Source: Dehalococcoidia bacterium (GTDB lineage Bacteria; Chloroflexota; Dehalococcoidia; Lucifugimonadales; UBA3495). Taken from it: 64,000 bases of DNA. Below the pieces are notes generated by a model. That model was not told the origin of the DNA and did no database searches. It saw only the letters and a list, made by a program, of their open reading frames with translations. The translations under genes were made by a program, and so were the position numbers. Within the stretch, counting starts at the first letter, position 1. Every line of letters starts with the position of its first letter. Where the stretch lies: NCBI GenBank assembly GCA_965262595.1, contig OZ253548.1:1634228-1698227 (forward strand), in the 5' to 3' direction. Positions 1 to 64,000 of the stretch are shown piece by piece.

Positions 1-1002
1 GCCTTTATTGAGGGCGGCGCCCAGGATGAAGTAACGGTGAAGCGGAATCGTTCCGCCCTGGAGTCCATTACTCTCCGGCCCCGGTTCCTCCAGGACATTG
101 AGCATCGCGACCTGTCCACCACCGTACTCGGCGAGAAAATCAGCTTTCCCGTGATGGTGGCGCCGGCGGGCGGGCACCAAATGGCCCATCCCGACGGTGA
201 GTTGGCTACCGCCCGAGGGGCCGGCGCCGCCGAAACCCTGATGGTGCTTGCCACCGGCTCCCACTACAGTATGGAGGATGTGGCCCAGGCCGCCAGCGGG
301 CCCCTGTGGTTTCAACTTTATCACCGGAACCATGAAATCACCGAGATGCTGGTGAAGCGGGCGGAGCAGGCGGGCTACAAGGCCATCGCCGTCACCGTGG
401 ATACCCCCATCAACAGCCCCATTGAACGAAGCATTCGTCACGGCTCCGAGCGCCCAAGGGGCTTTAACCCGGCCAATTTTGTGGGAGAAGAGGCCGGATT
501 GGGTTTGGTGGCCGATACCCTGGAGGCCCTCTATTACCAGGCGCCGCCAACCATTCCTTTGACCTGGGGTGAACTGGGCTGGCTGCGCTCTCAAACCTCC
601 CTGCCGATTGTGTTGAAGGGCATACGCACTGCCGAAGATGCCTACCAGGCGGTTGAACACGGAGTTGAAGGGGTGTGGGTGTCCAACCACGGGGCACGGC
701 AACTGGACGGCACTCTGTCCACGATCGAGATGCTGCCGGAAATAGTAGAGGCAGTCAAAGACCGCGCCGAAATCTACCTGGACTCCGGTATCCGCCGGGG
801 CAGCGACGTAATTAAAGCGCTGTCGCTGGGAGCGCGGGCCGTACTGGTGGGCCGTCCTCTGTTCTGGGGCCTGGCCTGGAACGGCGCCGAAGGGGTGCGG
901 CTGATGCTGGAGATCCTGCGCCACGAGGTGGACCTGGTCTTGGGCCACTGCGGCCATAACTCGGTAGGCACCCTGGACCCCAGCGTGGTAAACGTACCCT
1001 AG
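1..1002 (+). CDS. FMN-dependent alpha-hydroxy-acid oxidase/dehydrogenase (lactate/glycolate oxidase family); 5' end lies outside the window
   Basis: Frame 1 is open from nt 1 (AFIEGGAQDEVTVKRN...), so the track ORF 37..1002 starts at an internal GTG. Family motifs are present: PLWFQLY, AIAVTVDTP, VSNHGARQLD, DSGIRRGSDVIKALSLGA. Confidence 0.85.
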   Translation, partial: AFIEGGAQDEVTVKRNRSALESITLRPRFLQDIEHRDLSTTVLGEKISFPVMVAPAGGHQMAHPDGELATARGAGAAETLMVLATGSHYSMEDVAQAASGPLWFQLYHRNHEITEMLVKRAEQAGYKAIAVTVDTPINSPIERSIRHGSERPRGFNPANFVGEEAGLGLVADTLEALYYQAPPTIPLTWGELGWLRSQTSLPIVLKGIRTAEDAYQAVEHGVEGVWVSNHGARQLDGTLSTIEMLPEIVEAVKDRAEIYLDSGIRRGSDVIKALSLGARAVLVGRPLFWGLAWNGAEGVRLMLEILRHEVDLVLGHCGHNSVGTLDPSVVNVP

Positions 1003-1084
1003 CGGCGGAAGTCAGGGCAAAAGACCGGATAGAGCAACGGACATTCGGGTGGCCGGGTGAATCCGGATTGATGCAGAATTAACA

Positions 1085-1122
1085 CCAAGGGGGGGCAGAC
1101 CTGAGTGTCTGCCCCCCCTTGG
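1085..1122. terminator. GC-rich hairpin between convergent genes (possible bidirectional terminator)
   Basis: Perfect 16-bp inverted repeat ccaagggggggcagac / gtctgcccccccttgg with a 6-nt loop, about 80 nt after the oxidase stop. There is no clean U-tract, so function is uncertain. Confidence 0.4.
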
Positions 1123-1206
1123 GGGATACTCTGAATAAGTCATTGAACTAATAAGTCATTGAACGCCAGCGCCTTCACTCAGGTCTCGGACTTGCTCAGT
1201 GCTTCC
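1123..1206. repeat. Short, degenerate copy of the MITE-like element found at 21501 and 63709
   Basis: Shares gatactctgaataagtcattgaacgccagcgccttcac with the other copies. The right end is degenerate (ggacttgctcagtgcttcc versus ggacttattcagaggttcc). The central hairpin is missing. Confidence 0.5.
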
Positions 1207-1265
1207 TTAGTATCGCCGCCGCTACGGGGAAACCCGGAGTCGTCTCGCTCCGGCCCAATCCACGG

Positions 1266-2195
1266 TCAGGGGCCGAAGTTACCGACCAGCGTGGCGTCAA
1301 ACTCTTCTTGGGTGAAGCTGTATTCCTGGGTGCCGAGGACCTGGATTGCGTAGTGAGAGCAGACGGTTCCCATCATTACGGCCCGCTCCAGCGGCAAGCC
1401 GGTAGCCAGTCCCTTGATTAAGCCGCCGCGAAAGGCATCACCGGCCCCGGTGGGATCTACCACGTTTTCAGTGGGAACCGCGGGAACCGGGATCGCTCCG
1501 ACCCGCGTAAGCGCTTCGGACCCCTGCCCCCCCTTGGTAGTCACGATGGTTGGGACCAGTTCCAGCAATTGCTCAATGGATTTGCCGGTTTTGTCCCTGA
1601 TCAACGCAAGTTCATAGTCGTTGGACACCAGCATATTGGACTGGGCGATACAGTGGGCCAAATCCTCCCCGGACCAGGCGGGCAGCGATTGGCCGGGGTC
1701 AAAGATGGAGTAGATGCCCAGCTTGCGGTGGTTCTCGGTGTATTCGGCCATATCCTGCAAATTGCCCGGCGCCACAATGGCGATGCAATCAGCGGGATTC
1801 ACCGGAGCAAAGTCAAAACCGGACTGGAGCTTCATCGCGCCGGGGTTGAAGCCGGTAATCTGGTTGTCGGCCTGGTCAGTAGTGATATAGGCGGAGGCGG
1901 TAGCCTCCTCCGGGACGATGCGGATGTCGCCGGTGGAAAGCCCGCAAGTTTCAAACCACTCGAAATACCGATGATAGTCGTGGCCGATGGCGGCCAGGAT
2001 GCGGGGCTTCTCCCCCAGCAGGGACAGAGAATAGGCGATATTGCCGGCGGTGCCGCCGAAGTTTTCTTTAAGTCCGTTGACCGTAAAGCTCACGTTTATC
2101 ATGTGGATTTTGTCAGGCATGATGTGGTCGGAGAAAAGCCCGGGAAAGTCCATAATACGGTCGTAAGCCAACGACCCGGAAACCAATACATCCAT
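1266..2195 (-). CDS. PfkB-family carbohydrate/nucleoside kinase
   Basis: Lies within ORF 1266..2354. Start placed at ATG 2195 (AAGGAA upstream; MDVLVSGSLAYDRI is a typical N-terminus). Ribokinase-family signature DPTGAGDAFRGGLIKG is present near the C-terminus. Confidence 0.8.
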   Translation of the reverse strand: MDVLVSGSLAYDRIMDFPGLFSDHIMPDKIHMINVSFTVNGLKENFGGTAGNIAYSLSLLGEKPRILAAIGHDYHRYFEWFETCGLSTGDIRIVPEEATASAYITTDQADNQITGFNPGAMKLQSGFDFAPVNPADCIAIVAPGNLQDMAEYTENHRKLGIYSIFDPGQSLPAWSGEDLAHCIAQSNMLVSNDYELALIRDKTGKSIEQLLELVPTIVTTKGGQGSEALTRVGAIPVPAVPTENVVDPTGAGDAFRGGLIKGLATGLPLERAVMMGTVCSHYAIQVLGTQEYSFTQEEFDATLVGNFGP

Positions 2196-2517
2196 CAGGT
2201 AAAGTTCCTTTTGTTCGATATTTGCCGGCTGGAAAACTTTGTCGCTTTGCCGGCATCGGGAATAATAGACCTCGCCGATTGAGCCGCCGGGGCTACGGGC
2301 CATAAAGTCGTCAATGCACGAGTAGGCGGGTTCCAGGGACGGGGCGGCGTACAACCGGCAGTACCTACTCTAGCGCAGCTAACAGTCGGGCGCAACGTTG
2401 CCCCTGCCGCTGCTTTGGCAAAAGCCCCGGCAGAAGATGCCCAATTAATGCCCGGGCGGAATTAACGGCCGGCCAGAAGGAAACCCCATGCCTGGTTCTT
2501 TTCCGGCGCGGAAAACG

Positions 2518-3234
2518 TCAACAGCCGTAAGCCCCGGACAAGCTTCCGCCAAACCTTACCGAATCTCCCACGTTTATCCCTAGCGATTCGAACTCCCCGG
2601 CGTTAATTTCCAGCACGTACTGGGCCGGAGCATTGGGAGAGAACCGGGGCAGGTCATTCCGGGATTGGCCGGGGAGGGGAATCGGAGCGTTAAGGGTAAC
2701 ATCGGCCACTTCACAGTTGCCGCCGATCCAGACCATATCCAGAGGAAAGCGCATATCCGGCATCCAAAAGGTTCGGTTGCCTTCCTGCTGGTAGATGAAC
2801 AGCATCCCCGTCCCGGCAGGCAGGAACTCCCGAGCGGACAAGCCTCGGGCCAACTGCTCTCCAGTTATTGCCAACTCCACCTGCCAGGTAGCCGCCCCGA
2901 CGGTTACCAAGGGCAGTTCCGGGTCCGGCGCAGCGGCCGGGGACGGGAGTTCCGTCGCGGTCGGCAATGCCGTAGCGGGGACAAGCTCTGTCGCGGTCGG
3001 CAATGCCGTAGCGGGGACAAGCTCTGTCGGCATTGGCAAGTCCGTTACGGGAGCAACCTCCGTCGGGGCCGGCAAGGTTGGCATTGGCGGAAGGGTAGCG
3101 GCTGACGGCAACTCCGTTGGGGCCGGCAACGGCGCGGACTGAGTCCATCCATCGCCGGTTGGGGTACAAGTCACCGACAGCGCCACCATAAACAGGCACA
3201 GCAAGAGGCCGGGAACGACGCCTAATTGACGCAT
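2518..3234 (-). CDS. Exported DUF192-domain protein with a Pro/Thr-rich repeat linker
   Basis: Start placed at ATG 3234 (MRQLGVVPGLLLCLFMVALSVTC, a signal/lipoprotein-like N-terminus); the longer track ORF would overlap the upstream gene. C-terminal DUF192 pattern: GMLFIY..FWMPDMRFPLDMVWI...YVLEINAG. Confidence 0.7.
   Translation of the reverse strand: MRQLGVVPGLLLCLFMVALSVTCTPTGDGWTQSAPLPAPTELPSAATLPPMPTLPAPTEVAPVTDLPMPTELVPATALPTATELVPATALPTATELPSPAAAPDPELPLVTVGAATWQVELAITGEQLARGLSAREFLPAGTGMLFIYQQEGNRTFWMPDMRFPLDMVWIGGNCEVADVTLNAPIPLPGQSRNDLPRFSPNAPAQYVLEINAGEFESLGINVGDSVRFGGSLSGAYGC
2954..3040. repeat. 36-bp tandem repeat (2 perfect units plus a partial one) inside the DUF192 gene
   Basis: gtcgcggtcggcaatgccgtagcggggacaagctct occurs at 2954-2989 and 2990-3025, followed by a partial third unit. 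It encodes the repeated TELVPATALPTA linker. Confidence 0.9.
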
Positions 3235-3337
3235 TTCTCTAATCCCCGGCAGCCTTGAAAGCCGGGGAGACCTGGCCGATTTCCCCACGGCGTCCCGGTT
3301 CTCGACGGTTTCGTCCGCGCACTGGAAGTTCCTCCGT

Positions 3338-4123
3338 TTACCCGATTTCAGACCGAATAGACTGGATCCGATCCCGCAAAGACCGCAGCAGCACCGCGGG
3401 CGGAGCCGGGGCAACGTGAGTATAGCCGACACCCAATTCGGTCAGGTCTTTAGGTCCCAAAGGCATGGCGGCATGGTTCATCGGGAACTGCATTTTGGCC
3501 TTGCCTATATTCCTGATTTTTCCCGCCAGTTCGGTGAGCTTGGCCCTTAGCTCCGGGCTGGAGGGGTCGCGAATGCCCATATATTCAGAGAAGTCGGTGG
3601 GGCCGATCGATACCAGGTCAATACCATCCAGAGCGGCGATGGCCTCAATGTCGTTAACGCCCTTCTCATCCTCGGTCATCACCGACAGGAGAATCTGCTC
3701 GTTAGACTGGCGGCAATGCTCATCCCAACCGATGGTGCCGAAACGGGCCGCCCGGGTGCCTGCGGCTCCGCCCCGGTGACCCAGGGGCGCATAGCGTACG
3801 GCGTCAACCGCTTTCCTGGCTCCTTCCAAACCGTCCACGTGGGGTACAATGATGCCCTCGGCGCCGGCGTCCAACAAACGCAGGATGAGCTTCTCATCAT
3901 TGTCCGGCACCCGCACAATAGAGGTCACGCCGGCCAGGTCGGCAGCCCGAATCATCTCACCAATCAGCCGCAGGTCGAAGTCGGTATGTTCCATGTCAAT
4001 AAAGGCGGCGTCATACCCGGCCAACCCGATAACCTCCACAATTTGGGGGTCGGCGAAGGTAACGTAGGTGCCCAGGGCCAGCTTACCCTCGCGCATCACC
4101 TTTTTAACCCGATTTTCTCGCAT
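3338..4123 (-). CDS. HpcH/HpaI-family aldolase (2-keto-3-deoxy-acid aldolase type)
   Basis: ATG 4123 is preceded by AAAGGAG. Overall pattern: KLALGTYV...DAAFIDMEHT...VRVP...LDAGAEGIIVPHV...YAPLGHRG. Confidence 0.85.
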   Translation of the reverse strand: MRENRVKKVMREGKLALGTYVTFADPQIVEVIGLAGYDAAFIDMEHTDFDLRLIGEMIRAADLAGVTSIVRVPDNDEKLILRLLDAGAEGIIVPHVDGLEGARKAVDAVRYAPLGHRGGAAGTRAARFGTIGWDEHCRQSNEQILLSVMTEDEKGVNDIEAIAALDGIDLVSIGPTDFSEYMGIRDPSSPELRAKLTELAGKIRNIGKAKMQFPMNHAAMPLGPKDLTELGVGYTHVAPAPPAVLLRSLRDRIQSIRSEIG

Positions 4124-4518
4124 TTGATACTCCTTTTGATTAGTACGCCGCCCAGCTTGATTAGCCTGCCGTCCGGCGGCGAGATATTCGACTCGCAGGA
4201 TAGTTGACGGCCAAGTTGCTCATTAGTGTCGGATAAAATCCAGGCCGGACTTACCGATAACGGCCAAGTCTAAGCCGATACCGGCCTATTATCCTACAAC
4301 CGGAAATCATTTGCACCTGTCAGGGAGCGACGGGCGGCCGCTTTACAACCCGCCGATGTTGCCTCAGCGCCGTTCCTTGTGGCGGTGCGGGTTTAGCGTA
4401 ACGGCGGCCCCCAATTTGCCTTACCCCGGCGGTTCCGCTAAAATCCATTCGCCATATAGGGCATTAGTCTGGCATCTACGGCAAGGTTTGAGAGTATGAC
4501 GGAAGGACGGGACGCATT

Positions 4519-5712
4519 ATGTTGAGTGGCGCGTTAGGCGGCGTCAAGGTGCTGGATTTGAGCGAAGACATCGCCGGCTCATTTTGCGCCCGCCTGTTGG
4601 CCGACTACGGAGCGGAAGTGCTGAAGCTGGAACCGCCCGGCGGGGCTGCCCTGCGCCGGATGGGGCCTTTCTTTCAGGACGACCCCCACCCGGAAAAGAG
4701 TCTTTTCTTTCTGGTTTTAAATCTTAACAAGAAAGGCGCTACCCTGAACTTGCAGACCGAAACCGGTCAGGCTCTATTAAAACGGTTGGTGCCCCACGTG
4801 GATGTTATCGTGGAGAGCTACCGGCCCGGCTACTTGGCCTCCCTGGGTTTGGGCCATCAAGATTTGCAGGCCCTCAACCCGGCCCTGACCATGACCTCGG
4901 TGACTCCCTTTGGGCAGGAGGGGCCGTACAGCCAATACCGCGGGGAAGAAATCGTAAATTACGCGATGGGTATGATAATGAGCATCAGCGGGGTACAGGG
5001 CCGGGAACCGCTGAAGCACGGCGGGTTTCAGGCGCAATACGAGGGGGGGTTATTTGCGGCGGCGGCCACTTCCATTGCCCTGTTTGCCCAGGAGTATAGC
5101 GGGGCCGGGGAGCACGTTGACGTTTCTATCACCGAGTGCGTGGCCTCTACGATGATGGCAACCCAGACTATTTACCCATTTATGGGCGGAACGCAGACCC
5201 GCCGGCGGGCCAGCGGCAGTATGTTCGGTAACCCGATGCCCTGCCAGGACGGCTGGATAATCGTCCAGACCGGCGGCGGCGCGTCGTGGGAAGACCTGGC
5301 CGAGTTCTTCCAGTGCCCGGAGATGCTGGAGGAGCGTTTTGCCAACCGGGCGCAGCGGGCCGAAAACGGCGAGGAGCTGGACCGGATTGTAGTTGACTCA
5401 ATCAGGGAGCGCGACAAATGGGAGCTTTTCCCCAAAGCCGCCGAAGCCCGAATGCTCTTCGGCCTGGTGCAGACTCCATCGGAACTGGCCCAGTGCCCTC
5501 AATTGGAATCCCGCGACTTTTATCGGGAGATCGAGCATCCGGTTATCGGGAAGATACGGGTGCCCGCCGAGCTGTTCAAACTGAGCGAAACCCCCTACCA
5601 ACTGACCAACCCGGCCCCCACCCTGGGCCAGCACAACCGGGAAATCTACGTTGACGGCCTGGAGTACGACACGCAGCAGTTTACGCAGTTGCGGCAGTTG
5701 GGGGTGATTTAA
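4519..5712 (+). CDS. Family III CoA-transferase (CaiB/BaiF type)
   Basis: N-terminal VKVLDLSEDIAGSFCARLLADYGAEVLKLEPPGG and the later ESYRPG motif are characteristic of the family. Confidence 0.85.
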   Translation: MLSGALGGVKVLDLSEDIAGSFCARLLADYGAEVLKLEPPGGAALRRMGPFFQDDPHPEKSLFFLVLNLNKKGATLNLQTETGQALLKRLVPHVDVIVESYRPGYLASLGLGHQDLQALNPALTMTSVTPFGQEGPYSQYRGEEIVNYAMGMIMSISGVQGREPLKHGGFQAQYEGGLFAAAATSIALFAQEYSGAGEHVDVSITECVASTMMATQTIYPFMGGTQTRRRASGSMFGNPMPCQDGWIIVQTGGGASWEDLAEFFQCPEMLEERFANRAQRAENGEELDRIVVDSIRERDKWELFPKAAEARMLFGLVQTPSELAQCPQLESRDFYREIEHPVIGKIRVPAELFKLSETPYQLTNPAPTLGQHNREIYVDGLEYDTQQFTQLRQLGVI

Positions 5713-5742
5713 CTTCCGCACTTTTTATATGGAGATGTGTTT

Positions 5743-6237
5743 ATGGAACGCGGGAACGATGCACCGGAAACGTCTGCCGACGCCCAGGACAGTAATTCCA
5801 GAAGGCCCGGTATTGGCGACCGGTTGCGTGAAACTGTCAGAGCCACAGGGGAAGGGATAACTGGCACTGCCGATACCATTACTGGGGTACAGTTCCGTAG
5901 GCAGTTTGAGGATTTTACGGATGCCGTTACTACGACGGTTGTTGGCGTACACCGGGACCAAGAGAAATTACAGGAAAGAACCGACAAGCTGGAATCAGAA
6001 ACTATCGAAGTCCAGCGAACCCAGGGGGAATTGCGGGAGAGGGTGGATAGGCTGGAATCAACCGAAAAATCCCTTGATACCGCTCCACTGGTAGCGAATT
6101 TGCAGGGGCGGCTGGAGATGTTGGAGACGTCAAAAACATCCGGTAAAACCGGCACATCGCCTCTGGTAATTGTCTTTGGTGTAGTAGCAACGCTGGCGTT
6201 GGCGCTGGGCATTATCGCCGTACTGAGAACATTCTGA
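5743..6237 (+). CDS. Hypothetical coiled-coil protein with a C-terminal transmembrane anchor
   Basis: The track ORF starts at GTG 5737. ATG 5743 has GGAGA 7 nt upstream. The middle is heptad-like and charged (EKLQERTDKLESETIEVQRTQGELRERVDRLES). A hydrophobic tail follows (PLVIVFGVVATLALALGIIAVL). The stop overlaps the next start (TGATG). Confidence 0.55.
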   Translation: MERGNDAPETSADAQDSNSRRPGIGDRLRETVRATGEGITGTADTITGVQFRRQFEDFTDAVTTTVVGVHRDQEKLQERTDKLESETIEVQRTQGELRERVDRLESTEKSLDTAPLVANLQGRLEMLETSKTSGKTGTSPLVIVFGVVATLALALGIIAVLRTF

Positions 6238-7277
6238 TGTCCTACGCAGAACTCAAAGCCCTGGCAGCAGCGTATCCGCCACAGCCAAGCGACGCCTTGT
6301 CGCAGTTAGCCGACGAATACCACCGCCGCCACGAGCGGGAGATACTGGACTTGGCCGCCATCGCTGCCGACGTGTCGGTAGATGACATTGCCAACCTGGG
6401 ACTTGAGCCGGAGGCCAACACTCAAATCCTGGAAGCGTTCAGCCTTCAATACCCCAATGTGAGTATTGATTCCATCGTAGGCGCGACGGGTGAGCAGCTC
6501 CGGGGTTGGACTAACGGGGTGAAGGGTAAGTACTTTGAAGTGTTGGTTGCCGAGAAGCTGAACGACGGGGAAAGCATTTGCGACATACAACTCGCGCCCG
6601 GTGAAGTAGCCAGAGTCGGCGAGATTGCCAATCAGCCGGGCTGGGACATACAAATCATTGGCAGAGACGGCGATATTGTCGAGCAGGTGCAGCTAAAGGC
6701 CACTGATTCAATGTCGTATGTCAAAAGCGCCCTGGAGAAATACCCGGACATTCGGATTGTCGCCCCCCAGGAACTTGAGGGCCGGGCTACCGATTTAGAC
6801 GATGTTATTTCCACTGACATAACCAACGAGAGCCTGGAAAATACGGTGGGTGAGCAGTTAAGTGAATTGAGCGAGGACGCGATTACGGACATTTTCCAGC
6901 AAAGCGCCGAAGCCGCGTTTGACGCCATTCCAGGCATATCCGCAGCCCTTATCGGGGTTACTGAGGCAGGGCAGGTGTTAATGGGACGTTCCACAGTTGA
7001 AGAATCGCTGAAACGGGGTGGGGCACGGCTGGGGCGCTCTTCGGTTTATACGGTCATTGGCGCCGGATTAACCGCCGTTGACGCCGGGATTATCTCAGTG
7101 CCGACGGTAATGGCCCTCCGGGTAGCTGAAGGACGGGTAAGGCACCGGGCGGCTATGGGCGACCACTTGGAGGAAAAGACGCAGGAAATTCTGCTCCAAC
7201 TTCAAGTCGCCCAAGACCATAGGGGCAGTCCTAACCCCGTCGCGGAAACACAACCCGCAGCCCAAGCCGTCCATTGA
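6237..7277 (+). CDS. Hypothetical protein with an Mrr-like (PD-(D/E)xK-type) nuclease-fold core and a hydrophobic C-terminal region
   Basis: The segment GKYFEVLVAEKL...QPGWDIQIIGRDGDIVEQVQLKATDS resembles the FE..L / D.GiD / vQvK pattern of Mrr-type restriction endonuclease catalytic domains. C-terminal Gly/Ala-rich hydrophobic stretch: VYTVIGAGLTAVDAGIISVPTVMAL. The functional call is tentative. Confidence 0.5.
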   Translation: MSYAELKALAAAYPPQPSDALSQLADEYHRRHEREILDLAAIAADVSVDDIANLGLEPEANTQILEAFSLQYPNVSIDSIVGATGEQLRGWTNGVKGKYFEVLVAEKLNDGESICDIQLAPGEVARVGEIANQPGWDIQIIGRDGDIVEQVQLKATDSMSYVKSALEKYPDIRIVAPQELEGRATDLDDVISTDITNESLENTVGEQLSELSEDAITDIFQQSAEAAFDAIPGISAALIGVTEAGQVLMGRSTVEESLKRGGARLGRSSVYTVIGAGLTAVDAGIISVPTVMALRVAEGRVRHRAAMGDHLEEKTQEILLQLQVAQDHRGSPNPVAETQPAAQAVH

Positions 7278-7317
7278 CAACAGCCGCTGGAATCATTGAC
7301 AATTCCGTTGCTCCAAA

Positions 7318-8271
7318 TTGGCCTATACCCGGAGCTGCAATACCGTGCAAGCACAGGTAGAAAATCCGTATCGCAAGGGGCCGCCGGACGCAGTCGGGCT
7401 GGCCGCGGCTCAGGCTGCCCAGGACGCCGCCCGCCCGGCGGTAGTAATCCTGTTTGGCTCCCGAGCCCGGGGCGACTGGCGGGAACATTCGGACATAGAC
7501 CTGCTGGTAATTACCGAGGAGGAGGATACCAGGGTCGCCCAGGGCGCCGCCCATTGGGGGATCCAAGTCTGGGAGGAGCAGCGCCACTCCGGTCTCCAAG
7601 TGGACATCATACCCATGACCCGCCGGCAGTTTGAGCGCTGCCGCCGGGCCAAGCAGCACATCGCCGGCCAGGCCGACACTTACGGGGTGGTTATGAGCGG
7701 GGAGGAACTGGAATACCGCAGCGGGTACGAAGACGGGTATCCCGACCACTGGCCGGCAACCATCAACCGCATTGAGAAAGCGGAGATTTGGCTCCGCAAC
7801 CACAACGAGATAGTTGACGCCAATCACTGGCACCAGGCTATGATAGGAATGGCCGCCCAGCAAGCCGTGGAAAACGCTCTGAAAGGCGTTCTGTCCTGTC
7901 TTAACGCGGCTACCGGCTACTCCCACAAGCTGCTGGAGAACTGGCAGGAATTACAGGACTTGGCCCAATTCCGACAACAAGCGCCGGAGGAACTGCTGAC
8001 TGCCGGGCAGGCCCTGTTCGAATACTTGAAATATCCGGACCCGCAGCGGCCGGGAGAATACTTGGACTGGCTCACCGAATACGCGGCCCACTACCGCTGC
8101 TTCCGGGCCTCCTCTGCTATGTCTCAAACCGGCCGACTGGAATTGCAAAGCCTGGTCAATTCTTTTGTGGAATCGCTGCTGGCCCACATCTACCGGCTTA
8201 GCGGCGCCACCCCCCAGGACGTTTACCCGGATGGACTGCGCCCCTGGGAACGCCACCAGCCGGAACCGTAA
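7318..8271 (+). CDS. Fused nucleotidyltransferase (MNT-type) plus HEPN-domain protein
   Basis: NTase motif ILFGSRARGDWREHSDIDLLVI. C-terminal HEPN-like helices AAQQAVENALKGVLSC...GYSHKLLENWQEL and FEYLKYPD (K where RYP is usual). The track start is TTG, so the true start is uncertain. Confidence 0.7.
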   Translation: MAYTRSCNTVQAQVENPYRKGPPDAVGLAAAQAAQDAARPAVVILFGSRARGDWREHSDIDLLVITEEEDTRVAQGAAHWGIQVWEEQRHSGLQVDIIPMTRRQFERCRRAKQHIAGQADTYGVVMSGEELEYRSGYEDGYPDHWPATINRIEKAEIWLRNHNEIVDANHWHQAMIGMAAQQAVENALKGVLSCLNAATGYSHKLLENWQELQDLAQFRQQAPEELLTAGQALFEYLKYPDPQRPGEYLDWLTEYAAHYRCFRASSAMSQTGRLELQSLVNSFVESLLAHIYRLSGATPQDVYPDGLRPWERHQPEP

Positions 8272-8307
8272 ATTCCTGACGCTGTAACGGAAAGGAGTAC
8301 CCCCACC

Positions 8308-9663
8308 ATGCCCAGGCTACCGTTGGAAGGCATCCGCATCCTGGATTCCACCTACGTTTTTGCCCTGCCCTACGCCGGGGGACACCTGGCCGACCTGGGG
8401 GCTGAGGTCATCAAGATTGAAGGGCCGGGCCGCCCGGACGTTACCCGCACCGGGGGTTATTCCGGTTCCTTTCCCGAAAACGAGGCCGGCGAGGGGTGGT
8501 GGAACCGTCCCTCCACCTACAATTTGCTAAACCGGGGCAAGCGTTCGATGGTTCTGGACATGGCCGACGAACGGGGCCGCGACCTGTTCCGCCAATTGGT
8601 AATGGTCAGCGACGTGGTAATGGAGAACTTTACGCCCCGAGTGATGCGGCGGTGGAACCTGGATTATCCCAACCTGCGTAAAATCAAGCCGGATATTATC
8701 CTGATATCCAATACCGGCTATGGCCACGGCGACGGCCCCTATTCCGGCTATCCGGCTCAGGCCACCACTCAGGAGGGCACCCACGGCCACTGCTGGGTTA
8801 CCGGCTACCCGGACGGCGGGCCGTCCAAGGCCGGCGCCTCTTTTGTGGACTTTCTCTCCACCTGGAGCGCGATATTTGCGCTGGGAGCGGCGTTGCGCTA
8901 CCGCAACCGCACCGGCAAGGGTCAGTGGATTGACATCGCCATGTATCAGGCCGGAGTGATGTTCCTGTCCGAATACGTGATGGACGCCATCGCCAACGGG
9001 AGGGAGGGTGGCCGCATCGGGAACCGGCATCCTTACCGCGCTCCCCAGGGCTGCTACCCGGCCCAGGGAAAAGACCAATGGATAACTCTATCCGTAGGGA
9101 GCGACGCCGAGTGGCAATCCCTGTGCGGCTTGATGGGCAAAGAGGAGCTGGCCCATGACTCCCGCTTTGCCGACGTGCTGTCCCGACAGCTTAATCACGA
9201 CGAGATTGACGAAATAATAAAGGAATGGACGGCGGCCTACGACAAGTACGACTTAATGCACCGGCTCCAGGGCGCCGGCATCCCCTCCGGCCCGGTGCTG
9301 ACCGGGCGGGACATCCACTTCGACCCCCATTATCAGAGCCGGGGCTTCCTGGAACGGGTACATTTTCCCAAGGAGCGGGGCATCGGCGACCGCCCGCTGA
9401 TGGGCCGTCCCTACAAGTTTTCCGGCACTCCCCTGGCAATTCGCGGCCCAGGGCCAACATTCGGCCAGGACAACCAGTCTCTGTTGCAAGACTTGCTGGG
9501 GTTGGATGATGCCACCTACCAGGGGCTGGTGCAGGACACCATAATTACCACCACGCCCAATAGCGGCGAGGCAGCGCCCCAAATGGAACCGCGCCAAGCA
9601 GTGGAAATGGGCCTCCTGGCCGATTGGGACCCGGACTACCGGGAGCGGCTGGGGCTGGGTTAG
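8308..9663 (+). CDS. Family III CoA-transferase (CaiB/BaiF type), paralogue of 4519..5712
   Basis: ATG is preceded by AAAGGAG. N-terminal IRILDSTYVFALPYAGGHLADLGAEVIKIEGPG, then ENFTPR. Confidence 0.85.
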   Translation: MPRLPLEGIRILDSTYVFALPYAGGHLADLGAEVIKIEGPGRPDVTRTGGYSGSFPENEAGEGWWNRPSTYNLLNRGKRSMVLDMADERGRDLFRQLVMVSDVVMENFTPRVMRRWNLDYPNLRKIKPDIILISNTGYGHGDGPYSGYPAQATTQEGTHGHCWVTGYPDGGPSKAGASFVDFLSTWSAIFALGAALRYRNRTGKGQWIDIAMYQAGVMFLSEYVMDAIANGREGGRIGNRHPYRAPQGCYPAQGKDQWITLSVGSDAEWQSLCGLMGKEELAHDSRFADVLSRQLNHDEIDEIIKEWTAAYDKYDLMHRLQGAGIPSGPVLTGRDIHFDPHYQSRGFLERVHFPKERGIGDRPLMGRPYKFSGTPLAIRGPGPTFGQDNQSLLQDLLGLDDATYQGLVQDTIITTTPNSGEAAPQMEPRQAVEMGLLADWDPDYRERLGLG

Positions 9664-10108
9664 GCCGGACTACCCTGGAATCGGCATGACTCCCTGATTC
9701 GGGTTGAGTATCGGTCAGCGCCCAGAGCATTCGCACTTGGCACACTGTGCCCCGAATTGGTCCAATTGACTCCTGACCCGCTATTGTCATTCCGGAGAAA
9801 TCCGGAATCCGGGGATTCCTGGGCATAGCTAAACTTTCCTCCGGCAAGACCGGCTGGATTCCGGCCTGCGCCGGAAAGACGATTACCGGAGACTTTGGCC
9901 GCCTAAATGCGTTCGCCCGGGTCAACCCCCAGGGGTCTCTGGATTGTCAAGGGCAACGCGCCCCTGACGAGCCTGTCGGACCATAAACCTGCTCTTCGAC
10001 AAGCTCACAGCGAGCGGGGATACCCCTGAACCGGGATAATCGAAAGACTCTGAGTCAGCGCCGCCCTTTCTTGACACTCCCAAATAGTGGTTATAAGCTG
10101 CGAACTGA

Positions 10109-10183
10109 GGGCTTGTAGCTCAGTGGTAGAGCAACCGGCTCATAACCGGTAGGTCGCTGGTTCGAACCCAGCCGGGCCCACCA
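10109..10183 (+). tRNA. tRNA with CAT anticodon (elongator Met, or Ile2 if lysidine-modified), CCA encoded
   Basis: Hand-folded cloverleaf. Acceptor GGGCTTG/CGGGCCC (two G-U pairs), D stem GCTC/GAGC, anticodon stem ACCGG/CCGGT with loop CTCATAA. Variable loop AGGTC, T arm GCTGG-TTCGAAC-CCAGC, discriminator A, CCA. It lacks the three G-C pairs in the anticodon stem that mark an initiator. Confidence 0.85.
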
Positions 10184-10258
10184 AACGGGACAAAATCAAG
10201 AACCACTACCTTTAGGTTCCGGTTAGCGCTGTAGAACGAAACTTTCCTCGCATCGTCT

Positions 10259-10800
10259 CCGACCAGCGCGGGTGATGATACCTTGGCCTACCGGGAATGG
10301 ACGGTTACCCGAAGGCGAACCGGAAGCTGGAGCAGGAGGACGGTTCAGCATGGCAACTGAAGAAGGGTTTGTTTGCAAGTCGTGCATCGACGCTGTGGTG
10401 GCATCCGCAAAGGTAGCGGGGGAGGACTACGAAAACGCCGATTAGGTACATATGCTCGCCCTCAAGTTCGGGGCCAGAATCTCCGACCACTTCTGTGAGG
10501 ATGATAATGAGAAAGTGGATTGCAATTGCGGTTGCCGGGTTGGAATCTTGCCGTGGGGGGAGTCATTCGGGACGGTGACGGCGAAAGGGGATGTTTGCGA
10601 CTCGTGCCTCGAGGCGGTGTACGAAGCCCCGCTGTCGGTGGGCGAGCAGCACGATGACCTCTTGTCCACATATATGCTGGCCCGCACGAGTGGAGGGAAT
10701 ATCTTCGACCACGAGTGCGCGGCGGAGGATGGGGGAGTTGGATTGCCATTGCGGCTGCCAACGCAACTAGCGAACTGACCAGCTCGGGTTGACTGTGAGG
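10259..10800 (+). repeat. About 222-bp tandem repeat (about 2.4 diverged units) encoding a Cys-rich module
   Basis: Units start near 10259, 10484 and 10706. Conserved blocks include gtttgcaagtcgtgcatcgacgctgtggt versus gtttgcgactcgtgcctcgaggcggtgta, and acatatgctcgcc...ccgaccac versus acatatatgctggcc...tcgaccac. Confidence 0.55.
10452..10778 (+). CDS. Hypothetical Cys-rich repeat protein (possibly a decaying gene)
   Basis: ATG ORF covering repeat unit 2 and part of unit 3 (SDHFCEDDNEKVDCNCGC...GDVCDSCLEAV). Unit 1 carries stops and unit 3 reads VDCHCGC only in another frame. Confidence 0.3.
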   Translation: MLALKFGARISDHFCEDDNEKVDCNCGCRVGILPWGESFGTVTAKGDVCDSCLEAVYEAPLSVGEQHDDLLSTYMLARTSGGNIFDHECAAEDGGVGLPLRLPTQLAN

Positions 10801-10893
10801 TGATTGTCCGGTTGCCGCAGTTCATACGTGGGGGATTTCCCTCCTGTCGGCAATTTCTCTATCCGCGCCGCCGTGGCAGCGCCGGTTCTTTTT

Positions 10894-11223
10894 TCACTCC
10901 TCGATCCACAAGTTGTTTTGAAGAGCGGAATCCTTCACCTGCCAGGCAAGTCCGTAACGGACCGGAACGTCCGAAGATTTAAGCGTAACGGCAATCGTGT
11001 AGGTCTGCCCCACAGCTAACCCGCCGGGCACATAGATGTGCTTGATGTTGTTGCCCGGGTCGTCGTCGTTCAACGCGCCGGTCTGATCAACATCGAACCT
11101 GGTCGGGGTAACAAGCCGGATTGTCTTAAGTGTACGGCTCGACGCGGCGAGTGCAGGAGTCCAGGTTATATGTTCGTAGGCTCTTACTTCACTGAGGGTC
11201 AGGCGCCGCGTCCCGGTATCCAA
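10894..11223 (-). CDS. Hypothetical 109-aa protein downstream of the histidine kinase
   Basis: ORF with a TTG start 10 nt after the kinase stop. No recognisable motif. Confidence 0.35.
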   Translation of the reverse strand: MDTGTRRLTLSEVRAYEHITWTPALAASSRTLKTIRLVTPTRFDVDQTGALNDDDPGNNIKHIYVPGGLAVGQTYTIAVTLKSSDVPVRYGLAWQVKDSALQNNLWIEE

Positions 11224-11233
11224 CGATAGGAGT

Positions 11234-13453
11234 TTAACCGTTGGGGAAGGACTGGTCCGGCGTGGCGGCCACGACTTCCCCGTCCCCTTCCTCGAGTTCC
11301 GGCGCCAACTCTATTGCGGGCGGTTCCAGGGGCAGCTCGATAATCATCTCTGTGAACTGACCGGGTTCCGACTCGACCCGGATTGAACCGCCATGCCCCC
11401 TTACGATGTCGCTGGACATGGCGAGGCCCAGCCCGGTTCCCTGGTCGGGTGGCTTGGTGGTAAAGAAGGGGTTGAATATCTTATCAACGATATCGGCCGG
11501 GATGCCCATGCCGTTGTCTTTGATGCGGACTTCTACGCTGTCTTCGCTGCGCCGGGTGGTGAGAAAAATGGTCGGCTCGTAGGGTTCGGAGTCTCCTTTT
11601 TCGGCAATGGAGCGCCGTTTCTCGTCGGCCGCGTAGCAGGCATTGCTGACCATGTTCAGGAAAACTCGGCCCAAGTCCTGGGGTATGACCTCCACCTCGC
11701 CCATATTCGGGTCGAAGTCCTGTTTCAGGTTGAGCTGAAACTCATTATCGGTAGCCCGGGCGCTATGGTAGGCAAGCCGCGAGTGCTCATCCAGCAGATT
11801 ATTGATGTCAGTAGGCTGCCGCCCGCCGGAGCCGCGACCCATTTGCAGCATATCATGTACGATTCGATCGGCCCGTTCTCCGTGCATCCGAATGCGTTCG
11901 AGATTGCCGCTGAGGTCTTGGGCGATTTCATCGACAAGGTTTCGCTGCTCTTCGCTTAACTGCACTGCTTCCTCGGTGAGGATTTCCTGAAGTTCAGCGA
12001 GCAACTCCCCGGAAGACTCCGAGAAGTTCTTGACGAAATTCAGCGGGTTGCGGATCTCATGGGCCACACCGGCGGTGAGTTCCCCCAGGGCCGCCAGCTT
12101 CTCCTGCGCCACTATTTGGTCCTGGGCATGGCGCAATTGGCCCAGGACGGCTTCCAGCTCGGTGTTCTTTCCCTGCAATTCTTCCGCCAGTTGTTCCACC
12201 AGGTTTAGCCGCTGTATCTCGATCGCGTGAAGTCGGAACACTTCCAGGGCTGCGGCCATTTCGGCAACCTCGTCACGCCCTCCAATATCAACCCTGGCCT
12301 CCAGGTCGCCCCCGGCCATGCGGCGCATCCAGACCGACAATCGCTCCAGGCGGTACAACAAAACCCGTCCGACGAACAGCCAGGCAATTAGCACAGCCCC
12401 CCCGATGCTGATGGCGCTGATCGAGAGCAAGAGCGTCCGTCCGGTCAGGATGGCATCCGCGGAGGCTTGGGTGGCTTCGCCGGCGCTGGCCTCGGCGGTA
12501 CTAACCAAGACGTCAACCTCGGTAACCAGATTGATAGCAATGTCGCGGTTGAGTTCCAACAGGTCCCGCTGCCTTCCGGCGAGACGAAGCTCCCGTTCCA
12601 CCAAATCAAAACCGCTTTGCTCCCCGCCTCCGAGGTCGAACAGGCGAGCCAGTATCGGAGATATTTCGGCGCGCAGTGGGGACTCCTGGAGCGCGGTCAA
12701 GTCTCGTTGGATGCGGCTTTCGGCAGACTCGAAACGCTCCCTGAGGGTTTCCACCAGGGATGCCTCAGACAGAGTCGAAGCGGTCTCCAGCAGATCTAAC
12801 GCGGTATTGGCGTCGGACTGTAGTTCGGCCAGGTAGCGGTACCGGGCAAATTCCTCTTCCGAAAAATGCCTGGAACGTTCCTCCGGCAGCTCTTCAAGAG
12901 AGCGGTAACCGGTCATGGTATAAAAGAGTTGGTCATCAATGGCGGGGACTATGATGTTGTCCAGCCGACTGCGCAATTCCGCCAACTCCGACTCCAGGTC
13001 TTGGCGATCCTGCGCCAGCGCAAACAGCTCGGCCCGGTCGCCCTTAACCGCCTCGATGTTGAAGAACAGACTTTCTGCCTGGGTGCGGATGCGTTCGAAC
13101 CGCGCTATTCCCGTTGCTCCGCGCTCCAGGATCGCCAATTGTTCTTCAAAGGCGGCGTGAGCCCCATCTATGCTGACAGCTACCCGTTCAAACTCCTCCG
13201 CGGTGGTTGCGGAAGTCAGGCGCGGGGCGGCGGCTACCAGAATACCGCTATACTGGGCAACTCCGAAGGCGGCGGCCAACTCGGGTACGCTGCCTTCATT
13301 TACCCGACTCTGGGCTTCGCCCACGCTGTTGAAGGAAAACCAGCCGACCAGGCAGGCGGCGATGGTCAGCAGTACCGCCCCTCCCATACCAACATAGAGC
13401 TGGGTCGAGATGAGAAATCGTCGTTCCAGCAGACTTCGGAACCGGGCCTTCAC
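11234..13453 (-). CDS. Sensor histidine kinase (TM - long helical sensor region - TM - HAMP - HisKA - HATPase)
   Basis: HAMP segment GGDLEARVDIGGRDEVAEMAAALEVF, H-box AHEIRNPLNF, ATPase boxes DNGMGI and GTGLGLAMS. The GTG start overlaps the upstream stop (GTGA). Confidence 0.85.
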   Translation of the reverse strand: MKARFRSLLERRFLISTQLYVGMGGAVLLTIAACLVGWFSFNSVGEAQSRVNEGSVPELAAAFGVAQYSGILVAAAPRLTSATTAEEFERVAVSIDGAHAAFEEQLAILERGATGIARFERIRTQAESLFFNIEAVKGDRAELFALAQDRQDLESELAELRSRLDNIIVPAIDDQLFYTMTGYRSLEELPEERSRHFSEEEFARYRYLAELQSDANTALDLLETASTLSEASLVETLRERFESAESRIQRDLTALQESPLRAEISPILARLFDLGGGEQSGFDLVERELRLAGRQRDLLELNRDIAINLVTEVDVLVSTAEASAGEATQASADAILTGRTLLLSISAISIGGAVLIAWLFVGRVLLYRLERLSVWMRRMAGGDLEARVDIGGRDEVAEMAAALEVFRLHAIEIQRLNLVEQLAEELQGKNTELEAVLGQLRHAQDQIVAQEKLAALGELTAGVAHEIRNPLNFVKNFSESSGELLAELQEILTEEAVQLSEEQRNLVDEIAQDLSGNLERIRMHGERADRIVHDMLQMGRGSGGRQPTDINNLLDEHSRLAYHSARATDNEFQLNLKQDFDPNMGEVEVIPQDLGRVFLNMVSNACYAADEKRRSIAEKGDSEPYEPTIFLTTRRSEDSVEVRIKDNGMGIPADIVDKIFNPFFTTKPPDQGTGLGLAMSSDIVRGHGGSIRVESEPGQFTEMIIELPLEPPAIELAPELEEGDGEVVAATPDQSFPNG

Positions 13454-14808
13454 GGGTTAACACTCTGTAGCTCATCAATGGGGCGGTAACGGCCGTCGGG
13501 GCCAATCACGGTCAGGAAGACCGCGTCGGAACCCTGATTATCTCCTTCCCCGTAGCGGAGTTCGAACCCTTCAATGTCGATAGTCCCGGCGAGTCGCAGA
13601 CCTTCCAGGAAGCAGGCGCGGGTGACTTGCGGGCCGCAGCTTTCAAGACCCGCTATGGCCAGACGTCCGGCCAGGTAGCCTTCAAGGGAGACAAAGCCGG
13701 GGACGGCCTCGGGGGCGTAGGCGGACAGGGCGCGGCGGTAAGCTGCAACCACCGGCAGGGAACTGTCCGTCGGGAAGGGGACTACCTGGGTAACATAGAC
13801 TCCGGCTCCGTCCGGCCCAAGTTCTTCCGCCAACGCGTTGCTCCCCACAAAGGAGACGGTCATGAAAACCGGGTCCAAGCCCGTGTGTCGCGACCATTGA
13901 ATCAGGGCCGCCACCGGCTCGTATGCCCCAATCATTATGACTGCCTCCGGACTGCCCCGGCGCAGGTCCAGCAGCGCCGCCTTGACCGCCGTGGTATTGC
14001 GCGGATATAGCCCAACCGACACCGGCGCCAGGTTGCGCCGCTCCAACGCCCGCAAGGCTCCGGAGTAACCGGCGCGGCCGTAGGAATCGTCTTGATACAT
14101 CACGGCGATGCGATCAATGCCCAGGTCGGTGGTCAAACTGGCGACCATCTCCTCCGTTTCCTGGTTGTAGGAGGCGCGCAGGTTCACGATATTGCTCCAC
14201 TGGGAATCGCGCAGGAAGGCGGCGCCGGTAAAGGGTGCAATGTAGGGAATGCCGGCCTCCGCGGCTACCGGCGCGACGGAACGGGAGGTGGGAGTGCCCA
14301 CTTCACCAATTAGCGCAAATACCCTTTCGGCTTCAATCAAGTGCAGGGTGTTGGTGACCGCAGCTTCCGGTTCGTAGGCATCATCCAGAGTTACCAGCTC
14401 CAACTGCCGCCCGTGGACACCGCCCCGAAGGTTAGCCTCCTGAAAGGCCGTCAGAATGCCCAGCTTCATATTTGCGCCGAGGTCTTGAGCCGGGCCGCTG
14501 AAGGCCGCGGATTGACCGAAGAGAATCCGCCGGTCGGAGACCCCCGGCCGGCCGGAGACCCCAGGCTCATCCGGGATCAGGGAGGCCGCTTCCGGGGCGC
14601 CCACGACCCCTCCACTTCCGTCCTCATTCCCGTTCCCGCTCCCGTTCCCGTTCCCATTCCCATTCCAGTTCCCGCTCCCGTTCCCGCCAACGGGGACAAT
14701 TACGGGATCAGATTGGGCGAAGGAGCAGCCGAGCAGAATAGCAGATAAGGCAATAGCGCCAATCCCCAACACCGACGGCAGCGCCTGCAGACGGAGCCTC
14801 ATCTTCAC
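13450..14808 (-). CDS. Lipoprotein-type periplasmic substrate-binding protein (Leu/Ile/Val-binding-like fold)
   Basis: Signal plus lipobox (AILLGCSF), an Asn/Gly/Ser linker, then a type-1 binding-protein pattern (FGQSAAFSGPA...GGVHGRQLELVTLDD...). Translationally coupled to the kinase. Confidence 0.75.
   Translation of the reverse strand: MKMRLRLQALPSVLGIGAIALSAILLGCSFAQSDPVIVPVGGNGSGNWNGNGNGNGSGNGNEDGSGGVVGAPEAASLIPDEPGVSGRPGVSDRRILFGQSAAFSGPAQDLGANMKLGILTAFQEANLRGGVHGRQLELVTLDDAYEPEAAVTNTLHLIEAERVFALIGEVGTPTSRSVAPVAAEAGIPYIAPFTGAAFLRDSQWSNIVNLRASYNQETEEMVASLTTDLGIDRIAVMYQDDSYGRAGYSGALRALERRNLAPVSVGLYPRNTTAVKAALLDLRRGSPEAVIMIGAYEPVAALIQWSRHTGLDPVFMTVSFVGSNALAEELGPDGAGVYVTQVVPFPTDSSLPVVAAYRRALSAYAPEAVPGFVSLEGYLAGRLAIAGLESCGPQVTRACFLEGLRLAGTIDIEGFELRYGEGDNQGSDAVFLTVIGPDGRYRPIDELQSVNP
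14625..14690. repeat. Hexanucleotide-type low-complexity repeat encoding the (N/G/S) linker of the binding protein
   Basis: Run of cgttcc/cattcc/cgctcc hexamers on the + strand, encoding GNGSGNWNGNGNGNGSGNGN. Confidence 0.8.
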
Positions 14809-15224
14809 TCCGCCAAGTTAATTTCCAGCGTTAAACGGTTCTGGTCTCCGGTCCGCCGATAGTGCATCCGGTCCACCATGCTGCGCACCAGATATATACC
14901 CAGCCCGCCGACGGGACGGTCATCAAGGGAAGATTCCAGGTCGGGTATCGGAGCATCATTCAATGGATCAAAAGGCCGACCGTCATCTAACACCTCGACT
15001 TTAAGCGTGTCCGGCTCCGAGGTCAGGACGATCTCGAACTCGTGGAGGCCGTCATCGTATCCATTGTTCATTATGTTGATCCCCAGTTCCTCAAGCACCA
15101 GGGTCACCTTGAAGATGAAATTGGCAGGCCAATTCTGCTGCTCACCGAAGGCTTTTACGGCGGCGGAGATGCGCTCCAACTCAGCGACTCTGGTTTCAAC
15201 CTTCAGGCTAAGTTCAGCGCTCAA
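14805..15224 (-). CDS. Anti-sigma regulatory factor / Ser protein kinase (RsbW/SpoIIAB-like)
   Basis: Small HATPase_c_2-type protein: N box region ELGINIMNNGY, DDGRPFDP, GGLGIYLVRSMVD. The TTG start overlaps the upstream stop. Confidence 0.75.
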   Translation of the reverse strand: MSAELSLKVETRVAELERISAAVKAFGEQQNWPANFIFKVTLVLEELGINIMNNGYDDGLHEFEIVLTSEPDTLKVEVLDDGRPFDPLNDAPIPDLESSLDDRPVGGLGIYLVRSMVDRMHYRRTGDQNRLTLEINLAE

Positions 15225-16390
15225 AGGGGCATACTGCTCCGACGGAGGGTCAGGCAGGTAATATCGTCGGACTGGGGCGCGCCGGCGGCGAAAGCGTTTA
15301 CGGCGTCGAAAATGGCCCGGTTAGCCTCCTGAGCGTCGCCGGTACGTTCATCCGCAAAAATCTTTTTCAAGCGTTCGACACCGAATTGGTCGCCTTGCCC
15401 GTTCATCGCCTCGGTGACACCATCAGTGTAGAGAATTACGGTGTCGCCGGGGGAAACGGTTATCGTATTCTGCCGGTATTGGAGGTCAGGTACTACTCCA
15501 AGGGCTATTCCGTCAGTCCGGGGAAGCAAAGACGATGATCCATCGGCGTGGACCAGGAGGGGGCTGTCATGACCGCCATTGGCGTACCGGAACTCTCCGC
15601 TGGCCGGGTCGTACACCGCATATAGCAGCGTCACGAACATGCCCGCCTCGTTGTCATCTTCCAGCAGGCTGTTAATCTCCTGCAACACTTCCCCCGGCTC
15701 GCTTCTGCCGATGACCGCACCCTTCAGCAAGGTGCGGGTGGACATCATAAACAGGGCGGCGGGTACGCCTTTGTCCGAAACGTCGGCAATAGCAAGCCCA
15801 ATGCGACCGTTCGCCAAATGCATTACATCGAAGAAGTCGCCCCCGACGTTGCGCGCCGGCTCCATGCTGCCAAAGGTCTGAAAGTCATTGCTCCCGGGGA
15901 AATTGGTGGGAAGAATTGACTGCTGCATCCGGCTGGCCACTTCAAGGTCGTTTTCCAGAATAACCAGCCGGTCCCGGGCCGAGAGGGCTTCTCGCCAATC
16001 AACGAGATGGCGCAGCGTCCGCTCGATAGTAATCTGTAAGTCCTCGAAGTCCAGGGGTTTGGTGACAAAGTCAAAGGCGCCGCGGTTCATTGCGGTGCGG
16101 ATATTCTTCATATCACCATAGGCGGAAATAATCACCGCACGCAGATTCGGGTTGACTTTGGGTATCTGTTCCAGGAGGGTAAGACCGTCCATTTGGGGCA
16201 TATTGATATCGGATAGCACCATATCAATGTCCCGGTCCTGACTCAACTGCTCCAGGGCTTCCACCCCGTTTCGGGCGAACACGAACGAATAATGCCCCGA
16301 CCGAATGCTGCGCCGCATACGCTGCAAAATGAGCGGTTCCAAATCCGGCTCATCGTCAACCACAAGGATTCTGTAACACCGCTCAATCAA
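15221..16390 (-). CDS. Response-regulator receiver fused to a PP2C (SpoIIE/RsbU-type) phosphatase
   Basis: Receiver ILVVDDEPDLE...DMVLSDINMP...K. PP2C part GGDFFDV...GLAIADVSDKG...YTDGVTEA. Start placed at TTG 16390 (GGGGAG 7 nt upstream). The track ORF extends to 16570 with no receiver-like sequence. Confidence 0.8.
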   Translation of the reverse strand: MIERCYRILVVDDEPDLEPLILQRMRRSIRSGHYSFVFARNGVEALEQLSQDRDIDMVLSDINMPQMDGLTLLEQIPKVNPNLRAVIISAYGDMKNIRTAMNRGAFDFVTKPLDFEDLQITIERTLRHLVDWREALSARDRLVILENDLEVASRMQQSILPTNFPGSNDFQTFGSMEPARNVGGDFFDVMHLANGRIGLAIADVSDKGVPAALFMMSTRTLLKGAVIGRSEPGEVLQEINSLLEDDNEAGMFVTLLYAVYDPASGEFRYANGGHDSPLLVHADGSSSLLPRTDGIALGVVPDLQYRQNTITVSPGDTVILYTDGVTEAMNGQGDQFGVERLKKIFADERTGDAQEANRAIFDAVNAFAAGAPQSDDITCLTLRRSSMPL

Positions 16391-16616
16391 GTCAAACTCC
16401 CCAATTTCAAGTAGGGCATATTTTGGCTTTGCCCATAAAAAGGCATTTGCGATAGATTCTTCCGACCGCGTTATCCGGACCGGTCGCAGAAAGGAGATGA
16501 TTTTGCCGAAGCCGCCGCTCCCGAACACATCTCCTATGAGAGTATGAGAGCCGAAAAGCGCAGGCCCCAATTAAAGGACATCAGCCACTGACTATCACCT
16601 GCCGGCCTCGACCGGA

Positions 16617-16955
16617 CTAGTCTTTGAAAGAGGCAACGGCCTCGGACCGGGAGGCATGAATGGAGATGATTTTGTCGAAGCCGCTAATCTCGAATACCTC
16701 GCGTATTGGGTCGGAGAGGGAGCAGACCACAAGTTTCGCGTCCTGTCTTTGCAGCGCTTTGGCAGTCAGTAAAATGACCCTCAGCCCGGCGCTGCTGATA
16801 TAGGAAAGTTCGTAGAGGTCTAAAACCATCCAATGAACGCTATCGTCGATGGCCGCAGTCAAGGCGTCCTGAAATTGGCGGGCGTTAGCGCCGTCAACTC
16901 GATCACTAACCTTGGCGATTAACGTTCCGTTCTCCAGTTCCGTGTTAACGTCCAT
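16617..16955 (-). CDS. STAS-domain anti-sigma-factor antagonist (RsbV/SpoIIAA-like)
   Basis: ATG is preceded by GGAAGGAG. The conserved phospho-serine context DLYELSYISSAGLRVILL is present. Confidence 0.85.
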   Translation of the reverse strand: MDVNTELENGTLIAKVSDRVDGANARQFQDALTAAIDDSVHWMVLDLYELSYISSAGLRVILLTAKALQRQDAKLVVCSLSDPIREVFEISGFDKIISIHASRSEAVASFKD

Positions 16956-17606
16956 TGGGCATCTCCTTCCTGCGCGTATCTCATCAATTTCAAATGGTTG
17001 ACTTGCACGTCAACTAACCGGGAACCAAATGCGACCCAAATAAGGTTCGGCCTGGATAAGAAACGTTCCTCTCTGGACCATTTAGTTTTCGGTGCGGAGG
17101 CCTCTGACAAAGCGACAATTTGTCGAATCAAGGTGCGCCAAAGGAGTGACCAACGGATTGGGCCAGGGCCGCGGGTCCTAAATGAGCGGGGCCAAATTAG
17201 TGGCAGCCGTCGCCGGAAGTATCACCAAAACTTCACGCGCCTCTCCCATGCCGCCCGGATGCTGCGGATAGCGCCGGAAGCGTAAACCCAAATACGCGGC
17301 ACCGTAAGGGTGAGGCGTCCAAAAACCTTAATTTTGAAGGATATCGACGCCGTTTTCAGGAGTTATCGGCCTACGGCGCAATGATAGCACCCCCTAATTT
17401 GGAGGTCAACAAGGGAGTCCGTCCCCGGTTGGGGAATCAGTTCCACGGGTAATGAAGGCATCGACCGACGGACTGAGCCTATTATAACGGCGTTATCCAC
17501 CTTCTCTCGCCGATTCGACAACCCCCCGGCGCTCAAATAACCCCGCCTTACAACACAACCTACTCTGCAGCATTGACCGGGTGCAGCGCTTCCAATAGAC
17601 TGGCTT

Positions 17607-17696
17607 GAAACCGGGCTGCGGCCCCCGGCCGTTCCCAGGACGCCACCCTCTCAAGGTGGTGACGTGGGAACCGGGCTGCGGCCCCCCGGCCGTTCC
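17607..17696 (+). repeat. Two copies of a 29-30 nt hairpin-forming direct repeat in the leader of the DUF502 gene
   Basis: gaaaccgggctgcggcccccggccgttcc (17607-17635) and ggaaccgggctgcggccccccggccgttcc (17667-17696). A ccacc-ctctcaa-ggtgg hairpin lies between them. Confidence 0.6.
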
Positions 17697-17774
17697 TCCA
17701 AGCGCAACGCAGAAAGCAAACCGCCAACGATGTGGTCGGCGAATGTCGTCCATATCAGGCAAGGAGATGGGTGT

Positions 17775-18494
17775 ATGTCGGGTAATCAACGCAGGCAGCA
17801 AACGGCAGCCGGACCGAAGCAAGGTAACGTCTTGTCCCGGATTGAGGGCCACTTCCAGGGCAAAACCCTGGCCGGATTTCTGGAAGTAGTGCCAATCCTG
17901 ACAACGATTATTGTCCTGCTCTTCCTGTTTAGTCACGCCGACAGCCTGATCAGGCCAATGCCCTTCGTATCCGGCCAGCCCTGGGACTTCCCCGGGATCG
18001 GGATAGTAGTATTGGTCGTCGCCTTCTATCTTATTGGGCTCCTGATTTCCAGACATTACGGCCGCCGATTGCTGTCGGGGCTAAGCGCAATTCTCCTGCA
18101 TGTCCCCTTGGTCAAGGTTATATTCGGGGTTACGCAGCAGGCGACCGCGGCCCTCGGTTCGCAGTACAATTTCAGCCGCGTTGTCTTCCTGGAGTGGCCG
18201 CGAGACGGAATGGTCGCCATGGGCTTCGTCACCGGTCGGGTTTACTCCCAAGAACGGACGGAATCAATGGTGAGCGTGTACATCCCAACCGTACCCAACC
18301 CAACCTCGGGGAATCTGGCCTTTGTGCTGGAAGACGATGTTGTGGAAACCGACCTGACCGTTGAGGACGCGATGAAGGTCGTATTTTCCGGGGGAATAGT
18401 CCTCCCGGAAGTCATTACCTTTGCCCGCGTGCCCCGAGAACCCGGCGAGTCCCGGACAAATTTGGTTGGCCGATTCGAGACCGAGCGCAACTAG
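17775..18494 (+). CDS. DUF502-family membrane protein
   Basis: ATG 17775 with AAGGAG 8 nt upstream. Two TM helices, then the family core VVFLEWPRDGMVAMGFVTG...VYIPTVPNPTSGNLAFV...VEDAMKVVFSGG. Confidence 0.85.
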   Translation: MSGNQRRQQTAAGPKQGNVLSRIEGHFQGKTLAGFLEVVPILTTIIVLLFLFSHADSLIRPMPFVSGQPWDFPGIGIVVLVVAFYLIGLLISRHYGRRLLSGLSAILLHVPLVKVIFGVTQQATAALGSQYNFSRVVFLEWPRDGMVAMGFVTGRVYSQERTESMVSVYIPTVPNPTSGNLAFVLEDDVVETDLTVEDAMKVVFSGGIVLPEVITFARVPREPGESRTNLVGRFETERN

Positions 18495-18649
18495 CCTGGA
18501 AATAATTGCCCAACCTTACTCCGACTGCCGGATACTGGGCTGGACATCGGATTCCAGGCGCCGACGCCTGCTACTGACGCCCACTACTGACGCCTGGGAA
18601 CGGTCCGCCGCCAGCAGGTTAGTCGCTAATAGGTCAGCCCAGCGGCAAG

Positions 18650-18988
18650 TTAGTCGGCCAGCGGCACCGTGACCGACATTCTGGCCGTAGCCCCCGGGTT
18701 TCGCGTGGTATGGCCCTGGCCGGTGAGGTCTTCAGCCAACAGCGCGGCGCCGACGCCGAGCAAGTGTACCGACCCATCGCCCAATCCAATCTCCATCTCA
18801 CCGGAGAGGGTGACGATGTATTGGCGCCGCGGGGCATTGTGCCAATCGGAAAAACTCCCGGAGGGAGACTCGCGGAAAATAACGCTGGTCGCTCCTTGAG
18901 CGGCTGCCAGGTCGGGATGAGATATCAGGTCCATCTCTTCAATGTGAGACTGACCGTCGGCGCCGGTATATAACCGAAAAATGCTCAT
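18650..18988 (-). CDS. Cupin-fold protein
   Basis: ATG 18988 (GGAG upstream). Small beta-barrel pattern WHNAPRRQYIVTLSGEMEIGLGDGS...LAEDLTGQGHTTR. Confidence 0.55.
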   Translation of the reverse strand: MSIFRLYTGADGQSHIEEMDLISHPDLAAAQGATSVIFRESPSGSFSDWHNAPRRQYIVTLSGEMEIGLGDGSVHLLGVGAALLAEDLTGQGHTTRNPGATARMSVTVPLAD

Positions 18989-19208
18989 GGGTAAAGCTCC
19001 TGCAAATACGGATTGGGGCAAAAGACTTGGCTAAACGGCTCGGTCGCCGCCGCTCGGACCGGCGCAATTCCAACCTTGATCCTGGAACGGATGTTGACAT
19101 CGGCCAGATGTTGACAGGGTAACGGTTCGGTTGGGCGGAAGCAACCGGCGGCCGCAACCAAATTACAGCGGCGCCAAGGCAAGACTTAAGTTTGAGGAGG
19201 GAATCAGG

Positions 19209-20255
19209 ATGGATATCGGAGTCGGACTGGACGGGGGCCTGCGCCTCTCCGCGTCGGAACAGATTGAGCTGTCCCAAGAGGCCGCCCGGCTGGGCTACAC
19301 CAGCATCTGGACTAACGAGGGCAGCGGGCAGGATATGTTCCAGATTTGCGCCCAGCGTTGGGCTGCCAGCCGGGAGGTAGTACCGGAAGGCCTGGCTACC
19401 GGCATCGCGGTATCGCCGGTAATGTACCGTTCGCCGGTGGCGTTTGCAATGAGCGGCGGCACCTTGAGCCAACTCACCGGAGGCCGGTTCTTTATGGGCA
19501 TCGGCTCCGGCGGCGCCTATCGTCCCAGGACTCGGCAATCAATGGGACTGCCCCGGCTGTCGGCGTTGTCAATGATGCGGGATTACTTGAGCACGGTAAA
19601 GGCTCTGGTGGCCGGAGAGCAGACCGACTACCAGGGCGACGTGGTTACCCTGCGGGGCATCAAGCTGGACATTGATCCACCACCCCAGACTCCGGTATAT
19701 CTGGGCGCTCTGGGGCCCGAGATGCTCCGGCTGGCCGGCGAGCTGGCCGACGGGGCCTGCCTGAACTGGTGCAATCCGGAACAAATTGCCTGGAGCCGGG
19801 AACGCATCGCCGAAGGAGCCGCCCGGGTCGGCCGCGACCCCAGCCCGGTTAAAATGGTCGAATACATTCGGTTTTGTGTTGATGACGACGTGGACATCGC
19901 CCGCCGCGCCTACGCCCGGGCCACTATGGGCTACGCCCTGGGCGCTCAGGTGCCGACGGAACGGGAGCGCAGGCTAGGGTACCGGGGCCACTTCGAGCGC
20001 ATGGGCTTTACCGAGGAACTGGCAATGCTCGACGAGATGCGGACCGAGGGAGCGTCCCGGGACGACGTTGCCGACGCGTTCTCCCCGGAACTACTGCGCA
20101 CCGTAGGCTATTATGGCAATGCCGATGGAGCCAAGGCAGCGTTGAGCGACCTGTCCCGGGGGCTGGACACTGCCATCGTCCGAGTAGTGGCGGCGCGTCA
20201 CGGAATCGAGTCCATCCTGGCAGTAATGCGGGCCTGCGCGCCCGGCAACCCGTAG
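19209..20255 (+). CDS. LLM-class (luciferase-like) F420/flavin-dependent oxidoreductase
   Basis: ATG 19209 is preceded by GAGGAGG. Pattern: GYTSIWTNE...GRFFMGIGSG...LGALGPEMLRLAGELADGACLNW. Confidence 0.8.
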   Translation: MDIGVGLDGGLRLSASEQIELSQEAARLGYTSIWTNEGSGQDMFQICAQRWAASREVVPEGLATGIAVSPVMYRSPVAFAMSGGTLSQLTGGRFFMGIGSGGAYRPRTRQSMGLPRLSALSMMRDYLSTVKALVAGEQTDYQGDVVTLRGIKLDIDPPPQTPVYLGALGPEMLRLAGELADGACLNWCNPEQIAWSRERIAEGAARVGRDPSPVKMVEYIRFCVDDDVDIARRAYARATMGYALGAQVPTERERRLGYRGHFERMGFTEELAMLDEMRTEGASRDDVADAFSPELLRTVGYYGNADGAKAALSDLSRGLDTAIVRVVAARHGIESILAVMRACAPGNP

Positions 20256-20410
20256 CAACACCATTGAAAATGCGGCAACCTCGACGTTAATGGTTACCAC
20301 ACTTCGCGACAATGCGGCAACCCCGACGCTGATGGTTGCCGCACTTCGAACCCGAGGGGCGCTTTGGTTCATCCCTCGGACTGGTTAGTTATTTCCGGTC
20401 CGTTTGTTTC

Positions 20411-21226
20411 CTAATCGTCGCCGGCAACGCCGGAGCCGGCCGCCGCCCGTGTTGGCATCCCCGCCGCGCTCTCGATAAAGCGCAACACTTCGAAGTTGAA
20501 GATGTCCGGCTTCTCAAAATAAACCGAATGTCCGGCCTCCGGCACTTTGAGCAGTTGCGCTCCGGGAATTGCCCGCGCTCCGGCCTCGATGACCGACGGC
20601 GGCGCGATTTGGTCGTCTTCGCCGACGAAAAAGAGCGTGGGAACCTTGAGCTGCGCCAGCTCCGATACGCTCGGGCCCGCCGGCTGGCCGCCCGGTGGAT
20701 TTTGCCGGGGCGGATTGGTGCGGGATAACTGGAGGTAAAGATTCGCCATATTGGGGTTCCTTTGCACGAAGAGAGGCGACACCGCCCGGAAGCCTATCTC
20801 GCCGGTAGCGGTGTGGCTGTCCCGCCAGAGCCGTTGCTGCTCCAAAACTTCAGGCGCCTCCATCCCGCCGACGGTATCGGCCATTACCAGGCTCCTGGTC
20901 CGTTGCGGGTAAGCCAGGGCAAACCCCAGCATGGTACGGCCGCCCATTGATTGAGCCACCAGGTGGGCCGACTCGATTTCCAGGTGGTCCAGCAGCCCCC
21001 TTAAGTCCTCCACAAAGGCGCCGGAGCCCGGCCCGCCGGGCAGGTCCAGCGAGTGTCCAAAACCCCGATGGTCGAAGGTGACGCAGCGGTACCGTTGCGA
21101 GAAGAAAGGCACCTGTTGCCACCAGCTCAGCAGGTTGCCGCCCGCACCGTGGGCGAAAACGATAGTTTCCCCTTCGCCGTAGCTCTGGTAGTGAAGTTCT
21201 ATTCCGTTGATTGTTGCGCTGCTCAC
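20411..21226 (-). CDS. Alpha/beta hydrolase
   Basis: Start placed at GTG 21226 (GAGAGGTG upstream). HGAGGN, the nucleophile elbow AQSMGG, and C-terminal GHSVYFEKP. Confidence 0.8.
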   Translation of the reverse strand: MSSATINGIELHYQSYGEGETIVFAHGAGGNLLSWWQQVPFFSQRYRCVTFDHRGFGHSLDLPGGPGSGAFVEDLRGLLDHLEIESAHLVAQSMGGRTMLGFALAYPQRTRSLVMADTVGGMEAPEVLEQQRLWRDSHTATGEIGFRAVSPLFVQRNPNMANLYLQLSRTNPPRQNPPGGQPAGPSVSELAQLKVPTLFFVGEDDQIAPPSVIEAGARAIPGAQLLKVPEAGHSVYFEKPDIFNFEVLRFIESAAGMPTRAAAGSGVAGDD

Positions 21227-21500
21227 GTTGCACCTCTCAGTCAGTTTATGATTTCTGGTGAAGGTTGCGGCCAATAGATGCCGGATGTCAGTGGCTGCCA
21301 GGGGGCCGGTTTCAACTGATTGGGAAGATTCTATCACGGATCGGCGAGGGGGGAGTCGCTGATCGGTTGGTTGTCAGGGCCGCCAATTCCCCTTGACTTT
21401 CAAGACAGTTGCTTTCAATTGCCAAGAAAAACGGCGCCTTTCCCCCATTGTCCGGCAACTTCATACCGAATCTCCCCAGAAGCGGCAATCATGTTAAACT

Positions 21501-21630
21501 AGGGATACTCTGAATAAGTTATTAAACGCCAGCGCCTTCACCGCGTCGTTCCTGCGAAGGCAGGAACGACGGGTAGGGTTCAATATCCAAGTCACGATCC
21601 AGGTCACGGACTTATTCAGAGGTTCCCTGG
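21501..21630. mobile_element. MITE-like non-autonomous element (130 bp) with terminal inverted repeats and a central hairpin
   Basis: Ends agggatactctgaataagt / acttattcagaggttccct form a 19-bp inverted repeat with 2 mismatches. Central perfect hairpin cgtcgttcctgc-gaa-ggcaggaacgacg. Related copies at 1123 and 63709. Confidence 0.6.
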
Positions 21631-21752
21631 CCGTGTTATACCCGTTTATCACCGCTGCTCAGGCTCACTCTTCGGCCAACCCGTTTCAGCCGGCCCAACG
21701 GCATAGCCGGGGGCAATTCGCAAATTCGAACCCCAAATGCAAGGAGGGAATC

Positions 21753-22310
21753 ATGGCCCGAACGCCCGCAGTTACCAGAGAGTCAATACCGGAGAATCAA
21801 CGCGGCGCTTTTGACACAATAGTGCGGGAGCGCGGTGAAGTGCCGGGCGGCGGCCCCGGTTCCGTCCTGATAAACGCCCCGGAAGTAGCCCAACGCACCC
21901 TGGGATTGGCGCTCTACCTGAGGACCGATACATCGCTGGAGCCTCGAATCCGGGAGTTGGCAATGTTGGTCACGGCCCGCGAGAACGACTGCCAGTTTAT
22001 CTGGAACGCCCACGCACCGGCGGGGCGCCGTTCCGGACTTCGCGACGAAATTGTTGACTCCCTCCGCGACAAGCAGCCGCTTCCGAACCCCACTGCGGCC
22101 GAGGCGGCAGTGGTCCGCTACGCGCAAGAGTTCTTCCGACACCGGCGCGTTAGTCAGGAAACCTTTGACGCAGTCGTGTCCCATTTTGGGGTGCCCGGGG
22201 TAACCGAACTTACTACCCTGATGGGGTGTTACGCCATGCTGGCGTTCAACGTCAATGCCTTCGGGGTCGAGTTGCCGGAGGAACTGACCGAGAAACCGTT
22301 GCCCGTTTAA
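21753..22310 (+). CDS. Carboxymuconolactone decarboxylase (AhpD-like) family protein
   Basis: ATG 21753 is preceded by AAGGAGG. Pattern: ELAMLVTARENDCQFIWNAHAPAG. Confidence 0.7.
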   Translation: MARTPAVTRESIPENQRGAFDTIVRERGEVPGGGPGSVLINAPEVAQRTLGLALYLRTDTSLEPRIRELAMLVTARENDCQFIWNAHAPAGRRSGLRDEIVDSLRDKQPLPNPTAAEAAVVRYAQEFFRHRRVSQETFDAVVSHFGVPGVTELTTLMGCYAMLAFNVNAFGVELPEELTEKPLPV

Positions 22311-22364
22311 CGCATACCTGCCGGCATGGTAAATTGTTGAAAATAGGAGACCGAAGGAGGCTCT

Positions 22365-23210
22365 ATGACTACGGGTACGACCAAAGCAGTAGATAAGCTG
22401 GTGCGAGTTGGCGACCTCAATCTGCACTATTTGGAGTGGGGCGAAGTCGGGGCGCCGCCGGTCATTATGGTCCATGGCCTGAGCGGCAACGCCCATGCCT
22501 TCGACAACCTGGCTCCCCATTTCCTGCCCAAGTACCACGTTGTATCGGTTGACGTACGTGGCCGGGGTGACAGTGATTGGGCCAAAGACTCCGACTACTC
22601 TAACGAAGCGTACCTGGCTGACCTGGAGGGATTTCGGCAGGCCCTGGGGTTTGAACGGGTATCGCTGGTGGGCACGTCAATGGGCGGCCGAATCTCCATG
22701 ACCTATGCCGGCGCCAACCCGGAGCGAGTCGAGCGCGCCGTGCTCAACGACATCGGCCCCGAAATTGACCCTCGGGGCGGCGAGCGCATCGCCGTCAGCA
22801 CCCGGGAGGCCGTCACCTCCTTCGCCACAATGGAAGAAGTCCTGGACTGGCACCGTCAGCAACGGGCCGGCTTTAGCCTGCTCAGCGAGTCCGAGCAGTT
22901 AGTGGTTGCCGGCCATGCGGTTAAACCCCAGCCAGGAGGGGGATATACCTGGAAAATGGACCCGGCGGTGCGTTCCAATCCTCGCCGCCCCGACCCGGAG
23001 CAGTCCTGGATTCTCGCCAAGGCGATTGCCAGCCCGGTACTGCTGGTACGGGGCGGGATCAGCGATCTGCTCTCGCCGGAGACCGCCCAGCGGATGGTGC
23101 GGGAAATGCAAGATTGCCGGATGGTAGAGGTGCCGGGCGTGGGCCATGCGCCGACTCTGTCGGAGCCTGAAGCCTTCAACGCGGTCAAGGAACTGTTCGC
23201 CCTGCCCTAA
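22365..23210 (+). CDS. Alpha/beta hydrolase
   Basis: RBS GAAGGAGG. HGLSGN, nucleophile elbow GTSMGG, C-terminal GVGHAPTLSEPE. Confidence 0.85.
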   Translation: MTTGTTKAVDKLVRVGDLNLHYLEWGEVGAPPVIMVHGLSGNAHAFDNLAPHFLPKYHVVSVDVRGRGDSDWAKDSDYSNEAYLADLEGFRQALGFERVSLVGTSMGGRISMTYAGANPERVERAVLNDIGPEIDPRGGERIAVSTREAVTSFATMEEVLDWHRQQRAGFSLLSESEQLVVAGHAVKPQPGGGYTWKMDPAVRSNPRRPDPEQSWILAKAIASPVLLVRGGISDLLSPETAQRMVREMQDCRMVEVPGVGHAPTLSEPEAFNAVKELFALP

Positions 23211-23241
23211 ACGTCCCGACTGCTCTACAAGAGGAGTAAAC

Positions 23242-24240
23242 ATGACCAGCCAACGTGATTCCTGGCTTGCCCAGAACGTAGAAGAGCCTCTGGAACCCGA
23301 ATTACCAATTTGCGACCCGCATCACCACTTCTGGGACCGGGCCGGAGACCGCTACCTGCTGGACCAGCTAGCCAGGGACTTGGGCCGGGGACACAATATT
23401 GAACAAACGGTGTTCATTGAATGCGGTTCCATGTACCGTGCCCGGGGGCCGGAGGAGCTGCGTTCCATTGGCGAAACCGAATTCGTCCATGGAATCGCCG
23501 CCCAGAGCGCCAGCGGACAATACGGCCCGACGGAGGTCGCCGCCGGCATTGTGGCCAACGCCAACCTTATGCTGGGAGCGGCGGTAGCCCCGGTATTGGA
23601 AGCCCACCTTGCCGCGAGCAGCCGCTTTCGGGGCATTCGCTTCACCTGCTCCTGGGATGCCGACCCCGCAGCATCCCCGCCATCGAGCCGCACGCCGGGG
23701 ATGCTGCTCGATTCCCGGCTCCGGGACGGTATCGCCTGCCTGCAAGAGTTGGGCTTGAGCTTTGATGCCCTGGTGTACCACCCCCAGTTGGAAGAGTTGG
23801 CTAATCTGGCGGCGGTCTTCCCGGATACCACGATCATCCTGAACCACATCGGTCGTCCTCTGGGAAACGGGCGCTACGCCGGACAGCGAGAGGAAGTGTT
23901 CTCCAATTGGCAACGGGGAATCACCGCGGTGGCCGCCTGCGACAACGTGGTGGTCAAGCTGGGTGGATTTGGAAACCTGATTAGCGGGTACGATTGGCAC
24001 CAGCGTCCGGTTCCCCCGGATTCGGAGGAACTGGCCCGAACCATAACGCCCTGGCTGACGTTCTGCATCGAACAATTCGGCCCGCAGCGCTGTATGTTTG
24101 AAAGCAACTTCCCGGTGGATAAGGAGTCCTACGCCTACACCACGGTGTGGAACGCCTTCAAGCGGTTATCCCGGGGCTTCTCGGCGGCGGAAAGGGCCGC
24201 CATGTTTCAGGGAACGGCGGTGAAAGCCTACCGGCTCTAA
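23242..24240 (+). CDS. Amidohydrolase-2 family metal-dependent hydrolase
   Basis: ATG 23242 is preceded by GAGGAG. ICDPHHHFWD at the N-terminus, NHIGRP, and FESNFPVD near the C-terminus. Confidence 0.8.
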   Translation: MTSQRDSWLAQNVEEPLEPELPICDPHHHFWDRAGDRYLLDQLARDLGRGHNIEQTVFIECGSMYRARGPEELRSIGETEFVHGIAAQSASGQYGPTEVAAGIVANANLMLGAAVAPVLEAHLAASSRFRGIRFTCSWDADPAASPPSSRTPGMLLDSRLRDGIACLQELGLSFDALVYHPQLEELANLAAVFPDTTIILNHIGRPLGNGRYAGQREEVFSNWQRGITAVAACDNVVVKLGGFGNLISGYDWHQRPVPPDSEELARTITPWLTFCIEQFGPQRCMFESNFPVDKESYAYTTVWNAFKRLSRGFSAAERAAMFQGTAVKAYRL

Positions 24241-24322
24241 ACTGCCTCGGAATTATTGAATCTGCGACGCCGCCCGTAGAACCGGCGTCGCAACTTAACT
24301 TGGCAACCCACAGGAGGAACGG

Positions 24323-25240
24323 ATGACACTGCAATGGGAACAAGTGGCGGGACCATTTAGCCGTTTAACCGAGGGGCCGGCCTGGGATGGCAAACGGCTC
24401 CTGTTCACCTATATTCCGGCCAGCCGCATCATCGCCTACGACCCCGAAACCGGAGAATGCAGCCTGTACCGGGAGAACACCAACCATACTAACGGCCTGG
24501 CTTTCGACGCGGACGGACGACTTTACGGCTGCTGCTCCGGCGGGCGTTCTATTGTGCGCTTCGAGCCGGACGGGAGCACTACTACTATTGTTGACCGGCT
24601 GGACGGGCAGCGGCTGAACACCCCCAACGACCTGGCCATCGACCGCCAGGGGCGTATCTGGTTCAGCAACCCCTGGAACGCCGGCAACATCGACCCCAGT
24701 GAACAGCAGGAGATGGTCAACAAGGACATTCTGCGGGCCGACCCACAGCCCGATGGCAGCTATACCTGCAAGAGAATGACCACCGATACCACCGGAACCA
24801 ATGGCCTGCTCGTCTCACCGGACGAACGAAACCTGTATATCATCCAGACCGACGCCGAACCCGGGGGCATCCGGGAGCTCCGGTCCTACCCCATCGGGCA
24901 AGACGGCTCTTTGGGCCAATATGTCGTTCTCCACCAGTTCGGACAGGACCACCGCGGCCCGCAAAGAGGTATTGACGGCATGTGCCTGGATTCGGCAGGA
25001 AACATTGTGGGCGCCGCCGGCAACCGCCTGAGCGGACCGGGCCCCATAATTTACGTCTGGACTCCTGAGGGCCGAGTGCTGGAAACCTACCCGATGCCGG
25101 TGGGGGTGGACGGCCCGACCAACTGCGCCTTTGGCGACGCCGACCAAAGCAGCCTCTACGTCACCACCGGCCAGGGACATCTTCTCCGACTGAGGAACAG
25201 TGGGCGCCGCGGCTGGATAATGTGGCCGCCGGTCCGGTAA
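24323..25240 (+). CDS. SMP-30/gluconolactonase/LRE-family beta-propeller protein
   Basis: RBS AGGAGG. LTEGPAWD, NTNHTNGLAFD, NTPNDLAID, TNGLLVSPD, GIDGMCLD. Confidence 0.8.
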   Translation: MTLQWEQVAGPFSRLTEGPAWDGKRLLFTYIPASRIIAYDPETGECSLYRENTNHTNGLAFDADGRLYGCCSGGRSIVRFEPDGSTTTIVDRLDGQRLNTPNDLAIDRQGRIWFSNPWNAGNIDPSEQQEMVNKDILRADPQPDGSYTCKRMTTDTTGTNGLLVSPDERNLYIIQTDAEPGGIRELRSYPIGQDGSLGQYVVLHQFGQDHRGPQRGIDGMCLDSAGNIVGAAGNRLSGPGPIIYVWTPEGRVLETYPMPVGVDGPTNCAFGDADQSSLYVTTGQGHLLRLRNSGRRGWIMWPPVR

Positions 25241-25295
25241 CCCCGACCTTGGCCGGGCCAGGACTGGCCCGGTAACAACCCAACTGGAGGGAAGA

Positions 25296-26837
25296 ATGAT
25301 GAAATACGACGTTATCGTAATTGGAGCCGGCTCAGGAGGCTGCGTTGTCGCGGGGCGCTTGTCGGAAGACCCCGACCGTTCCGTGCTGTTGCTGGAAGCC
25401 GGACCGGACTACCCGGATTTTGAGAGCTACCCGGACGACTTGAAATTTGGCTACAGCGCGACGGCATCCACGCCGGGAGCGCCGCATAACTGGTCATTCG
25501 AGGCCCAGGCCCGGCCCGAACAAACCGAGCCGATGCCGGTGCCCCGGGGCAAAGTCGTCGGGGGCACCAGCGCAATTAACGGCCAGGTAATACTGCGCGG
25601 CGTACCGGAAGACTACGATTCCTGGGCCGCTATGGGCAATGACGAGTGGGCCTACATCAACGTGCTGCCCTACTTCAGGAAGCTGGAGACCGACACCGAC
25701 ATTCGAGACGATTTCCACGGGTCCGAGGGGCCTATTCCGGTGCGCCGTTTCCGAAAAGAGGACTGGCTGCCCTTCCAGAATGCCTTCAATCAGGCGGCAT
25801 TGGCCGCCGGATACCCGGAAGACCCGGATATGAACCATCCGGATTCCGGCGGAATTGGCCCGGTCCCGATGAACAACCCCAACGGCGTCCGAATGAGCAC
25901 CGGGCTGACCTATATCAACCCCAACCGGCACCGGCTGAATCTGACCGTCCGGGGCAATGTCCTGGTACGTCGCATTCTCTTCGAGGACAAACGAGCCGTA
26001 GGCGTAGAAGTAGAAAGCGGCGGCGAGGTCTTTCGGGTAGAAGCCAACGAGATAGTGCTCAGCGGCGGGGCCATCGCTTCTCCGCAGATTTTGATGCTGT
26101 CCGGCGTGGGGCCGGCGGACCAACTGCAACGCCTTGGAATACCGGTGGTCCAGGACTTGCCCGGGGTGGGCCAGAACTTCCGCGACCATCCCATGGCCCC
26201 GGTGCGCCTTCGGGTCAAGGATGATTTCCCCCAGGATTCCGAGGCTCCCCGGATTCAGGCTGCCCTACGCTACACCGCCTCCGGGTCTGACCTGCGGAAC
26301 GATATGCAGATTATGCCCTCCTCTTTTTCCTTCCCCCTGGGTGGCGACCCGCTGGAGGGCGAGGGCGTCCGCTTTTCCTGCATCCTGGAGCTGCCCGCCG
26401 GTAAGGGAGCGGTGACTCTGGCTTCCGCCGACCCTCATGACCAGCCAAACCTGTACTACGGGTTCCTGGAAGAACCTTCAGACCGGGAGCGATTGCGCGA
26501 GGCGGTAAGAATCTGTTTCAGGCTGCTGGAGGACGGGGCTTTCAGTGACATTGTTGACGGCCCATTGACTCCCACAGAGCAGGACCTGGCCTCGGAGGAT
26601 GCACTGGACGACTGGCTGAACCGGAATGTGACCACCTCCCAGCATCTGGCCGGCACCTGCAAGATGGGTCCCGATTCGGACCCGACCGCGGTGGTGGACC
26701 AGTATTGCCGGGTTCGCGGGTTGCAAGGGCTGCGCGTGGCGGATACTTCGGTGATGCCGGACGTGGTGCGCGCGAACACCAACACCACGGCCATCACCAT
26801 TGGGGAGCGGGTCGCCGACTGGATCCGGGGCCGGTAG
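25296..26837 (+). CDS. GMC-family FAD oxidoreductase (choline-dehydrogenase-like)
   Basis: YDVIVIGAGSGGCVVAGRLSED, GKVVGGTSAINGQV, C-terminal HLAGTCKMG...LRVADTSVMP. Confidence 0.9.
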   Translation: MMKYDVIVIGAGSGGCVVAGRLSEDPDRSVLLLEAGPDYPDFESYPDDLKFGYSATASTPGAPHNWSFEAQARPEQTEPMPVPRGKVVGGTSAINGQVILRGVPEDYDSWAAMGNDEWAYINVLPYFRKLETDTDIRDDFHGSEGPIPVRRFRKEDWLPFQNAFNQAALAAGYPEDPDMNHPDSGGIGPVPMNNPNGVRMSTGLTYINPNRHRLNLTVRGNVLVRRILFEDKRAVGVEVESGGEVFRVEANEIVLSGGAIASPQILMLSGVGPADQLQRLGIPVVQDLPGVGQNFRDHPMAPVRLRVKDDFPQDSEAPRIQAALRYTASGSDLRNDMQIMPSSFSFPLGGDPLEGEGVRFSCILELPAGKGAVTLASADPHDQPNLYYGFLEEPSDRERLREAVRICFRLLEDGAFSDIVDGPLTPTEQDLASEDALDDWLNRNVTTSQHLAGTCKMGPDSDPTAVVDQYCRVRGLQGLRVADTSVMPDVVRANTNTTAITIGERVADWIRGR

Positions 26838-26842
26838 CGGAC

Positions 26843-26935
26843 ACCGCTTACCGTTAACCGTTCCACCGCTAGCCGTTCCACCGCTAGCCGTTCCACCGCT
26901 AGCCGTTCACTGCTAACCGTTCACTGTTCAACGTT
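26843..26935. repeat. 15-bp tandem repeat (3 perfect units plus about 3 degenerate units), intergenic
   Basis: ccgttccaccgctag at 26858, 26873 and 26888, flanked by degenerate units. Confidence 0.85.
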
Positions 26936-27017
26936 GAACCCTGGCCCGTAGCAACGGCTTGCGCTGGCTCAACCTAAGGGAGGCAGGACCAGGATCCTGG
27001 CATGGGGAGACCGGCAG

Positions 27018-27476
27018 ATGACCACTATCATGTTCCGGTGCGGCGGACTGGCGGCGATTGCGGCCTGGGTCGCTCACGCCCTGGCCTGGGCCGCCGGACT
27101 CTACCTGGCATTTGGGCCCGTCTATCGCGGAGCGTCGATGACAGCGACAAATCCCGGAGAGCTGCCCGGGGAAGTCAGTACACATACGGCAACACTGATC
27201 GAGGTCAACGGCCTCTATGGGGTCGCGTTGCTTTTGAGACCCGTTCTGCTGACTGCCCTGGGGTTGCTGACGATTTATTTCATCGCTCCGGGTCGGGCTG
27301 CACGCAAGGCGTTGCTCTGGCTTTCCGCGGTGGCGCTGGCAGCTTTCTGCATCGTGGCGGTTTTTTCAATTGGCGTGTTCTACCTGCCGGCGACGCTGGC
27401 CCTGCTATGCGCCGCTATTTCGAGCATCCCGGAAGGAGGCAGGCCTACCAACCGGCAGGCAGACCTACGAGAATAG
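27018..27476 (+). CDS. Hypothetical polytopic membrane protein
   Basis: ATG with GGGGAGA upstream. About four hydrophobic segments. No family recognised. Confidence 0.5.
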   Translation: MTTIMFRCGGLAAIAAWVAHALAWAAGLYLAFGPVYRGASMTATNPGELPGEVSTHTATLIEVNGLYGVALLLRPVLLTALGLLTIYFIAPGRAARKALLWLSAVALAAFCIVAVFSIGVFYLPATLALLCAAISSIPEGGRPTNRQADLRE

Positions 27477-27544
27477 CAGCGTCAAGGGCTTTCTTGCCGG
27501 GCATACCGGAACAAATGGCTATCTGCGCGGGCTAATTACCGAAA

Positions 27545-28333
27545 ATGGCAGCGATTCACACTAACTCACCCGGCAATTCACCCGACCCAGACCCGGCGGT
27601 TAAGACCGTGCGGATCGGGGATACGGTCATTGAATATCGGATTCGGCGGAGCCGCCGGCGCAAAAAGACCATCCAAATAGCGGTAAACCGCGACGGCGTG
27701 GTGGTGGCCGCCCCGGCCCGGACTCCGAATAGGGAATTAAAGGACTTGGTTACCCGCCGCGGGAACTGGATTCTCCGGCGTCTTTCCGAGTGGGAGCAGA
27801 GGCCGGAGCCGGAGCCGCTGCAGTTTGTGTCCGGGGAGACCCTTCCTTATCGGGGCGGCAGCATAGCGTTGGCCGTCCAACTCGCGGCGGAGACCTGGTC
27901 AGGTGTACCTGAGGTTAGTTTTTGCCGGGGCCGGTTGCAAATTATCGTCCCAACCGGTCTTACCGAGGCCGACCGGCAGGAACAAGTCCGTGAAGGGATT
28001 ATCGCCTGGTATCGTGAGGGGGCTGCGGTACAGGTGCAGGATTGGGTTAATCGGTGGTGGCCCGCCTTGGGCAAGGGAGATTCCGCCAGAATCCTCATCC
28101 GCAACCAGCGCCGCCGTTGGGGAAGTTGCGCCCACGACCGCACCTTGCGTTTCAATTGGCGGGTTGCGATGCTGGAACCGTCCCTGACCGAATACGTGGT
28201 AGTCCATGAATTGGCCCACCTAACCCACATGAACCACTCCCCGGCCTTCTGGAGTCTGGTGTCCCAGCATTTGCCCGATACGCGGGAACTCCGTCAGCGG
28301 CTGAAAGCGGTCGGCCCCACCTTGCCGCTTTAG
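27545..28333 (+). CDS. YgjP-like (DUF45) zinc metallopeptidase
   Basis: RRWGSC...L.FNWR and the HExxH motif VVHELAHLTHMNHSPAFW. Confidence 0.8.
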   Translation: MAAIHTNSPGNSPDPDPAVKTVRIGDTVIEYRIRRSRRRKKTIQIAVNRDGVVVAAPARTPNRELKDLVTRRGNWILRRLSEWEQRPEPEPLQFVSGETLPYRGGSIALAVQLAAETWSGVPEVSFCRGRLQIIVPTGLTEADRQEQVREGIIAWYREGAAVQVQDWVNRWWPALGKGDSARILIRNQRRRWGSCAHDRTLRFNWRVAMLEPSLTEYVVVHELAHLTHMNHSPAFWSLVSQHLPDTRELRQRLKAVGPTLPL

Positions 28334-28416
28334 GCCAACCGGACATTCCTCGGGCTGATGCCGGGTAAAGCGTTAGACGCCAGGGTGGCGCCAACCATCC
28401 GCCCGCCTGCCGCCGA

Positions 28417-28469
28417 CAACTATCCCCCAGCTATCCCACAACTATCCCCCAGCTATCCCCCAGCTATCT
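28417..28469. repeat. Short tandem repeat (11/22-bp units, ctatccccc-agc type), intergenic
   Basis: caactatcccccagctatccca caactatcccccagctatccccc agctatc. Confidence 0.7.
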
Positions 28470-28658
28470 TTTGGCCGATAACTCAGCCCTTAACCCACTC
28501 GTTGGCTGCCTGCCGGCAAACTCCAAAGGGCCGGGAAAATCTCGGCGACGCCGGAGTTTACGCTCCCGGTGTGCTCCACTTCATGCCCAAGTTCCGAAGC
28601 CGCCAATTTGGCCGATGCCGCTATGAAGTGGTCCCAACGGCGCGGATGGCGCTTCAGG

Positions 28659-29033
28659 TTACATCAGGTGGGGCCGTTGGTTACGGTCTCGTTGGGCCAT
28701 TTTCAGAATCCCCAGCAACAGCCAGGCCGGCAGCGAGGCCAAGGTGGTGAAACCGATCACTCCCACCGGGCCCAGGAGTCCGCCGAACGTCGCGGTGAAA
28801 ATTGAGGCGATTCCCAACCCCAGAGCGCATAGGTAGGCCAAGATGCGAGAGCGACGATGCAGCAGGCGGACCGCGAAAGTCAGCGGAATAGCAGCGGGCC
28901 AGGCTAATGCGAAGAGCCAGAGGAACTGCATCCAGTCGGGGTTGTTCAGAACATTCTCAAAGCCGAATCTGGCAATGGTGACGGCAATTACCAGTATCGG
29001 CAGCCAAATTGAAAAGATAACAGTCCGTATCAT
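28659..29033 (-). CDS. Hypothetical membrane protein (about 4 TM)
   Basis: ATG with AGGAGG upstream. Strongly hydrophobic throughout. Confidence 0.55.
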   Translation of the reverse strand: MIRTVIFSIWLPILVIAVTIARFGFENVLNNPDWMQFLWLFALAWPAAIPLTFAVRLLHRRSRILAYLCALGLGIASIFTATFGGLLGPVGVIGFTTLASLPAWLLLGILKMAQRDRNQRPHLM

Positions 29034-29172
29034 GGTCTGCGCCTCCTGGGTGATCTAGCCGGAACCGGCCTGGGACGGAGTAATGCGGGTTGCCATCACA
29101 AGAGCGGGGCTGAGAGAGCATTCAAGCCGGGTATAACCGGGGATAGGGATTTGGTAGGGATTTGGAACAGCG

Positions 29173-29325
29173 TTAGCTGCCGCCCAGGATTGACCCCAAG
29201 GATCGCTGCAGCTCCACAAAACCCTCGGATTGGTTCCCGACTGCAATCAAAGAGGCCAGGGAGAGCATAAGCGCCGACACCGCCAGGCAGCCCAGCAGTC
29301 CCAGGGCCAAACGGCCACCGTTCAT
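29173..29325 (-). CDS. Possible 50-aa signal/TM peptide (below the ORF-track cutoff)
   Basis: Hand translation gives MNGGRLALGLLGCLAVSALMLSLASLIAVGNQSEGFVELQRSLGSILGGS. ATG 29325 has AAAGGGGG upstream. Confidence 0.3.
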   Translation of the reverse strand: MNGGRLALGLLGCLAVSALMLSLASLIAVGNQSEGFVELQRSLGSILGGS

Positions 29326-29795
29326 TTCAGGCCCCCTTTACGGTCTGGGTTATTGTTCCGGTTGCTTATCGTTCCGGTCTCCGGCGCCGGCTGATTGGCC
29401 CGGCACCGGCGCCGTCCGTTGACCTTAGGGTTTGAACTTAAGCCGACCAAGGTTGAACGTCCCCAATGTAACATAGCTCGCGGAAATTTCAACCGGCGGT
29501 GCGGCAGGGGCTTTCGATGATCGAGGAAAGCCCGCCTATGTTGATTTGGTCCTTCGACAGGCTCACGATGAGTGGCGGTATGTTCCGGCCCTTCGGCGAT
29601 TAGCTGAAATACGCTAATGGCGAGCCTGTCCAACCACCGGCTCGGGATGCGCGAGGATACGGCTGAAACAGGACTCTCGAATGACGCCGTTTGGACGATG
29701 CCTGAACTTGACCCGTTCAGCTACGAATCCTATAATGGCTAACGGCGTGCCAATAATAGGCATGGATGGCTCGCATTCCTTCCTGAGCCAACATT

Positions 29796-30884
29796 TTGAA
29801 AAGGTATATCGGCGTGACGCAGACTCCAGCCCAATCCATCACAGAATTAACCCAGGCCGCCCTGGAAGAGTTGGCCGGAATTGAAAGTCCGCAAGCCCTG
29901 GAGCAGTGGCGAGTTACCTATTTGGGACGACGCGGCGGTTTGACCGGCATCCTGCGGGGGCTGTCCCAGTTGGACCTGGAGCAGCGGCGGGAAGTGGGGT
30001 CGCTGGGCAACCAGGCCAAGGCTACCCTGGAAGCAAGTCTGGAACAGCGAACCCAGGAAATCAGCGAGGCCCGGCTGGCCCGGGCCGCCGACCGGGAACG
30101 GATCGACGTTACCTTGCCCGGTCGTCCCTTGGCTGCCGGACGCCTGCACCCGACTACCCAGGTGGTGCGAGAGATTACCGACGCCTTCGTCGCAATGGGA
30201 TTCAGCATTGTTGAAGGCCCGGAAGTTGAATGGGATTACTACAACTTCGAAAAATTGAACATTCCCCCCGGGCATCCCGCTCGGGATATGTGGAATACGC
30301 TGTGGGTGGACTACGTCAACGAAGAAGGTCAACAACCGATGCTCCTGCGAACCCATACCTCGCCGATGCAGGCGCGGGTGATGGAGAGCGTTGAGCCGCC
30401 GGTGCGCGTGGTGGTTCCGGGCAAGTGCTACCGCTACGAGGCCACCGACGCCACCCACGAATGGCACTTTTACCAGGTTGAAGGGTTGGCGGTGGACGAG
30501 GGCATAACTTTCGCCGACCTCAAAGGCACGCTGTACGAATTTGCCCGCCGCCTCTTCGGGGTTGAGCGCAAGGTGCGGTTCCGCTGCGATTACTTCCCTT
30601 TCGTGGAACCGGGCGTGGATATGTCCATTGACTGCTTTGCCTGCCAGGGAGCCGAAAAAGGAAACGGGAGCGGCTGCCGCATTTGCCGGGACAGCGGCTG
30701 GATTGAAATTATGGGCGCCGGTATGGTGCATCCCCGTGTATTGGCCGGCGTGGGCTATGATCCGGAAAAATATACCGGCTTTGCCTTTGGCCTGGGGCCG
30801 GAACGCATCGCCATGCTGAAGTACGGCATTGACGACATCCGACATTTCTACTCTAACGACCTGAGGTTTTTGCGGCAGTTTTAG
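29796..30884 (+). CDS. pheS: Phenylalanine--tRNA ligase alpha subunit
   Basis: Class II motifs: [39 protein letters not shown]. The track start is TTG 29796; GTG 29814 is an alternative. Confidence 0.9.
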
Positions 30885-31027
30885 TCCTATATTTTATTGA
30901 AGTTTCGCCCTTGGTTTTAGCCGGCCCGAAGGCCTCCAACTTCCGGTTCCGGGATTGAATTAGCCGCCCTCCGACACTTACCAGAACCAGACCCGACATC
31001 CACCAAAAGAGTAAGGCTTATCCATTT

Positions 31028-33484
31028 ATGCAAGTACCTTTGAGCTGGTTGCGAGAATATGTGAACCTGGAGCTGACTCCCACGGAGCTGGCCCACCGGC
31101 TGACTATGGCCGGCGTCGAGGTGGGCGAGGTCATCGAGTCGGGCGGCTGGAAGGAGTGCTGCGTCGGAGAAGTCCTGGAGGTTAGTCCTCACCCCAACGC
31201 CGACAGCCTTCGCCTGTGCCGGGTCAGCACCGGAACCGGCTCCTCGGCAGGCAGTGAAAGCGGTGCGGCAAACCGGGAAATGGAAGTGGTTTGCGGCGCG
31301 CCCAACGTGGCCGCCGGTCAAAAAATATGCTTCGCCAGGGTAGGCGCAAATCTGTATAACACCCACAGCGGCAGGCACGAAGCCCTGAAGGCGGCCCGCA
31401 TCCGGGGAGTGGTTTCCGAGGGAATGATTTGTTCCGAGCTTGAGCTGGGCCTGGGCGCCGCCCACGAAGGCATTGTTGTGCTGCCCGACGACGCTCCTAC
31501 TGGAATGCCCCTGGACGAATACCTGGGCGATACCATACTAGACCTGGAAGTTACTCCCAATCGGCTGGACTGTTTCTCGATCCTCGGTGTGGCCCACGAG
31601 GTGGCGGCGCTGACCGGTGAGACGGTGCGGGAACCGGAGATAGATTATCCGGAGGAAGGCCCCCCGATAACCGAACAGGCGACAATCTCCGTGGCCGACC
31701 CGGATTTATGTCACCGCTATACCGCCAGCCTGATTCAAGGGCTGAAAATCGGCCCTTCGCCCCCATGGCTCCAAGACCGGCTGACCAAGGCAGGACTCAG
31801 GCCCATCAGCAACGTGGTGGACGTGACCAACTACGTGATGCTGGAGTTTAATCAGCCGCTTCACGCCTTTGACCTGGACAAAGTCAGCGACCATACCGTA
31901 ATTGTGCGCCGCGCCCAACCCGGGGAAACCCTGGAAACCCTGGACGGGGTGGAACGACAGCTTAACTCCGGAGTTCTGGTGATTGCCGACTCCCACAGTC
32001 CCATCGGTATCGGCGGGATTATCGGCGGGGCCAACAGCGACATCGGCCCGGAAACTACCAATGTCCTTCTGGAATCGGCAACATTTAACAACGTCAACAA
32101 CCGCCGAACGGCGGAGGCTTTTCGGCTGCGCACCGATGCTACCCAGCGCTTCGAAAAGGGGCTGCGCCCCGAGTTAGCTCCCATCGCCCTGCGCCGGGCT
32201 ACCCAATTGATCCGGCAAGTGGCCGGGGGTGTCGTCGCCCAGGGCATCATCGACATTTACCCGGATGCCGACAAGCCCAAGCCGCCGTTGACCCTTACTC
32301 TTAAGCGGCTAAAGCGGATTCTGGGTATGGACCTGCCCATCGAGCAAGTGGAGGAAGTCTTCCGTTCCCTGGGTTTCGAATCGAAGCGTACCAGCCCATC
32401 GGACACCTCCGACCTGGAAGTGAGCGTTCCCTACTGGCGAAACGACGTTAATATTGAGGAAGACTTAATTGAGGAAGTGGTCCGGATTATCGGCTACGAT
32501 AACGTGCCTACCACGATGCTTGCCACCCCGATACCCCACCGGCAACCGGCGCCGATGACTGAACTGCGGGAGCGGGTCAAGGCGGCCCTTGCTGCCGCCG
32601 GGCTGCAGGAGACAATCAGTTATCCCCTGGTTAACCTGGATGACCTGAACCGGGTAAACTACCCGGCCACCGACAGCGCGCCCTTAAAAATAGCCAACCC
32701 GATGAGCGCAAGTCAGGAATACCTGCGGCCTACCCTGCGGGCCAGTATATTAGCCACTCTTTCCTACAACGAAGGCCATAATGAGGGACCCTTCCGGTTG
32801 TTTGAACAGGGACGCATCTTCCTGGCCCGTCCCCACCAACTCCCTGAAGAAAAAGAGGTGGCCGTCGGAGTGATTTCCGGGCTGCGCTCCGAACCCTCCT
32901 GGCTGGTGGATAATCAGCCTTTGGATTTCTTTGACGCCAAGGGAATGCTGACCTCGGCGCTGGAGTCTCTGGGAATCGCCGCCACCTGGGAACCTGACGA
33001 GCCGGCAGAAGACCCAGCCTTCCATCCCGGCAAAGTCGCCCGAATTATGCGGGGCAAGTCCCGGATTGGCGTCCTGGGCGAGTTGCACCCCACGATCAGC
33101 CGGCGGTTCGACCTGAAACACCTTCCGGCAACCCTCTTTGAGCTTTACCTTGATGAACTGGTGGATTTGCCCGCCCGGTCCGAGCGAAACTTCCACTCCT
33201 TAACCCGCTTCCCGGCGGCCAACCGCGACCTGGCCCTGGTGGTGGCCGAGAATGTGCCCGCCGGCAGGGTTCAGGCCATTTTAACCCGTCATCGCCTGGT
33301 AGAGCGGGTCGAGTTGTTTGACCTTTATGCCGGGGAGAATATACCTTCGGGAACCAAATCGTTGGCTTTCCACGTATATTTTCAATCCCCGGATCGAACC
33401 TTGACCGCCGAGGAAGTTAACCGCACCCTCCAAGGGCTGCTGCAGACCCTGGAACGAGAATTGGGGGCAACGCTGCGCAGCTAG
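31028..33484 (+). CDS. pheT: Phenylalanine--tRNA ligase beta subunit
   Basis: MQVPLSWLREYV start, tRNA-binding/B3-4/B5/FDX-ACB order, immediately downstream of pheS. Confidence 0.95.
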   Translation: MQVPLSWLREYVNLELTPTELAHRLTMAGVEVGEVIESGGWKECCVGEVLEVSPHPNADSLRLCRVSTGTGSSAGSESGAANREMEVVCGAPNVAAGQKICFARVGANLYNTHSGRHEALKAARIRGVVSEGMICSELELGLGAAHEGIVVLPDDAPTGMPLDEYLGDTILDLEVTPNRLDCFSILGVAHEVAALTGETVREPEIDYPEEGPPITEQATISVADPDLCHRYTASLIQGLKIGPSPPWLQDRLTKAGLRPISNVVDVTNYVMLEFNQPLHAFDLDKVSDHTVIVRRAQPGETLETLDGVERQLNSGVLVIADSHSPIGIGGIIGGANSDIGPETTNVLLESATFNNVNNRRTAEAFRLRTDATQRFEKGLRPELAPIALRRATQLIRQVAGGVVAQGIIDIYPDADKPKPPLTLTLKRLKRILGMDLPIEQVEEVFRSLGFESKRTSPSDTSDLEVSVPYWRNDVNIEEDLIEEVVRIIGYDNVPTTMLATPIPHRQPAPMTELRERVKAALAAAGLQETISYPLVNLDDLNRVNYPATDSAPLKIANPMSASQEYLRPTLRASILATLSYNEGHNEGPFRLFEQGRIFLARPHQLPEEKEVAVGVISGLRSEPSWLVDNQPLDFFDAKGMLTSALESLGIAATWEPDEPAEDPAFHPGKVARIMRGKSRIGVLGELHPTISRRFDLKHLPATLFELYLDELVDLPARSERNFHSLTRFPAANRDLALVVAENVPAGRVQAILTRHRLVERVELFDLYAGENIPSGTKSLAFHVYFQSPDRTLTAEEVNRTLQGLLQTLERELGATLRS

Positions 33485-33741
33485 CCAGTCGGTCAGTCGA
33501 TCTATAGGTCTATAGGTCAAGGGATCAAGGTTTTCCGGTTTTTCCCTTTGATGCCAGGCAGGTAATTCCGCTTATAGTTCCATAATTCCATAATTCCAAA
33601 GGTAGAGCTATTTCGATGAGGTAGAGCTATCGCGAACCGGACAAGCACGGCGGCAAGGCCAATCCGGCAGGGCGGCAGCGCTCCATCAGACCACAATCAA
33701 TCTCCGGCGAATCCTCGGCACCGCCGGCATAAGGACGAATC

Positions 33742-35166
33742 ATGCAGACACCGAATCAGGGGCATGAAACCAACCCCGGCCAGACACCGGAACACGGGCA
33801 CGGCCACCGGCATGACCACGAAGAGGGACACGGACATAGGCATGGGCCCGGCCAGGACATGGGGCAAGACCAGGACCACGGGCACCGGCACGTTGAAGAG
33901 GATATGCTTTCCGTGGAGGAGGCCTATCGGCAGATTATGGCTTGCTTCGGCCCGCTGGAATCGGAGGAGAAAGCGATTCTCGATTGCCTGGGGCAGACTT
34001 TAACTGAAGAAATCCGGTCGCCCTTGTCCCTGCCTCCCTTGGCAAACTCGGGAATGGACGGCTATGCAGTCCGCCGCGCCGACATTGGCGGGGCCTCGGA
34101 GAGCAATCCGCTCCGGTTGCAGGTAATCGGCCTGGTCGCCGCCGGACAAGTATCGGAGCAGACGGTTGAGCCGAACACCGCCATCCGGATAATGACCGGC
34201 GCGCCGGTGCCGGCGGGGGCCGATACGGTAGTTCCCTTTGAGGAAACCGATGAGGTGGAACGCCGGACCTCCGGTCGTTCCCTGTCGGAGATTGACATCC
34301 GTGCCGACTTGCCACTAGGATGCAACGTGCGCCCGGCCGGGGAGGATGTGCGGCAAGGGCAATTGGTACTGGAAGCGGGCACGGTAATACGCCCGGCGGA
34401 AATCGGGGTTATGGCTTCCCTGGGATTGGAACGGGTATGGGTCATTCGACGCCCCCAAGTTGCCGTGCTTTCCACCGGCGATGAGCTGGAGTCACTGGGT
34501 CGGCAACTGGCCGGGGGCAAAATCTACGACAGCAACAGCTTCAGTGTAGCCGCCTCGGTAATTGCCGCCGGGGGCATTCCCAACGTGCTGGGCATTGCCC
34601 GGGACAACCTGGAGGATATGAATCGCAAACTGGAGCAGGTAGCCGGCTCCGACCTGCTGGTAACCTCAGCGGGGGTTTCCAAGGGCGACTACGACATCGT
34701 AAAGGACGTGCTGACCGAGCGGGGCGACATCAATTTCTGGTCCGTGCGGATGCGACCGGCCAAGCCCCTGGCCTTCGGTCTGTTGCGCGGCGACGGCGGT
34801 CAACCCATTCCCTTGATGGGACTGCCGGGAAACCCGGTCAGCGCGATGGTAGCCTTCGAAATGTTCGCGCGCCCGGCCATTCGAACGATGTTGGGACGCG
34901 AGAAGCTGGCCCGCCCCACGGTAGAGGGCAAACTGACCGGGGCGATTCGCAATACCGACGGGCGGCGGGTATTTGCCCGAGTGGAAGTGGAACGGCGCGA
35001 CGGAGGCTATTATGCCACGCCCACCGGACCCCAGGGGTCCAACCTGCTGACATCCATGTCCCGGGCCAATGGCTTGGCAATCTGCCCGGAGGATTTGCCG
35101 GTCAAAGAGGCCGGAGCAACGGTAACTATCATTATGCTTGATTGGAACGAAGAGGTAGATTTATGA
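33742..35166 (+). CDS. moeA: Molybdopterin molybdotransferase MoeA with a His-rich N-terminal extension
   Basis: The MoeA core starts at MLSVEEAYRQIM (ATG 33904), with SPLSLPPLANSGMDGYAV, TGAPVPAGADTVVP, TGDEL and GLPGNPVSAMV. Upstream, 54 in-frame codees are rich in His/Gly/Asp. ATG 33742 has AAGGA upstream. Confidence 0.85.
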   Translation: MQTPNQGHETNPGQTPEHGHGHRHDHEEGHGHRHGPGQDMGQDQDHGHRHVEEDMLSVEEAYRQIMACFGPLESEEKAILDCLGQTLTEEIRSPLSLPPLANSGMDGYAVRRADIGGASESNPLRLQVIGLVAAGQVSEQTVEPNTAIRIMTGAPVPAGADTVVPFEETDEVERRTSGRSLSEIDIRADLPLGCNVRPAGEDVRQGQLVLEAGTVIRPAEIGVMASLGLERVWVIRRPQVAVLSTGDELESLGRQLAGGKIYDSNSFSVAASVIAAGGIPNVLGIARDNLEDMNRKLEQVAGSDLLVTSAGVSKGDYDIVKDVLTERGDINFWSVRMRPAKPLAFGLLRGDGGQPIPLMGLPGNPVSAMVAFEMFARPAIRTMLGREKLARPTVEGKLTGAIRNTDGRRVFARVEVERRDGGYYATPTGPQGSNLLTSMSRANGLAICPEDLPVKEAGATVTIIMLDWNEEVDL

Positions 35167-35645
35167 CCACAACCCCAGGCCCGGAGGCTTCCCAAGTTCA
35201 GGGGGAATCGCCGGTTGGTAACCCACCCATCGCTGTAGCTACCCAGTCCTCCCAGGAACCGGAGGAATCACCCCTTTACTACATCAGCCTTGAGCGGATC
35301 GACGAAATGCGGAGGTCGGCGGTAACTTTGCTGGCGGACCGGCGCGGACCGGGGTGTCCTTCCCTGCTGCAGCCGAACCATGAACTGGACAACCCGCAGG
35401 AATTGTTGAATGAAATCGCCGAGTATTCCGCCGGTGAGGAAGGCTTCATTAACTCAAACATGCCGCTTCAGGAAATAGTTTTTCGGATGCTGCTAACCCG
35501 CCGCAATCAGCCGACGAGCCTGGAGGAACTGCACCACGAGTTGACGGAACGGTGGTCAACCCCGGTGCGGCCCATCAACATCACCCTGAAAAGCCTGGAG
35601 CGCATTCTAAACAGCGACAACTACTACGGCTTCGCCCCGAAATAG
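35163..35645 (+). CDS. Hypothetical protein coupled to moeA
   Basis: ATG 35163 overlaps the moeA stop (TTATGA). No recognised motif. Confidence 0.5.
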   Translation: MTTTPGPEASQVQGESPVGNPPIAVATQSSQEPEESPLYYISLERIDEMRRSAVTLLADRRGPGCPSLLQPNHELDNPQELLNEIAEYSAGEEGFINSNMPLQEIVFRMLLTRRNQPTSLEELHHELTERWSTPVRPINITLKSLERILNSDNYYGFAPK

Positions 35646-35666
35646 CTGTTCCAGCCCGGACATAGT

Positions 35667-35715
35667 AAAGGTGCGGCAGGACAATAAGCCTGCCGCACCT
35701 TTTGCTTTGCTTTTT
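35667..35715 (+). terminator. Rho-independent terminator between convergent genes
   Basis: 14-bp perfect stem aaaggtgcggcagg / cctgccgcaccttt, 8-nt loop, followed by tgctttgcttttt. Confidence 0.65.
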
Positions 35716-35867
35716 CGAGGTAGCCGATGTCGGTTTGAACCCGGTTTACCCGCTCACAATACCGGCGCCGCAACTTATCCGACGGAGTGGGGATGGACCA
35801 GATTCAGAACCACTGCCGGTCAACCGGCCGACCAATCGGGTCTTATACCGGTCGTCCGAACTGCGAC

Positions 35868-36233
35868 TTACGCGGCGGCTACAAGTTCCTGGTTGGCAAT
35901 TCCGATCAGCTTCCCGAACCCTTCCGGATCGTTTACCGCCAGGTCGGCCAGGATTTTGCGGTCCACTTCAATACCGGCCAATTTCAAGCCATGCATGAAT
36001 TGGCTGTAGGTAGTACCGGACTGACGGCAAGCTGCGCCAATACGAACAATCCATAACCGCCGGAAGTCGCCCTTGCGCTCCCGCCGGTGACGGTAGGAAT
36101 AGCTCCAAGCGTGGAGCAGGGCCTCCTTGGCCCATTTGTAGTTACGGCTGGAGGAACCTTGAAATCCCTTGGCCGCGGAAAGTACTTTCTTATGCCGATG
36201 GCGTTTGGTAACGCCGCGTTTCACTCTGGACAA
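35868..36233 (-). CDS. rplT: 50S ribosomal protein L20
   Basis: (M)SRVKRGVTKRHRHKKVL...RRERKGDFRRLWIVRI. TTG start with GGAG 8 nt upstream. Confidence 0.95.
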   Translation of the reverse strand: MSRVKRGVTKRHRHKKVLSAAKGFQGSSSRNYKWAKEALLHAWSYSYRHRRERKGDFRRLWIVRIGAACRQSGTTYSQFMHGLKLAGIEVDRKILADLAVNDPEGFGKLIGIANQELVAAA

Positions 36234-36277
36234 GACAATTCTCCGGAGATTGAATTACAGGATTAATCTTTAGAGGC

Positions 36278-36475
36278 TTAACCGTAGGGAATCAGCTTGG
36301 AAATCCGCTTTACGTCCTTGGGGTCCACGGTCAATTTACCGGCGAACTTGCGGGTAACCTTCTTGGGTTTCTTACGCCGCAAGTGGCTGCTCATCCGTTT
36401 GCGGCGCATCAGCTTTCCGGAGCCGGTAATATGAAAACGGGCCTTGGCCCCTTTATGCGTCTTAAGTTTTGGCAT
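36278..36475 (-). CDS. rpmI: 50S ribosomal protein L35
   Basis: MPKLKTHKGAKARFHITGSGKLMRRK. Confidence 0.95.
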   Translation of the reverse strand: MPKLKTHKGAKARFHITGSGKLMRRKRMSSHLRRKKPKKVTRKFAGKLTVDPKDVKRISKLIPYG

Positions 36476-37025
36476 CGGCTAGGTCTTCCACCTTCTTTTC
36501 GGTCTTTTCACCCTTGGCCAAGCTGGGAATCAGAATCATCGACAAAGCCCGTCCTTCCATTGACGGAGGCTTCTCCAGACGAACGTCTTCCTTCATATCG
36601 TCGGCCATTCGTTTCAGCAGGGACAGCCCAAGCTGCTGGTGTACCGCTTCCCGACCCCGAAACCGGACGGTGAGTTTGACCTTGGCGCCTTCCTCAATAA
36701 ACTCTTTGACTTTACGGAGTTTGGCTTCCAGGTCGTGCTGGCCGATATTGGGGCGGAACCGGACTTCACGCAGCTCAGTATTCTTCTGAGCCTTTTTTGA
36801 TTCCCGTTCCTTCTTGGAGTAAAGGTAGCGCAGTTTTCCATAATCCAGCAGTCGACATACCGGCGGTTCAGCGTTGGGAGCTACCTCCACCAAGTCAACA
36901 CTATTCTGGCGCGCCATTTGCAGGGCATTCTCGAGCGTCATTAGCCCAAGCTGCTCTCCGTTTTCTCCGATGATGCGAAGTTGGGGCGACCGTATCTGCT
37001 CATTTACCTTATACTGTCTAGCTAT
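36462..37025 (-). CDS. infC: Translation initiation factor IF-3, probable AUA start
   Basis: The track ORF begins at internal Met 36941. The frame stays open upstream and reads (M)ARQYKVNEQIRSPQLRIIGENGEQLGL, a canonical IF-3 N-terminus. ATA at 37025-37023 has GGAGG 9 nt upstream. Confidence 0.9.
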   Translation of the reverse strand: MARQYKVNEQIRSPQLRIIGENGEQLGLMTLENALQMARQNSVDLVEVAPNAEPPVCRLLDYGKLRYLYSKKERESKKAQKNTELREVRFRPNIGQHDLEAKLRKVKEFIEEGAKVKLTVRFRGREAVHQQLGLSLLKRMADDMKEDVRLEKPPSMEGRALSMILIPSLAKGEKTEKKVEDLADAKT

Positions 37026-37126
37026 ACTTACTTGCCTCCGAGTAGATTTGCTTATAAAAGCTTACATAGGAAGGGCAAAACCAATCTATCATAAGGCCGC
37101 CGGTACGTCAATCTATTATTATGCGG

Positions 37127-37352
37127 GGTTCCGTTTACTTTTAGGGTTTGACCCCTATAAGGGGGGTTGGAGTTGAAGGGCGGGTCCAGGTAAATGAGCT
37201 TGATAGAGGAATCTGGGATATTCTCTCGCATAACGTCCAGGCAATCCCCGAAGTAAAGCTGGTTGGCTGATTCGGCGGTAAGCATTAGTAGTCCCCTGTG
37301 CGTGCGTATGCGGGTATGGTACTATAGCCAAACCCTAAAAGTAAACGGAACC
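37127..37352. repeat. Perfect 24-bp inverted repeat pair bracketing the methyltransferase fragment
   Basis: ggttccgtttacttttagggtttg (37127-37150) and its exact reverse complement caaaccctaaaagtaaacggaacc (37329-37352). Confidence 0.85.
37166..37285 (-). pseudogene. 5' fragment (about 40 codons) of an N4/N6 DNA methyltransferase
   Basis: MLTAESANQLYFGDCLDVMRENIPDSSIKLIYLDPPFNSN is a typical MTase N-terminus through motif IV (DPPF/Y). Similarity then stops at the inverted repeat. No motif I or TRD follows. Confidence 0.6.
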
Positions 37353-37400
37353 TTTAGGCCCGTTTTCTTGACCGTAGTTCAACAACCGGGCCCGGCCGGG

Positions 37401-39182
37401 TTAGGTCGCCTGGGGCATGGTGAAAGTAAAATTGCAACCTTCCCCTTCTCGGCTTTCTACCGTGATCCGGCCGCCGTGCGCCTCAACCAATTGTTTTACA
37501 ATTGCCAGACCCAATCCGGTGCCCACGTCTCGTCGGGAGCGGTCCGCCTTGTAGAAACGTTCAAAAAGGTGCGGCAGGTGCTGGGGAGCAACTCCGATTC
37601 CGGTATCCTTCACTCTGATTTCCATCCAACCCGGAGTGGGTTGAGCTTCGATGGCAATTCGACCCTGAGGCTGGGTAAACTTGAGAGCATTTTCCACCAG
37701 GTTGACCAGGATTTGGTTGAGCTTATCACCGTCAGCCATTATTAGAGGCAAGTTATCCGGTACCCCGGTATCGATTGTCACTTCCCGGGCCTCGGCCGTT
37801 TCCCGAAATTGTCTCCTGACCGCCTGCACCAGCGGAGGCAACGACGTCGGTTCGGCATCAATGATGAACTGGCCGCTCTCCATCCGGGACAGCTCAAGCA
37901 GATCGTCAACCAGGTTGTTTATTCGGTCCACGTCCCGAAGCATCCGCGACAGAAAATCGGCGGCAATCTTCGGGTCCTCCATTGCGCCCAATTCAAGCGT
38001 TTCCACTATCGCCTTGATCGAGGCCATCGGGTTGCGCAGCTCGTGAGAAACATTGCTGACAAACTCTCTCTGGCTGATCTCTACCTGGCGGATTCGGGTC
38101 AGGTCATGCAGGGTCAACAACACACCCCGCGCGCTGGTTTCATCCAGAGGCGTGGCAATAGCGCTGATGTAACGGCGGGGATACAGTAAGGCTACCTCCT
38201 GCTGCAGGCGAACCTTGTCGGCCTGGCACTGGGACACCAAACGATGTATCTCGTGGTCCCGGACCAGTTCAATCAACCTGGAACCTTCGGCTTGTTGCCC
38301 TCCGATTCCCAGCAACCCTCGGGCCGCCGGATTCAGCAGCATTACCTGCCCTGACGGCTCGGTTACAATTACCCCGTCGGCCATGGTGTCCAGCACCGCC
38401 GATAAGGTGTTGCGCTCGGCGGAAAGGTTCCGGATTACACCCCGCACCGAATCGGCCATCCGGTTGAAGGCGTCGGCCAGTTCATGGATTTCCCCGGGAG
38501 CGTAGGACTGAACCCGGTAGTCCAGTTCGCCGTCGCCCAGCCTTTGGGAACCTTCGGTAACCAGGTGAACCGCCTGGGAGGTCCGGCGGGCGGTCAAGTA
38601 TCCCAGCGCCATTGAAAGACAACCAACCGCTAGGGCCCACAGCGCCAGGGGGATAAAAATCGGGCCCAGGTTATACTCGGCCCGGGACGCGGGCTCCCCC
38701 AGGCGGACGGCGCCAATCACCGCACCGTTATTCCAAATCGGGACGGCGGTATAAAACATCACTTCAGAACCGGCTGGGTCATTCCGTGAGCTACGTCCCA
38801 AATCGCCGGCTAGAGCCTGCCTGACCTCCGGGAGAATGCTGTAATTCCCCGGCGGAGATTCCGGGGACTGAGGGCTATCGGCCAGGACGGCCCCGTCGAT
38901 GGAAATTATGGTGATATGAGCATTAACCACCTGCTCCAGTTCACGGCTCAAGTCCTGGAGATTGGCGGTCTTGGCCGGAAGGGTGAGAGCGGTGGGGTCA
39001 AGAGAGGGGGAGAAGGTTGCGCTGACCAGTTGGGCTTGCTGTTCCAGCCGCTGCTCCCAGGCAGTGGCGAAGCGGTCACGCAACATACCGGTCAGGAAAA
39101 AAGTTGGCACGGCCAGGGCAAGAAAAATGAGCGCCGCGTTGGTAAGAGCGATTCGCCAGTTTAAGGAGGGTTGAAAGTTCAT
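37401..39182 (-). CDS. Sensor histidine kinase (PhoR-like: TM-sensor-TM-HAMP-PAS-HisKA-HATPase)
   Basis: H-box SHELRNPMASI, ATPase boxes KDTGIGV and GTGLGLAIVK. ATGA overlap with the upstream regulator. Confidence 0.85.
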   Translation of the reverse strand: MNFQPSLNWRIALTNAALIFLALAVPTFFLTGMLRDRFATAWEQRLEQQAQLVSATFSPSLDPTALTLPAKTANLQDLSRELEQVVNAHITIISIDGAVLADSPQSPESPPGNYSILPEVRQALAGDLGRSSRNDPAGSEVMFYTAVPIWNNGAVIGAVRLGEPASRAEYNLGPIFIPLALWALAVGCLSMALGYLTARRTSQAVHLVTEGSQRLGDGELDYRVQSYAPGEIHELADAFNRMADSVRGVIRNLSAERNTLSAVLDTMADGVIVTEPSGQVMLLNPAARGLLGIGGQQAEGSRLIELVRDHEIHRLVSQCQADKVRLQQEVALLYPRRYISAIATPLDETSARGVLLTLHDLTRIRQVEISQREFVSNVSHELRNPMASIKAIVETLELGAMEDPKIAADFLSRMLRDVDRINNLVDDLLELSRMESGQFIIDAEPTSLPPLVQAVRRQFRETAEAREVTIDTGVPDNLPLIMADGDKLNQILVNLVENALKFTQPQGRIAIEAQPTPGWMEIRVKDTGIGVAPQHLPHLFERFYKADRSRRDVGTGLGLAIVKQLVEAHGGRITVESREGEGCNFTFTMPQAT

Positions 39183-39880
39183 CCGTCCAGCCGGTAGCCA
39201 ACTCCTCGAATGGTAACAATGCTCCGGGCCGTGGTGGGGTCTTCCTGAAGTTTCTCACGCAGCCAACTGATGTAAACATCGACCGTTCTGGTCTGACCGA
39301 TATAATCATACCCCCACACTCGCTCCAGAATCTGGTCGCGGGTGAAGGCCCGGCCCTTGTTGGCTACCAAAAGGGCCAGCAAGTCAAACTCCTTGGGTTT
39401 CAGGTTCAGCGGCTGACCGGTCAGCTTGGCCTCGTGGCTGGTCAGGTCTATCTCCAAATTGCCTACCTGAAAGTTCTGGCATTCGGCGTCCGAAATAATA
39501 CCTTGCTCCAGATACCGGGAACGCCGCAAGGTATTGCGAACACGAGCTATCAGCTCACGGATACTAAATGGTTTGGTGATATAGTCGTCTGCGCCCAATT
39601 CCAGGCCAACCACCCGATCGACTTCCTCTCCCTTGGCGGTCAGCATTAGGATCGGAACTTCCGATTCCCGGCGGAGAATGCGGCAAATTTCAAAGCCGTC
39701 CAAGGTAGGGAGCATGATATCGAGCAGCACAATGGAGGGTTTTAATCGGCGGGCCAGGTCCAGACCTTCGCCGCCATCAGTAGCAGTATGTACCTGGTAC
39801 CCTTCGCGCTCCAGATTGTAGCGCAGGGCTTCAAGAAGGTTTTCCTCGTCTTCTACGACCAGTACCGATCTTTCCGGCAT
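39179..39880 (-). CDS. OmpR/PhoB-family response regulator
   Basis: Receiver VLVVEDEE...LLDIMLP...K, and winged-helix C-terminus LTPKEFDLLALL...IVTIRGVGYRL. Confidence 0.9.
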   Translation of the reverse strand: MPERSVLVVEDEENLLEALRYNLEREGYQVHTATDGGEGLDLARRLKPSIVLLDIMLPTLDGFEICRILRRESEVPILMLTAKGEEVDRVVGLELGADDYITKPFSIRELIARVRNTLRRSRYLEQGIISDAECQNFQVGNLEIDLTSHEAKLTGQPLNLKPKEFDLLALLVANKGRAFTRDQILERVWGYDYIGQTRTVDVYISWLREKLQEDPTTARSIVTIRGVGYRLDG

Positions 39881-40057
39881 GGAACCTCTGCCCGAGTCAC
39901 CTGGCCTACAGCGCGACCGCTTGGGAGACTAGAAAACGAAGACCAGGATGGCAGGATTCAAAATGTTAAACCGAGGTAAATCGAAAGAGTCTCCAAACTA
40001 TTATACCAGCGCCCGCCGGTAAGGACGCACCCTGCGCGAACAATCGAACTATTCCAT

Positions 40058-40396
40058 CTAATCTGCGGACAACGCCAATTCGAGGGATTCGAGGGACTCA
40101 AACTCCGGTTGGCAATCCCGTAGTTCCGCCAGCGGGTACCGGGTAATTTCCCAGACCCCGGCCCAGGCTACCACCAGGGTTTCATCATATTCCACCGTAA
40201 CGGAGCGGGGACAGGTAATTTCCTGAGCTTCGCCGCCTTCGGTCAGCTTTTCACCGGTTATCGGATGCCGGTTTTCCGGGGCATTTTCGCGGAGCCAACG
40301 GTGGGAGAAAGCGCTCTGCTCGCCATCTTGCCAGGTGATAACCAAGGCATTGTTTTCTCGGGCGATTTTCTTAATCGGATTTAATGCTAACTCCAT
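40058..40396 (-). CDS. DUF971-like small protein
   Basis: ATG 40396 (GGGAGGG upstream). LVITWQDGEQSAFSHRWLRENAP...HPITGEKL resembles the gamma-butyrobetaine-hydroxylase N-terminal (DUF971) pattern but lacks the Cys residues. Confidence 0.5.
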   Translation of the reverse strand: MELALNPIKKIARENNALVITWQDGEQSAFSHRWLRENAPENRHPITGEKLTEGGEAQEITCPRSVTVEYDETLVVAWAGVWEITRYPLAELRDCQPEFESLESLELALSAD

Positions 40397-40588
40397 GCCT
40401 GCCCTCCCAGTCCTTTCCTGCGTGGTCAACCCTTGTTCTAACCGGTGACCAGCATTACCGCCCACAGCGCGGTGTTTTCATATCTAACAACATTAGAATA
40501 CAGGAAGGGTTTTAAGCTGAAGTTACGAAAAGGTTAAATATTGGTTGCCTTAATGTTAAGTAATTGTTAACTGCCGAAACAGGAAACG

Positions 40589-40618
40589 TAAAAAACCTCT
40601 TGATTGCTCCGGAGGTTT
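40589..40618 (-). terminator. Rho-independent terminator after the NHL-repeat gene
   Basis: On the minus strand, aaacctc-cggagcaatcaa-gaggttt is followed by a T5 run. Confidence 0.5.
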
Positions 40619-40683
40619 GATTAGCCCGGTGGTCGGCAGGTCAGGATAGCGGGCGGCCGGAAGAACCCAATTGGGGCGACGCG

Positions 40684-41718
40684 TTACAATCCAACCACTC
40701 GTATGCGGTGGTTATGAGTATCGGCAATAAAAATGTTGCCCGCGGCGTCCACCGCCACGCCGTGGGGCCGGGCCAGACCGGCGGCGGTAGCTGGGCCGCC
40801 GTCGCCTTCTCCGCCGTCACGCCCGCCCGCAATGGTGTCCACCACCCCGGTCTGGGCATCAATGCGGCGAATAGCAAAATTCTCGGTATCCACCACAATA
40901 ATATTGTCGTCAAGGTCGCAGCGGATCGCCTTGGGCGCGCCCCAGGTCGCATCCAGGGCCGGGCCCCCGTCGCCGGTATAACCACGAATCGCATCCTTAC
41001 CCGCGATGGTGGTCAAAATGCCGGCCGGGTCAATTTTCCTTACGCCGTTGCCCTCTCGTTCGCAAACGTAGGTATTACCCAATCGGTCCATGCAAACGGC
41101 GCGGGGTCCCATCAAAGCGGCTTGGGCAACCGGCAGGCCGTCTCCATCCCGGGACTTGCTTCCCGTGCCGGCAAAGGTGGTAATAATTCCGGTCGCCAAG
41201 TCAACGCTCCTGATGCGTTGGTCCTGAATGTCGGCAATCAACACATTTCCCTTACCATCCAGAAACAAGTCGTTCGGTTCACGGAGCATCGCCGCGTTCC
41301 CCGGGCCGCCGTCTCCGCTAAAACCGACTTCTCCGGTACCGGCAATGGTGCTAACCGTACCGGTCGCTCCGTCGATTTTGCGGACAGCGGCATTTATACG
41401 ATCAGCCAGGTAAATGTCGCCATTTTCATCGACTGTAATGGCGTAGGGCATATCAAATGTTGCTTCCATGGCCGGGCCTCCGTCTCCGGTGAATCCGGTC
41501 TCTCCGGTTCCGGCCACCGAGGTAATAACGCCGGTCGCAGCGTCCATCCGTCTAATAATATTCAGCGTGCCCATCGCAACAAACAAATTACCCTGGCTGT
41601 CGAAAGCGCACATGTATGGTTCCTGGCAAGCGGCCTGCACCGCTGGACCGCCATCGCCGCTACAGCCTTCCTCCCCGTTTCCCAAAACCGTCTCGATTAT
41701 CCCTTTGGCAACCGGCAT
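40684..41718 (-). CDS. NHL-repeat beta-propeller protein (no signal peptide seen)
   Basis: About six repeats of the pattern GTG..GFSGDGGPA..A.L..P.....D..GN.YIAD..N.RIR. Confidence 0.75.
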   Translation of the reverse strand: MPVAKGIIETVLGNGEEGCSGDGGPAVQAACQEPYMCAFDSQGNLFVAMGTLNIIRRMDAATGVITSVAGTGETGFTGDGGPAMEATFDMPYAITVDENGDIYLADRINAAVRKIDGATGTVSTIAGTGEVGFSGDGGPGNAAMLREPNDLFLDGKGNVLIADIQDQRIRSVDLATGIITTFAGTGSKSRDGDGLPVAQAALMGPRAVCMDRLGNTYVCEREGNGVRKIDPAGILTTIAGKDAIRGYTGDGGPALDATWGAPKAIRCDLDDNIIVVDTENFAIRRIDAQTGVVDTIAGGRDGGEGDGGPATAAGLARPHGVAVDAAGNIFIADTHNHRIRVVGL

Positions 41719-41820
41719 AGCAAATCTCCTTTAAGGAATTACACGCTATCCAATAAACGTAAAAGTACGGGGTTCCCCCGGCCCACCTGGTCAGGGACAG
41801 ATGGGTTAAATCTCCGGCAG

Positions 41821-42205
41821 CTACCTGACTAACTGCCGCTCCGTACCATTTCGGCTTCTTTGCCCAAAGGCGTAAATCAGTCCTATTACCGGAATGATCG
41901 AAAAGGTCAGCGGTAGCCACCAATCTCCCTTAGAGATTCCCAGCAGTAAAGGTATGGAGGCGATGATGTCGGCTATGATGCTGATGCCTAAAAGGACCAT
42001 AACCACTGTGACCAACCAGGATGGGAGCCTGGGAACAAAAGCCAGGAGAACCAGGGCAATGGCGGCGATGGGATGCACCCCCATTAGCACGACCCGCCCC
42101 CAACACGGCGCCGCCGAAGGCGAAGCCGGCGATTGATGCAATAAGAACGGCTGCCACCAACTGGACTATTGCCAGAATCATCAAGATTATTCGCGTTACG
42201 ACCAC
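41821..42205 (-). pseudogene. Small polytopic membrane protein apparently split by a frameshift
   Basis: ORF 42205->41930 is hydrophobic only up to ...FGGAVLGAG. ORF 42141->41821 is hydrophobic from RVVLMGVHPIAAIALVLL. The frames swap at the run gttgggggc (C5 at 42097-42101 on the + strand). Confidence 0.35.
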
Positions 42206-42289
42206 CCTTACAAATATTGGTCGCTAATTGGCGGCGCCTTTTACTGCCAAAGGACCACTTACCGGCCCGGAACGGCCTCTGGCCGCGGC

Positions 42290-42886
42290 CTATCCGGTGG
42301 CTAGCGCCAGGCCCAGGCTGCCCTTGATAGCGTCCACCTGCCGTTGAAAATCGGCGTCGGACAGCGCCGGTTCCAACCGGCCCAGGTCAACGCGGGGCAT
42401 TATGTCCACCCAGGAAGTGCAGCCGCCGTACTCCTTGATGTAGGGTACGCTGACCGGCCGCTCCATTCGGTACACCCGCAAAAGCAGGATGGACAAGGGC
42501 AACATGGGCTTCCAACGGAGTCGGGATTGGGCATAGGCGTCGGTCCAGATGTGGTGGGAGGAAAGATGTTCCACCTTCTCCTGCGTCTCAACTTCAATAA
42601 TCTCCTCTGCCCTGGCCCAATGGGCAAAAGTGATGGTATCCGACTTGGGGCGATCCTCCAGCAACCGACTCAGAGCGGGTTGATAAGTCGATTTCAACAG
42701 GTCTTCCCGCTGATGTTCGTAGGTGGAGTAGAGCAGGAACTCGGGATGGACAACCCTGAAATCCTTACCTGATTCGTGGATACCGCCCTTGCGCAGCAAC
42801 AGGATTTGCTGTCCCTGAGCCAGGGCATCAACGGTGATGGCCCACTCCTTGAGGGCGATTTGGCAGCGGTCAGGCAACATAGTCAT
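42290..42886 (-). CDS. DUF1802-family protein
   Basis: IALKEWAITVDALAQGQQILLLRKGGIHE and LLYSTYEHQ match my recollection of DUF1802. Confidence 0.6.
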   Translation of the reverse strand: MTMLPDRCQIALKEWAITVDALAQGQQILLLRKGGIHESGKDFRVVHPEFLLYSTYEHQREDLLKSTYQPALSRLLEDRPKSDTITFAHWARAEEIIEVETQEKVEHLSSHHIWTDAYAQSRLRWKPMLPLSILLLRVYRMERPVSVPYIKEYGGCTSWVDIMPRVDLGRLEPALSDADFQRQVDAIKGSLGLALATG

Positions 42887-43081
42887 GACTTTCCTCCCGC
42901 AGGTCAGCTAATGTGCATTTTATACCTGCCGATAAACGGCAGTTCTTCCGGTTGTATCGTAGCTAATCTTAACCGTCAGCGGCGTATTAGGCAATTGTCG
43001 GGTCGCAGGCTTGCGTCTCGTCGTTAGATGCAAAAGCAATTCCTTCGGTTGCCCGACCCCTGATAATCCCTCGCAACTTGG

Positions 43082-43483
43082 TCACTCAATCCAGAAATGC
43101 GGATTCCAGGCTATCTCCCACAGGTATCCATCCGGGTCGGAAAAGTAGCCGGAGTAGCCGCCCCAGAACGTGTCCTGAGGCGGTTTTACCAGGATTGCCC
43201 CGGCCGAGACGGCCACGTCCAGCAAAGCATCCACTTCTTCCCGGGAGCGCAGGTTGTGGGCCAGAGTAACTCCGGAAAAGCCGCTGCCCTCCGCCGAAAT
43301 GCCCACATCGGCGGCCAGGGCTTCCCGGGGATAGAGGGCCAGCCAGGTGCCCCGGTTCCGGAAAAAAGCGATGGACTCGGTGTTTTCGTCAAAGAGAGTC
43401 AAGCCCAGCCCGTCACGATAGAACGCAACTGAGCGGGGCAAGTCGCTTACACTCAAGGTAATAATGCTGATTCGCGGCTCCAT
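43082..43483 (-). CDS. VOC/glyoxalase-family protein
   Basis: ATG 43483. ISIITLSVSDLPRSVAFYRDGLGL and the C-terminal GYFSDPDGYLWEI. Confidence 0.75.
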   Translation of the reverse strand: MEPRISIITLSVSDLPRSVAFYRDGLGLTLFDENTESIAFFRNRGTWLALYPREALAADVGISAEGSGFSGVTLAHNLRSREEVDALLDVAVSAGAILVKPPQDTFWGGYSGYFSDPDGYLWEIAWNPHFWIE

Positions 43484-43697
43484 AAATTTACCCCCTGAAA
43501 GAGATACCGGTCGATTAGGGTTAGAGCGTAGTCTTTCCAGCGGCCAGGGCGCAAGCCTGCATTCGTCATAAAAACCACTAGGGGCAGCCATTCTGGCTGC
43601 CCCTGCACGCGATGACATTTTTTATGTCTGCCAGGCAACCAATGTGGCTGCCCTGGCTTATTTCAGCTATGGTTCAGCCTCTCAGGGGACGGAGTGG

Positions 43698-45391
43698 CTA
43701 GCGGCTGGAATCGGACTGCTCGGACCACAACGAAGCCGCACGGGAAACCAGATCGGCAAACTCCGCTACGTCAGCATCCTCGGCCTGCAACCGCCGTACC
43801 CGTCTGGCCTCGGAGTAAACTTCCTCCAGACTGCCTTCCTCGGCCCAGATGCTCCCGCGCAGAAGCTCAGCGTACTCGGCCACCACTGCTGCGGTCTGGA
43901 ACTGGGGCGCGGTATTGCGGAATTCCCGGTCCAGTTCATTCCGGTGAAAGTCCTGGTGAATCTCGGTCCACTCCTTTCCCTCGGGGTGGGCGGAACGAAT
44001 CTTGGCAGTTGCCAATATGCCGTTCGCGCCGTCATTGAGTTTCATTTCGTAGAGGGCGGTTACGCTGTGGCCGGCCCCAACCTCTCCGGCGTCCACCGAA
44101 TTATCCTGGAAGTCGGCATCGGCGACGCGGCGGTTTTCGTAACCCAGCAGCCGGTAGCTCCTTACCACTTCGGGGTTAAACTCCACCTGGATTTTCGCGT
44201 CCCTGGCAATGACCTGCAAGGTTCCGGCCAGGTTCTCCACAAAAATCCCCTGGGCTTCAATCAAAGAGTCAACATAGTGATAGGTCCCATCGCCGTCATT
44301 GGCTAGCTGATCCATCAGGATGTCATTGTAGTTACCCATTCCAAAGCCTACCGTGGTCAGGGTTACACCGGCTTCAACCTGATTCTTAATCACTTTCAGG
44401 ATGGAGTCTGACCCGGTGTTCCCCACATTTCCCACACCGTCGGAAAGGAGCATAACTCGGGTAATTCTCCCATCCTCCACTTCCTCGGCGGCCATCCGAT
44501 AGGCCAACCGCAGCCCGTCCTCGACGAAGGTGGAGCCGCCGGGACGCAGCGAGCCGATCGCCTCCAGGATGGCTCCCTGCTCCCGGCCGCTGGTGGGTTG
44601 CAGCACCACCGAGCCGCGGTCGCCATAGATTACGATGCCAACTTTGTCCGACGGCCGTAGCTCATTAACCAGGAGGCGCAGCGACCGTTGAACCAGCCCC
44701 AACCAGTCATCCCGGCCCATAGAGCCGGACACGTCGATGGCGAAAATTAGCGTCGAGTCCTTGCGATCTCTGGCGCTAACCTGATGCCCCTGCAAGCCCA
44801 CCCGCAGCAGCCAAAGGTTCTCGCGGCCGAACGGTGAAGGTGAGCCGCCCAGGTGGATGGCAAAGGCGTCTTCAGCCGGTGGTTCATAACCCTGGTCGAA
44901 ATAGTTTACGAATTCTTCAACCCGCACCGAGTCTGGATGGGGCAGGTTGCCATCCTGCACGAACCGACGGGCACAGTATAGGAGGCCGTATCCACGTCCA
45001 TAGCGAAAGTGGACAAGTGATCATCCTCGGTATCAATAAAAGGGTTTAATCCGTAATGCCTGAAAAAGGTCAGGTCATAGGCCTCATCGTTCACCGGAGC
45101 CGAGCCACCGATGGTATTGAATCCTGGTACCGGGGCTTCTTGGGTCGTGGATGGTCTGCCTTGAACGATTTCCATGGCCGGTTGTTGAGGCACGGCAGTT
45201 GCCCTAACTGCCGGCGCCTCAGGCGCGCTTTGTTCCCTGGCGGGCGGAACAGACTCCTGCACCGAAGCTATCTTCGAAACTTCTACCACCCGGTCAACTG
45301 GTTCGGGAGCACTATACCCGCAAGCTCCCAAAACCACTATCATCAGGCCGATGCCCAATACTATCGCCAGGATCCTGGATCCATGTGCCAT
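43698..45391 (-). pseudogene. YfbK-like lipoprotein with a vWA domain, interrupted by a 1-nt frameshift
   Basis: The upstream ORF (ATG 45391, AAGGAGGGAG RBS, lipobox LGACG) ends its homologous part at DVDTASYTV. The downstream ORF continues in another frame with ARRFVQDGNLPHPDSVRVEEFVNYF and the vWA MIDAS segment FAIDVSGSM. Together they read as one YfbK-type protein. Confidence 0.7.
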
Positions 45392-45482
45392 GTCACTCCC
45401 TCCTTGGGTATTCGGTTCCGCGGACTGAAACCTCGGTAGTCAACTACCATCGGCGCCGCGGCCACCCCAAGCATCGCACCGC

Positions 45483-46571
45483 ATGATATATTATTTGTAC
45501 AACAAATATGTCACATTCACTGATTTTAGCGTAACGGAGACGCAACACTTGGCAACTTTCCCCGAGCTTTTGAACGGTTACATGGCCCGGACCGGTATCG
45601 GGGACACCGAATTGTCCCGGCGGATCGGAGTGAGCCACCTGACCTTGGTTCGCTGGAAAGAGGGAGTAACCAGCCGGCCACGTCACCGAGATGATGTTCT
45701 CCGGTGCGCTGAGGAGCTTCGTCTCACACCGGAAGAACGCAACGAGTTTCTGGCGTCGGCCGGGTTTGCGCCGGAAGAAGCATCCCCCACTCCACCGTCT
45801 CCACCGTCTCCACCGTCTTCACCGTCTTCGCCGTCTTCGCCGTCTTACGAGCCGGAACCACCTTTGGCAGAATCATTCGAACGGTCAATAGAACCTACAA
45901 CAGAATCCACAACAGAATCCATAATAGAACCTGAAATAGAACTCGCTAACCCAGCGGTGGAACCCACCGAAGTGATGCCCAAGTCCGGCAGTCGGGTGAA
46001 GACTTTATCCATCGCGTTGGCTACCGTAGTAGTCGGTGCGCTCTTGCTGGGAGCCGGAGTGATTGCAGCCCAACTAATCGGAAGCCCCGACCCCACTGCC
46101 GATCCCACTGCCGTGGCCGCTGCCGACGGGGAGTCGATAATACTCCTGGCTCCCTTTGCAAACTACACCGCTGGACAGCAGGGGTACAACATTCGGGGTC
46201 GAATCAAGGAGGAGATTGACCGCGAAATAACGACTGCCGGATTGACTGGGGTGCGGACCCTTGAATGGCCCAATGAAATTGAAGGAGAACCGGCAGCCAT
46301 CGCCGCCGGGCGCATGGCCAATGCGACCATCGTAATCTGGGGAGAGTACGACAGCGGCCGCGTGATTGCAGCGCTCACCATTCCTCAAGACTATTCGGAA
46401 GGCCCCGGATACCAGCGCGACCAACAAGTGGTCAGTTTGGAGTCCTCGCCCGCGGGGCTGTCAATTACAATTAACGTCGCGCTGGCCCAGGAGATTCGGT
46501 ATATGGTGCTGCCAACCCTGGGTAAACTGTATCTGGAGCGGGAAGCTTTCGACGTCGCCAAGAGCGGCTAA
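45483..46571 (+). CDS. HTH (XRE-like) - Pro/Ser linker - TM - extracytoplasmic domain protein
   Basis: HTH segment DTELSRRIGVSHLTLVRWKEG. (PPS/SPS) linker. TM segment LSIALATVVVGALLLGAGVIAAQLI. It ends in a TPR-like LGKLYLEREAFDVA. Confidence 0.6.
   Translation: MIYYLYNKYVTFTDFSVTETQHLATFPELLNGYMARTGIGDTELSRRIGVSHLTLVRWKEGVTSRPRHRDDVLRCAEELRLTPEERNEFLASAGFAPEEASPTPPSPPSPPSSPSSPSSPSYEPEPPLAESFERSIEPTTESTTESIIEPEIELANPAVEPTEVMPKSGSRVKTLSIALATVVVGALLLGAGVIAAQLIGSPDPTADPTAVAAADGESIILLAPFANYTAGQQGYNIRGRIKEEIDREITTAGLTGVRTLEWPNEIEGEPAAIAAGRMANATIVIWGEYDSGRVIAALTIPQDYSEGPGYQRDQQVVSLESSPAGLSITINVALAQEIRYMVLPTLGKLYLEREAFDVAKSG
45792..45845. repeat. 9-bp tandem repeat x6 inside the HTH-TM gene
   Basis: ccaccgtct x3, tcaccgtct, tcgccgtct x2. 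Encodes PPSPPSPPSSPSSPSSPS. Confidence 0.9.
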
Positions 46572-47610
46572 TACAGGCCATGGCTCAAGCCCCGCCGGAT
46601 CCCGCGCCCTGGCCGGCCTGCGATTCAGGTTGGGGCGGGCCTATCAAGATGGCAAACTGGTGGACCATGATGAAGCGATATGGCTCTTCACCCAGGTGCT
46701 GACCACCCGCCCCCGGTCGGTTGAAACCTACAACAGCCGGGCGCTGGCCTACCTGGACCGGGGCCGGCCCGGCGATTTGGACCTGGCAATCGCCGACCTC
46801 ACCCGGGCGATAGGTATCAGACCCGACGACCCCGCTATCTACCTGAACCGGGGAACCGCGCTGGCACGCCGGGGCATGAACGACGACTTGAACCGCGCCT
46901 TAGCCGACCTGAACCGCTCCGTCGGACTCGATTCCGAGTACGCGTCCGCGTTCGCCAACCGGGCCGGTATTTACCTGGAACTGGGTCGGCCCCAAGACCT
47001 GGAGCTTGCCATCAATGACCTGGAGGAGGCCTTGGCAATTCAACCCGACTTGCCAATTATACATTTGAACCTGGGGGATGCCCTGGTCAAACGCGAAAAT
47101 GACGGCGACCTGCCCCGGGCGGTGGAGGCTTATACTCAGGCCATTGAACTCGATTCCAACTCCCCCGTAGCCTACTTCAACCGGGGCCTTGCTTATTCCG
47201 CCCTTGAACAGTGGGAAGATTCCATCGCCGACTTGAAACGCGCCCAAGAGCTTCTCCCCAGTAAACCGGAGTACAACGACGCTCTCTGTTGGCAGTTAGC
47301 GGTAACCAAAGCTGCGGAAGCGGCTATGCCCTACTGCGAGCTGGCGCTGGAGGCTTATCCTAACGGCCAGGCCAGGGGTGGACGGGGTTTGACTCATGGG
47401 GTTAGCGGTAGAGCCGATGCAGCGATTGAAGACTTTGAAGCGTTCATTGACTGGGTGAACGCCTCACCTGGCGAAAGCTGCCGCAGCCGCTACGGGCAAA
47501 TCACCCAGGATTGGATCCAGTCGCTCCAGGCTGGGGACGACCCCTTCGATATTGAAACGCTCCGGGGGTTACGCGTTTTGCCCCGCTTGCCCCGCCAAGA
47601 CCGTTGCTAA
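46366..47610 (+). CDS. TPR-repeat protein; start unresolved, possibly the frameshifted C-terminal part of 45483..46571
   Basis: Clear TPR units run from about 46600 (YNSRALAYLDRGRPGDLDLAIADLTRAIGIRPDD and similar, repeated). The first ~200 nt of the track ORF overlap the upstream gene and look non-coding in this frame. Confidence 0.6.
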   Translation: MQRSPFLKTIRKAPDTSATNKWSVWSPRPRGCQLQLTSRWPRRFGIWCCQPWVNCIWSGKLSTSPRAANTGHGSSPAGSRALAGLRFRLGRAYQDGKLVDHDEAIWLFTQVLTTRPRSVETYNSRALAYLDRGRPGDLDLAIADLTRAIGIRPDDPAIYLNRGTALARRGMNDDLNRALADLNRSVGLDSEYASAFANRAGIYLELGRPQDLELAINDLEEALAIQPDLPIIHLNLGDALVKRENDGDLPRAVEAYTQAIELDSNSPVAYFNRGLAYSALEQWEDSIADLKRAQELLPSKPEYNDALCWQLAVTKAAEAAMPYCELALEAYPNGQARGGRGLTHGVSGRADAAIEDFEAFIDWVNASPGESCRSRYGQITQDWIQSLQAGDDPFDIETLRGLRVLPRLPRQDRC

Positions 47611-47749
47611 AGTTCATTGGCTTACGCTAGTTGTTGCTTGGGGCCAAAGGTATCCGGCCCTGGGCGGAATTGGGGGTTTGTCCTCCCTGGCGATGGTCGG
47701 CTGAGGCATTCTTTGGGGTCGCCTGTTGGGGTTGGGGTTGGCGCTTTAG

Positions 47750-47787
47750 TTAGCAAAAGAAGGCCCCGTCCTGCATCGGACGGGGCC
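47750..47787 (-). terminator. Rho-independent terminator downstream of the DEAD-box helicase gene
   Basis: On the minus strand, ggccccgtcc-gatgca-ggacggggcc is followed by ttcttttgc. Confidence 0.5.
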
Positions 47788-47962
47788 GACCAATCGCGAG
47801 ATATTGTTACTACTTGACCTCTGCCTTGTCCGGAACTTCCCTTCCGGACGTTGCAAGCCGCTCTGACCGCTTCATTGTCAACACGACATTCCCAATCCCG
47901 GTAGTTGCCCTGAGCCGATTTCGATAGGTTTGGAGAAGTTACCCTTTTACGGCAAGAGCGGG

Positions 47963-49426
47963 CTACTCTACGGCTTCGACGCTTTCTCGACGCAGCTCTG
48001 CCCTGCGGGCTTTACTCCACGACTTGCGGGTCAGCCTTTGACCTAGCCCCCGCTCGATTTCACGCCATTTGCGCTCTTCGTCCGGCGTTATGAACGTTAC
48101 CGCCTCTCCGGAACGGCCCATGCGGCCGGTCCGCCCCACCCGGTGGGTGAAGAGTTGCCCGGAATCCGGCAGGTCAAAGTTGATGACCTGACCGATTCCC
48201 TCAACGTCCAAACCTCGCGCCGCCACGTTGGTGGCTACCAAAATCGGAGCGGCGCCGGAACGGAAATCAATCATCACTCGCTCTCGGGCATTTTGGCTGA
48301 GATTTCCCTGGAGCGCCGCCACCGGATAGCCCAGCAGGTCGAGTTGACTGGCCAGTTTCTTGACGCCGTGCTTGGTCTTGCCAAAAACGAGTATCGGAGC
48401 GCCGTCACGCCGGTCCAACAGCATCCGGAGAGCCTCTATCTTTTCGCTCTTCTGGATGGAATAAACCAGGTGTTCCACCGTGGGCAGAGTCTGCAGGTCT
48501 GCGTCCACTTCCACGCTTACCGGGTTCCGCAGATGTTTCTTGGCGGTTCTCGCCACCCACCCCGGAATGGTCGCCGAAAATAACGCTGTCTGCCGTTGGG
48601 AGGGAGTCTCCCCCAGGATGGAGTCAACATCGGGAGCGAATCCACTATCCAGCATTTCGTCGGCTTCGTCCAAGACCAGAAATCGCACTGATTGCAGGTC
48701 CAGAGTGCCTTGACGCAGATGGTCCAGCGTCCGGCCCGGAGTGCCGACGATAATCTGGGCGCCGCTCTTCAATGCGGTGTACTCCGGCCGCAACGACCGG
48801 CCACCGTACAGCAAGGTAACCCGCAGCCGCTGCGTCGCTACCAGGGCTTCTATTACTCCGGCCACCTGGATGGCCAGTTCGCGGGTGGGCACCAGCACCA
48901 GCGCCTGGGCTTTACGAATTGACGGTTCACACGCTTCGACCAGGGGCGCCGCATAGGCCAGCGTTTTCCCCGACCCGGTGCGCGCCTGCCCAATCAAGTC
49001 CCGACCCGCCAGAAGCTGCGGGATGGACTTTTCCTGAATCGGTGTAGGGTCCGATATGTTCATTCGGGAAATAGCGGCCCTGGTTGCAACCTTAAGGCTC
49101 ATTCCGGGGAAGACGGCATCGACGTCGTGCGGTCCGTCAGCCAAGGCTGCTTTCCCGGTAGCAGCAATTGCCCCATTTACGGGAGCATTGACCGGGGAAG
49201 AAAGGCCGTTGCGACGGGCCTTGAAACACCCGGAGCAGTACACCGGCCGGTCTTGAGATGGTAGGAAAGGAACGGTGGTTAACCCATCGCAATCAGCGCA
49301 AACTGCCTCGTGGAACTGGGGGCGATTCACCTGGGTACGGTTCAATTGGGAGCGATAGGACTGATGGGTACGGTTGGATAAACGGGTAGACGTACGGGGG
49401 CGGGCAACTGGAAATTCAAAAGGCAT
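47963..49426 (-). CDS. DEAD-box RNA helicase with an N-terminal CxxC-x17-CxxC zinc-ribbon
   Basis: Q motif/Walker A AQTGSGKT, DEAD (VLDEADEML), SAT, and HRVGRTGR. N-terminal CADC-17 residues-CSGC. Confidence 0.9.
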   Translation of the reverse strand: MPFEFPVARPRTSTRLSNRTHQSYRSQLNRTQVNRPQFHEAVCADCDGLTTVPFLPSQDRPVYCSGCFKARRNGLSSPVNAPVNGAIAATGKAALADGPHDVDAVFPGMSLKVATRAAISRMNISDPTPIQEKSIPQLLAGRDLIGQARTGSGKTLAYAAPLVEACEPSIRKAQALVLVPTRELAIQVAGVIEALVATQRLRVTLLYGGRSLRPEYTALKSGAQIIVGTPGRTLDHLRQGTLDLQSVRFLVLDEADEMLDSGFAPDVDSILGETPSQRQTALFSATIPGWVARTAKKHLRNPVSVEVDADLQTLPTVEHLVYSIQKSEKIEALRMLLDRRDGAPILVFGKTKHGVKKLASQLDLLGYPVAALQGNLSQNARERVMIDFRSGAAPILVATNVAARGLDVEGIGQVINFDLPDSGQLFTHRVGRTGRMGRSGEAVTFITPDEERKWREIERGLGQRLTRKSWSKARRAELRRESVEAVE

Positions 49427-49640
49427 ACGGAAGCAGACTCCTTAGTCTAAAGCGGTTACACAAGTAATTCAGCGCGGGGCGAAAAGGACTAGCAAATGAG
49501 GGCTGATGGTCCGTTGCTGTGTGAAACCCTGGCGCGCCAATAGAGCGCGACTACTAATTATAACAGATTTAACCCGAGGGCGTATCCTGTTTCAGCCACA
49601 ATTGAGGACGATTATGGCAACTTGGGTGCAATTCACCTTC

Positions 49641-50747
49641 TCAAATTGTGCTCTGAGGTGTCGCTTTCCGGTTGCCTGGAGGCGAAGTCGAGCAAGTTAA
49701 TGAAGTGAACCCAAACCTCCTTAAGGATTTCAGGACTGTTTGAGACCGTTCAGCTTCACTCATGGCTGGCGCCGTCCCCGCGGGCATCCCGGTACGCCTG
49801 CCGGTGTTCTTTCGGTGTTCTTTCAAGGTTTCTGGGGCACTTTGAAGCGTCACCATCGTCTTTAGGAGGCCGAGCATCTTTACGTGAGAGACACCGATCG
49901 ACGTGGCCAGGATTGCATGGCCCTCCGGCGCCAAATGGGCCAGGGTCACCGGTTCCGGTTCCCACCAGAAGGCCAGATCCACCTCAACCGGTTTCCCGTT
50001 CGCCACAAGCGAAAGCCGCCGGCGCGGAGTTCGGCCAATGCGTTCCAGGTTCCAGTCGCGGTGGATATTGCCCTTGCCCAGGTATTCCTTTCTCAGGTCG
50101 TCGCCGCCGTCGCTCATCACCAGGCAGATAATTGCTTGTAATTCTGCGGCAAAACGGTTTTCGGTAGATTCCAGGCTAGCGCCGACTCCCTGCCTCAATG
50201 TCAACGCCCGCCGCGGCACGCTCGGATCAACGCCAACGTAGAGGAAACTGACCCGGCCAACGCCGTATCCTCTCCCTCTCCTTCCAAACTCCACTTCCCG
50301 CAGGCGCATACCCAGTGGGCCACCCTCTATCCCATAAACCGGAAAGCCGATGCGGGCCAGGAGGAGCGATAAATCGGCCTGCCGTCCTGCGTCTTCAAAG
50401 GGCGTACGCCTTCGGGCCAGGCTCCATCTCAATCGAGACAGCAGCCTTTGGGGGAAGTTATCGGTAATCGAGTCGTAGGGAATGGTGCTTTCCAAAGAGT
50501 AATGGGTCCCACACCTTTGACAAAAGCTATTTTCGTCGTCAGTCCATTGGCGTAGATGGAAACTAGAGAAGCGCCCTTTCGGTATCCACTTCAGCCGCCG
50601 CCGCCGCCTTTTAAGGGGATGGTCGCTGACGGGACGCCGCCGGCCCAATTGCCGGCGCAATGATTCGAGCATACGGACCGGGTCATTTGCTAAGTGATCC
50701 GCATGGTCTGCCTCCCAGCGGTACAGCATTGTGGTCCCCATGCCCAA
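49641..50747 (-). CDS. Hypothetical Arg-rich protein
   Basis: Long ORF (TTG track start; ATGs at 50741 and 50729) with no recognisable motif other than a single CxxC. In high-GC DNA, a long ORF alone is weak evidence. Confidence 0.4.
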   Translation of the reverse strand: MGMGTTMLYRWEADHADHLANDPVRMLESLRRQLGRRRPVSDHPLKRRRRRLKWIPKGRFSSFHLRQWTDDENSFCQRCGTHYSLESTIPYDSITDNFPQRLLSRLRWSLARRRTPFEDAGRQADLSLLLARIGFPVYGIEGGPLGMRLREVEFGRRGRGYGVGRVSFLYVGVDPSVPRRALTLRQGVGASLESTENRFAAELQAIICLVMSDGGDDLRKEYLGKGNIHRDWNLERIGRTPRRRLSLVANGKPVEVDLAFWWEPEPVTLAHLAPEGHAILATSIGVSHVKMLGLLKTMVTLQSAPETLKEHRKNTGRRTGMPAGTAPAMSEAERSQTVLKSLRRFGFTSLTCSTSPPGNRKATPQSTI

Positions 50748-50860
50748 CGCCCCGCCGCATCTATGTCAGCGGGTATTTTGCTCCGCGCCAACCGGCTCAT
50801 GCACGTCCTCTCACTCCAAAAGACAACATCTCGCGCCGGAGTCGAACCGCCCCCTGGTCC

Positions 50861-50907
50861 TGCAATCAGAAGAGCCGGCTGTTGGATGAGTTCCAACAGC
50901 CGGCTCT
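50861..50907 (-). terminator. Rho-independent terminator after the LLM oxidoreductase gene
   Basis: 16-bp perfect stem agagccggctgttgga / tccaacagccggctct with a 5-nt loop. On the minus strand it is followed by tctgatt. Confidence 0.6.
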
Positions 50908-50931
50908 ACACTTTAGGGTTTGGGAGCGCGG

Positions 50932-52197
50932 TTAGTCGTCCCCGGCAACCGCCTCGGGGGTTCTCTCTTCAACGGCGTCACTTATGGGCAGGCCGGTCTT
51001 GGTGTCAACCTCAAAGGGACTCTTCAAGTCCAGCTCCTTGGCCATCTCGCGCACCGCCGGAATCACCTCCTGACCCATCAAACGCAGGCTGCGCATCTGG
51101 TCTTCGTGGCTCATCGCGCCGTCGCCGTCCCAGAAGAAGACGCTGCCGGGCCGCAGGTACTCCAGTACGTGGCGAATCTTGGGCAGTATCGTTTTGGGCG
51201 TACCGGAGATGATACTGTAATCCGCAGCCTGTTCCTCGTAGGGGCGGCGGTTGGTGCCAAAGCGGCCCGCCGGACCGAAGGACGTGGCGGATAGCCGCCG
51301 CGAGGTGCGGGAAGTATGTCCCGGCAGGTTCATAATGGCGGGGTTGACCTGGCCCTCATTGCCGGACAGGAAGGGGTTGCTGACGCCGGAAAGGTATTTG
51401 CGGCCCACTTCCTCGGCCTTTTCCTCGGTCTCATCCACGTGGACTTTCCACAGATAGGCTACGTTCTGCGTCCCCGACTTGTGGCCGAACTCGGCGGCGG
51501 TTTCGTGATAAAGCTGGAAAGCCTCCTTGGTTGGCTCCAGCTTGGTGGCCAGCAACACCAGCGGGTAGGCTTTTTCGGCGGTCCACTTCACGGTCTCAAC
51601 GCTAACGGTGGACGGAATCCAGATGGGCGGGTGGGGCTGCTGCAGGGGCCGCGCCCAAGGGTTGACGTAGCGGTAATGGTAGTGCTTACCCTCCCAGCGG
51701 AAGGGGCCGGGAGTAGTCCAGGCCTTGATCAGGAAGTCGTGGGCCTCCTCAAAACGCTCCCGATTGAAGTGGGGCGGAGCGTTGTGGGAGTAGCTCTCCC
51801 GACCGCCGCCTCGGACGAAGCCAGATACCAGGCGACCATGAGAAATCATGTCGATCATGGCAAGTTGTTCCGCCAGCCACAGGGGGTCATCCCAGATGGG
51901 CAAGACGTTGCCCAGGATGATAATCTTGGCCTTGTTGGTGATGCGGGCCAGGATTGACGCGCCGACGTTGGTGACGCCCTGCATACAGAAGGGCGTGCTG
52001 TGATGCTCGTTGAGCATCAGGGCGTCAAATCCCATCTCTTCGGCGTAAACTTTCTCGTCCAGGTAACGGTTGTACAGATGCGCGCCGACGCTGGGATTGT
52101 AGTGCTCGTTACTGATGCTCAGGTCGGTGGACTGAGTTCCCATCAAGCCGGAACTATCGTCCTGCCAGGGTTGTTCCGTAAAATGGCCGATTAGCAT
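50932..52197 (-). CDS. LLM-class flavin-dependent oxidoreductase/monooxygenase
   Basis: ATG 52197 (GAGGTG upstream). FDALMLNEHHSTPF, GRLVSGFVRG, TKLEPT. Confidence 0.85.
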   Translation of the reverse strand: MLIGHFTEQPWQDDSSGLMGTQSTDLSISNEHYNPSVGAHLYNRYLDEKVYAEEMGFDALMLNEHHSTPFCMQGVTNVGASILARITNKAKIIILGNVLPIWDDPLWLAEQLAMIDMISHGRLVSGFVRGGGRESYSHNAPPHFNRERFEEAHDFLIKAWTTPGPFRWEGKHYHYRYVNPWARPLQQPHPPIWIPSTVSVETVKWTAEKAYPLVLLATKLEPTKEAFQLYHETAAEFGHKSGTQNVAYLWKVHVDETEEKAEEVGRKYLSGVSNPFLSGNEGQVNPAIMNLPGHTSRTSRRLSATSFGPAGRFGTNRRPYEEQAADYSIISGTPKTILPKIRHVLEYLRPGSVFFWDGDGAMSHEDQMRSLRLMGQEVIPAVREMAKELDLKSPFEVDTKTGLPISDAVEERTPEAVAGDD

Positions 52198-52244
52198 ATC
52201 AACACCTCAAGGGAAGGTAGCGTTGGGGCCGGGGGATTGCGGGC

Positions 52245-52274
52245 AGTTTAGCATTGGGGGGTGGGGGTTGGCAA
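52245..52274 (-). promoter_or_regulatory. Putative sigma-70-type promoter of the LLM gene
   Basis: On the minus strand: TTGCCA, an 18-nt spacer, then TAAACT, about 45 nt upstream of the ATG. The -35 lies in the motif cccaaccTTGcCAacc, shared with 58328-58343. Confidence 0.3.
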
Positions 52275-52450
52275 GGTTGGGAAAAATTGCATTTCCCTAC
52301 CATTTCCGCTCATTTTCAGCCATTTCCCATTTGCCACTGTGCGGTGGGAGAAGCGCGGGGTTGGAAAGGGTTGTAGGTATTCATAGATATTATGGTAGGC
52401 GGGGGTTATGCGGGTTGGCAAGGGGCGGGGGATTTGGGTAAGGAAAGGGT

Positions 52451-54985
52451 TTACGTCGAGTAAACCCCTTCCAGGCCAACCATAGTTTCGGGAAACTCAT
52501 TCGCGTTGAACACCAGGCGGAAGGTGCCTTTTACCGGCCCGTCCTTGATGGTCATACTTCCGGCGTTAAAGGCGTTTTGCAGTATTTCCAATACCTTCTG
52601 TTTATATTCCGTATCTGAGTAGCCCCGCAGATGTTCCCCTTTAGTTTCAAAGACTAACACATGAGGCTGGACGCCATTTCGTCCTGCCATTGCTACGAAA
52701 TCGGGCCAGATGCGTTCCTGCCGCCAGCCCCGCAGATAATAGTCGCCCCGCTGCCGGACGGCCACCCGGTGCCACCATTTCAACGCCTTCTGTTCGTCCA
52801 GGTACAAAGCGAAGTTGCGTTCCAGGTCGCTGTCAAACTCCCGGTCAAATACCGGTTCAAAGAGGCTTAACTGTAGCTGTTGCCCGTACTTGGTCAGGGG
52901 CGCATCCAGGCGGCGAATATCAATCTCGTAAGATTCCTTCATACGGAAGTTGGGGCGGCCGGCCTGTAAGTCGAAGGAAAGTTCGTTATTCTTGAGTTTA
53001 GCCTGGAAAGCCTGCTGCGCCTGCAAATCAAGAGAAGTGACAACTCCGTCTCGAAGTCGCCAGGCGATGTAGGAACGCCGGTCGTGAATGTCTGCGTCGC
53101 TGCTGCCCGACTGCCGCCACCGATTAACCATTTCCTGGGCCAGCCGTGTAGCCTGCCAGGGATTTGGGACGACGTCGGAAATCCGGCGGGCGAACCAGGA
53201 GATTAAAAGCGTCTTGTCGATAAACAGTTCCTGGTCGGCGTGAAAGATTGTGGGGGTTTCGCCAACATCAACGGTTGCCGTTTGCAGCCGGGCGCGGTCG
53301 GGCATCGTTTCCTGCTGTTCCGGCACTTTCAAGGCGGCCCAATCAATGGCCGGGAGGATGTGTCGTTGGTAATCCAACTCAGTCCATTTCCCGCCGTCCT
53401 GGTGCAGCACCTTCGGCAGGAAGATATTTTCGCCCCGGAACTTCTCGCGCCGGTTTACTGTAATCCGCTCCCAATCGCCCCCTTGTGTGATTACCTCTCC
53501 GCTTAACCCGGTCAAGCCTTCCGATTCCAGACCCTGCTGAACTTGGGTTACCGCCTGACCGACGCCGGTGTTCCAGCAATGGACGTAGCACTGGTCCAGC
53601 CGCGCAACGCCGGTGCGCTGGGCGTAGGGTTGGCGCAGAACCCGCCCGACCAACTGGGTTATGGCGCGCTGGGCGGTGGTGTTGTCCAGCATTACCAACA
53701 GGTAGGCGAAAGAGCAGTCCCAGCCCTCCATCAAGGCGGCCCTGGTTATAATCCAACGCACTTGGGAGAGTTCGGAAAGCAGGTCAAGGCCCGATAACTC
53801 ATCCATTTCGGACGATTTGACCGCCACAGCCTCGGCAGGAACCCCCAGGTTGTTAACCAGGTATTCTCTCACATGCTCAGCATGAACCCGCTCCCCATCC
53901 CGCTGGTCAGCGCCGGTTCGCTCCACCCGAACCACGGCAATGGGCCGGATGTAACGGCCCCCGTTATGCTGCAACGCTTGGGCATCCGCCGCCAACCGTT
54001 CCAGCTCATCGTGGGCTTGGGCCAGGGTGTGCTGCCATTCCGTATTAGTGAAGGAACTGACCTGCACCGGCAGCTTAATCATTTCCTCGGTCTTGAGTTC
54101 GACGCCGGTAATGTCCACCAACAGGTTGCTGATGCCGCCGTTGGGCGTGGCGGATAGTTCAATTACCAGGCTGGGGTCGAGGCGGTTGACGGAACGGACA
54201 AATTCCTGATTGACGCCGGCGGTTTTGGACCCGTAGGCTTTATGGGCTTCGTCCAGCACTACCACCGGGCGGAGCATCTTGAACAGGTTAAAAAGGCTGT
54301 GTCTTACCGGCCCATCGTCCGCAGTCCGTTCCAGGTCCGGGTGTTGTTCCAGCAGCCGGCCATCGCCCAGCAGGTCGTCGCCGTCGGGAAAAAAGGTGGG
54401 ATACCGCCCGGAATCGCGGAACATCCGCAGAAAGTCCCGGCCCTTTTGCCGGTTGGCCGCCGGCAGCATTAACAGCATTACGCACAGGTAGCTGGCAACA
54501 TCGCCGGAGGTGAATTGGTCGTCCTTTTCCAGCAGCTTGAACGTACCGTCTCTGTCTGGTTCCAGCATTTCCCGGTAGGGGTGTTCCCGGTTGCGCAAGG
54601 CCGCTTTGGTCTGTTCATAAATGGCCCGGGTGGGGGTTATCCACAGAACCAACCCGGTCTGCCGGTTCAGCCTTTTCAGGGCGGCGGCGGCCAGCAGCGT
54701 CTTGCCCCCGCCGGTGGGCACCTTGAAACAGACGTGGGCGATGGGCCGCACGGCATCGTCGGTTCGGCTGACGTACTCCCCGGCGTTTTGGGCCACGCCG
54801 CCGGCTTCCTTCAACCGCTGCCAGGCCGTTTTCGGGAAGTTGCGAATATCGTCGGGAACTTCCATACCGACGCCCTGCAACGCCGCTATACCCGTCTCCG
54901 ACTGCTGGCGGGCCTGTTCCAGTGCCTCAAGCCAGCGGGAGAAGGCGTTAAGCGTAGTTTCCTGGTAGTCCTTCAGTTCGAACAT
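52451..54985 (-). CDS. res: Type III restriction endonuclease, Res subunit (SF2 helicase plus C-terminal nuclease)
   Basis: Walker A VPTGGGKTLLAA, DEAH box VVLDEAHKAY, later helicase motifs, and a C-terminal PD-(D/E)xK-like segment WPDFVAM...LVFETKGEHL. Confidence 0.9.
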   Translation of the reverse strand: MFELKDYQETTLNAFSRWLEALEQARQQSETGIAALQGVGMEVPDDIRNFPKTAWQRLKEAGGVAQNAGEYVSRTDDAVRPIAHVCFKVPTGGGKTLLAAAALKRLNRQTGLVLWITPTRAIYEQTKAALRNREHPYREMLEPDRDGTFKLLEKDDQFTSGDVASYLCVMLLMLPAANRQKGRDFLRMFRDSGRYPTFFPDGDDLLGDGRLLEQHPDLERTADDGPVRHSLFNLFKMLRPVVVLDEAHKAYGSKTAGVNQEFVRSVNRLDPSLVIELSATPNGGISNLLVDITGVELKTEEMIKLPVQVSSFTNTEWQHTLAQAHDELERLAADAQALQHNGGRYIRPIAVVRVERTGADQRDGERVHAEHVREYLVNNLGVPAEAVAVKSSEMDELSGLDLLSELSQVRWIITRAALMEGWDCSFAYLLVMLDNTTAQRAITQLVGRVLRQPYAQRTGVARLDQCYVHCWNTGVGQAVTQVQQGLESEGLTGLSGEVITQGGDWERITVNRREKFRGENIFLPKVLHQDGGKWTELDYQRHILPAIDWAALKVPEQQETMPDRARLQTATVDVGETPTIFHADQELFIDKTLLISWFARRISDVVPNPWQATRLAQEMVNRWRQSGSSDADIHDRRSYIAWRLRDGVVTSLDLQAQQAFQAKLKNNELSFDLQAGRPNFRMKESYEIDIRRLDAPLTKYGQQLQLSLFEPVFDREFDSDLERNFALYLDEQKALKWWHRVAVRQRGDYYLRGWRQERIWPDFVAMAGRNGVQPHVLVFETKGEHLRGYSDTEYKQKVLEILQNAFNAGSMTIKDGPVKGTFRLVFNANEFPETMVGLEGVYST

Positions 54986-54996
54986 TCTGTTTCCCG

Positions 54997-55209
54997 TCAG
55001 AGAGTGGCGCAGAACTGTGCCACGGTGAGGCCGGAAGAGCGAATCAGACTGCGCAAGGTTCCTTTTGCTACTGTTGAGTGATCCGGCACGGATAGCGTGG
55101 TTATTTCTCCGGGCTTGGTCATAATTATATGGCTGCTCCGCTGCCGAGCTACATTCCGGCCAAAGCGCTCAAAGTTGCGCACCACTTGCAACCCGCTCAG
55201 TACCGGCAA
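54997..55209 (-). CDS. hicA: HicA-family mRNA-interferase toxin
   Basis: LQVVRNFERFGRNVARQRSSHIIM...VPDHSTVAKGTLRSLIRSSGLTVAQF matches the HicA/YcfA pattern. TTG start 8 nt after the hicB stop. Confidence 0.8.
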   Translation of the reverse strand: MPVLSGLQVVRNFERFGRNVARQRSSHIIMTKPGEITTLSVPDHSTVAKGTLRSLIRSSGLTVAQFCATL

Positions 55210-55217
55210 TGGCGGTA

Positions 55218-55424
55218 TCAGAGCGTGACTTCCACTTGTTGCGTTTCGATGGTCAACGGCAACCCCTGTTCGGCCCTTACTTCCAAGCAGAGGGCGATGG
55301 CCTCCCGGATGTTGGCGATGGCTTCATTCTTGCTTTCCCCTTGGCTGGCACAGCCCGGAATAGCCGGGCATTCGACAACCCAGACGCCATCTTCGTCCCG
55401 GTCTATGGTAACGGTTATCCTCAT
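55218..55424 (-). CDS. hicB: HicB-family antitoxin (short form, no DNA-binding domain)
   Basis: MRITVTIDRDEDGVWVVECPAIPGCASQGESKNEAIANIREAIALCLE is the HicB/UPF0150 N-terminal fold. At 68 aa it has no RHH/HTH extension. Confidence 0.8.
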   Translation of the reverse strand: MRITVTIDRDEDGVWVVECPAIPGCASQGESKNEAIANIREAIALCLEVRAEQGLPLTIETQQVEVTL

Positions 55425-55446
55425 CAGTAATCCTGCCTTATCCCCT

Positions 55447-57069
55447 TCAGATGCGCTGGTGGATTTGGTAGGGCAGTTGGCAAAAGGTTATGCCAAAGCC
55501 GGATAGCTCCCGTTGACCGATGTATTTGCCCGGGGCAAAGACCACCGCCTTTCGCCCTTCCGCTTGGTTGCGTTGGGCGATGCGCTCGGCCCGCTCGGCG
55601 TTGAACATCGCAGCGTGGCTGCCCAGCCATTCCAGGTCGGGCCGGTACAGCAGGTAATAGTCCTGCTCGCCGTTACGGTAAAAGAGGCCGTCATCATCCC
55701 GGGCTGCCAGGTCATCGGCCCCGGCGGAGATGCCGGAGGAAGTATGCAACACGTAGGCAGCCAAGGCCGTGTATTCCGGCAAATGCTCCCCGGTCAGCAA
55801 CCCTTCGGTGTCGATAGGTTCGCCCAAAGTGCAGTAGCTAAAAGAACCGCCCAATCCTTCCTTCAAGGAGGCATCCCGCGCATTCGGTACGCCGTTGATT
55901 ACCCGCCGCACCCGCTCGGCAGTTATGGTGTCGGCGTAGTCCTCACACTCCACCAGGATAAACTTGCGGTTGCCGCCGTCTTCTTTATTCAGGGCAAGGA
56001 CAGCGTGGGCGGTTGTGCCGGACCCGGCGAAGGAATCCAGAACTATCGCATTCGGACTCCGCAGAATCTCCATGAGAAACTTGAGCAACTTTGTTGGCTT
56101 AGGCTGTGAAAAAACTCCGCCTTCTCCAAATATCTCCCGTAGTTGCCGTGTACCTTCAGAATTGAAACCCGCTATCTCTGGCGCAATTATGGCGTCAGGA
56201 GGTTGACCTTCTTGTACTTCGTTCAAGAATCGCTTAGCTCTCGGTTCGTTCACAGAAAAGTCAAGGCGATTGTCGGCCTCCATTTCCCGCAACCGTTCCT
56301 TTGAATAGCTAGGGTATCTACCGCTAGGAGCAGTCCACTCGACACCATTTGCAAACGTAATGGTGTAAGGCTCGTAGTAATTCCGAGCGTGGATTGGATC
56401 AAATTTATACCTACCACGTCCATCATTATCATCGTGGGGATAGTTGCTTGACTTATCTGTGACATACCGAATATATCTTTCTCTGTCCTCTCCAAACCAA
56501 GATTTATCCTTGGCGTAAGCTAAGACATAATCAGCATTTAGGTTAAAATCCTTGCTAGAATTTCGGACCGTGTGCATAGCGCGCCGGGTAAGAACAGCGA
56601 AAAAGTTCTCTTCCCCAAACACCTCATCCATCAGCATCCGCAAGTGGTGCTGTTCGTTGTCGTCAATGGACACGAAAATAACCCCGTCGTCGGCCAGTAG
56701 TTCTTTGAGCAACTGCAAGCGGGGCCACATCATGCACAGCCACTTGTCGTGGCGTTCCAGGTCCTCCCCGTCCACCGGGCTTTGCTCTTTGAGCCACGCC
56801 TTCATTAAGGGGCTGTTCACCTTGTCGTTGTAAACCCAGCCTTCGTTGCCGGTGTTGTAGGGTGGGTCAATGTAGATGCACTTGACCTTGCCGGCGTAGC
56901 GGGGGAGCAGGGCTTTCAGGGCGTGGAGGTTGTCGCCGTGGATGATCAGGTTGTCATCGGCCCCGGCCGGGTTCAGGGACTTGTCGGCATCGGGAACCAG
57001 CGGTCGGTAGGGCACGGTAAGGTGATGGGCGTAGATAAACTGTTTGCCCTTGAAATCCAGCGTGGGCAT
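55447..57069 (-). CDS. mod: Type III R-M DNA methyltransferase, Mod subunit (beta-class N6A/N4C)
   Basis: Motif IV CIYIDPPYNTGNEGW is followed by a variable region, then motif I VLDSFAGSGTTAHA. ATG 57069 has AAGGAG 5 nt upstream (the track starts at GTG 57075). Confidence 0.9.
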   Translation of the reverse strand: MPTLDFKGKQFIYAHHLTVPYRPLVPDADKSLNPAGADDNLIIHGDNLHALKALLPRYAGKVKCIYIDPPYNTGNEGWVYNDKVNSPLMKAWLKEQSPVDGEDLERHDKWLCMMWPRLQLLKELLADDGVIFVSIDDNEQHHLRMLMDEVFGEENFFAVLTRRAMHTVRNSSKDFNLNADYVLAYAKDKSWFGEDRERYIRYVTDKSSNYPHDDNDGRGRYKFDPIHARNYYEPYTITFANGVEWTAPSGRYPSYSKERLREMEADNRLDFSVNEPRAKRFLNEVQEGQPPDAIIAPEIAGFNSEGTRQLREIFGEGGVFSQPKPTKLLKFLMEILRSPNAIVLDSFAGSGTTAHAVLALNKEDGGNRKFILVECEDYADTITAERVRRVINGVPNARDASLKEGLGGSFSYCTLGEPIDTEGLLTGEHLPEYTALAAYVLHTSSGISAGADDLAARDDDGLFYRNGEQDYYLLYRPDLEWLGSHAAMFNAERAERIAQRNQAEGRKAVVFAPGKYIGQRELSGFGITFCQLPYQIHQRI

Positions 57070-57129
57070 AGCCACTCCTTGTGCTTATTAACTGACGGAA
57101 TGATTATAACCGATATTGCAACCCCTCAC

Positions 57130-57219
57130 CTACCTGAAGAACTCCCCAACCAGCTCAATAAACCGCCCCGTCTGCTCCACCTCCGGCCTATGCCCGCAAT
57201 TTTCCAGGCGGACATCAGG
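57130..57219 (-). pseudogene. Orphan 3' fragment (29 codons plus stop) of an alpha/beta-hydrolase paralogue
   Basis: Reads PDVRLENCGHRPEVEQTGRFIELVGEFFR*. This aligns with the C-terminus NSRLEIFDNCGHRPEVEHPERFIELVKGWFA* of the intact gene 57440..58237. It is bounded upstream by the DUF2283 stop codon. Confidence 0.6.
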
Positions 57220-57420
57220 TTACCGCTTCTCAAACTGTAAGTCCGACAAGTCCAAGTTCGAGGAGCGTTTGGAAAGGTAGAGCATCTCCACGCCCACGAC
57301 TTCCTTGGCCTCGTTGTAGTCCAGGATTACGCCGGGCGATACCTCTTCCGTTTGGACGATCGAAGAGTCGTCGAGACGCAGGTAGAGGGCGTCGGCTGAT
57401 TTATCTATGGTCAGTTTCAT
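57220..57420 (-). CDS. DUF2283-domain protein (solitary)
   Basis: ATG 57420 (GGGGAG upstream). MKLTIDKSADALYLRLDDSSIVQTEEVSPGVILDYNEAKEVVGVEML. Confidence 0.7.
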   Translation of the reverse strand: MKLTIDKSADALYLRLDDSSIVQTEEVSPGVILDYNEAKEVVGVEMLYLSKRSSNLDLSDLQFEKR

Positions 57421-57439
57421 AATCTCCCCCAATTCTACC

Positions 57440-58237
57440 CTACGCAAACCACCCCTTTACCAGCTCAATGAACCGCTCCGGGTGTTCCACCTCCGGGCGA
57501 TGGCCGCAGTTGTCGAAGATTTCCAGGCGGGAGTTGGGGATGGAGTCATGGTAGAGCTGTCCGGCGCTCAGGGGGACGATAGGGTCTTCCCGCCCCCACA
57601 CGATCATCGTCGGCAGCCGCTTCAGCCGCGGCAGCAGGTTGGGCAGCGCCGGGTAGTGCATATAGGGCCGCCAACTCAGTCGGCAGGCGCCCTCCCGCGA
57701 CGACTCCCAATTTTCGATTTGTTCCGGCGTCGGCTCGTCGGGGCAGATTTGCTGGTACTCAGCCACCGCTGAAGGGTCCAGCAGGCTGCCGGTGATGTAG
57801 GCCTTGGCCACCACCTGGAAAATATCAAAGATTTCGCCGGTGGGAGGCCGGACTCCGGCGGCGGCGACCAGCGCCAGCTTCTTGAACTGCTGCGGGCACA
57901 TAACCGCCATTTCCGCGGCCAGCCATCCGCCCAGGGAAAAACCCATCACGTCGACGCCTTCCAAGCCCAGGTCATCCAGGGCCCCCAGGTACCAGAAGGC
58001 GAGATCGTGCAGATTCATGACCCAATCCAGCTCCGCAGACTCGCCAAAGCCCGGATGCCAGGGGATATACAGCGTGCGGTTCTGGGCCAGGGCTTCGTGA
58101 TAGCGCAACCAACCGGGATGCCCCATCTCGTCGTGCAGAATCAACAGCGGCTCGCCGGAACCGCCCTTGACCAGCCTAATCTCGCTGCCGGCCACCTCTA
58201 CCACTTCTTCGGTCCAGGTTACGGAACTGGTGGTCAT
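57440..58237 (-). CDS. Alpha/beta hydrolase (meta-cleavage-product-hydrolase-like)
   Basis: ATG 58237 (GAAGGAG upstream). Nucleophile elbow GFSLGG, C-terminal NCGHRPEVEHPE. Confidence 0.85.
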   Translation of the reverse strand: MTTSSVTWTEEVVEVAGSEIRLVKGGSGEPLLILHDEMGHPGWLRYHEALAQNRTLYIPWHPGFGESAELDWVMNLHDLAFWYLGALDDLGLEGVDVMGFSLGGWLAAEMAVMCPQQFKKLALVAAAGVRPPTGEIFDIFQVVAKAYITGSLLDPSAVAEYQQICPDEPTPEQIENWESSREGACRLSWRPYMHYPALPNLLPRLKRLPTMIVWGREDPIVPLSAGQLYHDSIPNSRLEIFDNCGHRPEVEHPERFIELVKGWFA

Positions 58238-58307
58238 GAAAACTCCTTCTGACCGGCGAATGGCGCCGGCGGATAATTGCAAAACTTGGGTTGCGAGGGG
58301 TTATCTA

Positions 58308-58336
58308 ATTGTCAGAGAGGGAGCGTTGGTTGTCAA
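58308..58336 (-). promoter_or_regulatory. Putative sigma-70-type promoter of the hydrolase gene, inside the 3' end of gene C
   Basis: On the minus strand: TTGACA (58336-58331), a 17-nt spacer, then GACAAT (58313-58308). Confidence 0.3.
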
Positions 58337-59118
58337 GGTTGGGGGGTGGAGCGGGGGGCCGCTGTAGGGTTGCGCCAGCGATTGAACTCGGGGGGAAGGA
58401 TTTCCATAAGCTGCTTGGCGGTCATTCCGTAAACGTCGTAGGTCATATATAGTTGGTTCAGAACAGCGAGCAGGCGGACGACTCCACCAGGCGGGCGTTG
58501 ATTCTGACCGCCGGCCAGGACGCCCGACTTCAATTGGCGAGTATGAGGGTCGGCGTAGAGACGGTGGGCCAGGTCCACGATTCCCACCGATCGAAACATC
58601 TCGGGCGCGCCGGCCAGCCGGTCAGCAAGGTGCCCCATGGAGTTTACTGGCTCATCCAGCAGGTACCACGCCGTTTCGCCGTGCCGTGCATAAACCTCCC
58701 ACGACAACATTAGCCGGTGGGCGAAGTAGCGGCGGCTGCCCCTCCCCGTTTCTTCCGGGTCGATGACATAAGCCACGTCGGGGTTGCTGCCCAAGCGGGG
58801 GTTGCCCTGTTGATCCGAGTTTATTACTTCCGTGAAATAGAACATTCCCAACCAGGACCATAGGCCGGCGTTATCGACGATTCTTGCCAGACCTAGCAGG
58901 GCCAATTGTTGGCTCAGGTACTCACCGGCTTCCCGGCGGTTGGTGAAGGGCCGCCGCTGCACGTAAACCGCCGGGGTGATGGGCTGGGCGTAGGGCGATT
59001 CATCCAATATCAAATAAGGGAATGGCGGGTTTTCATCGGCCCGCAACGCCGCTAGATACTCCCTGGCTTGGCGGATTCCCTCCTGGGTCAACTCGGCGAC
59101 GCGGTGGGGTTGTTCCAT
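58333..59118 (-). CDS. Hypothetical protein, gene C of the GHKL operon
   Basis: ATG 59118 overlaps the gene B stop (TGATG). 261 aa with no recognisable motif. Confidence 0.65.
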   Translation of the reverse strand: MEQPHRVAELTQEGIRQAREYLAALRADENPPFPYLILDESPYAQPITPAVYVQRRPFTNRREAGEYLSQQLALLGLARIVDNAGLWSWLGMFYFTEVINSDQQGNPRLGSNPDVAYVIDPEETGRGSRRYFAHRLMLSWEVYARHGETAWYLLDEPVNSMGHLADRLAGAPEMFRSVGIVDLAHRLYADPHTRQLKSGVLAGGQNQRPPGGVVRLLAVLNQLYMTYDVYGMTAKQLMEILPPEFNRWRNPTAAPRSTPQP

Positions 59119-59888
59119 CAGTTCCTCCGGGAGGCGACGAACCTGTCGCTGGCTGGGAAGCGTTCCCGAGTGAATGCGGCGACTGCGTCTTCGATCCAAT
59201 TGGACACCGCTTCCCGGTCTCGATTGCCGTCTCCGTCAACTTCCGGGTAACCATCGCTGAAAAAGCCGCTGACAAACCCCATCCACCGGCCCCAGGAAGT
59301 CTGGTTGTCCGGCTCGGTAGGGTCTATATCTTCGACTAGCAAGGCTCGGCTGAGAATGGACCGTAACACCTCCGGCACCAGGGGCGCCAGAAAGGTGTCG
59401 TTCCGGCTGGCCAAGTTGCTGATTTCCGGGATGTTCCGGTTGACTTGCAAGGTTGGATTTGATCCGTCGCTGTCGGGAAAATCGAGTCGCCAAACCTCCT
59501 GGCCCAAGTCCTTTTCTTCCAGCCAGACCAACGACTCCCGCCGGTTGGCGCGGGTGGGGTGAATCCGGTCGGCCAGAGCCAACAGCTTGCCGGAACCGTC
59601 CGGGGCCAGCGCCGTCAACCGAAAGTGTGGATTGACCGGGACATCCACCAACCGGCGGTCCTCCGGCGGGGTCGGCGCACCAACAGTTCCCCAAGGGAAG
59701 CGCATGGCGGTGCGGTCACGCTGGGCGATAATAACTAAGGGGGCCTCGGATGGCAGGTCCACCTCCGACAAGTCCAATTCGGCAGTGAAGGTTGGCGGGC
59801 CGCCGTTTTGCGGTTCCTGCAACTCAATGGATACCCGCTGAAGTTCGATACGGTGGCGTCCGGTGTAATTAAACCTGCGTACCGGCAT
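59118..59888 (-). CDS. Hypothetical protein, gene B of the GHKL operon
   Basis: ATG 59888 lies 20 nt inside the end of gene A. 256 aa with no recognisable motif. Confidence 0.65.
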   Translation of the reverse strand: MPVRRFNYTGRHRIELQRVSIELQEPQNGGPPTFTAELDLSEVDLPSEAPLVIIAQRDRTAMRFPWGTVGAPTPPEDRRLVDVPVNPHFRLTALAPDGSGKLLALADRIHPTRANRRESLVWLEEKDLGQEVWRLDFPDSDGSNPTLQVNRNIPEISNLASRNDTFLAPLVPEVLRSILSRALLVEDIDPTEPDNQTSWGRWMGFVSGFFSDGYPEVDGDGNRDREAVSNWIEDAVAAFTRERFPASDRFVASRRN

Positions 59889-61870
59889 CGTCTCCCTCTA
59901 CATTGTCCGCTACCGCCTCCACCCGCACGTGAAGGTCGCGCAGCGGGTCAAAGTCGGTCACTGTGAACTCAAACTCATCCGGGTTGTCGATTTCAAGGAA
60001 TACTTCGTTGCCCTCGCGGCCCGGCCTGACCTGACAGCCGCCAAAATGGATAGTTAGGGTATCTCCCCGTCCGTGCAAGCGGAAATCCTCGGGACGATAG
60101 CTTTTCAAGGGGTTGCCTCGGGGAACTGCATAGGCCACTTGTAACTGGGCGCGGGCGGGCGGCTCTTCCACTCCGTTGGCCAAAGTGACCCGAAAACCGG
60201 AGTTGATTTGCGAAACAGCAAAGTCGCGGCGGCGGCGCAATGGAGGGTCAATCCGCTTCTTGTTGTAAATCAGTGACCTCTCCCTCGCTCGGCCTGGGTC
60301 CGGGGGTGCGGTCTCTTCGACGTCCCAAAAGAAAATATCGGAAAATACGTCCTTCTGTAAGCTCTCTTGCGGTGTTTCCAGAATGGACAACATTGTGGCT
60401 GGAGCGTGTCTGACGTCATCTATCCGGCGGCGGGGCGCGACCCAGCGGTCCTGAACCCGGCGGGTTTGTGGTCGCCAGGAAGTGTGGGCTGCCGGCTCGG
60501 AATCACGCAACATGGCCGCCAGCGGGTCTCGTTCATCCACTCTCAGTAATGCCCAAGACCGGTACCGGCTGATGTGGTCCATGTCGGAAATAGACAACGT
60601 GCCTCTCACGTAGTAATCATGCCCGTGGGGTAGCGAGTCATCTCGTTGTAAATACAGCCAAAACTCGGTGGGTTTCCGGGCTTCTTTCTTGCGTTGCGCG
60701 TACCCGCCGATGCGGAAGGCCAGTAATTCCCCGGAGTTGTAGCGGTCCCGCAAGCCAACCACTGTAGCATGGTCGGCGCCGGTAGGGTCATTGCTCGGTA
60801 ATTCGGCCAAGGTAGTATGAGCAGCGTCGGGCATGGCAATGCACTTCCGGCACATTTCAAACAGCTTGGCATAGCTCTGTTCGCTAAGTTCTCCGGCTTC
60901 CTGCAGGTCCAGGCTTTTGACGACGTTATCGATGGTGTTTGCGGTCAGTTCCACGGGCGACGAGCCGTCGCCCTTATCAACGATTATTTCCAACCGGCCG
61001 TCAATTATCGGGTAGAAGTAGTTGCGGACTATGGCAGCCAACAAGCCGGAAGCGCTGATGTTTTCCTCGTCTTCGGCATTGATTCGGGGAAAGGGGATAA
61101 TTACAGACAGACCGGGTTCACCGCGGAGCCGGAGACCAAAGTCGGCAATGCACCGCTCAACGAACGTCCGTTGGTCGGGGTCAGACATTACCAAAGGTAA
61201 TTGCAGTCCGTTATCCCCGGCAACGCCCAAGAAACCGTAGGGCTCGTATCGCTCGTCTCCAATGGTGTGCTTGGTGAGTATAGACTGCCCCATTAGCAGA
61301 GTTTCGTCATCCAAACTGCGCTTGGTAACGGCGATGTAGGCGCTGACCCGCGAAACGTCAGGGAAAACCCACTTGCCCAATCCCCACGACCCGTTGTCCG
61401 ATTCTCCCTTGGGAACGTCCGATGTTGCGGAAAAACCAGAAGAAATGATTTTCATTCCCGGTTTGTCGGTCGGAGTCGTTGTATTGCAGCCAATCTCCGT
61501 TTAGTCCCTTTGTACCGGCGTCCTCAATTACCAGAAAGGGAACACCACCCTCGGCCAGGTTGTTGTTCAAGACTCGCTCAGCAATATCATCGTCCAGATG
61601 CTCGGGGTTGATACGCTCCAGATGCTCGATAAGTCCGGACAAGTAAGGCGCCGCTCTTTCTGATGGTAAAGGAGAATGTATTCCAGCCAGTGAAAAGCGC
61701 ATCCTGATAGGGTCTCGCCTGGACCTATCTACGTCGGCGTCCAAAGAGTTTTGGATGGACTCTCGGGCCAACCTGGTGTTGATGCCTTCGTTGCCGAATA
61801 ACTCCCGCTCCATGGGGTCAAAGTTCATCTCGCCGGGGGCCATAGCGCGAAACCGCCAACGTATTTCCAT
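59869..61870 (-). CDS. GHKL (Bergerat-fold) ATPase-domain protein, gene A; reading frame interrupted once (ORFs 61870->61358 and 61455->59869)
   Basis: The N box ESIQNSLDA and G1 box VIEDAGTKGL are in the first ORF. The G2 box GSWGLGKWVF is in the second. The two ORFs overlap by 98 nt. The remaining ~500 aa are unassigned. Confidence 0.7.
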
Positions 61871-62047
61871 ATAAATACCCCGAAGACATCGTCTCTTCTG
61901 TCACTTATATTGCTGATTACGCGGATATTAGCATCGCGCCCGCGCGGTGTCCAGACCGGCCAGTTAATTAGCAGTTAGAGGCAGTACTGGGCCGGGCCAA
62001 GGCGCGGGATGTCGCCGCGCCGTCATTGTTGACGGCGAGGTTCTATT

Positions 62048-62180
62048 GCAAGACAGGGCGCAAGGTGCAAGACAGGGCGCAAGGTGCAAGACAGGGCGCA
62101 AGGTGCAAGACAGGGCGCAAGGTGCAAGACAGGGCGCAAGGTGCCAGACAGGGCGCAAGGTGCCAGACAGGGCGCACCAG
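62048..62180. repeat. 19-bp tandem repeat, 7 units, upstream of the GHKL operon
   Basis: gcaagacagggcgcaaggt x5 (62048-62142), then gccagacagggcgcaaggt and gccagacagggcgcaccag. Confidence 0.95.
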
Positions 62181-62239
62181 AGGGTTAACCAGGAGGAAGG
62201 GGTGCGGGAGGTCAACACTGGGGAAACCGGCGTCCTGGC

Positions 62240-63421
62240 CTACTGGATTGGCGCCGGTCCCAGTACCCGGTAGCCCTGGTTGGCCTCGGTCCGCTCGGCC
62301 ACCGGCAGAACCTCAGCGACGATGTTGGACAAACCGACCACTTCTCCGTTTTCATCAAATCTGTAGTTAGAGCCGATGCTGCCGCTCCAAGTGATTCCGT
62401 ACAGGCAGTCCCGGAAGCCGTCGGCATCCTGGTCGTCGCCGGTCTGCTTCAAGCACTCGGCCGCGATGTAAACGTCGTCGTAGGCCGAACCCATGTACCA
62501 GGGCAGGGAAATGTAATCGTAGCGGGACTTGAAGTTGGCCAGGACTTCCGCGCTCTTGGGATTGGCCGGGTCCAGCTCCGCGATAATGGCCTTCAGGCCG
62601 GCGGCGGCATCCCCGGCAATTTCCAACGCCGTCGCGCCGATGACCACAATTTCCGAGTAGATTGGCCCTTCGTAACCCAACTCTCTTACCTGTTTGACGA
62701 TGGTGCCGCCGGAGAATTCTCCCTGGGCGGCGACGTGCAGCGCGTCCGGGTCGGCGCTAATTAACTTGGACAATTGGCTGCGAAAGTCGGTTGCCTCGGA
62801 GCTGTATGACCCGGCGGCTACTACCTGTCCGCCCAGTTTCTCGAAGTGATCAACCGAAGTGCGGCGCACTCCCTCGGCGTAGTCAGTGGACTCGGTTATG
62901 GTCGCCAGGGAGCGGATGCCGTCGGCCCAGAGCACGTTGCCAGTGTCGATACCCACCTGCAGATCGTTCATGGCCGTGCGGAAGATATAGTCTCCGGCGT
63001 TGGCGATATCCGGATTGGTGGCCGACCCCGAGAACAGGACCACGCGGTCCTTCTCGGCAAGCGGCGCCGCTTCCAGCATCGCCCCGCTGCACGTGGTGCC
63101 CAGAATAATCTTTACGCCGTCCACGTCGGTCAGCTTTCTGTAGGCGGTGATAGAGTCCTGGGCGCTGCACTTGGAGTCTTCTACGATTAACTCCAAAGGG
63201 CGACCGTTAATACCACCGGCAGCGTTAATCTCCTCGACGGCCATGTTTTTAGCCTGCACCGCCACGTTGCCGTAGGTCTCTCCAAGTCCGGTCAGCGATT
63301 CCATTACACCGATTTTAAAGGCCGTGGCACTCCCGTCCTGTTCTTCAGCGCCCGGGCCGCAGGCCCCAACCAACAAGACCGTCAGCAACATTAAGAAGGG
63401 GACCATCCATTTCATTAACAT
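62240..63421 (-). CDS. Lipoprotein-type ABC substrate-binding protein (branched-chain amino-acid-binding-like)
   Basis: Signal plus lipobox LLVGACG. KIGVMESLTGLGETYG...GGINGRPLELIVEDSKC is typical of LivJ-like binding proteins. Confidence 0.8.
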   Translation of the reverse strand: MLMKWMVPFLMLLTVLLVGACGPGAEEQDGSATAFKIGVMESLTGLGETYGNVAVQAKNMAVEEINAAGGINGRPLELIVEDSKCSAQDSITAYRKLTDVDGVKIILGTTCSGAMLEAAPLAEKDRVVLFSGSATNPDIANAGDYIFRTAMNDLQVGIDTGNVLWADGIRSLATITESTDYAEGVRRTSVDHFEKLGGQVVAAGSYSSEATDFRSQLSKLISADPDALHVAAQGEFSGGTIVKQVRELGYEGPIYSEIVVIGATALEIAGDAAAGLKAIIAELDPANPKSAEVLANFKSRYDYISLPWYMGSAYDDVYIAAECLKQTGDDQDADGFRDCLYGITWSGSIGSNYRFDENGEVVGLSNIVAEVLPVAERTEANQGYRVLGPAPIQ

Positions 63422-63708
63422 TACTCGTACCTCACCGTTTTCTGAAGGGACAAACTTGTCGAATCTCTACCATGTGTCCGGCCTCTTTCCGCCCGATTCC
63501 CTATCCAATTTGGCCTGTTGCAGGGTTAATTGTATATTGACCTTTCCAAAAGTCAACCTGCCCAACCCTTCGGGTCAACCGCCGTTGGATGGCCCGCCAA
63601 GTACCGGGCGGCGGTGGAAGCCTGATGCGCCAATTCCAAGATTATCGGAACGGCGTCAGTCACAACTTTCACTTCTGCTCCGGTTATTCCCAGGTTGGCA
63701 GGAAACCC

Positions 63709-63866
63709 AGGGATACGCTGAATAAGTCATTAAACGCCAGCGCCTTCACCCCGTCGTTCCGGCAAAATCAGGAACCTAAAACGTTGTGAGACGAGGTTCC
63801 TGCCTTCGCAGGAACGACGGGTAGGGTTCAATATCCAGGTCACGGACTTATTCAGAGGTTCCCTGG
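63709..63866. mobile_element. MITE-like element, long copy, flanked by an 8-bp direct repeat
   Basis: Same ends as 21501..21630 (agggatacgctgaataagt ... acttattcagaggttccct), with an expanded central hairpin. GGAAACCC sits immediately on both sides (63701-63708 and 63865-63872). Confidence 0.65.
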
Positions 63867-63909
63867 AAACCCTCGGGGACATAGTCATAGCCAACCTTGA
63901 TTTCAGCTT

Positions 63910-64000
63910 GCATGGACGAATTGAAGTCCACCCCTACTCCCGCCTCGGATACGGCTTCCGCCCGCTATAACCCGGAAGTGATTGACCGGCGCTGGGCGCA
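63910..64000 (+). CDS. Start of a class Ia aminoacyl-tRNA synthetase (LeuRS/ValRS-type N-terminus); 3' end outside the window
   Basis: MDELKSTPTPASDTASARYNPEVIDRRWA. The Y-N-P-x-x-I-(D/E)-x-x-W pattern occurs at the N-terminus of LeuRS/ValRS. Only 30 codons are visible. Confidence 0.4.

Follow-up and report, generated by a model that had tools for sequence, protein, structure and literature searches.

In this Dehalococcoidia genome, two CoA-transferase genes enclose a hotspot of integration and deletion, a slot that in the window (the whole stretch of 64,000 nucleotides that was analyzed) holds two independent accessory cassettes. One cassette is a conserved unit of two genes, not three, here called A and B, which encode a coiled-coil protein and a protein with a predicted nuclease fold at its core; the other is gene C, which encodes a nucleotidyltransferase-HEPN fusion. 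Judging from their sequences, the A-B module and C are most likely accessory defense genes. For A-B, the reading that we prefer, and to which we give about an even chance, is that of a membrane-associated nuclease defense module, analogous but not homologous to SNIPE.

The five ORFs occupy positions 4519–9663 of the window, as the preliminary description had them and as a check of the ORF list and Pfam searches bore out: two CoA-transferase paralogs with three same-strand genes between them. The left border of the slot is T1 (4519..5712, + strand; Pfam PF02515, E = 9e-89), and the right border is T2 (8308..9663, + strand; Pfam CoA_transf_3, E = 7e-102), both family III CoA-transferases that match PF02515 over the full profile, with 298.6 and 341.7 bits, respectively. 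They are distant paralogs (~26% identity), and neither reaches an NCBIfam equivalog cut-off that would assign a substrate. Orthologs of T1 that are 78%–97% identical occupy the same position, adjoining HpcH, in the relatives L003, L006, and L072–L075.

The content of the slot differs from relative to relative. In L072, the closest syntenic relative, the slot is empty and the CoA-transferase genes adjoin with a gap of 138 nt, the flanks being 97%–99% identical to those of the window. Because the two genes lie side by side there, the three genes between them in the window are an insert, as had been proposed. L073 carries C without intact A-B and retains only a decayed remnant of B (~25 codons of its 3′ end, with a stop codon inside), and L074 carries C with an unknown gene and no intact A-B. 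Other cargo takes the place of A-B in L074 and L075, an NYN nuclease occupies the slot in one syntenic relative, and A-B together with a solute-binding protein is also found among these relatives. L003 has A-B in the slot without C, and L006 has A, B, and C together, as in the window. Furthermore, the 5′ end of T2 is duplicated beside the inserted cargo in two relatives: a 71-aa ORF in L074 corresponds to T2 residues 1–64 (94% match) and a 54-aa ORF in L003 to T2 residues 1–31 (77% match). No transposase, integrase, or att-like repeats were found around the insert within the window. The empty, decayed, and alternative-cargo states of the slot indicate that A-B is dispensable accessory cargo. 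Divergence is also much faster in A and B than in the genes beside them: where the latter are 83%–88% identical between genomes, B is 56%–61% identical and A ~44%.

These slot states bear on whether A, B, and C form one combination, as first suggested. This did not hold, since C occurs without A-B in L073 and L074 and A-B without C in L003 and ~55 other loci, which argues that the three genes are not one system. A single three-component system, with A as its membrane scaffold, B as its nuclease, and C as its NTase-HEPN regulator or effector, would fit the shared strand and tight spacing (67 nt between B and C, counted from the C start at 7345), the co-occurrence in the window and L006, and the frequency of HEPN and NTase domains in defense, but we regard it as very improbable. 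Besides the separate occurrences, neither NTP_transf_2 nor HEPN is among the recurrent neighbors of A-B, and between the window and L073, from which A-B has been lost, C retains 87% identity (C orthologs in L074 and L006 are 61% and 56% identical, respectively). In addition, a promoter-like site, TTGACA-18-GACAAT (7274..7303, + strand), separates B from C at their junction; this site, a pattern match only with 10/12 in a consensus scan, would fit independent transcription of C.

Gene C (7345..8271, + strand) encodes 308 aa from a GTG. Its ORF opens at TTG 7318, but the orthologs start at the position of GTG 7345, and the public call, annotated as ‘nucleotidyltransferase/HEPN domain-containing protein’, is also 308 aa long. 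The fusion of NTase and HEPN domains that had been read from the sequence was recovered in Pfam with both domains above the gathering score: NTP_transf_2 with E = 2e-12 (47.6 bits, cut-off 21), accompanied by Polbeta with 3e-9, and HEPN with E = 6e-5, at 23.6 bits just above the cut-off of 22. The NTase signature G-S-x(n)-D-x-D is present as FGSRARGDWREHSDIDLLV. This signature and the HEPN domain recall the type VII toxin-antitoxin pair MntA/HepT, and C has weak matches to NCBIfam MntA (E = 7e-8) and to the MNT structure 1wot in the PDB. C was rejected as an MntA/HepT system, since the MntA match, at 32.4 bits, falls short of the cut-off of 60, both domains are joined in a single 308-aa protein instead of being encoded by two genes, and R-x4-6-H is absent from the HEPN region (residues 152–227). 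No such motif is conserved in the HEPN part of the four orthologs, in which the invariant residues are H203 and Y259-R260. By its domains, C appears to be a self-contained MNT-type nucleotidyltransferase-HEPN related to toxin-antitoxin and defense modules, and it constitutes a second, separate cassette in the slot.

The first cassette begins with gene A (5743–6237, + strand), whose ATG is preceded by GGAG 7 nt upstream and whose product is 164 aa long in the public gene call as well. Gene B (6237–7277, + strand) encodes 346 aa, and its ATG overlaps the TGA of A by 1 nt in the junction TGATG, in agreement with the preliminary description. The first two genes are co-conserved: in ~57 of 59 loci, B is immediately preceded by an A-like gene, which frequently overlaps it by 1 or 4 nt, and the pairing is kept by more distant relatives from other lineages, including the very distant members L066, L069, and L071, in the last of which A-B sits between ispF and ispD on the opposite strand. 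Apart from A-B, no family recurs in more than 7 of the 59 loci. The A-B operon is probably translationally coupled.

Protein A starts with an acidic N terminus, which is followed by a conserved motif, a coiled coil, and, at the C-terminal end, a membrane anchor. The motif (residues 47–73, TGVQFRRQFEDFTDAVTTTVVGVHRDQ; 5881..5961, + strand) defines the family and is its only well-conserved block in a 29-member alignment, where G68 is invariant and G48, F58, and H70 are at least 90% conserved; in the distant partners from L066, L069, and L071 it is recognizable in the diverged form vLvGmH(R/K)D. The coiled-coil segment that follows (5962..6162, + strand) is variable in length, and the only profile matches of gene A are weak ones of the coiled-coil type (DUF3450, Filament, and the arms of JetC and LmuB). 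Relatives have between 23 and 245 residues of A after the motif, and in L006 an 84-nt (28-aa) tandem repeat is present in this segment in 6.8 copies. The transmembrane anchor (residues 141–162; 6163..6228, + strand), assigned by hydropathy, has a Kyte-Doolittle 19-residue mean of 2.86 and leaves 2 residues after it. A coiled coil with a C-terminal transmembrane anchor, as A had been described, thus holds for the window but not across the family, in which the anchor is not universal: 34 of the 54 relatives with the motif have a transmembrane segment, 5 have a Trp-rich tail (PWWQFWHWRWI), and 15 have neither, the membrane anchor being absent from about a quarter of A proteins.

B has more than 255 full-length homologs, and its family comprises 1009 clusters at 50% identity (E ≤ 1e-3). 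Its sequence has no match in Pfam, NCBIfam, PHROG, or the PDB, and searches of phage genomes and IMG/VR yielded no relatives, which is neutral on a role in defense. The N-terminal helical domain (residues 1–80; 6237..6476, + strand; AF2 helices with pLDDT 61–90) is of no recognizable family and contains the conserved blocks LGLEPEANPQ and YPNV.

The core domain of B (residues 81–185; 6477..6791, + strand) is predicted to be restriction-endonuclease-like from AF2, alignments, PADLOC, and Foldseek. In the full-length AF2 model, the core has an α-β-β-β-α-β topology with pLDDT 80–94, formed by helices at residues 85–109 and 159–168 and strands at 124–127, 138–141, 147–153, and 173–175, and the topology is the same in a domain-only model. 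The putative catalytic residues (+ strand) are E101 (6537–6539) in helix 1, D137 (6645–6647) at the start of strand 2, and Q152 (6690–6692) and K154 (6696–6698) within strand 3, as Q152-L-K154. E, D, and K do not vary in any of the 24 close and 37 distant members, Q152 is invariant in the close members and retained by ≥90% of the distant members, and all four are invariant in an alignment that includes two plasmid homologs. The motifs originally singled out in B coincide with invariant columns (K96, G97, Y99, F100, and E101; W136 and D137; Q152 and K154).

The D...QxK arrangement is the Mrr-type variant of PD-(D/E)xK, as in the Mrr and MspJI families. B resembles Mrr_cat (PF04471) in G-x-x-F-E in helix 1, G-x-D at strand 2, and Q-x-K at strand 3, as well as in its α-β-β-β-α-β topology, and differs from Mrr in that it lacks an Mrr-type N-terminal DNA-binding domain, carries a hydrophobic module, and is paired obligately with a coiled-coil protein. 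B was rejected as a member of Mrr_cat itself, as the family HMM was unmatched and the likeness is at the level of motifs only; no Pfam nuclease family, Mrr_cat included, matched B (E ≤ 1) or 37 diverse relatives (E ≤ 5), and the PDB gave no sequence or profile match for B. In Foldseek searches, the named BFVD neighbors are nearly all PD-(D/E)xK nucleases at E = 0.007–0.5, with marginal scores (Nuclease, E = 7e-3; DUF2726, 1.7e-2; VRR-NUC, 3e-2; also resolvases and restriction enzymes). The best PDB neighbor is AvaII, which is not significant (E = 0.28, TM 0.39), followed by YaeQ, DrdV, and PA endonuclease, all of the PD-(D/E)xK superfamily; the TM-scores of structural matches are at most 0.48. 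The Mrr-type core that had been proposed thus keeps its motif E...D...QxK, its fold topology, and its BFVD neighbors, but not a match to Mrr_cat or significant PDB hits. Together, the structural scores are marginal and their ranking is consistent, and a PD-(D/E)xK (restriction-endonuclease-like) fold for the B core is plausible.

B residues 81–225 match PDC-M72B in PADLOC over profile positions 31–164 of 193 (E = 4.9e-17, 60.6 bits; second model, 8e-16), as do all 24 B family members checked. PDC stands for phage defense candidate, a class defined by its location inside BREX, DISARM, and type I RM systems (10.1101/2024.01.29.577857), and PDC-M72 is a two-gene candidate cassette, FAM_01979>>FAM_01904, obtained through guilt-by-embedding (Payne et al., 10.1101/2024.01.29.577857). 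B has G, E, D, Q-x-K, and A residues in common with the PDC-M72B proteins of Roseobacter plasmids, and both are associated with a Gly-rich hydrophobic module. The differences are an additional 80-residue N-terminal domain and a longer C-terminal module in B, and a partner A (motif and coiled coil, with or without a transmembrane segment) that matches neither PDC-M72A nor PDC-M09A. For PDC-M72A, there was no match in the window A and 28 other A proteins, which gave coiled-coil-type hits only (JetC, LmuB, PtuA). A-B was therefore rejected as a complete PDC-M72 cassette. The partner of a plasmid B homolog is a PDC-M09A-like Gly-zipper protein. Across these proteins, the M72B-like core is accompanied by a Gly-rich hydrophobic module, which on a Sulfitobacter plasmid is encoded by its own upstream gene, on a Yoonia plasmid is fused to the N terminus, and in the B family is fused to the C terminus.

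In B, this module (residues 226–300; 6912..7136, + strand), delimited by hydropathy and alignments, contains in order a helix with the invariant E243, a polar loop (G250, R251), and a ~30-residue Gly/Ala-rich hydrophobic stretch; it includes conserved charged residues and has AF2 pLDDT <50. The hydrophobic segment first noted is therefore present, but as a transmembrane segment it is borderline, with a hydropathy maximum of 1.65 at residues 270–288 (1.4–2.1 in relatives). Its architecture is retained in distant members, where it is more hydrophobic. The conservation of the module, with its invariant Glu and Gly/Arg, is more readily explained by an element that inserts into the membrane under regulation than by a passive anchor, and an anchor is already supplied by A in most members. 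These features, and the repeated joining of the core to Gly-rich hydrophobic modules in differing gene and fusion arrangements, favor an abortive-infection module, in which the nuclease fold of B would serve as a sensor of foreign or damaged DNA and the B hairpins, organized by A, would oligomerize, permeabilize the membrane, and kill or arrest the cell. We nevertheless think this unlikely: E...D...QxK is essentially invariant in more than 60 diverse members (Q at least 90% in distant ones), which argues for retained catalysis and against a degenerate sensor, the hydrophobicity of B is only borderline, and no known pore-forming effector was recognized by homology in PADLOC or Pfam.

A nuclease module acting at the membrane, our preferred reading, finds its analog in SNIPE (PD-λ-1), a nuclease bound to the membrane that cuts phage DNA while it is being injected (PMC13190303). 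SNIPE combines an N-terminal transmembrane segment, DUF4041, and a GIY-YIG nuclease in a single polypeptide, and among its homologs 59% have one transmembrane segment, 7% have two, and 34% have other membrane targeting, with an adaptor that varies in length (PMC13190303). The likeness is one of logic only, a nuclease placed at the inner membrane via an elongated helical element, as predicted for A-B. In both, the membrane-targeting part is variable in length and type (transmembrane in ~60%) and the nuclease is conserved; the 34 transmembrane, 5 Trp-rich, and 15 unanchored variants of A parallel the anchor variation of SNIPE. In contrast to SNIPE, A-B comprises two proteins, a PD-(D/E)xK-type core, and a tail anchor on partner A, and DUF4041, GIY-YIG, and PD-Lambda-1 gave no hits in A or B in Pfam and PADLOC. 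With these domains absent, A-B was rejected as a SNIPE homolog.

In the arrangement that we propose, B would be cytoplasmic, with the E...D...QxK active-site signature in its central PD-(D/E)xK-fold domain, and would be held at the inner membrane face by its Gly/Ala-rich C-terminal hairpin. A would bind B via its conserved TG..F..FT.AVT..VVGVHRDQ motif and form a coiled-coil stalk of variable length, presumably tail-anchored in the membrane in this genome. The complex would then act as a membrane-sequestered nuclease against incoming foreign DNA, a SNIPE-like direct-defense logic built from unrelated domains.

A defense-type role, raised in the preliminary description, is plausible from the PDC-M72B match (E = 5e-17) and from the neighbors of distant relatives, which include HEC-05/DUF262 (E = 4e-218), SspH (E = 6e-172) with an HNH gene, and TIR_2, HipA, and HTH-M78 genes. 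It is less apparent from the 57 Dehalococcoidia loci, whose neighbors are mostly metabolic genes, with defense- or mobile-type neighbors represented by AAA_21, PIN, and rve (three times each) and D12 methylase (twice). Such surroundings would suit a non-defense accessory role, with A-B as a membrane-associated DNA/RNA-processing or envelope-linked complex, lineage-enriched in SAR202-type Dehalococcoidia, for example in DNA handling during uptake, in resolving or segregating DNA at the membrane, or in the stress response. So would the abundance of the family in Dehalococcoidia genomes, where it is mostly single-copy, the fair conservation of B (~50% identity across the class, with 33 invariant residues), an insert that in the window is without flanking transposase, integrase, or att-like repeats, and the CoiA-like competence and RecU-like resolvase folds among the BFVD neighbors of B. 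We judge such a role rather improbable, given that A-B is present or absent despite flanks that are 97%–99% identical, with a decayed remnant in one lineage, that A and B change much faster than the genes around them, and that the other cargo of this slot, such as the NYN nuclease and NTase-HEPN genes in relatives, is nuclease- or toxin-like. Furthermore, distant relatives are embedded among SspH, HEC-05, TIR, and HipA genes, and BREX, DISARM, and RM systems harbor a family to which the B core is homologous. If A-B is not defensive, it would be an ordinary lineage-enriched hypothetical protein pair.

The empty, decayed, and alternative-cargo states of the slot provide a natural experiment on accessory gene gain and loss. 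More speculatively, and with considerable doubt, we suggest that A-B could be the first representative of a large and hitherto undescribed family (at least 1000 clusters at 50% identity) of immune systems with two components, in which a PD-(D/E)xK nuclease is tethered to the membrane. This family, common among SAR202-type Chloroflexi (uncultured, marine or sponge-associated) and scattered in other phyla, would tell self from non-self by location and cleave DNA as it crosses the inner membrane, with the coiled-coil partner of variable length as an adaptor or ruler, in convergence with SNIPE but from unrelated parts. To our knowledge, the phage interactions of the uncultured SAR202-type Dehalococcoidia are almost unknown. 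If A-B is a membrane-localized nuclease defense, it would be among the few defense modules known in these bacteria, would assign a role to a family whose more than 1000 clusters are covered by no Pfam or NCBIfam model, and would represent a second, independently evolved form of spatial self/non-self discrimination, hitherto described for SNIPE only.

The interval 4519-9663 holds five open reading frames, all on the same strand. The outer two, T1 (4519-5712, +) and T2 (8308-9663, +), are full-length family III CoA-transferases (PF02515, E=9e-89 and 7e-102), neither of which reaches an NCBIfam equivalog cut-off. They share only ~26% identity and are old paralogues, not the products of a recent duplication. 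The slot between them is occupied by genes A, B and C. Gene A (5743-6237, +) starts with an ATG, has a GGAG 7 nt upstream and encodes 164 aa, identical to the product in public gene calls. Gene B (6237-7277, +; 346 aa) begins at an ATG that shares one base with the TGA of A (TGATG). The reading frame of gene C (+) opens at TTG 7318, with GTG 7345 as the start in its orthologues and in the public gene call (308 aa). GC content dips slightly, to 0.54-0.57 across A-B versus ~0.60 in the flanks, and a promoter-like site, TTGACA-18-GACAAT, lies between B and C as a pattern match only. The preliminary description had characterized the three products accurately, A having a transmembrane (TM) segment and coiled-coil-type matches, B the motifs quoted for it, and C, read there as an NTase-HEPN fusion, both corresponding Pfam domains.

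Gene C encodes an MNT-type nucleotidyltransferase (FGSRARGDWREHSDIDLLV) fused to HEPN, with an NTP_transf_2 match (E=2e-12) and a HEPN match that narrowly exceeds the gathering score (E=6e-5). Its similarity to the minimal nucleotidyltransferase 1wot is weak, and its NCBIfam MntA score of 32 bits falls short of the cut-off of 60. An R-x4-6-H motif is neither present nor conserved in the HEPN part, and RNase activity is therefore not to be assumed; the invariant residues there are H203 and Y259-R260. The architecture is a known one, ordinary in itself and annotated in JGI as 'nucleotidyltransferase/HEPN domain-containing protein'.

Several features lie around these genes. An ORF-poor region of 1.5 kb without long ORFs (9664-11233) contains a tRNA-Met (CAT) at 10109-10183 (+), ~450 nt downstream of T2 (Rfam 73 bits; ARAGORN), and the GC skew has its maximum at 10251-10750. 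Two adjacent small ORFs, 10272-10445 (+) and 10452-10778 (+), of 57 and 108 aa, have in common a Cys-containing block, G(F/D)VC(K/D)SC(I/L)(D/E)AV, with 35% identity over 46 aa (pairwise E=6e-6); either duplication of a small protein or chance could account for the pair. Upstream, a DUF192-family protein (2518-3432, −), named by orthology with the syntenic locus L003, contains a tandem repeat region rich in Pro, Thr and Ala (...LPTATELVPATALPTATELVPATA...), where conservation is far lower than in the remainder, with 55% identity versus ~80-87% for neighbours.

Six syntenic genomes, gathered through orthologues of T1, share the order HpcH aldolase, T1, slot, T2 and differ in their cargo. The slot is empty in the closest relative, L072 (T1 97%, T2 99% identical to the window), where the two CoA-transferase genes are adjacent with a gap of 138 nt; the earlier idea of an insert is thereby borne out. 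L073 (T1 90%) has a 96-aa ORF (L073:8427-8717), whose C-terminal TM segment ends in ...ETFF and recalls the tail of A, and then C (87% identical). L074 (T1 83%) carries C (61%), a 71-aa duplicate of the start of T2 and a 291-aa unknown protein; L075 (T1 78%) an NYN-domain protein; L003 (T1 85%) A, B, a 54-aa duplicate of the start of T2 and a solute-binding protein; and L006 (T1 85%) A, B and C. Between the 96-aa ORF and C of L073 lies a remnant of the last ~25 codons of B (L073:8783-8887), reading MGDHLDDKTAEVLREEPVV*SHRGKP with an in-frame stop and closer to the B allele of the L004 type than to that of the window. Because this 3′ remnant persists with its stop, L073 must once have had A-B, since deleted. 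The protein collection holds no B homologue between 77% and 100% identity, so that A-B is probably absent altogether from the genome of L072, itself a close relative. These slot contents therefore identify A-B as accessory cargo and C as a separate cassette, gained and lost independently of A-B. An essential housekeeping role for A-B was rejected in view of the empty slot in L072 and the B pseudogene remnant in L073. The proposal that A, B and C form one system, in keeping with their joint presence in the window and L006, did not hold up and is highly improbable: C occurs without intact A-B in L073 and L074, A-B occurs without C in L003, and we rejected it on this independent occurrence.

The duplicates of T2 are the short ORFs L003:7030-7194 and L074:9284-9499, which repeat its first 31 and 64 codons (77% and 94% identity) and sit just upstream of inserted cargo, the solute-binding protein and the 291-aa unknown, respectively. 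As T2 5′ ends are duplicated beside cargo, they look like the footprint of repeated insertion at the 5′ border of T2. Searches of the insert borders for att-like repeats or a conserved junction sequence returned short chance repeats only, and intergenic spacers are not alignable between relatives. In L072, a 373-aa gene that is absent from the window lies between HpcH and T1 (L072:5626-6747), with weak DndB/DpdB-like matches (PADLOC DpdB E=8e-10; Pfam DndB E=2e-4, below cut-off); the region may contain a further variable site here.

Beyond the slot, A and B are a widespread pair. B has >255 full-length homologues at 90% clustering, and a profile built from 24 of its homologues retrieves 1009 clusters (50% identity) at E<=1e-3, of which 631 reach E<=1e-10 and 219 reach E<=1e-30; almost all of the proteins measure 310-350 aa. 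Species-representative genomes contain 62 B loci, almost all in Dehalococcoidia/Chloroflexota (SAR202-type) metagenome-assembled genomes, with the remainder in Nitrospira (two), 'Binatia', Proteobacteria and Hebobacteria (one each). In ~57 of 59 usable loci, the start of B lies no more than a few bases from the stop of an A-like gene, and overlaps of 1 or 4 nt are frequent. The pairing persists in very distant relatives of B (L066, L069, L071) from other organisms, some of them AT-rich, which answers the question of synteny raised earlier for the first two genes. When neighbouring ORFs were clustered all against all, A and B alone recurred; the next commonest neighbour family was found in seven loci. 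The conserved unit is A-B, not A-B-C. Both genes evolve much faster than those around them: identity among the window, L003 and L006 is 56-61% for B and ~44% for A, versus 83-88% for flanking genes. The closest copy of the window's B (77%) lies in another context, between TauD and PTE genes (L004), and a distant pair (L071:7375-8975) sits between ispF (YgbB) and ispD, on the opposite strand. The ispF and ispD genes are usually adjacent or fused, and this arrangement suggests an insertion into a housekeeping gene pair. Together, the L004 context and the position of the L071 pair indicate that A-B has some mobility. At a further distant locus, L070, a third gene overlaps the end of B (L070:2326-3327) and encodes a 333-aa protein with a coiled-coil N-terminus, Cys-rich zinc-ribbon-like repeats and a weak Zn_ribbon_recom match (E=1e-3); the A partner there is just 88 aa and lacks a membrane anchor.

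Sequence and profile searches with B found nothing useful in Pfam, NCBIfam, PHROGs or PDB, and 37 diverse relatives gave no consistent Pfam match, even at E<=5. An AlphaFold2 model built with a 24-sequence alignment is confident for residues 1-185, with pLDDT below 50 for residues 186-307. Residues 1-80 are modelled as a helical N-terminal domain, followed by a helix (85-109), strands (124-127, 138-141 and 147-153), a helix (159-168) and a strand (173-175). This is the α-β-β-β-α-β order of the PD-(D/E)xK core, and a domain-only model has the same topology. The candidate catalytic residues, E101 in the first helix, D137 at the second strand and Q152-x-K154 in the third strand, occupy positions where those of PD-(D/E)xK enzymes sit. 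E, D and K do not vary in 24 close members or in 37 distant cluster representatives. Q is likewise fixed in the close set and occurs in at least 90% of the distant set, and none of the four varies in an alignment that includes two plasmid homologues. The D...Q-x-K variant is presumably that of the Mrr and MspJI families. Foldseek with the full-length model, in which the disordered half dominated the result, gave no PDB match below E=0.17. The domain-only model improved the ranking and not the significance, its best PDB matches being AvaII (E=0.28), YaeQ, the DrdV nuclease domain and influenza PA endonuclease, none of them significant. Against BFVD, the top named matches were 'Nuclease' (E=7e-3), DUF2726 (1.7e-2) and VRR-NUC (3e-2), with Holliday-junction resolvases, a RecU-like protein, a CoiA-like protein and restriction endonucleases also named. 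The two structure searches thus agree in direction, not in strength, with marginal matches. The suggested nuclease fold is supported by the predicted topology, the E...D...QxK signature and these marginal structural matches; we consider it likely that the core has a PD-(D/E)xK fold and somewhat more likely than not that it retains catalysis.

The core of B is followed by an acidic helical linker and a conserved hydrophobic module, comprising a helix with an invariant Glu (..IGVTEG..), a polar loop (G250, R251) and a ~30-residue Gly/Ala-rich stretch. Its hydropathy in the window is borderline for a TM segment (maximum 1.65) and clearly higher in distant members, and B is presumably inserted in the membrane. 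The defining feature of gene A is the short motif TG..F(R)..FE.FT.AVT..VVG(V/L)H(R)D, with a coiled coil after it that spans 23 to 245 residues among relatives; in L006 (L006:5275-5844), an 84-nt unit (28 aa, four heptads) is repeated 6.8 times in tandem with 83% matches and stretches the protein to 308 aa. The C-terminus of the window's A is strongly hydrophobic over residues 141-162 (mean hydropathy 2.86), with just two residues beyond; elsewhere the protein gives nothing more than weak coiled-coil-type matches. Of 54 relatives, 34 end in a TM segment and 5 in a Trp-rich tail (PWWQFWHWRWI), and 15 are unanchored. The idea that the anchor of A compensates for a weakly hydrophobic B was rejected, as A type and B hydropathy do not correlate (median C-terminal maximum of B 1.67, 1.69 and 1.78 with TM, Trp-rich and unanchored A, respectively). 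Neither protein has a signal peptide and A is tail-anchored, from which we infer that the bulk of both faces the cytoplasm at the inner membrane.

PADLOC is the only library that recognizes B: both PDC-M72B models match its core (E=5e-17 and 8e-16) and all 24 members tested. PDC denotes 145 'phage defence candidates', chosen on the ground that BREX, DISARM or type I RM loci have homologues of them embedded within; PDC-M72, a cassette of two genes, was observed 31 times (bioRxiv 10.1101/2024.01.29.577857). Our literature search for PDC-M72 found no mention outside the cassette list in the supplement of that preprint (bioRxiv 10.1101/2024.01.29.577857). Whereas the core of B matches PDC-M72B, A does not match PDC-M72A, and A-B is therefore not the PDC-M72 cassette. 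A tblastn search of 72,556 plasmids with B and two distant members matched two Roseobacter plasmids only, which carry true PDC-M72B proteins in a short or fused version. Sulfitobacter pTHAF37_g encodes a 243-aa PDC-M72B protein (E=2e-33) after a 219-aa Gly-zipper-like membrane protein matching PDC-M09A, next to a DUF262 protein (HEC-05, E=4e-218) and a recombinase; on the Yoonia plasmid both parts are fused into a single 509-aa protein. Counting these plasmid proteins, the core is combined with a Gly-rich hydrophobic module in three ways: encoded by a separate gene, fused at the N-terminus or, in the family of B, fused at the C-terminus. This recurrence is good evidence for joint action of the two parts.

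The surroundings of distant full-length A-B pairs are of defence type: the pair of L069 adjoins SspH (E=6e-172) and an HNH protein, and another is surrounded by TIR_2, HipA and HTH-peptidase M78 genes. At 57 Dehalococcoidia loci the neighbours are mostly metabolic, with a few of defence or mobile type (AAA_21, PIN, rve, D12 methylase, AAA_15). B relatives were found neither in 50,697 phage genomes (tblastn) nor in a pattern scan of IMG/VR.

The best-supported model, which we put at about an even chance, is that A-B is a membrane-associated defence nuclease. A would multimerize through its coiled coil and hold B through its conserved motif, B would additionally be attached to the membrane by its hydrophobic hairpin, and the E...D...QxK centre would cut nucleic acid at the membrane, most plausibly incoming DNA. 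The same module of B enters the main rival, abortive infection, in which the nuclease fold would sense and the Gly-rich hairpins permeabilize the membrane; we regard this as unlikely, though conceivable. A second rival, a non-defence accessory role for A-B, is in our view slightly less likely still. The logic of a membrane-associated defence nuclease has been shown experimentally for SNIPE, a GIY-YIG nuclease bound to the membrane that is toxic when released from it (PMC13190303). SNIPE homologues conserve the nuclease while the adaptor varies in length, with a TM segment in ~60% (PMC13190303), a length- and TM-variable pattern also seen in A, although neither A nor B is homologous to SNIPE. 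Together, A-B is a widespread, fast-evolving, dispensable and uncharacterized gene pair, with a core related to a defence candidate and with an architecture and a partner of its own.

Follow-up and report, generated by a model that had tools for sequence, protein, structure and literature searches.

[quoted passage not shown] Their cleavage is ATP-dependent and needs two unmethylated sites in inverse orientation. The two genes are separated by 5 nt or overlap in relatives annotated on Alicyclobacillus pAACI02 and on a plasmid of Chryseobacterium oryzae. HicA toxins are mRNA interferases that are bound and neutralised by the antitoxin HicB. A C-terminal DNA-binding domain for autoregulation is typical of the HicB proteins studied, though not universal. 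Defence genes and toxins embedded in R-M-type operons are an established theme, known from PrrC and from Type I R-M, BREX, DISARM, and Hma operons. PrrC, a single ABC-ATPase/HEPN protein, is held inactive by the Type I enzyme until the Stp peptide of a phage triggers it (PMC3710099, PMC12707154). Hma, BREX, DISARM, and Type I R-M are covered in the retrieved passages of a survey of such guilt-by-embedding cases, and Type III mod-res junctions are not among the systems analysed in those passages (bioRxiv 10.1101/2024.01.29.577857). As far as these passages reach, the locus described here extends the theme to Type III. Its hicB-hicA pair is probably an eroding selfish toxin-antitoxin hitchhiker in a defence operon, and would serve restriction neither as a functional subunit nor as a regulator.

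In the window, the whole 64,000-nt stretch of DNA that was analysed, ORF calling places mod, hicB, hicA, and res in this order on the minus strand, 22, 8, and 11 nt apart (Table 1). The original prediction had given the same order and gaps and was correct, the 8-nt gap hinging on a TTG start for hicA. The order and strand of mod and res are kept, and 465 nt with two ORFs lie between them. The mod ATG at 57069 agrees with the N-terminus of the homologues (MPTLDFKGK); a GTG is present 6 nt upstream. Mod is an N6-adenine/N4-cytosine methyltransferase of the Type III family by its matches to Pfam N6_N4_Mtase (109 bits) and PADLOC MTase_III (563 bits), and the DPPY (YIDPPYNTG) and FxGxG (DSFAGSGTT) motifs are readable in its translation. 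Res matches PADLOC REase_III over its full length (585 bits, residues 3-826) and Pfam ResIII (50 bits), and has the SF2 helicase motifs and C-terminal PD-(D/E)xK nuclease of the Type III family. Its Walker A (PTGGGKT), DEAH (LDEAHKAY), and C-terminal PD...ExK (WPDF...FETKGEH) motifs are invariant in 27 homologues.

Table 1. Features of the mod-hicB-hicA-res locus (positions counted from the first nucleotide of the window).
Feature	Position	Strand	Remarks
mod, Type III DNA methyltransferase	55447..57069	-	540 aa from ATG at 57069
mod-hicB spacer, 22 nt	55425..55446	-	former res ribosome-binding site, AAGGGGATAAGGCAGG
hicBA cassette, whole inserted unit, 439 nt	54986..55424	-	absent from L084 and L002
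hicB, short antitoxin, 68 aa, HicB N-terminal domain only	55218..55424	-	Pfam HicB_lk_antitox
hicA, toxin gene with lesions	54997..55218 (ORF from TTG: 54997-55209, 70 aa)	-	Pfam HicA_toxin
hicA-res spacer, 11 nt	54986..54996	-	CGGGAAACAGA; new, weaker ribosome-binding context for res
res, Type III restriction endonuclease/helicase, 844 aa	52451..54985	-	PADLOC REase_III, Pfam ResIII

Both small ORFs match their profiles above the Pfam cut-offs. HicB scores 42.8 bits with HicB_lk_antitox (PF15919; cut-off 27; profile positions 3-60 of 123), its match covering the N-terminal, partial RNase H-like domain, and HicA scores 46.5 bits with HicA_toxin (PF07927; cut-off 27), its residues 8-61 aligning to profile positions 3-58 of 58. 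The predicted identities of all four genes hold, and hicBA is indeed embedded between the mod and res genes of a Type III operon. The relatives of HicB in the PDB are E. coli HicB (6g1c/6g1n; phmmer E = 2e-5) and the short Thermus thermophilus proteins 2yzt and 1wv8. A C-terminal RHH/HTH DNA-binding domain is absent from the 68-aa HicB, which reaches only profile positions 3-60 of 123. This short form had been read as a fit to expression from the mod promoter, an argument that falls away, since the 68-aa protein without a DNA-binding domain is the standard of its family and is therefore not an adaptation to the operon. The family comprises 7295 homologues, nearly all of those listed being 68 aa long, and is mostly free-standing with an upstream region of its own, with no mod or res in 79 of 80 metagenome loci. 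Such free-standing copies were found in assemblies with accession numbers near that of the window. Direct succession of hicB by hicA in the same orientation is seen in the window and in 74 of the 80 metagenome loci.

No sigma-70-like promoter or intrinsic-terminator-like site was predicted on the minus strand at the three junctions. In the insert-free relatives L002, L084, and L085, AAGGGGATAAGGCAGG sits immediately before the res ATG, and the cassette was inserted exactly at this ribosome-binding site, which is now used by the hicB start. Co-transcription of the four genes, as originally predicted, is likely, judging from the sequence: the gaps leave no room for promoters or terminators, no such signal is predicted, and the ribosome-binding site that once served res now serves hicB. 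The suggested coupling of Res translation to the state of the toxin-antitoxin pair finds no support, and the data can be explained without it.

The cassette is absent from L084 and L002, in which mod and res are cleanly adjacent and the chromosomal neighbours are those of the window. The flanking genes of L084 are at a dS of only 0.12-0.16 to the window, yet this locus has no cassette. The dS to L003 is 0.20 for hicB and 0.25 for hicA, against 1.10 for res, and the cassette is therefore much younger than its flanks. Nucleotide identity to L003 is 90-98% within the cassette, and the comparison of cassette with flanks gives 92-95% against ~80%, the drop being abrupt on both sides, at the stop codon of mod and at the ATG of res. 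The central target-recognition part of mod (upstream of ~56036) is ~37% identical to that of L003 and the 3' part ~80-88%. The 11-nt hicA-res junction is the same in L003, L082, and L083. In L038 and L033, remnants of the mod 3' end flank hicBA on both sides, which points to an exchange of cassettes by recombination. The discordant divergence, the sharp identity boundaries, and the mod 3' remnants together show how such cassettes move.

Among 80 species-level loci carrying this Type III family, mod and res are adjacent in 59. About nine have hicB or hicBA at or beside the mod-res junction (L003, L007, L014, L015, L016, L032, L033, L036, and L038), and other loci have MazE/MazF (L031) or a PIN toxin (L021, L043) there. 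The mod-res spacer of this family is hence a recurrent toxin-antitoxin slot, the ~20-nt spacer holding such a module in about one in seven species-level loci. The hicBA-positive loci are dispersed over the Res tree, and at least two distinct junction architectures among the embedded cassettes indicate independent insertions. The same hicBA family also occupies a variable spot between acyl-CoA dehydrogenase genes. Embedded and free-standing cassettes are intermixed, with a bootstrap of 0/100 for an R-M-only clade and 80/100 for a mixed clade.

This distribution bears on the possibility that the pair is a restriction-coupled backup defence, a PrrC-like guard or abortive infection device in which HicA would be freed once a phage shuts down transcription in its host or inhibits the Type III enzyme, so that restriction and RNA cleavage would form two co-regulated and co-transferred layers. 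Such a role would be in keeping with the position of the cassette inside the R-M operon, with the independent insertions, with the recurrence of three toxin families in the same spacer across the Res tree, and with the precedents of PrrC in EcoprrI and, in the survey passages retrieved, of genes embedded in Type I R-M, BREX, DISARM, and Hma. Purifying selection on hicB and hicA across loci (dN/dS 0.03-0.21; 0.03-0.17 for hicB), with intact, constrained copies in other loci, could also be expected of it. However, 59 of the 80 loci do without any insert, and the embedded cassettes are no specialised lineage, as free-standing copies from other assemblies (with sample accessions near that of the window) nest among them. 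No sign of an interaction of HicAB with Mod or Res appeared in the analyses run. The toxin gene is moreover damaged in every haplotype of the window lineage and deleted in two other lineages, i.e., toxin function is not maintained here, and the backup role is quite unlikely.

The damage begins at the start codon. In every relative, the hicA ATG or GTG overlaps the hicB stop (TAATG, TGATG, or TAGTG), while in the window the ancestral start codon is ATA (55218-55216). The sole in-frame start left is a TTG (55209-55207) at ancestral codon 4, 8 nt past the hicB stop, and hicA was skipped by the gene caller of the source assembly. The gene also carries W21R (at 55158). Position 21 is W in 67 of 71 metagenome sequences and R in none, and two solved structures of HicA have an aromatic residue there. 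The window hicA, lacking a canonical start and altered at a conserved core position, is thus not an intact gene from which an active toxin would be expected. The His of the catalytic motif is kept (RSSHII; G/S-S-H motif); it is invariant in 71/71 metagenome HicA relatives, nine of which have S at the preceding Gly position. Among the sister haplotypes, L083 and L167 have Q26stop, L166 has a 1-nt deletion at codon 33, and the ATG-to-ATA change is the only hicA lesion in L169, so that none of the five haplotypes of the window lineage is free of a start loss, a nonsense mutation, or a frameshift. The HicB protein is 100% identical across the same five, and disruptive or nonsynonymous versus synonymous changes within the lineage number 5:4 in hicA and 0:1 in hicB. 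In L007 and L032, hicA has been deleted and hicB retained, and the five lesioned haplotypes together with these two losses speak against selection keeping toxin function in the R-M operon. The gene is broken in 8 of 20 free-standing copies too. A functioning second addiction or abortive layer in this genome, as suggested in the original prediction, is accordingly not supported.

It is conceivable that the module is attenuated rather than lost, with the ATA or TTG start and R21 tuning HicA down to suit a constitutive read-through that HicB cannot repress, and with the R-M locus stabilised by post-segregational killing. The open frame and the retained His would allow this, as would the TTG, from which termination-reinitiation may proceed, and AUA is reported to initiate at ~1-2% of the AUG level in E. 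coli (bioRxiv 10.1101/063800), a weak initiation that makes low-level toxin possible. L171 and L173, an independent lineage of free-standing copies, show the ATG-to-ATA change again, which could reflect selection for a lower toxin dose instead of loss. The open frame, the His, the TTG, the weak AUA initiation, and this recurrence also count against a reading of the locus as eroding. In L169, ATG-to-ATA stands alone. On the other side, null lesions such as Q26stop and the frameshift in the sisters fit relaxed or negative selection on the toxin better than fine tuning, W21R strikes a highly conserved Trp, and disruptive changes accumulate in hicA and not in hicB. An attenuated but working module is therefore considered unlikely.

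HicB could also be the part that is retained for a purpose, either neutralising a paralogous HicA elsewhere in the genome as an anti-addiction factor or setting the Res level by being translated itself at the ribosome-binding site taken over from res. Its complete conservation in the five haplotypes despite the decay of hicA, the persistence of hicB-only junctions in L007 and L032, and free-standing hicBA with an 84% identical HicB in other metagenome assemblies (sample accessions near that of the window) would fit such a role. However, an antitoxin that outlasts its toxin is also the neutral expectation of toxin-antitoxin decay (PMC13617665), and in a young cassette hicB may be too recent to have decayed; retention for a purpose is very improbable.

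The account preferred here, that of a selfish cassette in decay, would run as follows. A promoter-less, antitoxin-first hicB-hicA type II cassette of 439 nt was probably brought by recombination, as one discrete unit, into the ~20-nt mod-res spacer of a chromosomal Type III R-M operon of a Dehalococcoidia-like bacterium. It would be expressed by read-through from the promoter of mod, with hicB translated via the ribosome-binding site that formerly served res and, in intact relatives, hicA translated via its stop/start overlap with hicB. HicBA, MazEF, and PIN/VapC cassettes would move among related R-M loci, probably via recombination in the conserved 3' end of mod and 5' end of res. In the window lineage, the cassette would be newly arrived, its toxin already decaying (ATA and W21R here, nonsense and frameshift lesions in the sisters) and its antitoxin intact, a pattern that would correspond to the way in which selfish addiction modules usually erode, toxin first. 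Chromosomal toxin-antitoxin systems commonly decay through toxin-first pseudogenisation (PMC13617665). It counts against the erosion account that three toxin-antitoxin types in one 20-nt spacer could reflect a benefit of pairing with restriction, as opposed to a merely permissive site. On the most far-reaching reading, the spacer would be a dedicated exchange slot in which HicBA, MazEF, VapC, and small membrane proteins are swapped via mod 3'/res 5' recombination, intact modules would form a restriction-coupled second defence line firing on transcription shut-off or anti-restriction, and the recurrent ATG-to-ATA change would be a selected dose-setter for a toxin without transcriptional autoregulation; this combination is speculative and distinctly improbable.

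On present evidence, the window locus does not reveal a new mechanism. It provides a clean natural example of fast toxin-first erosion following acquisition, and a warning for annotation, as a neat-looking toxin-antitoxin pair can be non-functional, the hicA here being without its ancestral start codon and missed by the gene caller.

Compared with known systems, the pair has detectable sequence relatives in the HicAB systems of E. coli (6g26/6g1n), Yersinia pestis (HicA3B3, 4p78), and Burkholderia pseudomallei (HicA, 4c26), with Pfam matches above the gathering scores. It shares with them the (G/S)SH His, and its intact relatives couple the two genes by overlapping stop and start codons. In contrast to HicB of E. 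coli and Y. pestis, the window HicB consists of the N-terminal domain alone, resembling the stand-alone T. thermophilus proteins 2yzt and 1wv8, and unlike those HicAB systems the cassette is antitoxin-first and without an upstream region of its own, its hicA having no ATG and carrying W21R. The operon follows canonical Type III systems in its mod-res order on one strand, its Mod motifs, and the SF2 helicase and PD-(D/E)xK nuclease of Res, but differs in the insert with two extra ORFs and in the loss of the native res ribosome-binding site to hicB.

Like PrrC in the EcoprrI Type Ic R-M system and other embedded HEPN/Abi genes, the locus places an RNA-targeting toxin in an R-M operon, where it is co-transferred and probably co-transcribed (PMC3710099, PMC12707154). 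Unlike PrrC, the window toxin has a protein antitoxin of its own, is decaying, and sits in a Type III system. In having a modification-based defence operon whose genes are separated, repeatedly and patchily, by various small defence or toxin-antitoxin cassettes, the present case resembles those of guilt-by-embedding, as far as they are described in the passages retrieved; in comparison with those, the slot here is a single ~20-nt spacer and cassettes carry mod 3'-end remnants (bioRxiv 10.1101/2024.01.29.577857). The locus also agrees with the stepwise acquisition and erosion of chromosomal toxin-antitoxin systems (Belot et al., 2026; PMC13617665) in apparent recombination at conserved flanks, inactivation of the toxin before loss of the antitoxin, and patchy presence in close relatives. 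It differs in its permissive site, which is internal to a defence operon instead of being a variable location flanked by core genes.

The gene order mod, hicB, hicA, and res on the minus strand, with intergenic gaps of 22, 8, and 11 nt, was borne out, and all four genes are matched by Pfam or PADLOC profiles. Mod carries the DPPY and FxGxG motifs, and the Walker A, DEAH, and C-terminal PD...ExK motifs of Res are invariant across 27 homologues. The gene caller of the source assembly called hicB and missed hicA. Promoters or terminators separating the genes were rejected, as a consensus scan of the minus strand (limited, for promoters, to the sigma-70 type) detected nothing resembling either signal at the three junctions; terminator-like matches were overall fewer than expected from shuffled sequence. 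Transcription of the cassette would proceed by read-through from the mod promoter. The profile matches, the motifs, and the junctions free of predicted promoters and terminators confirm the observation behind the original prediction, while its interpretation, in which a short HicB suits expression from the mod promoter and the pair may add a second addiction or abortive layer, holds only in part.

Positions and properties of the features in the window and in the comparison loci from other genomes or metagenome contigs
Feature	Locus	Position	Strand	Properties
res	window	52451-54985	-	844 aa; Pfam ResIII; PADLOC REase_III, 585 bits, full length
hicA	window	54997-55209	-	70 aa from TTG; Pfam HicA_toxin, 46.5 bits (cut-off 27)
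W21R substitution in hicA	window	55158		
Ancestral hicA start codon	window	55218-55216		now ATA
hicB	window	55218-55424	-	68 aa; Pfam HicB_lk_antitox, 42.8 bits (cut-off 27)
mod	window	55447-57069	-	read as ORF; Pfam N6_N4_Mtase; PADLOC MTase_III, 563 bits
Low-GC stretch inside mod	window	~56036-56750	-	GC 47-48% vs ~58-60% around; identity to L003 falls from ~85% to ~37%
DUF2283 gene	window	57220-57447	-	just upstream of mod
Three ORFs adjoining the operon	window	58333-61845	-	261, 256, and ~658 aa; co-directional, partly overlapping
Extra ORF beside hicBA	L015	1169-1552		no Pfam match
Extra ORF beside hicBA	L038	5211-5657		no Pfam match
mod 3′-end remnant, 21 codons	L038	5050-5112		right after hicA
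mod 3′-end remnant	L033	3366-3431		right before hicB
SocA/Panacea-domain antitoxin gene and 129-aa partner	L014	4836-5792	-	directly upstream of res
Split res	L166	1939-3207		
Split mod	L085	1336-2983		
More distant Type III locus	L092 (MKWU01001641.1)	3824-6917		Res 48% identical; res frameshifted

Mod, HicB, HicA, and Res were mapped onto 80 species-representative loci with Res 63-91% identical. The Res relatives come almost entirely from metagenome-assembled genomes bearing a Dehalococcoidia or Chloroflexota label, with Latescibacterota, Poribacteria, and others also represented, and many of these genomes, going by their names, may be sponge-associated. The mod and res genes are adjacent in 59 of the 80 loci, and two annotated plasmid relatives of Res lack the insert, with a mod-res gap of 5 nt or an overlap of 1 nt. 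The closest insert-free relatives (L002, L084, and L085) read "…TGA/TAA AGGGGATAAGGC(A/C)GG… ATG(res)", and the identical "AAGGGGATAAGGCAGG" precedes the hicB ATG in the window. The 439-nt cassette (55424-54986) therefore occupies precisely the usual mod-res spacer, with the res ribosome-binding site taken over by hicB, which would now be translated from it; a new 11-nt junction remains in front of res. L084 lacks the cassette, although its flanking genes (α/β-hydrolase and LLM-class oxidoreductase) differ from those of the window by a dS of only 0.12-0.16, so that the insert is polymorphic, being carried by some very close relatives and missing from others. Judged from these flanks, a recent gain in the window lineage is most likely.

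The cassette has a history of its own within the operon. Compared with L003, which also carries hicBA between mod and res, the window is 95% identical at the DNA level in hicB and 92% in hicA but only about 80% in the mod 3′ end and res, and the block of high identity has abrupt ends at the mod stop codon and the res start codon. The corresponding dS values are 0.20 for hicB and 0.25 for hicA versus 1.10 for res. Simple vertical descent of cassette and operon together is rejected by this discordance, as well as by the sharp identity boundaries and the missing cassette in L084. Short mod 3′-end remnants (…GITFCQLPYEMH…) adjoin the cassettes of L038 and L033, which suggests that the cassette may travel with pieces of the flanking gene. 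Apart from these duplicated mod 3′ ends, no target-site duplications or inverted repeats were evident by eye at the cassette ends. The dS discordance, sharp boundaries, and mod remnants fit an exchange of cassettes between related R-M loci, which may occur by recombination in the conserved flanks. The low-GC, low-identity stretch inside mod has the hallmarks of a target-recognition domain exchange in Mod.

HicA is a ribosome-independent mRNA interferase that HicB neutralises by direct binding. In the relatives, the hicA ATG or GTG overlaps the hicB stop (TAATG, TGATG, or TAGTG) and the product has 73 aa, while in the window the only in-frame start left is a TTG at ancestral codon 4, which has no ribosome-binding site of its own. 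Residue 21, substituted in the window, is Trp in every other R-M-linked copy, in the free-standing copies reaching it undisrupted, and in 67 of the 71 copies from metagenomes; Arg occurs in none of the 71, and two solved HicA structures have an aromatic residue there. The sister haplotypes of the shallow group to which the window belongs carry different sets of lesions: ATA, R14C, and W21R in L082/L168; ATA in L169; W21R and a stop at Q26 with the ATG kept in L083/L167; and a 1-nt deletion at codon 33 with both ATG and Trp kept in L166. All four combinations of ATG or ATA (55216) with Trp or Arg occur among the five haplotypes at sites 58 nt apart, indicating recombination or recurrent mutation within hicA. 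Lesions also occur outside the operon, as 8 of 20 free-standing copies have a damaged hicA; in L171 and L173 the damage includes the ATG-to-ATA change seen in the window.

The window copy appears to be a decaying cassette, and HicA activity would be lost or strongly reduced in this genome. Across the five haplotypes, hicA has accumulated five disruptive or nonsynonymous versus four synonymous changes, and hicB none versus one, its protein being identical in all five; very improbably, it is HicB that drives retention of the cassette. Purifying selection on both genes is strong elsewhere (dN/dS 0.03-0.21 across other loci), so the hicBA family is functional in general. A module that is attenuated and still functional is unlikely in the window, and is kept as an alternative since AUA initiates in E. 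coli at ~1-2% of the AUG level (bioRxiv 10.1101/063800), which would allow residual expression where ATA is the only lesion. A guard coupled to restriction appears quite unlikely. The cassette is probably an eroding hitchhiker. It is reported that the toxin is inactivated first when chromosomal toxin-antitoxin systems erode (PMC13617665), and the hicA lesions beside an intact hicB match this picture.

A scan of metagenome contigs with the HicB alignment returned at least 600 matches, of which 543 among the matches listed were confirmed as relatives. In the 80 metagenome loci kept, hicA directly follows hicB in 74, and mod and res lie nearby in one, many of the contigs being short. Free-standing hicBA with HicB 84% identical to that of the window was found on ENA metagenome contigs (L170-L189) from other assemblies whose sample accession numbers are close to that of the window. 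These copies have ~270-300 nt of upstream sequence and occupy a spot of variable content flanked by acyl-CoA dehydrogenase genes, where neighbouring DpnI, Vsr/HNH/Dcm, or PLD-nuclease genes swap. In a first tree, all eight R-M-linked cassettes formed one clade separate from 60 metagenome cassettes. Once the free-standing ENA copies were added, an R-M-only clade received a bootstrap support of 0/100 and a mixed one 80/100. An R-M-specialised hicBA lineage is therefore rejected, and the first clade, with free-standing copies nested inside it, is a product of the local gene pool. The proposal linking the missing DNA-binding domain of HicB to expression from the mod promoter likewise gained no specific support, because the whole family has this form: a protein search returned 7295 HicB homologues, almost all of 68 aa among the matches listed, and this length is the norm in free-standing cassettes, so an adaptation to operon life is rejected.

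The mod-res junction is a recurrent toxin-antitoxin slot. Besides L003, hicB and hicA lie between mod and res in L015, L016, L036, and L038; hicB stands alone in L007 and L032, hicA having been lost through an internal deletion; IS elements separate hicBA from res in L014; and hicBA is located directly upstream of mod in L033. Other modules occupy the junction elsewhere, with MazE and PemK/MazF overlapping the res start in L031 and a PIN-domain toxin in L021 and L043. The more distant metagenome locus L092 encodes a VapB-like protein, a PIN toxin, and a 637-aa HicB-TPR fusion protein between mod and res, the last with a HicB domain at residues 1-68 followed by TPR repeats and a C-terminal region. 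The extra 127-148-aa ORFs of L015 and L038 have predicted membrane segments and a charged coiled-coil tail. Loci with hicBA are spread across the Res tree and show at least two architectures. In the window and L003, hicB starts 22 nt past the mod stop on the res ribosome-binding site. In L036, L007, and L014, it has a leader of ~67 nt with its own GGAGG, and res retains its GGCAGGTAT site in these three loci and in L015.

Several other features were observed around these operons. L014 combines several toxin-antitoxin modules at one R-M locus, including hicBA and the SocA/Panacea-domain gene, with IS21-like genes. Degraded operons occur in relatives, with res split in L166 and mod in L085, and IS or transposase genes lie within or beside mod in L014, L057, and L070. 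At the place of the lone DUF2283 gene of the window, the sister strain L082 has a DUF4258 and DUF2283 pair (the DUF4258 match is weak), presumed to be toxin-antitoxin-like, and the DUF2283 gene appears to be another antitoxin-like orphan next to the operon. The three ORFs farther upstream have no Pfam or NCBIfam match, the largest giving a marginal PADLOC match to PDC-M33A (E = 0.0098, 12.6 bits); they are possibly uncharacterised defence genes. The region is variable, an ABC-transporter gene taking their place in L084.

A full-text literature search, which was non-exhaustive, found no report of mod-hicBA-res or of toxin-antitoxin cassettes in a Type III mod-res junction, and returned only the general embedding concept and cases from Type I, BREX, DISARM, and Hma systems. 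Toxin and defence genes within R-M operons are well described, as for PrrC in EcoprrI and the HEPN/Abi families (PMC3710099, PMC12707154). The passages retrieved by term search from a guilt-by-embedding survey deal with Hma, BREX, DISARM, and Type I R-M systems, but do not cover Type III (bioRxiv 10.1101/2024.01.29.577857). The family-wide pattern of a 20-nt slot, cassette exchange, and rapid toxin loss is relevant to the evolution of toxin-antitoxin systems and defence islands. The parts are ordinary members of the HicA, HicB, and Type III R-M families, and their arrangement is a further case of an already described phenomenon.
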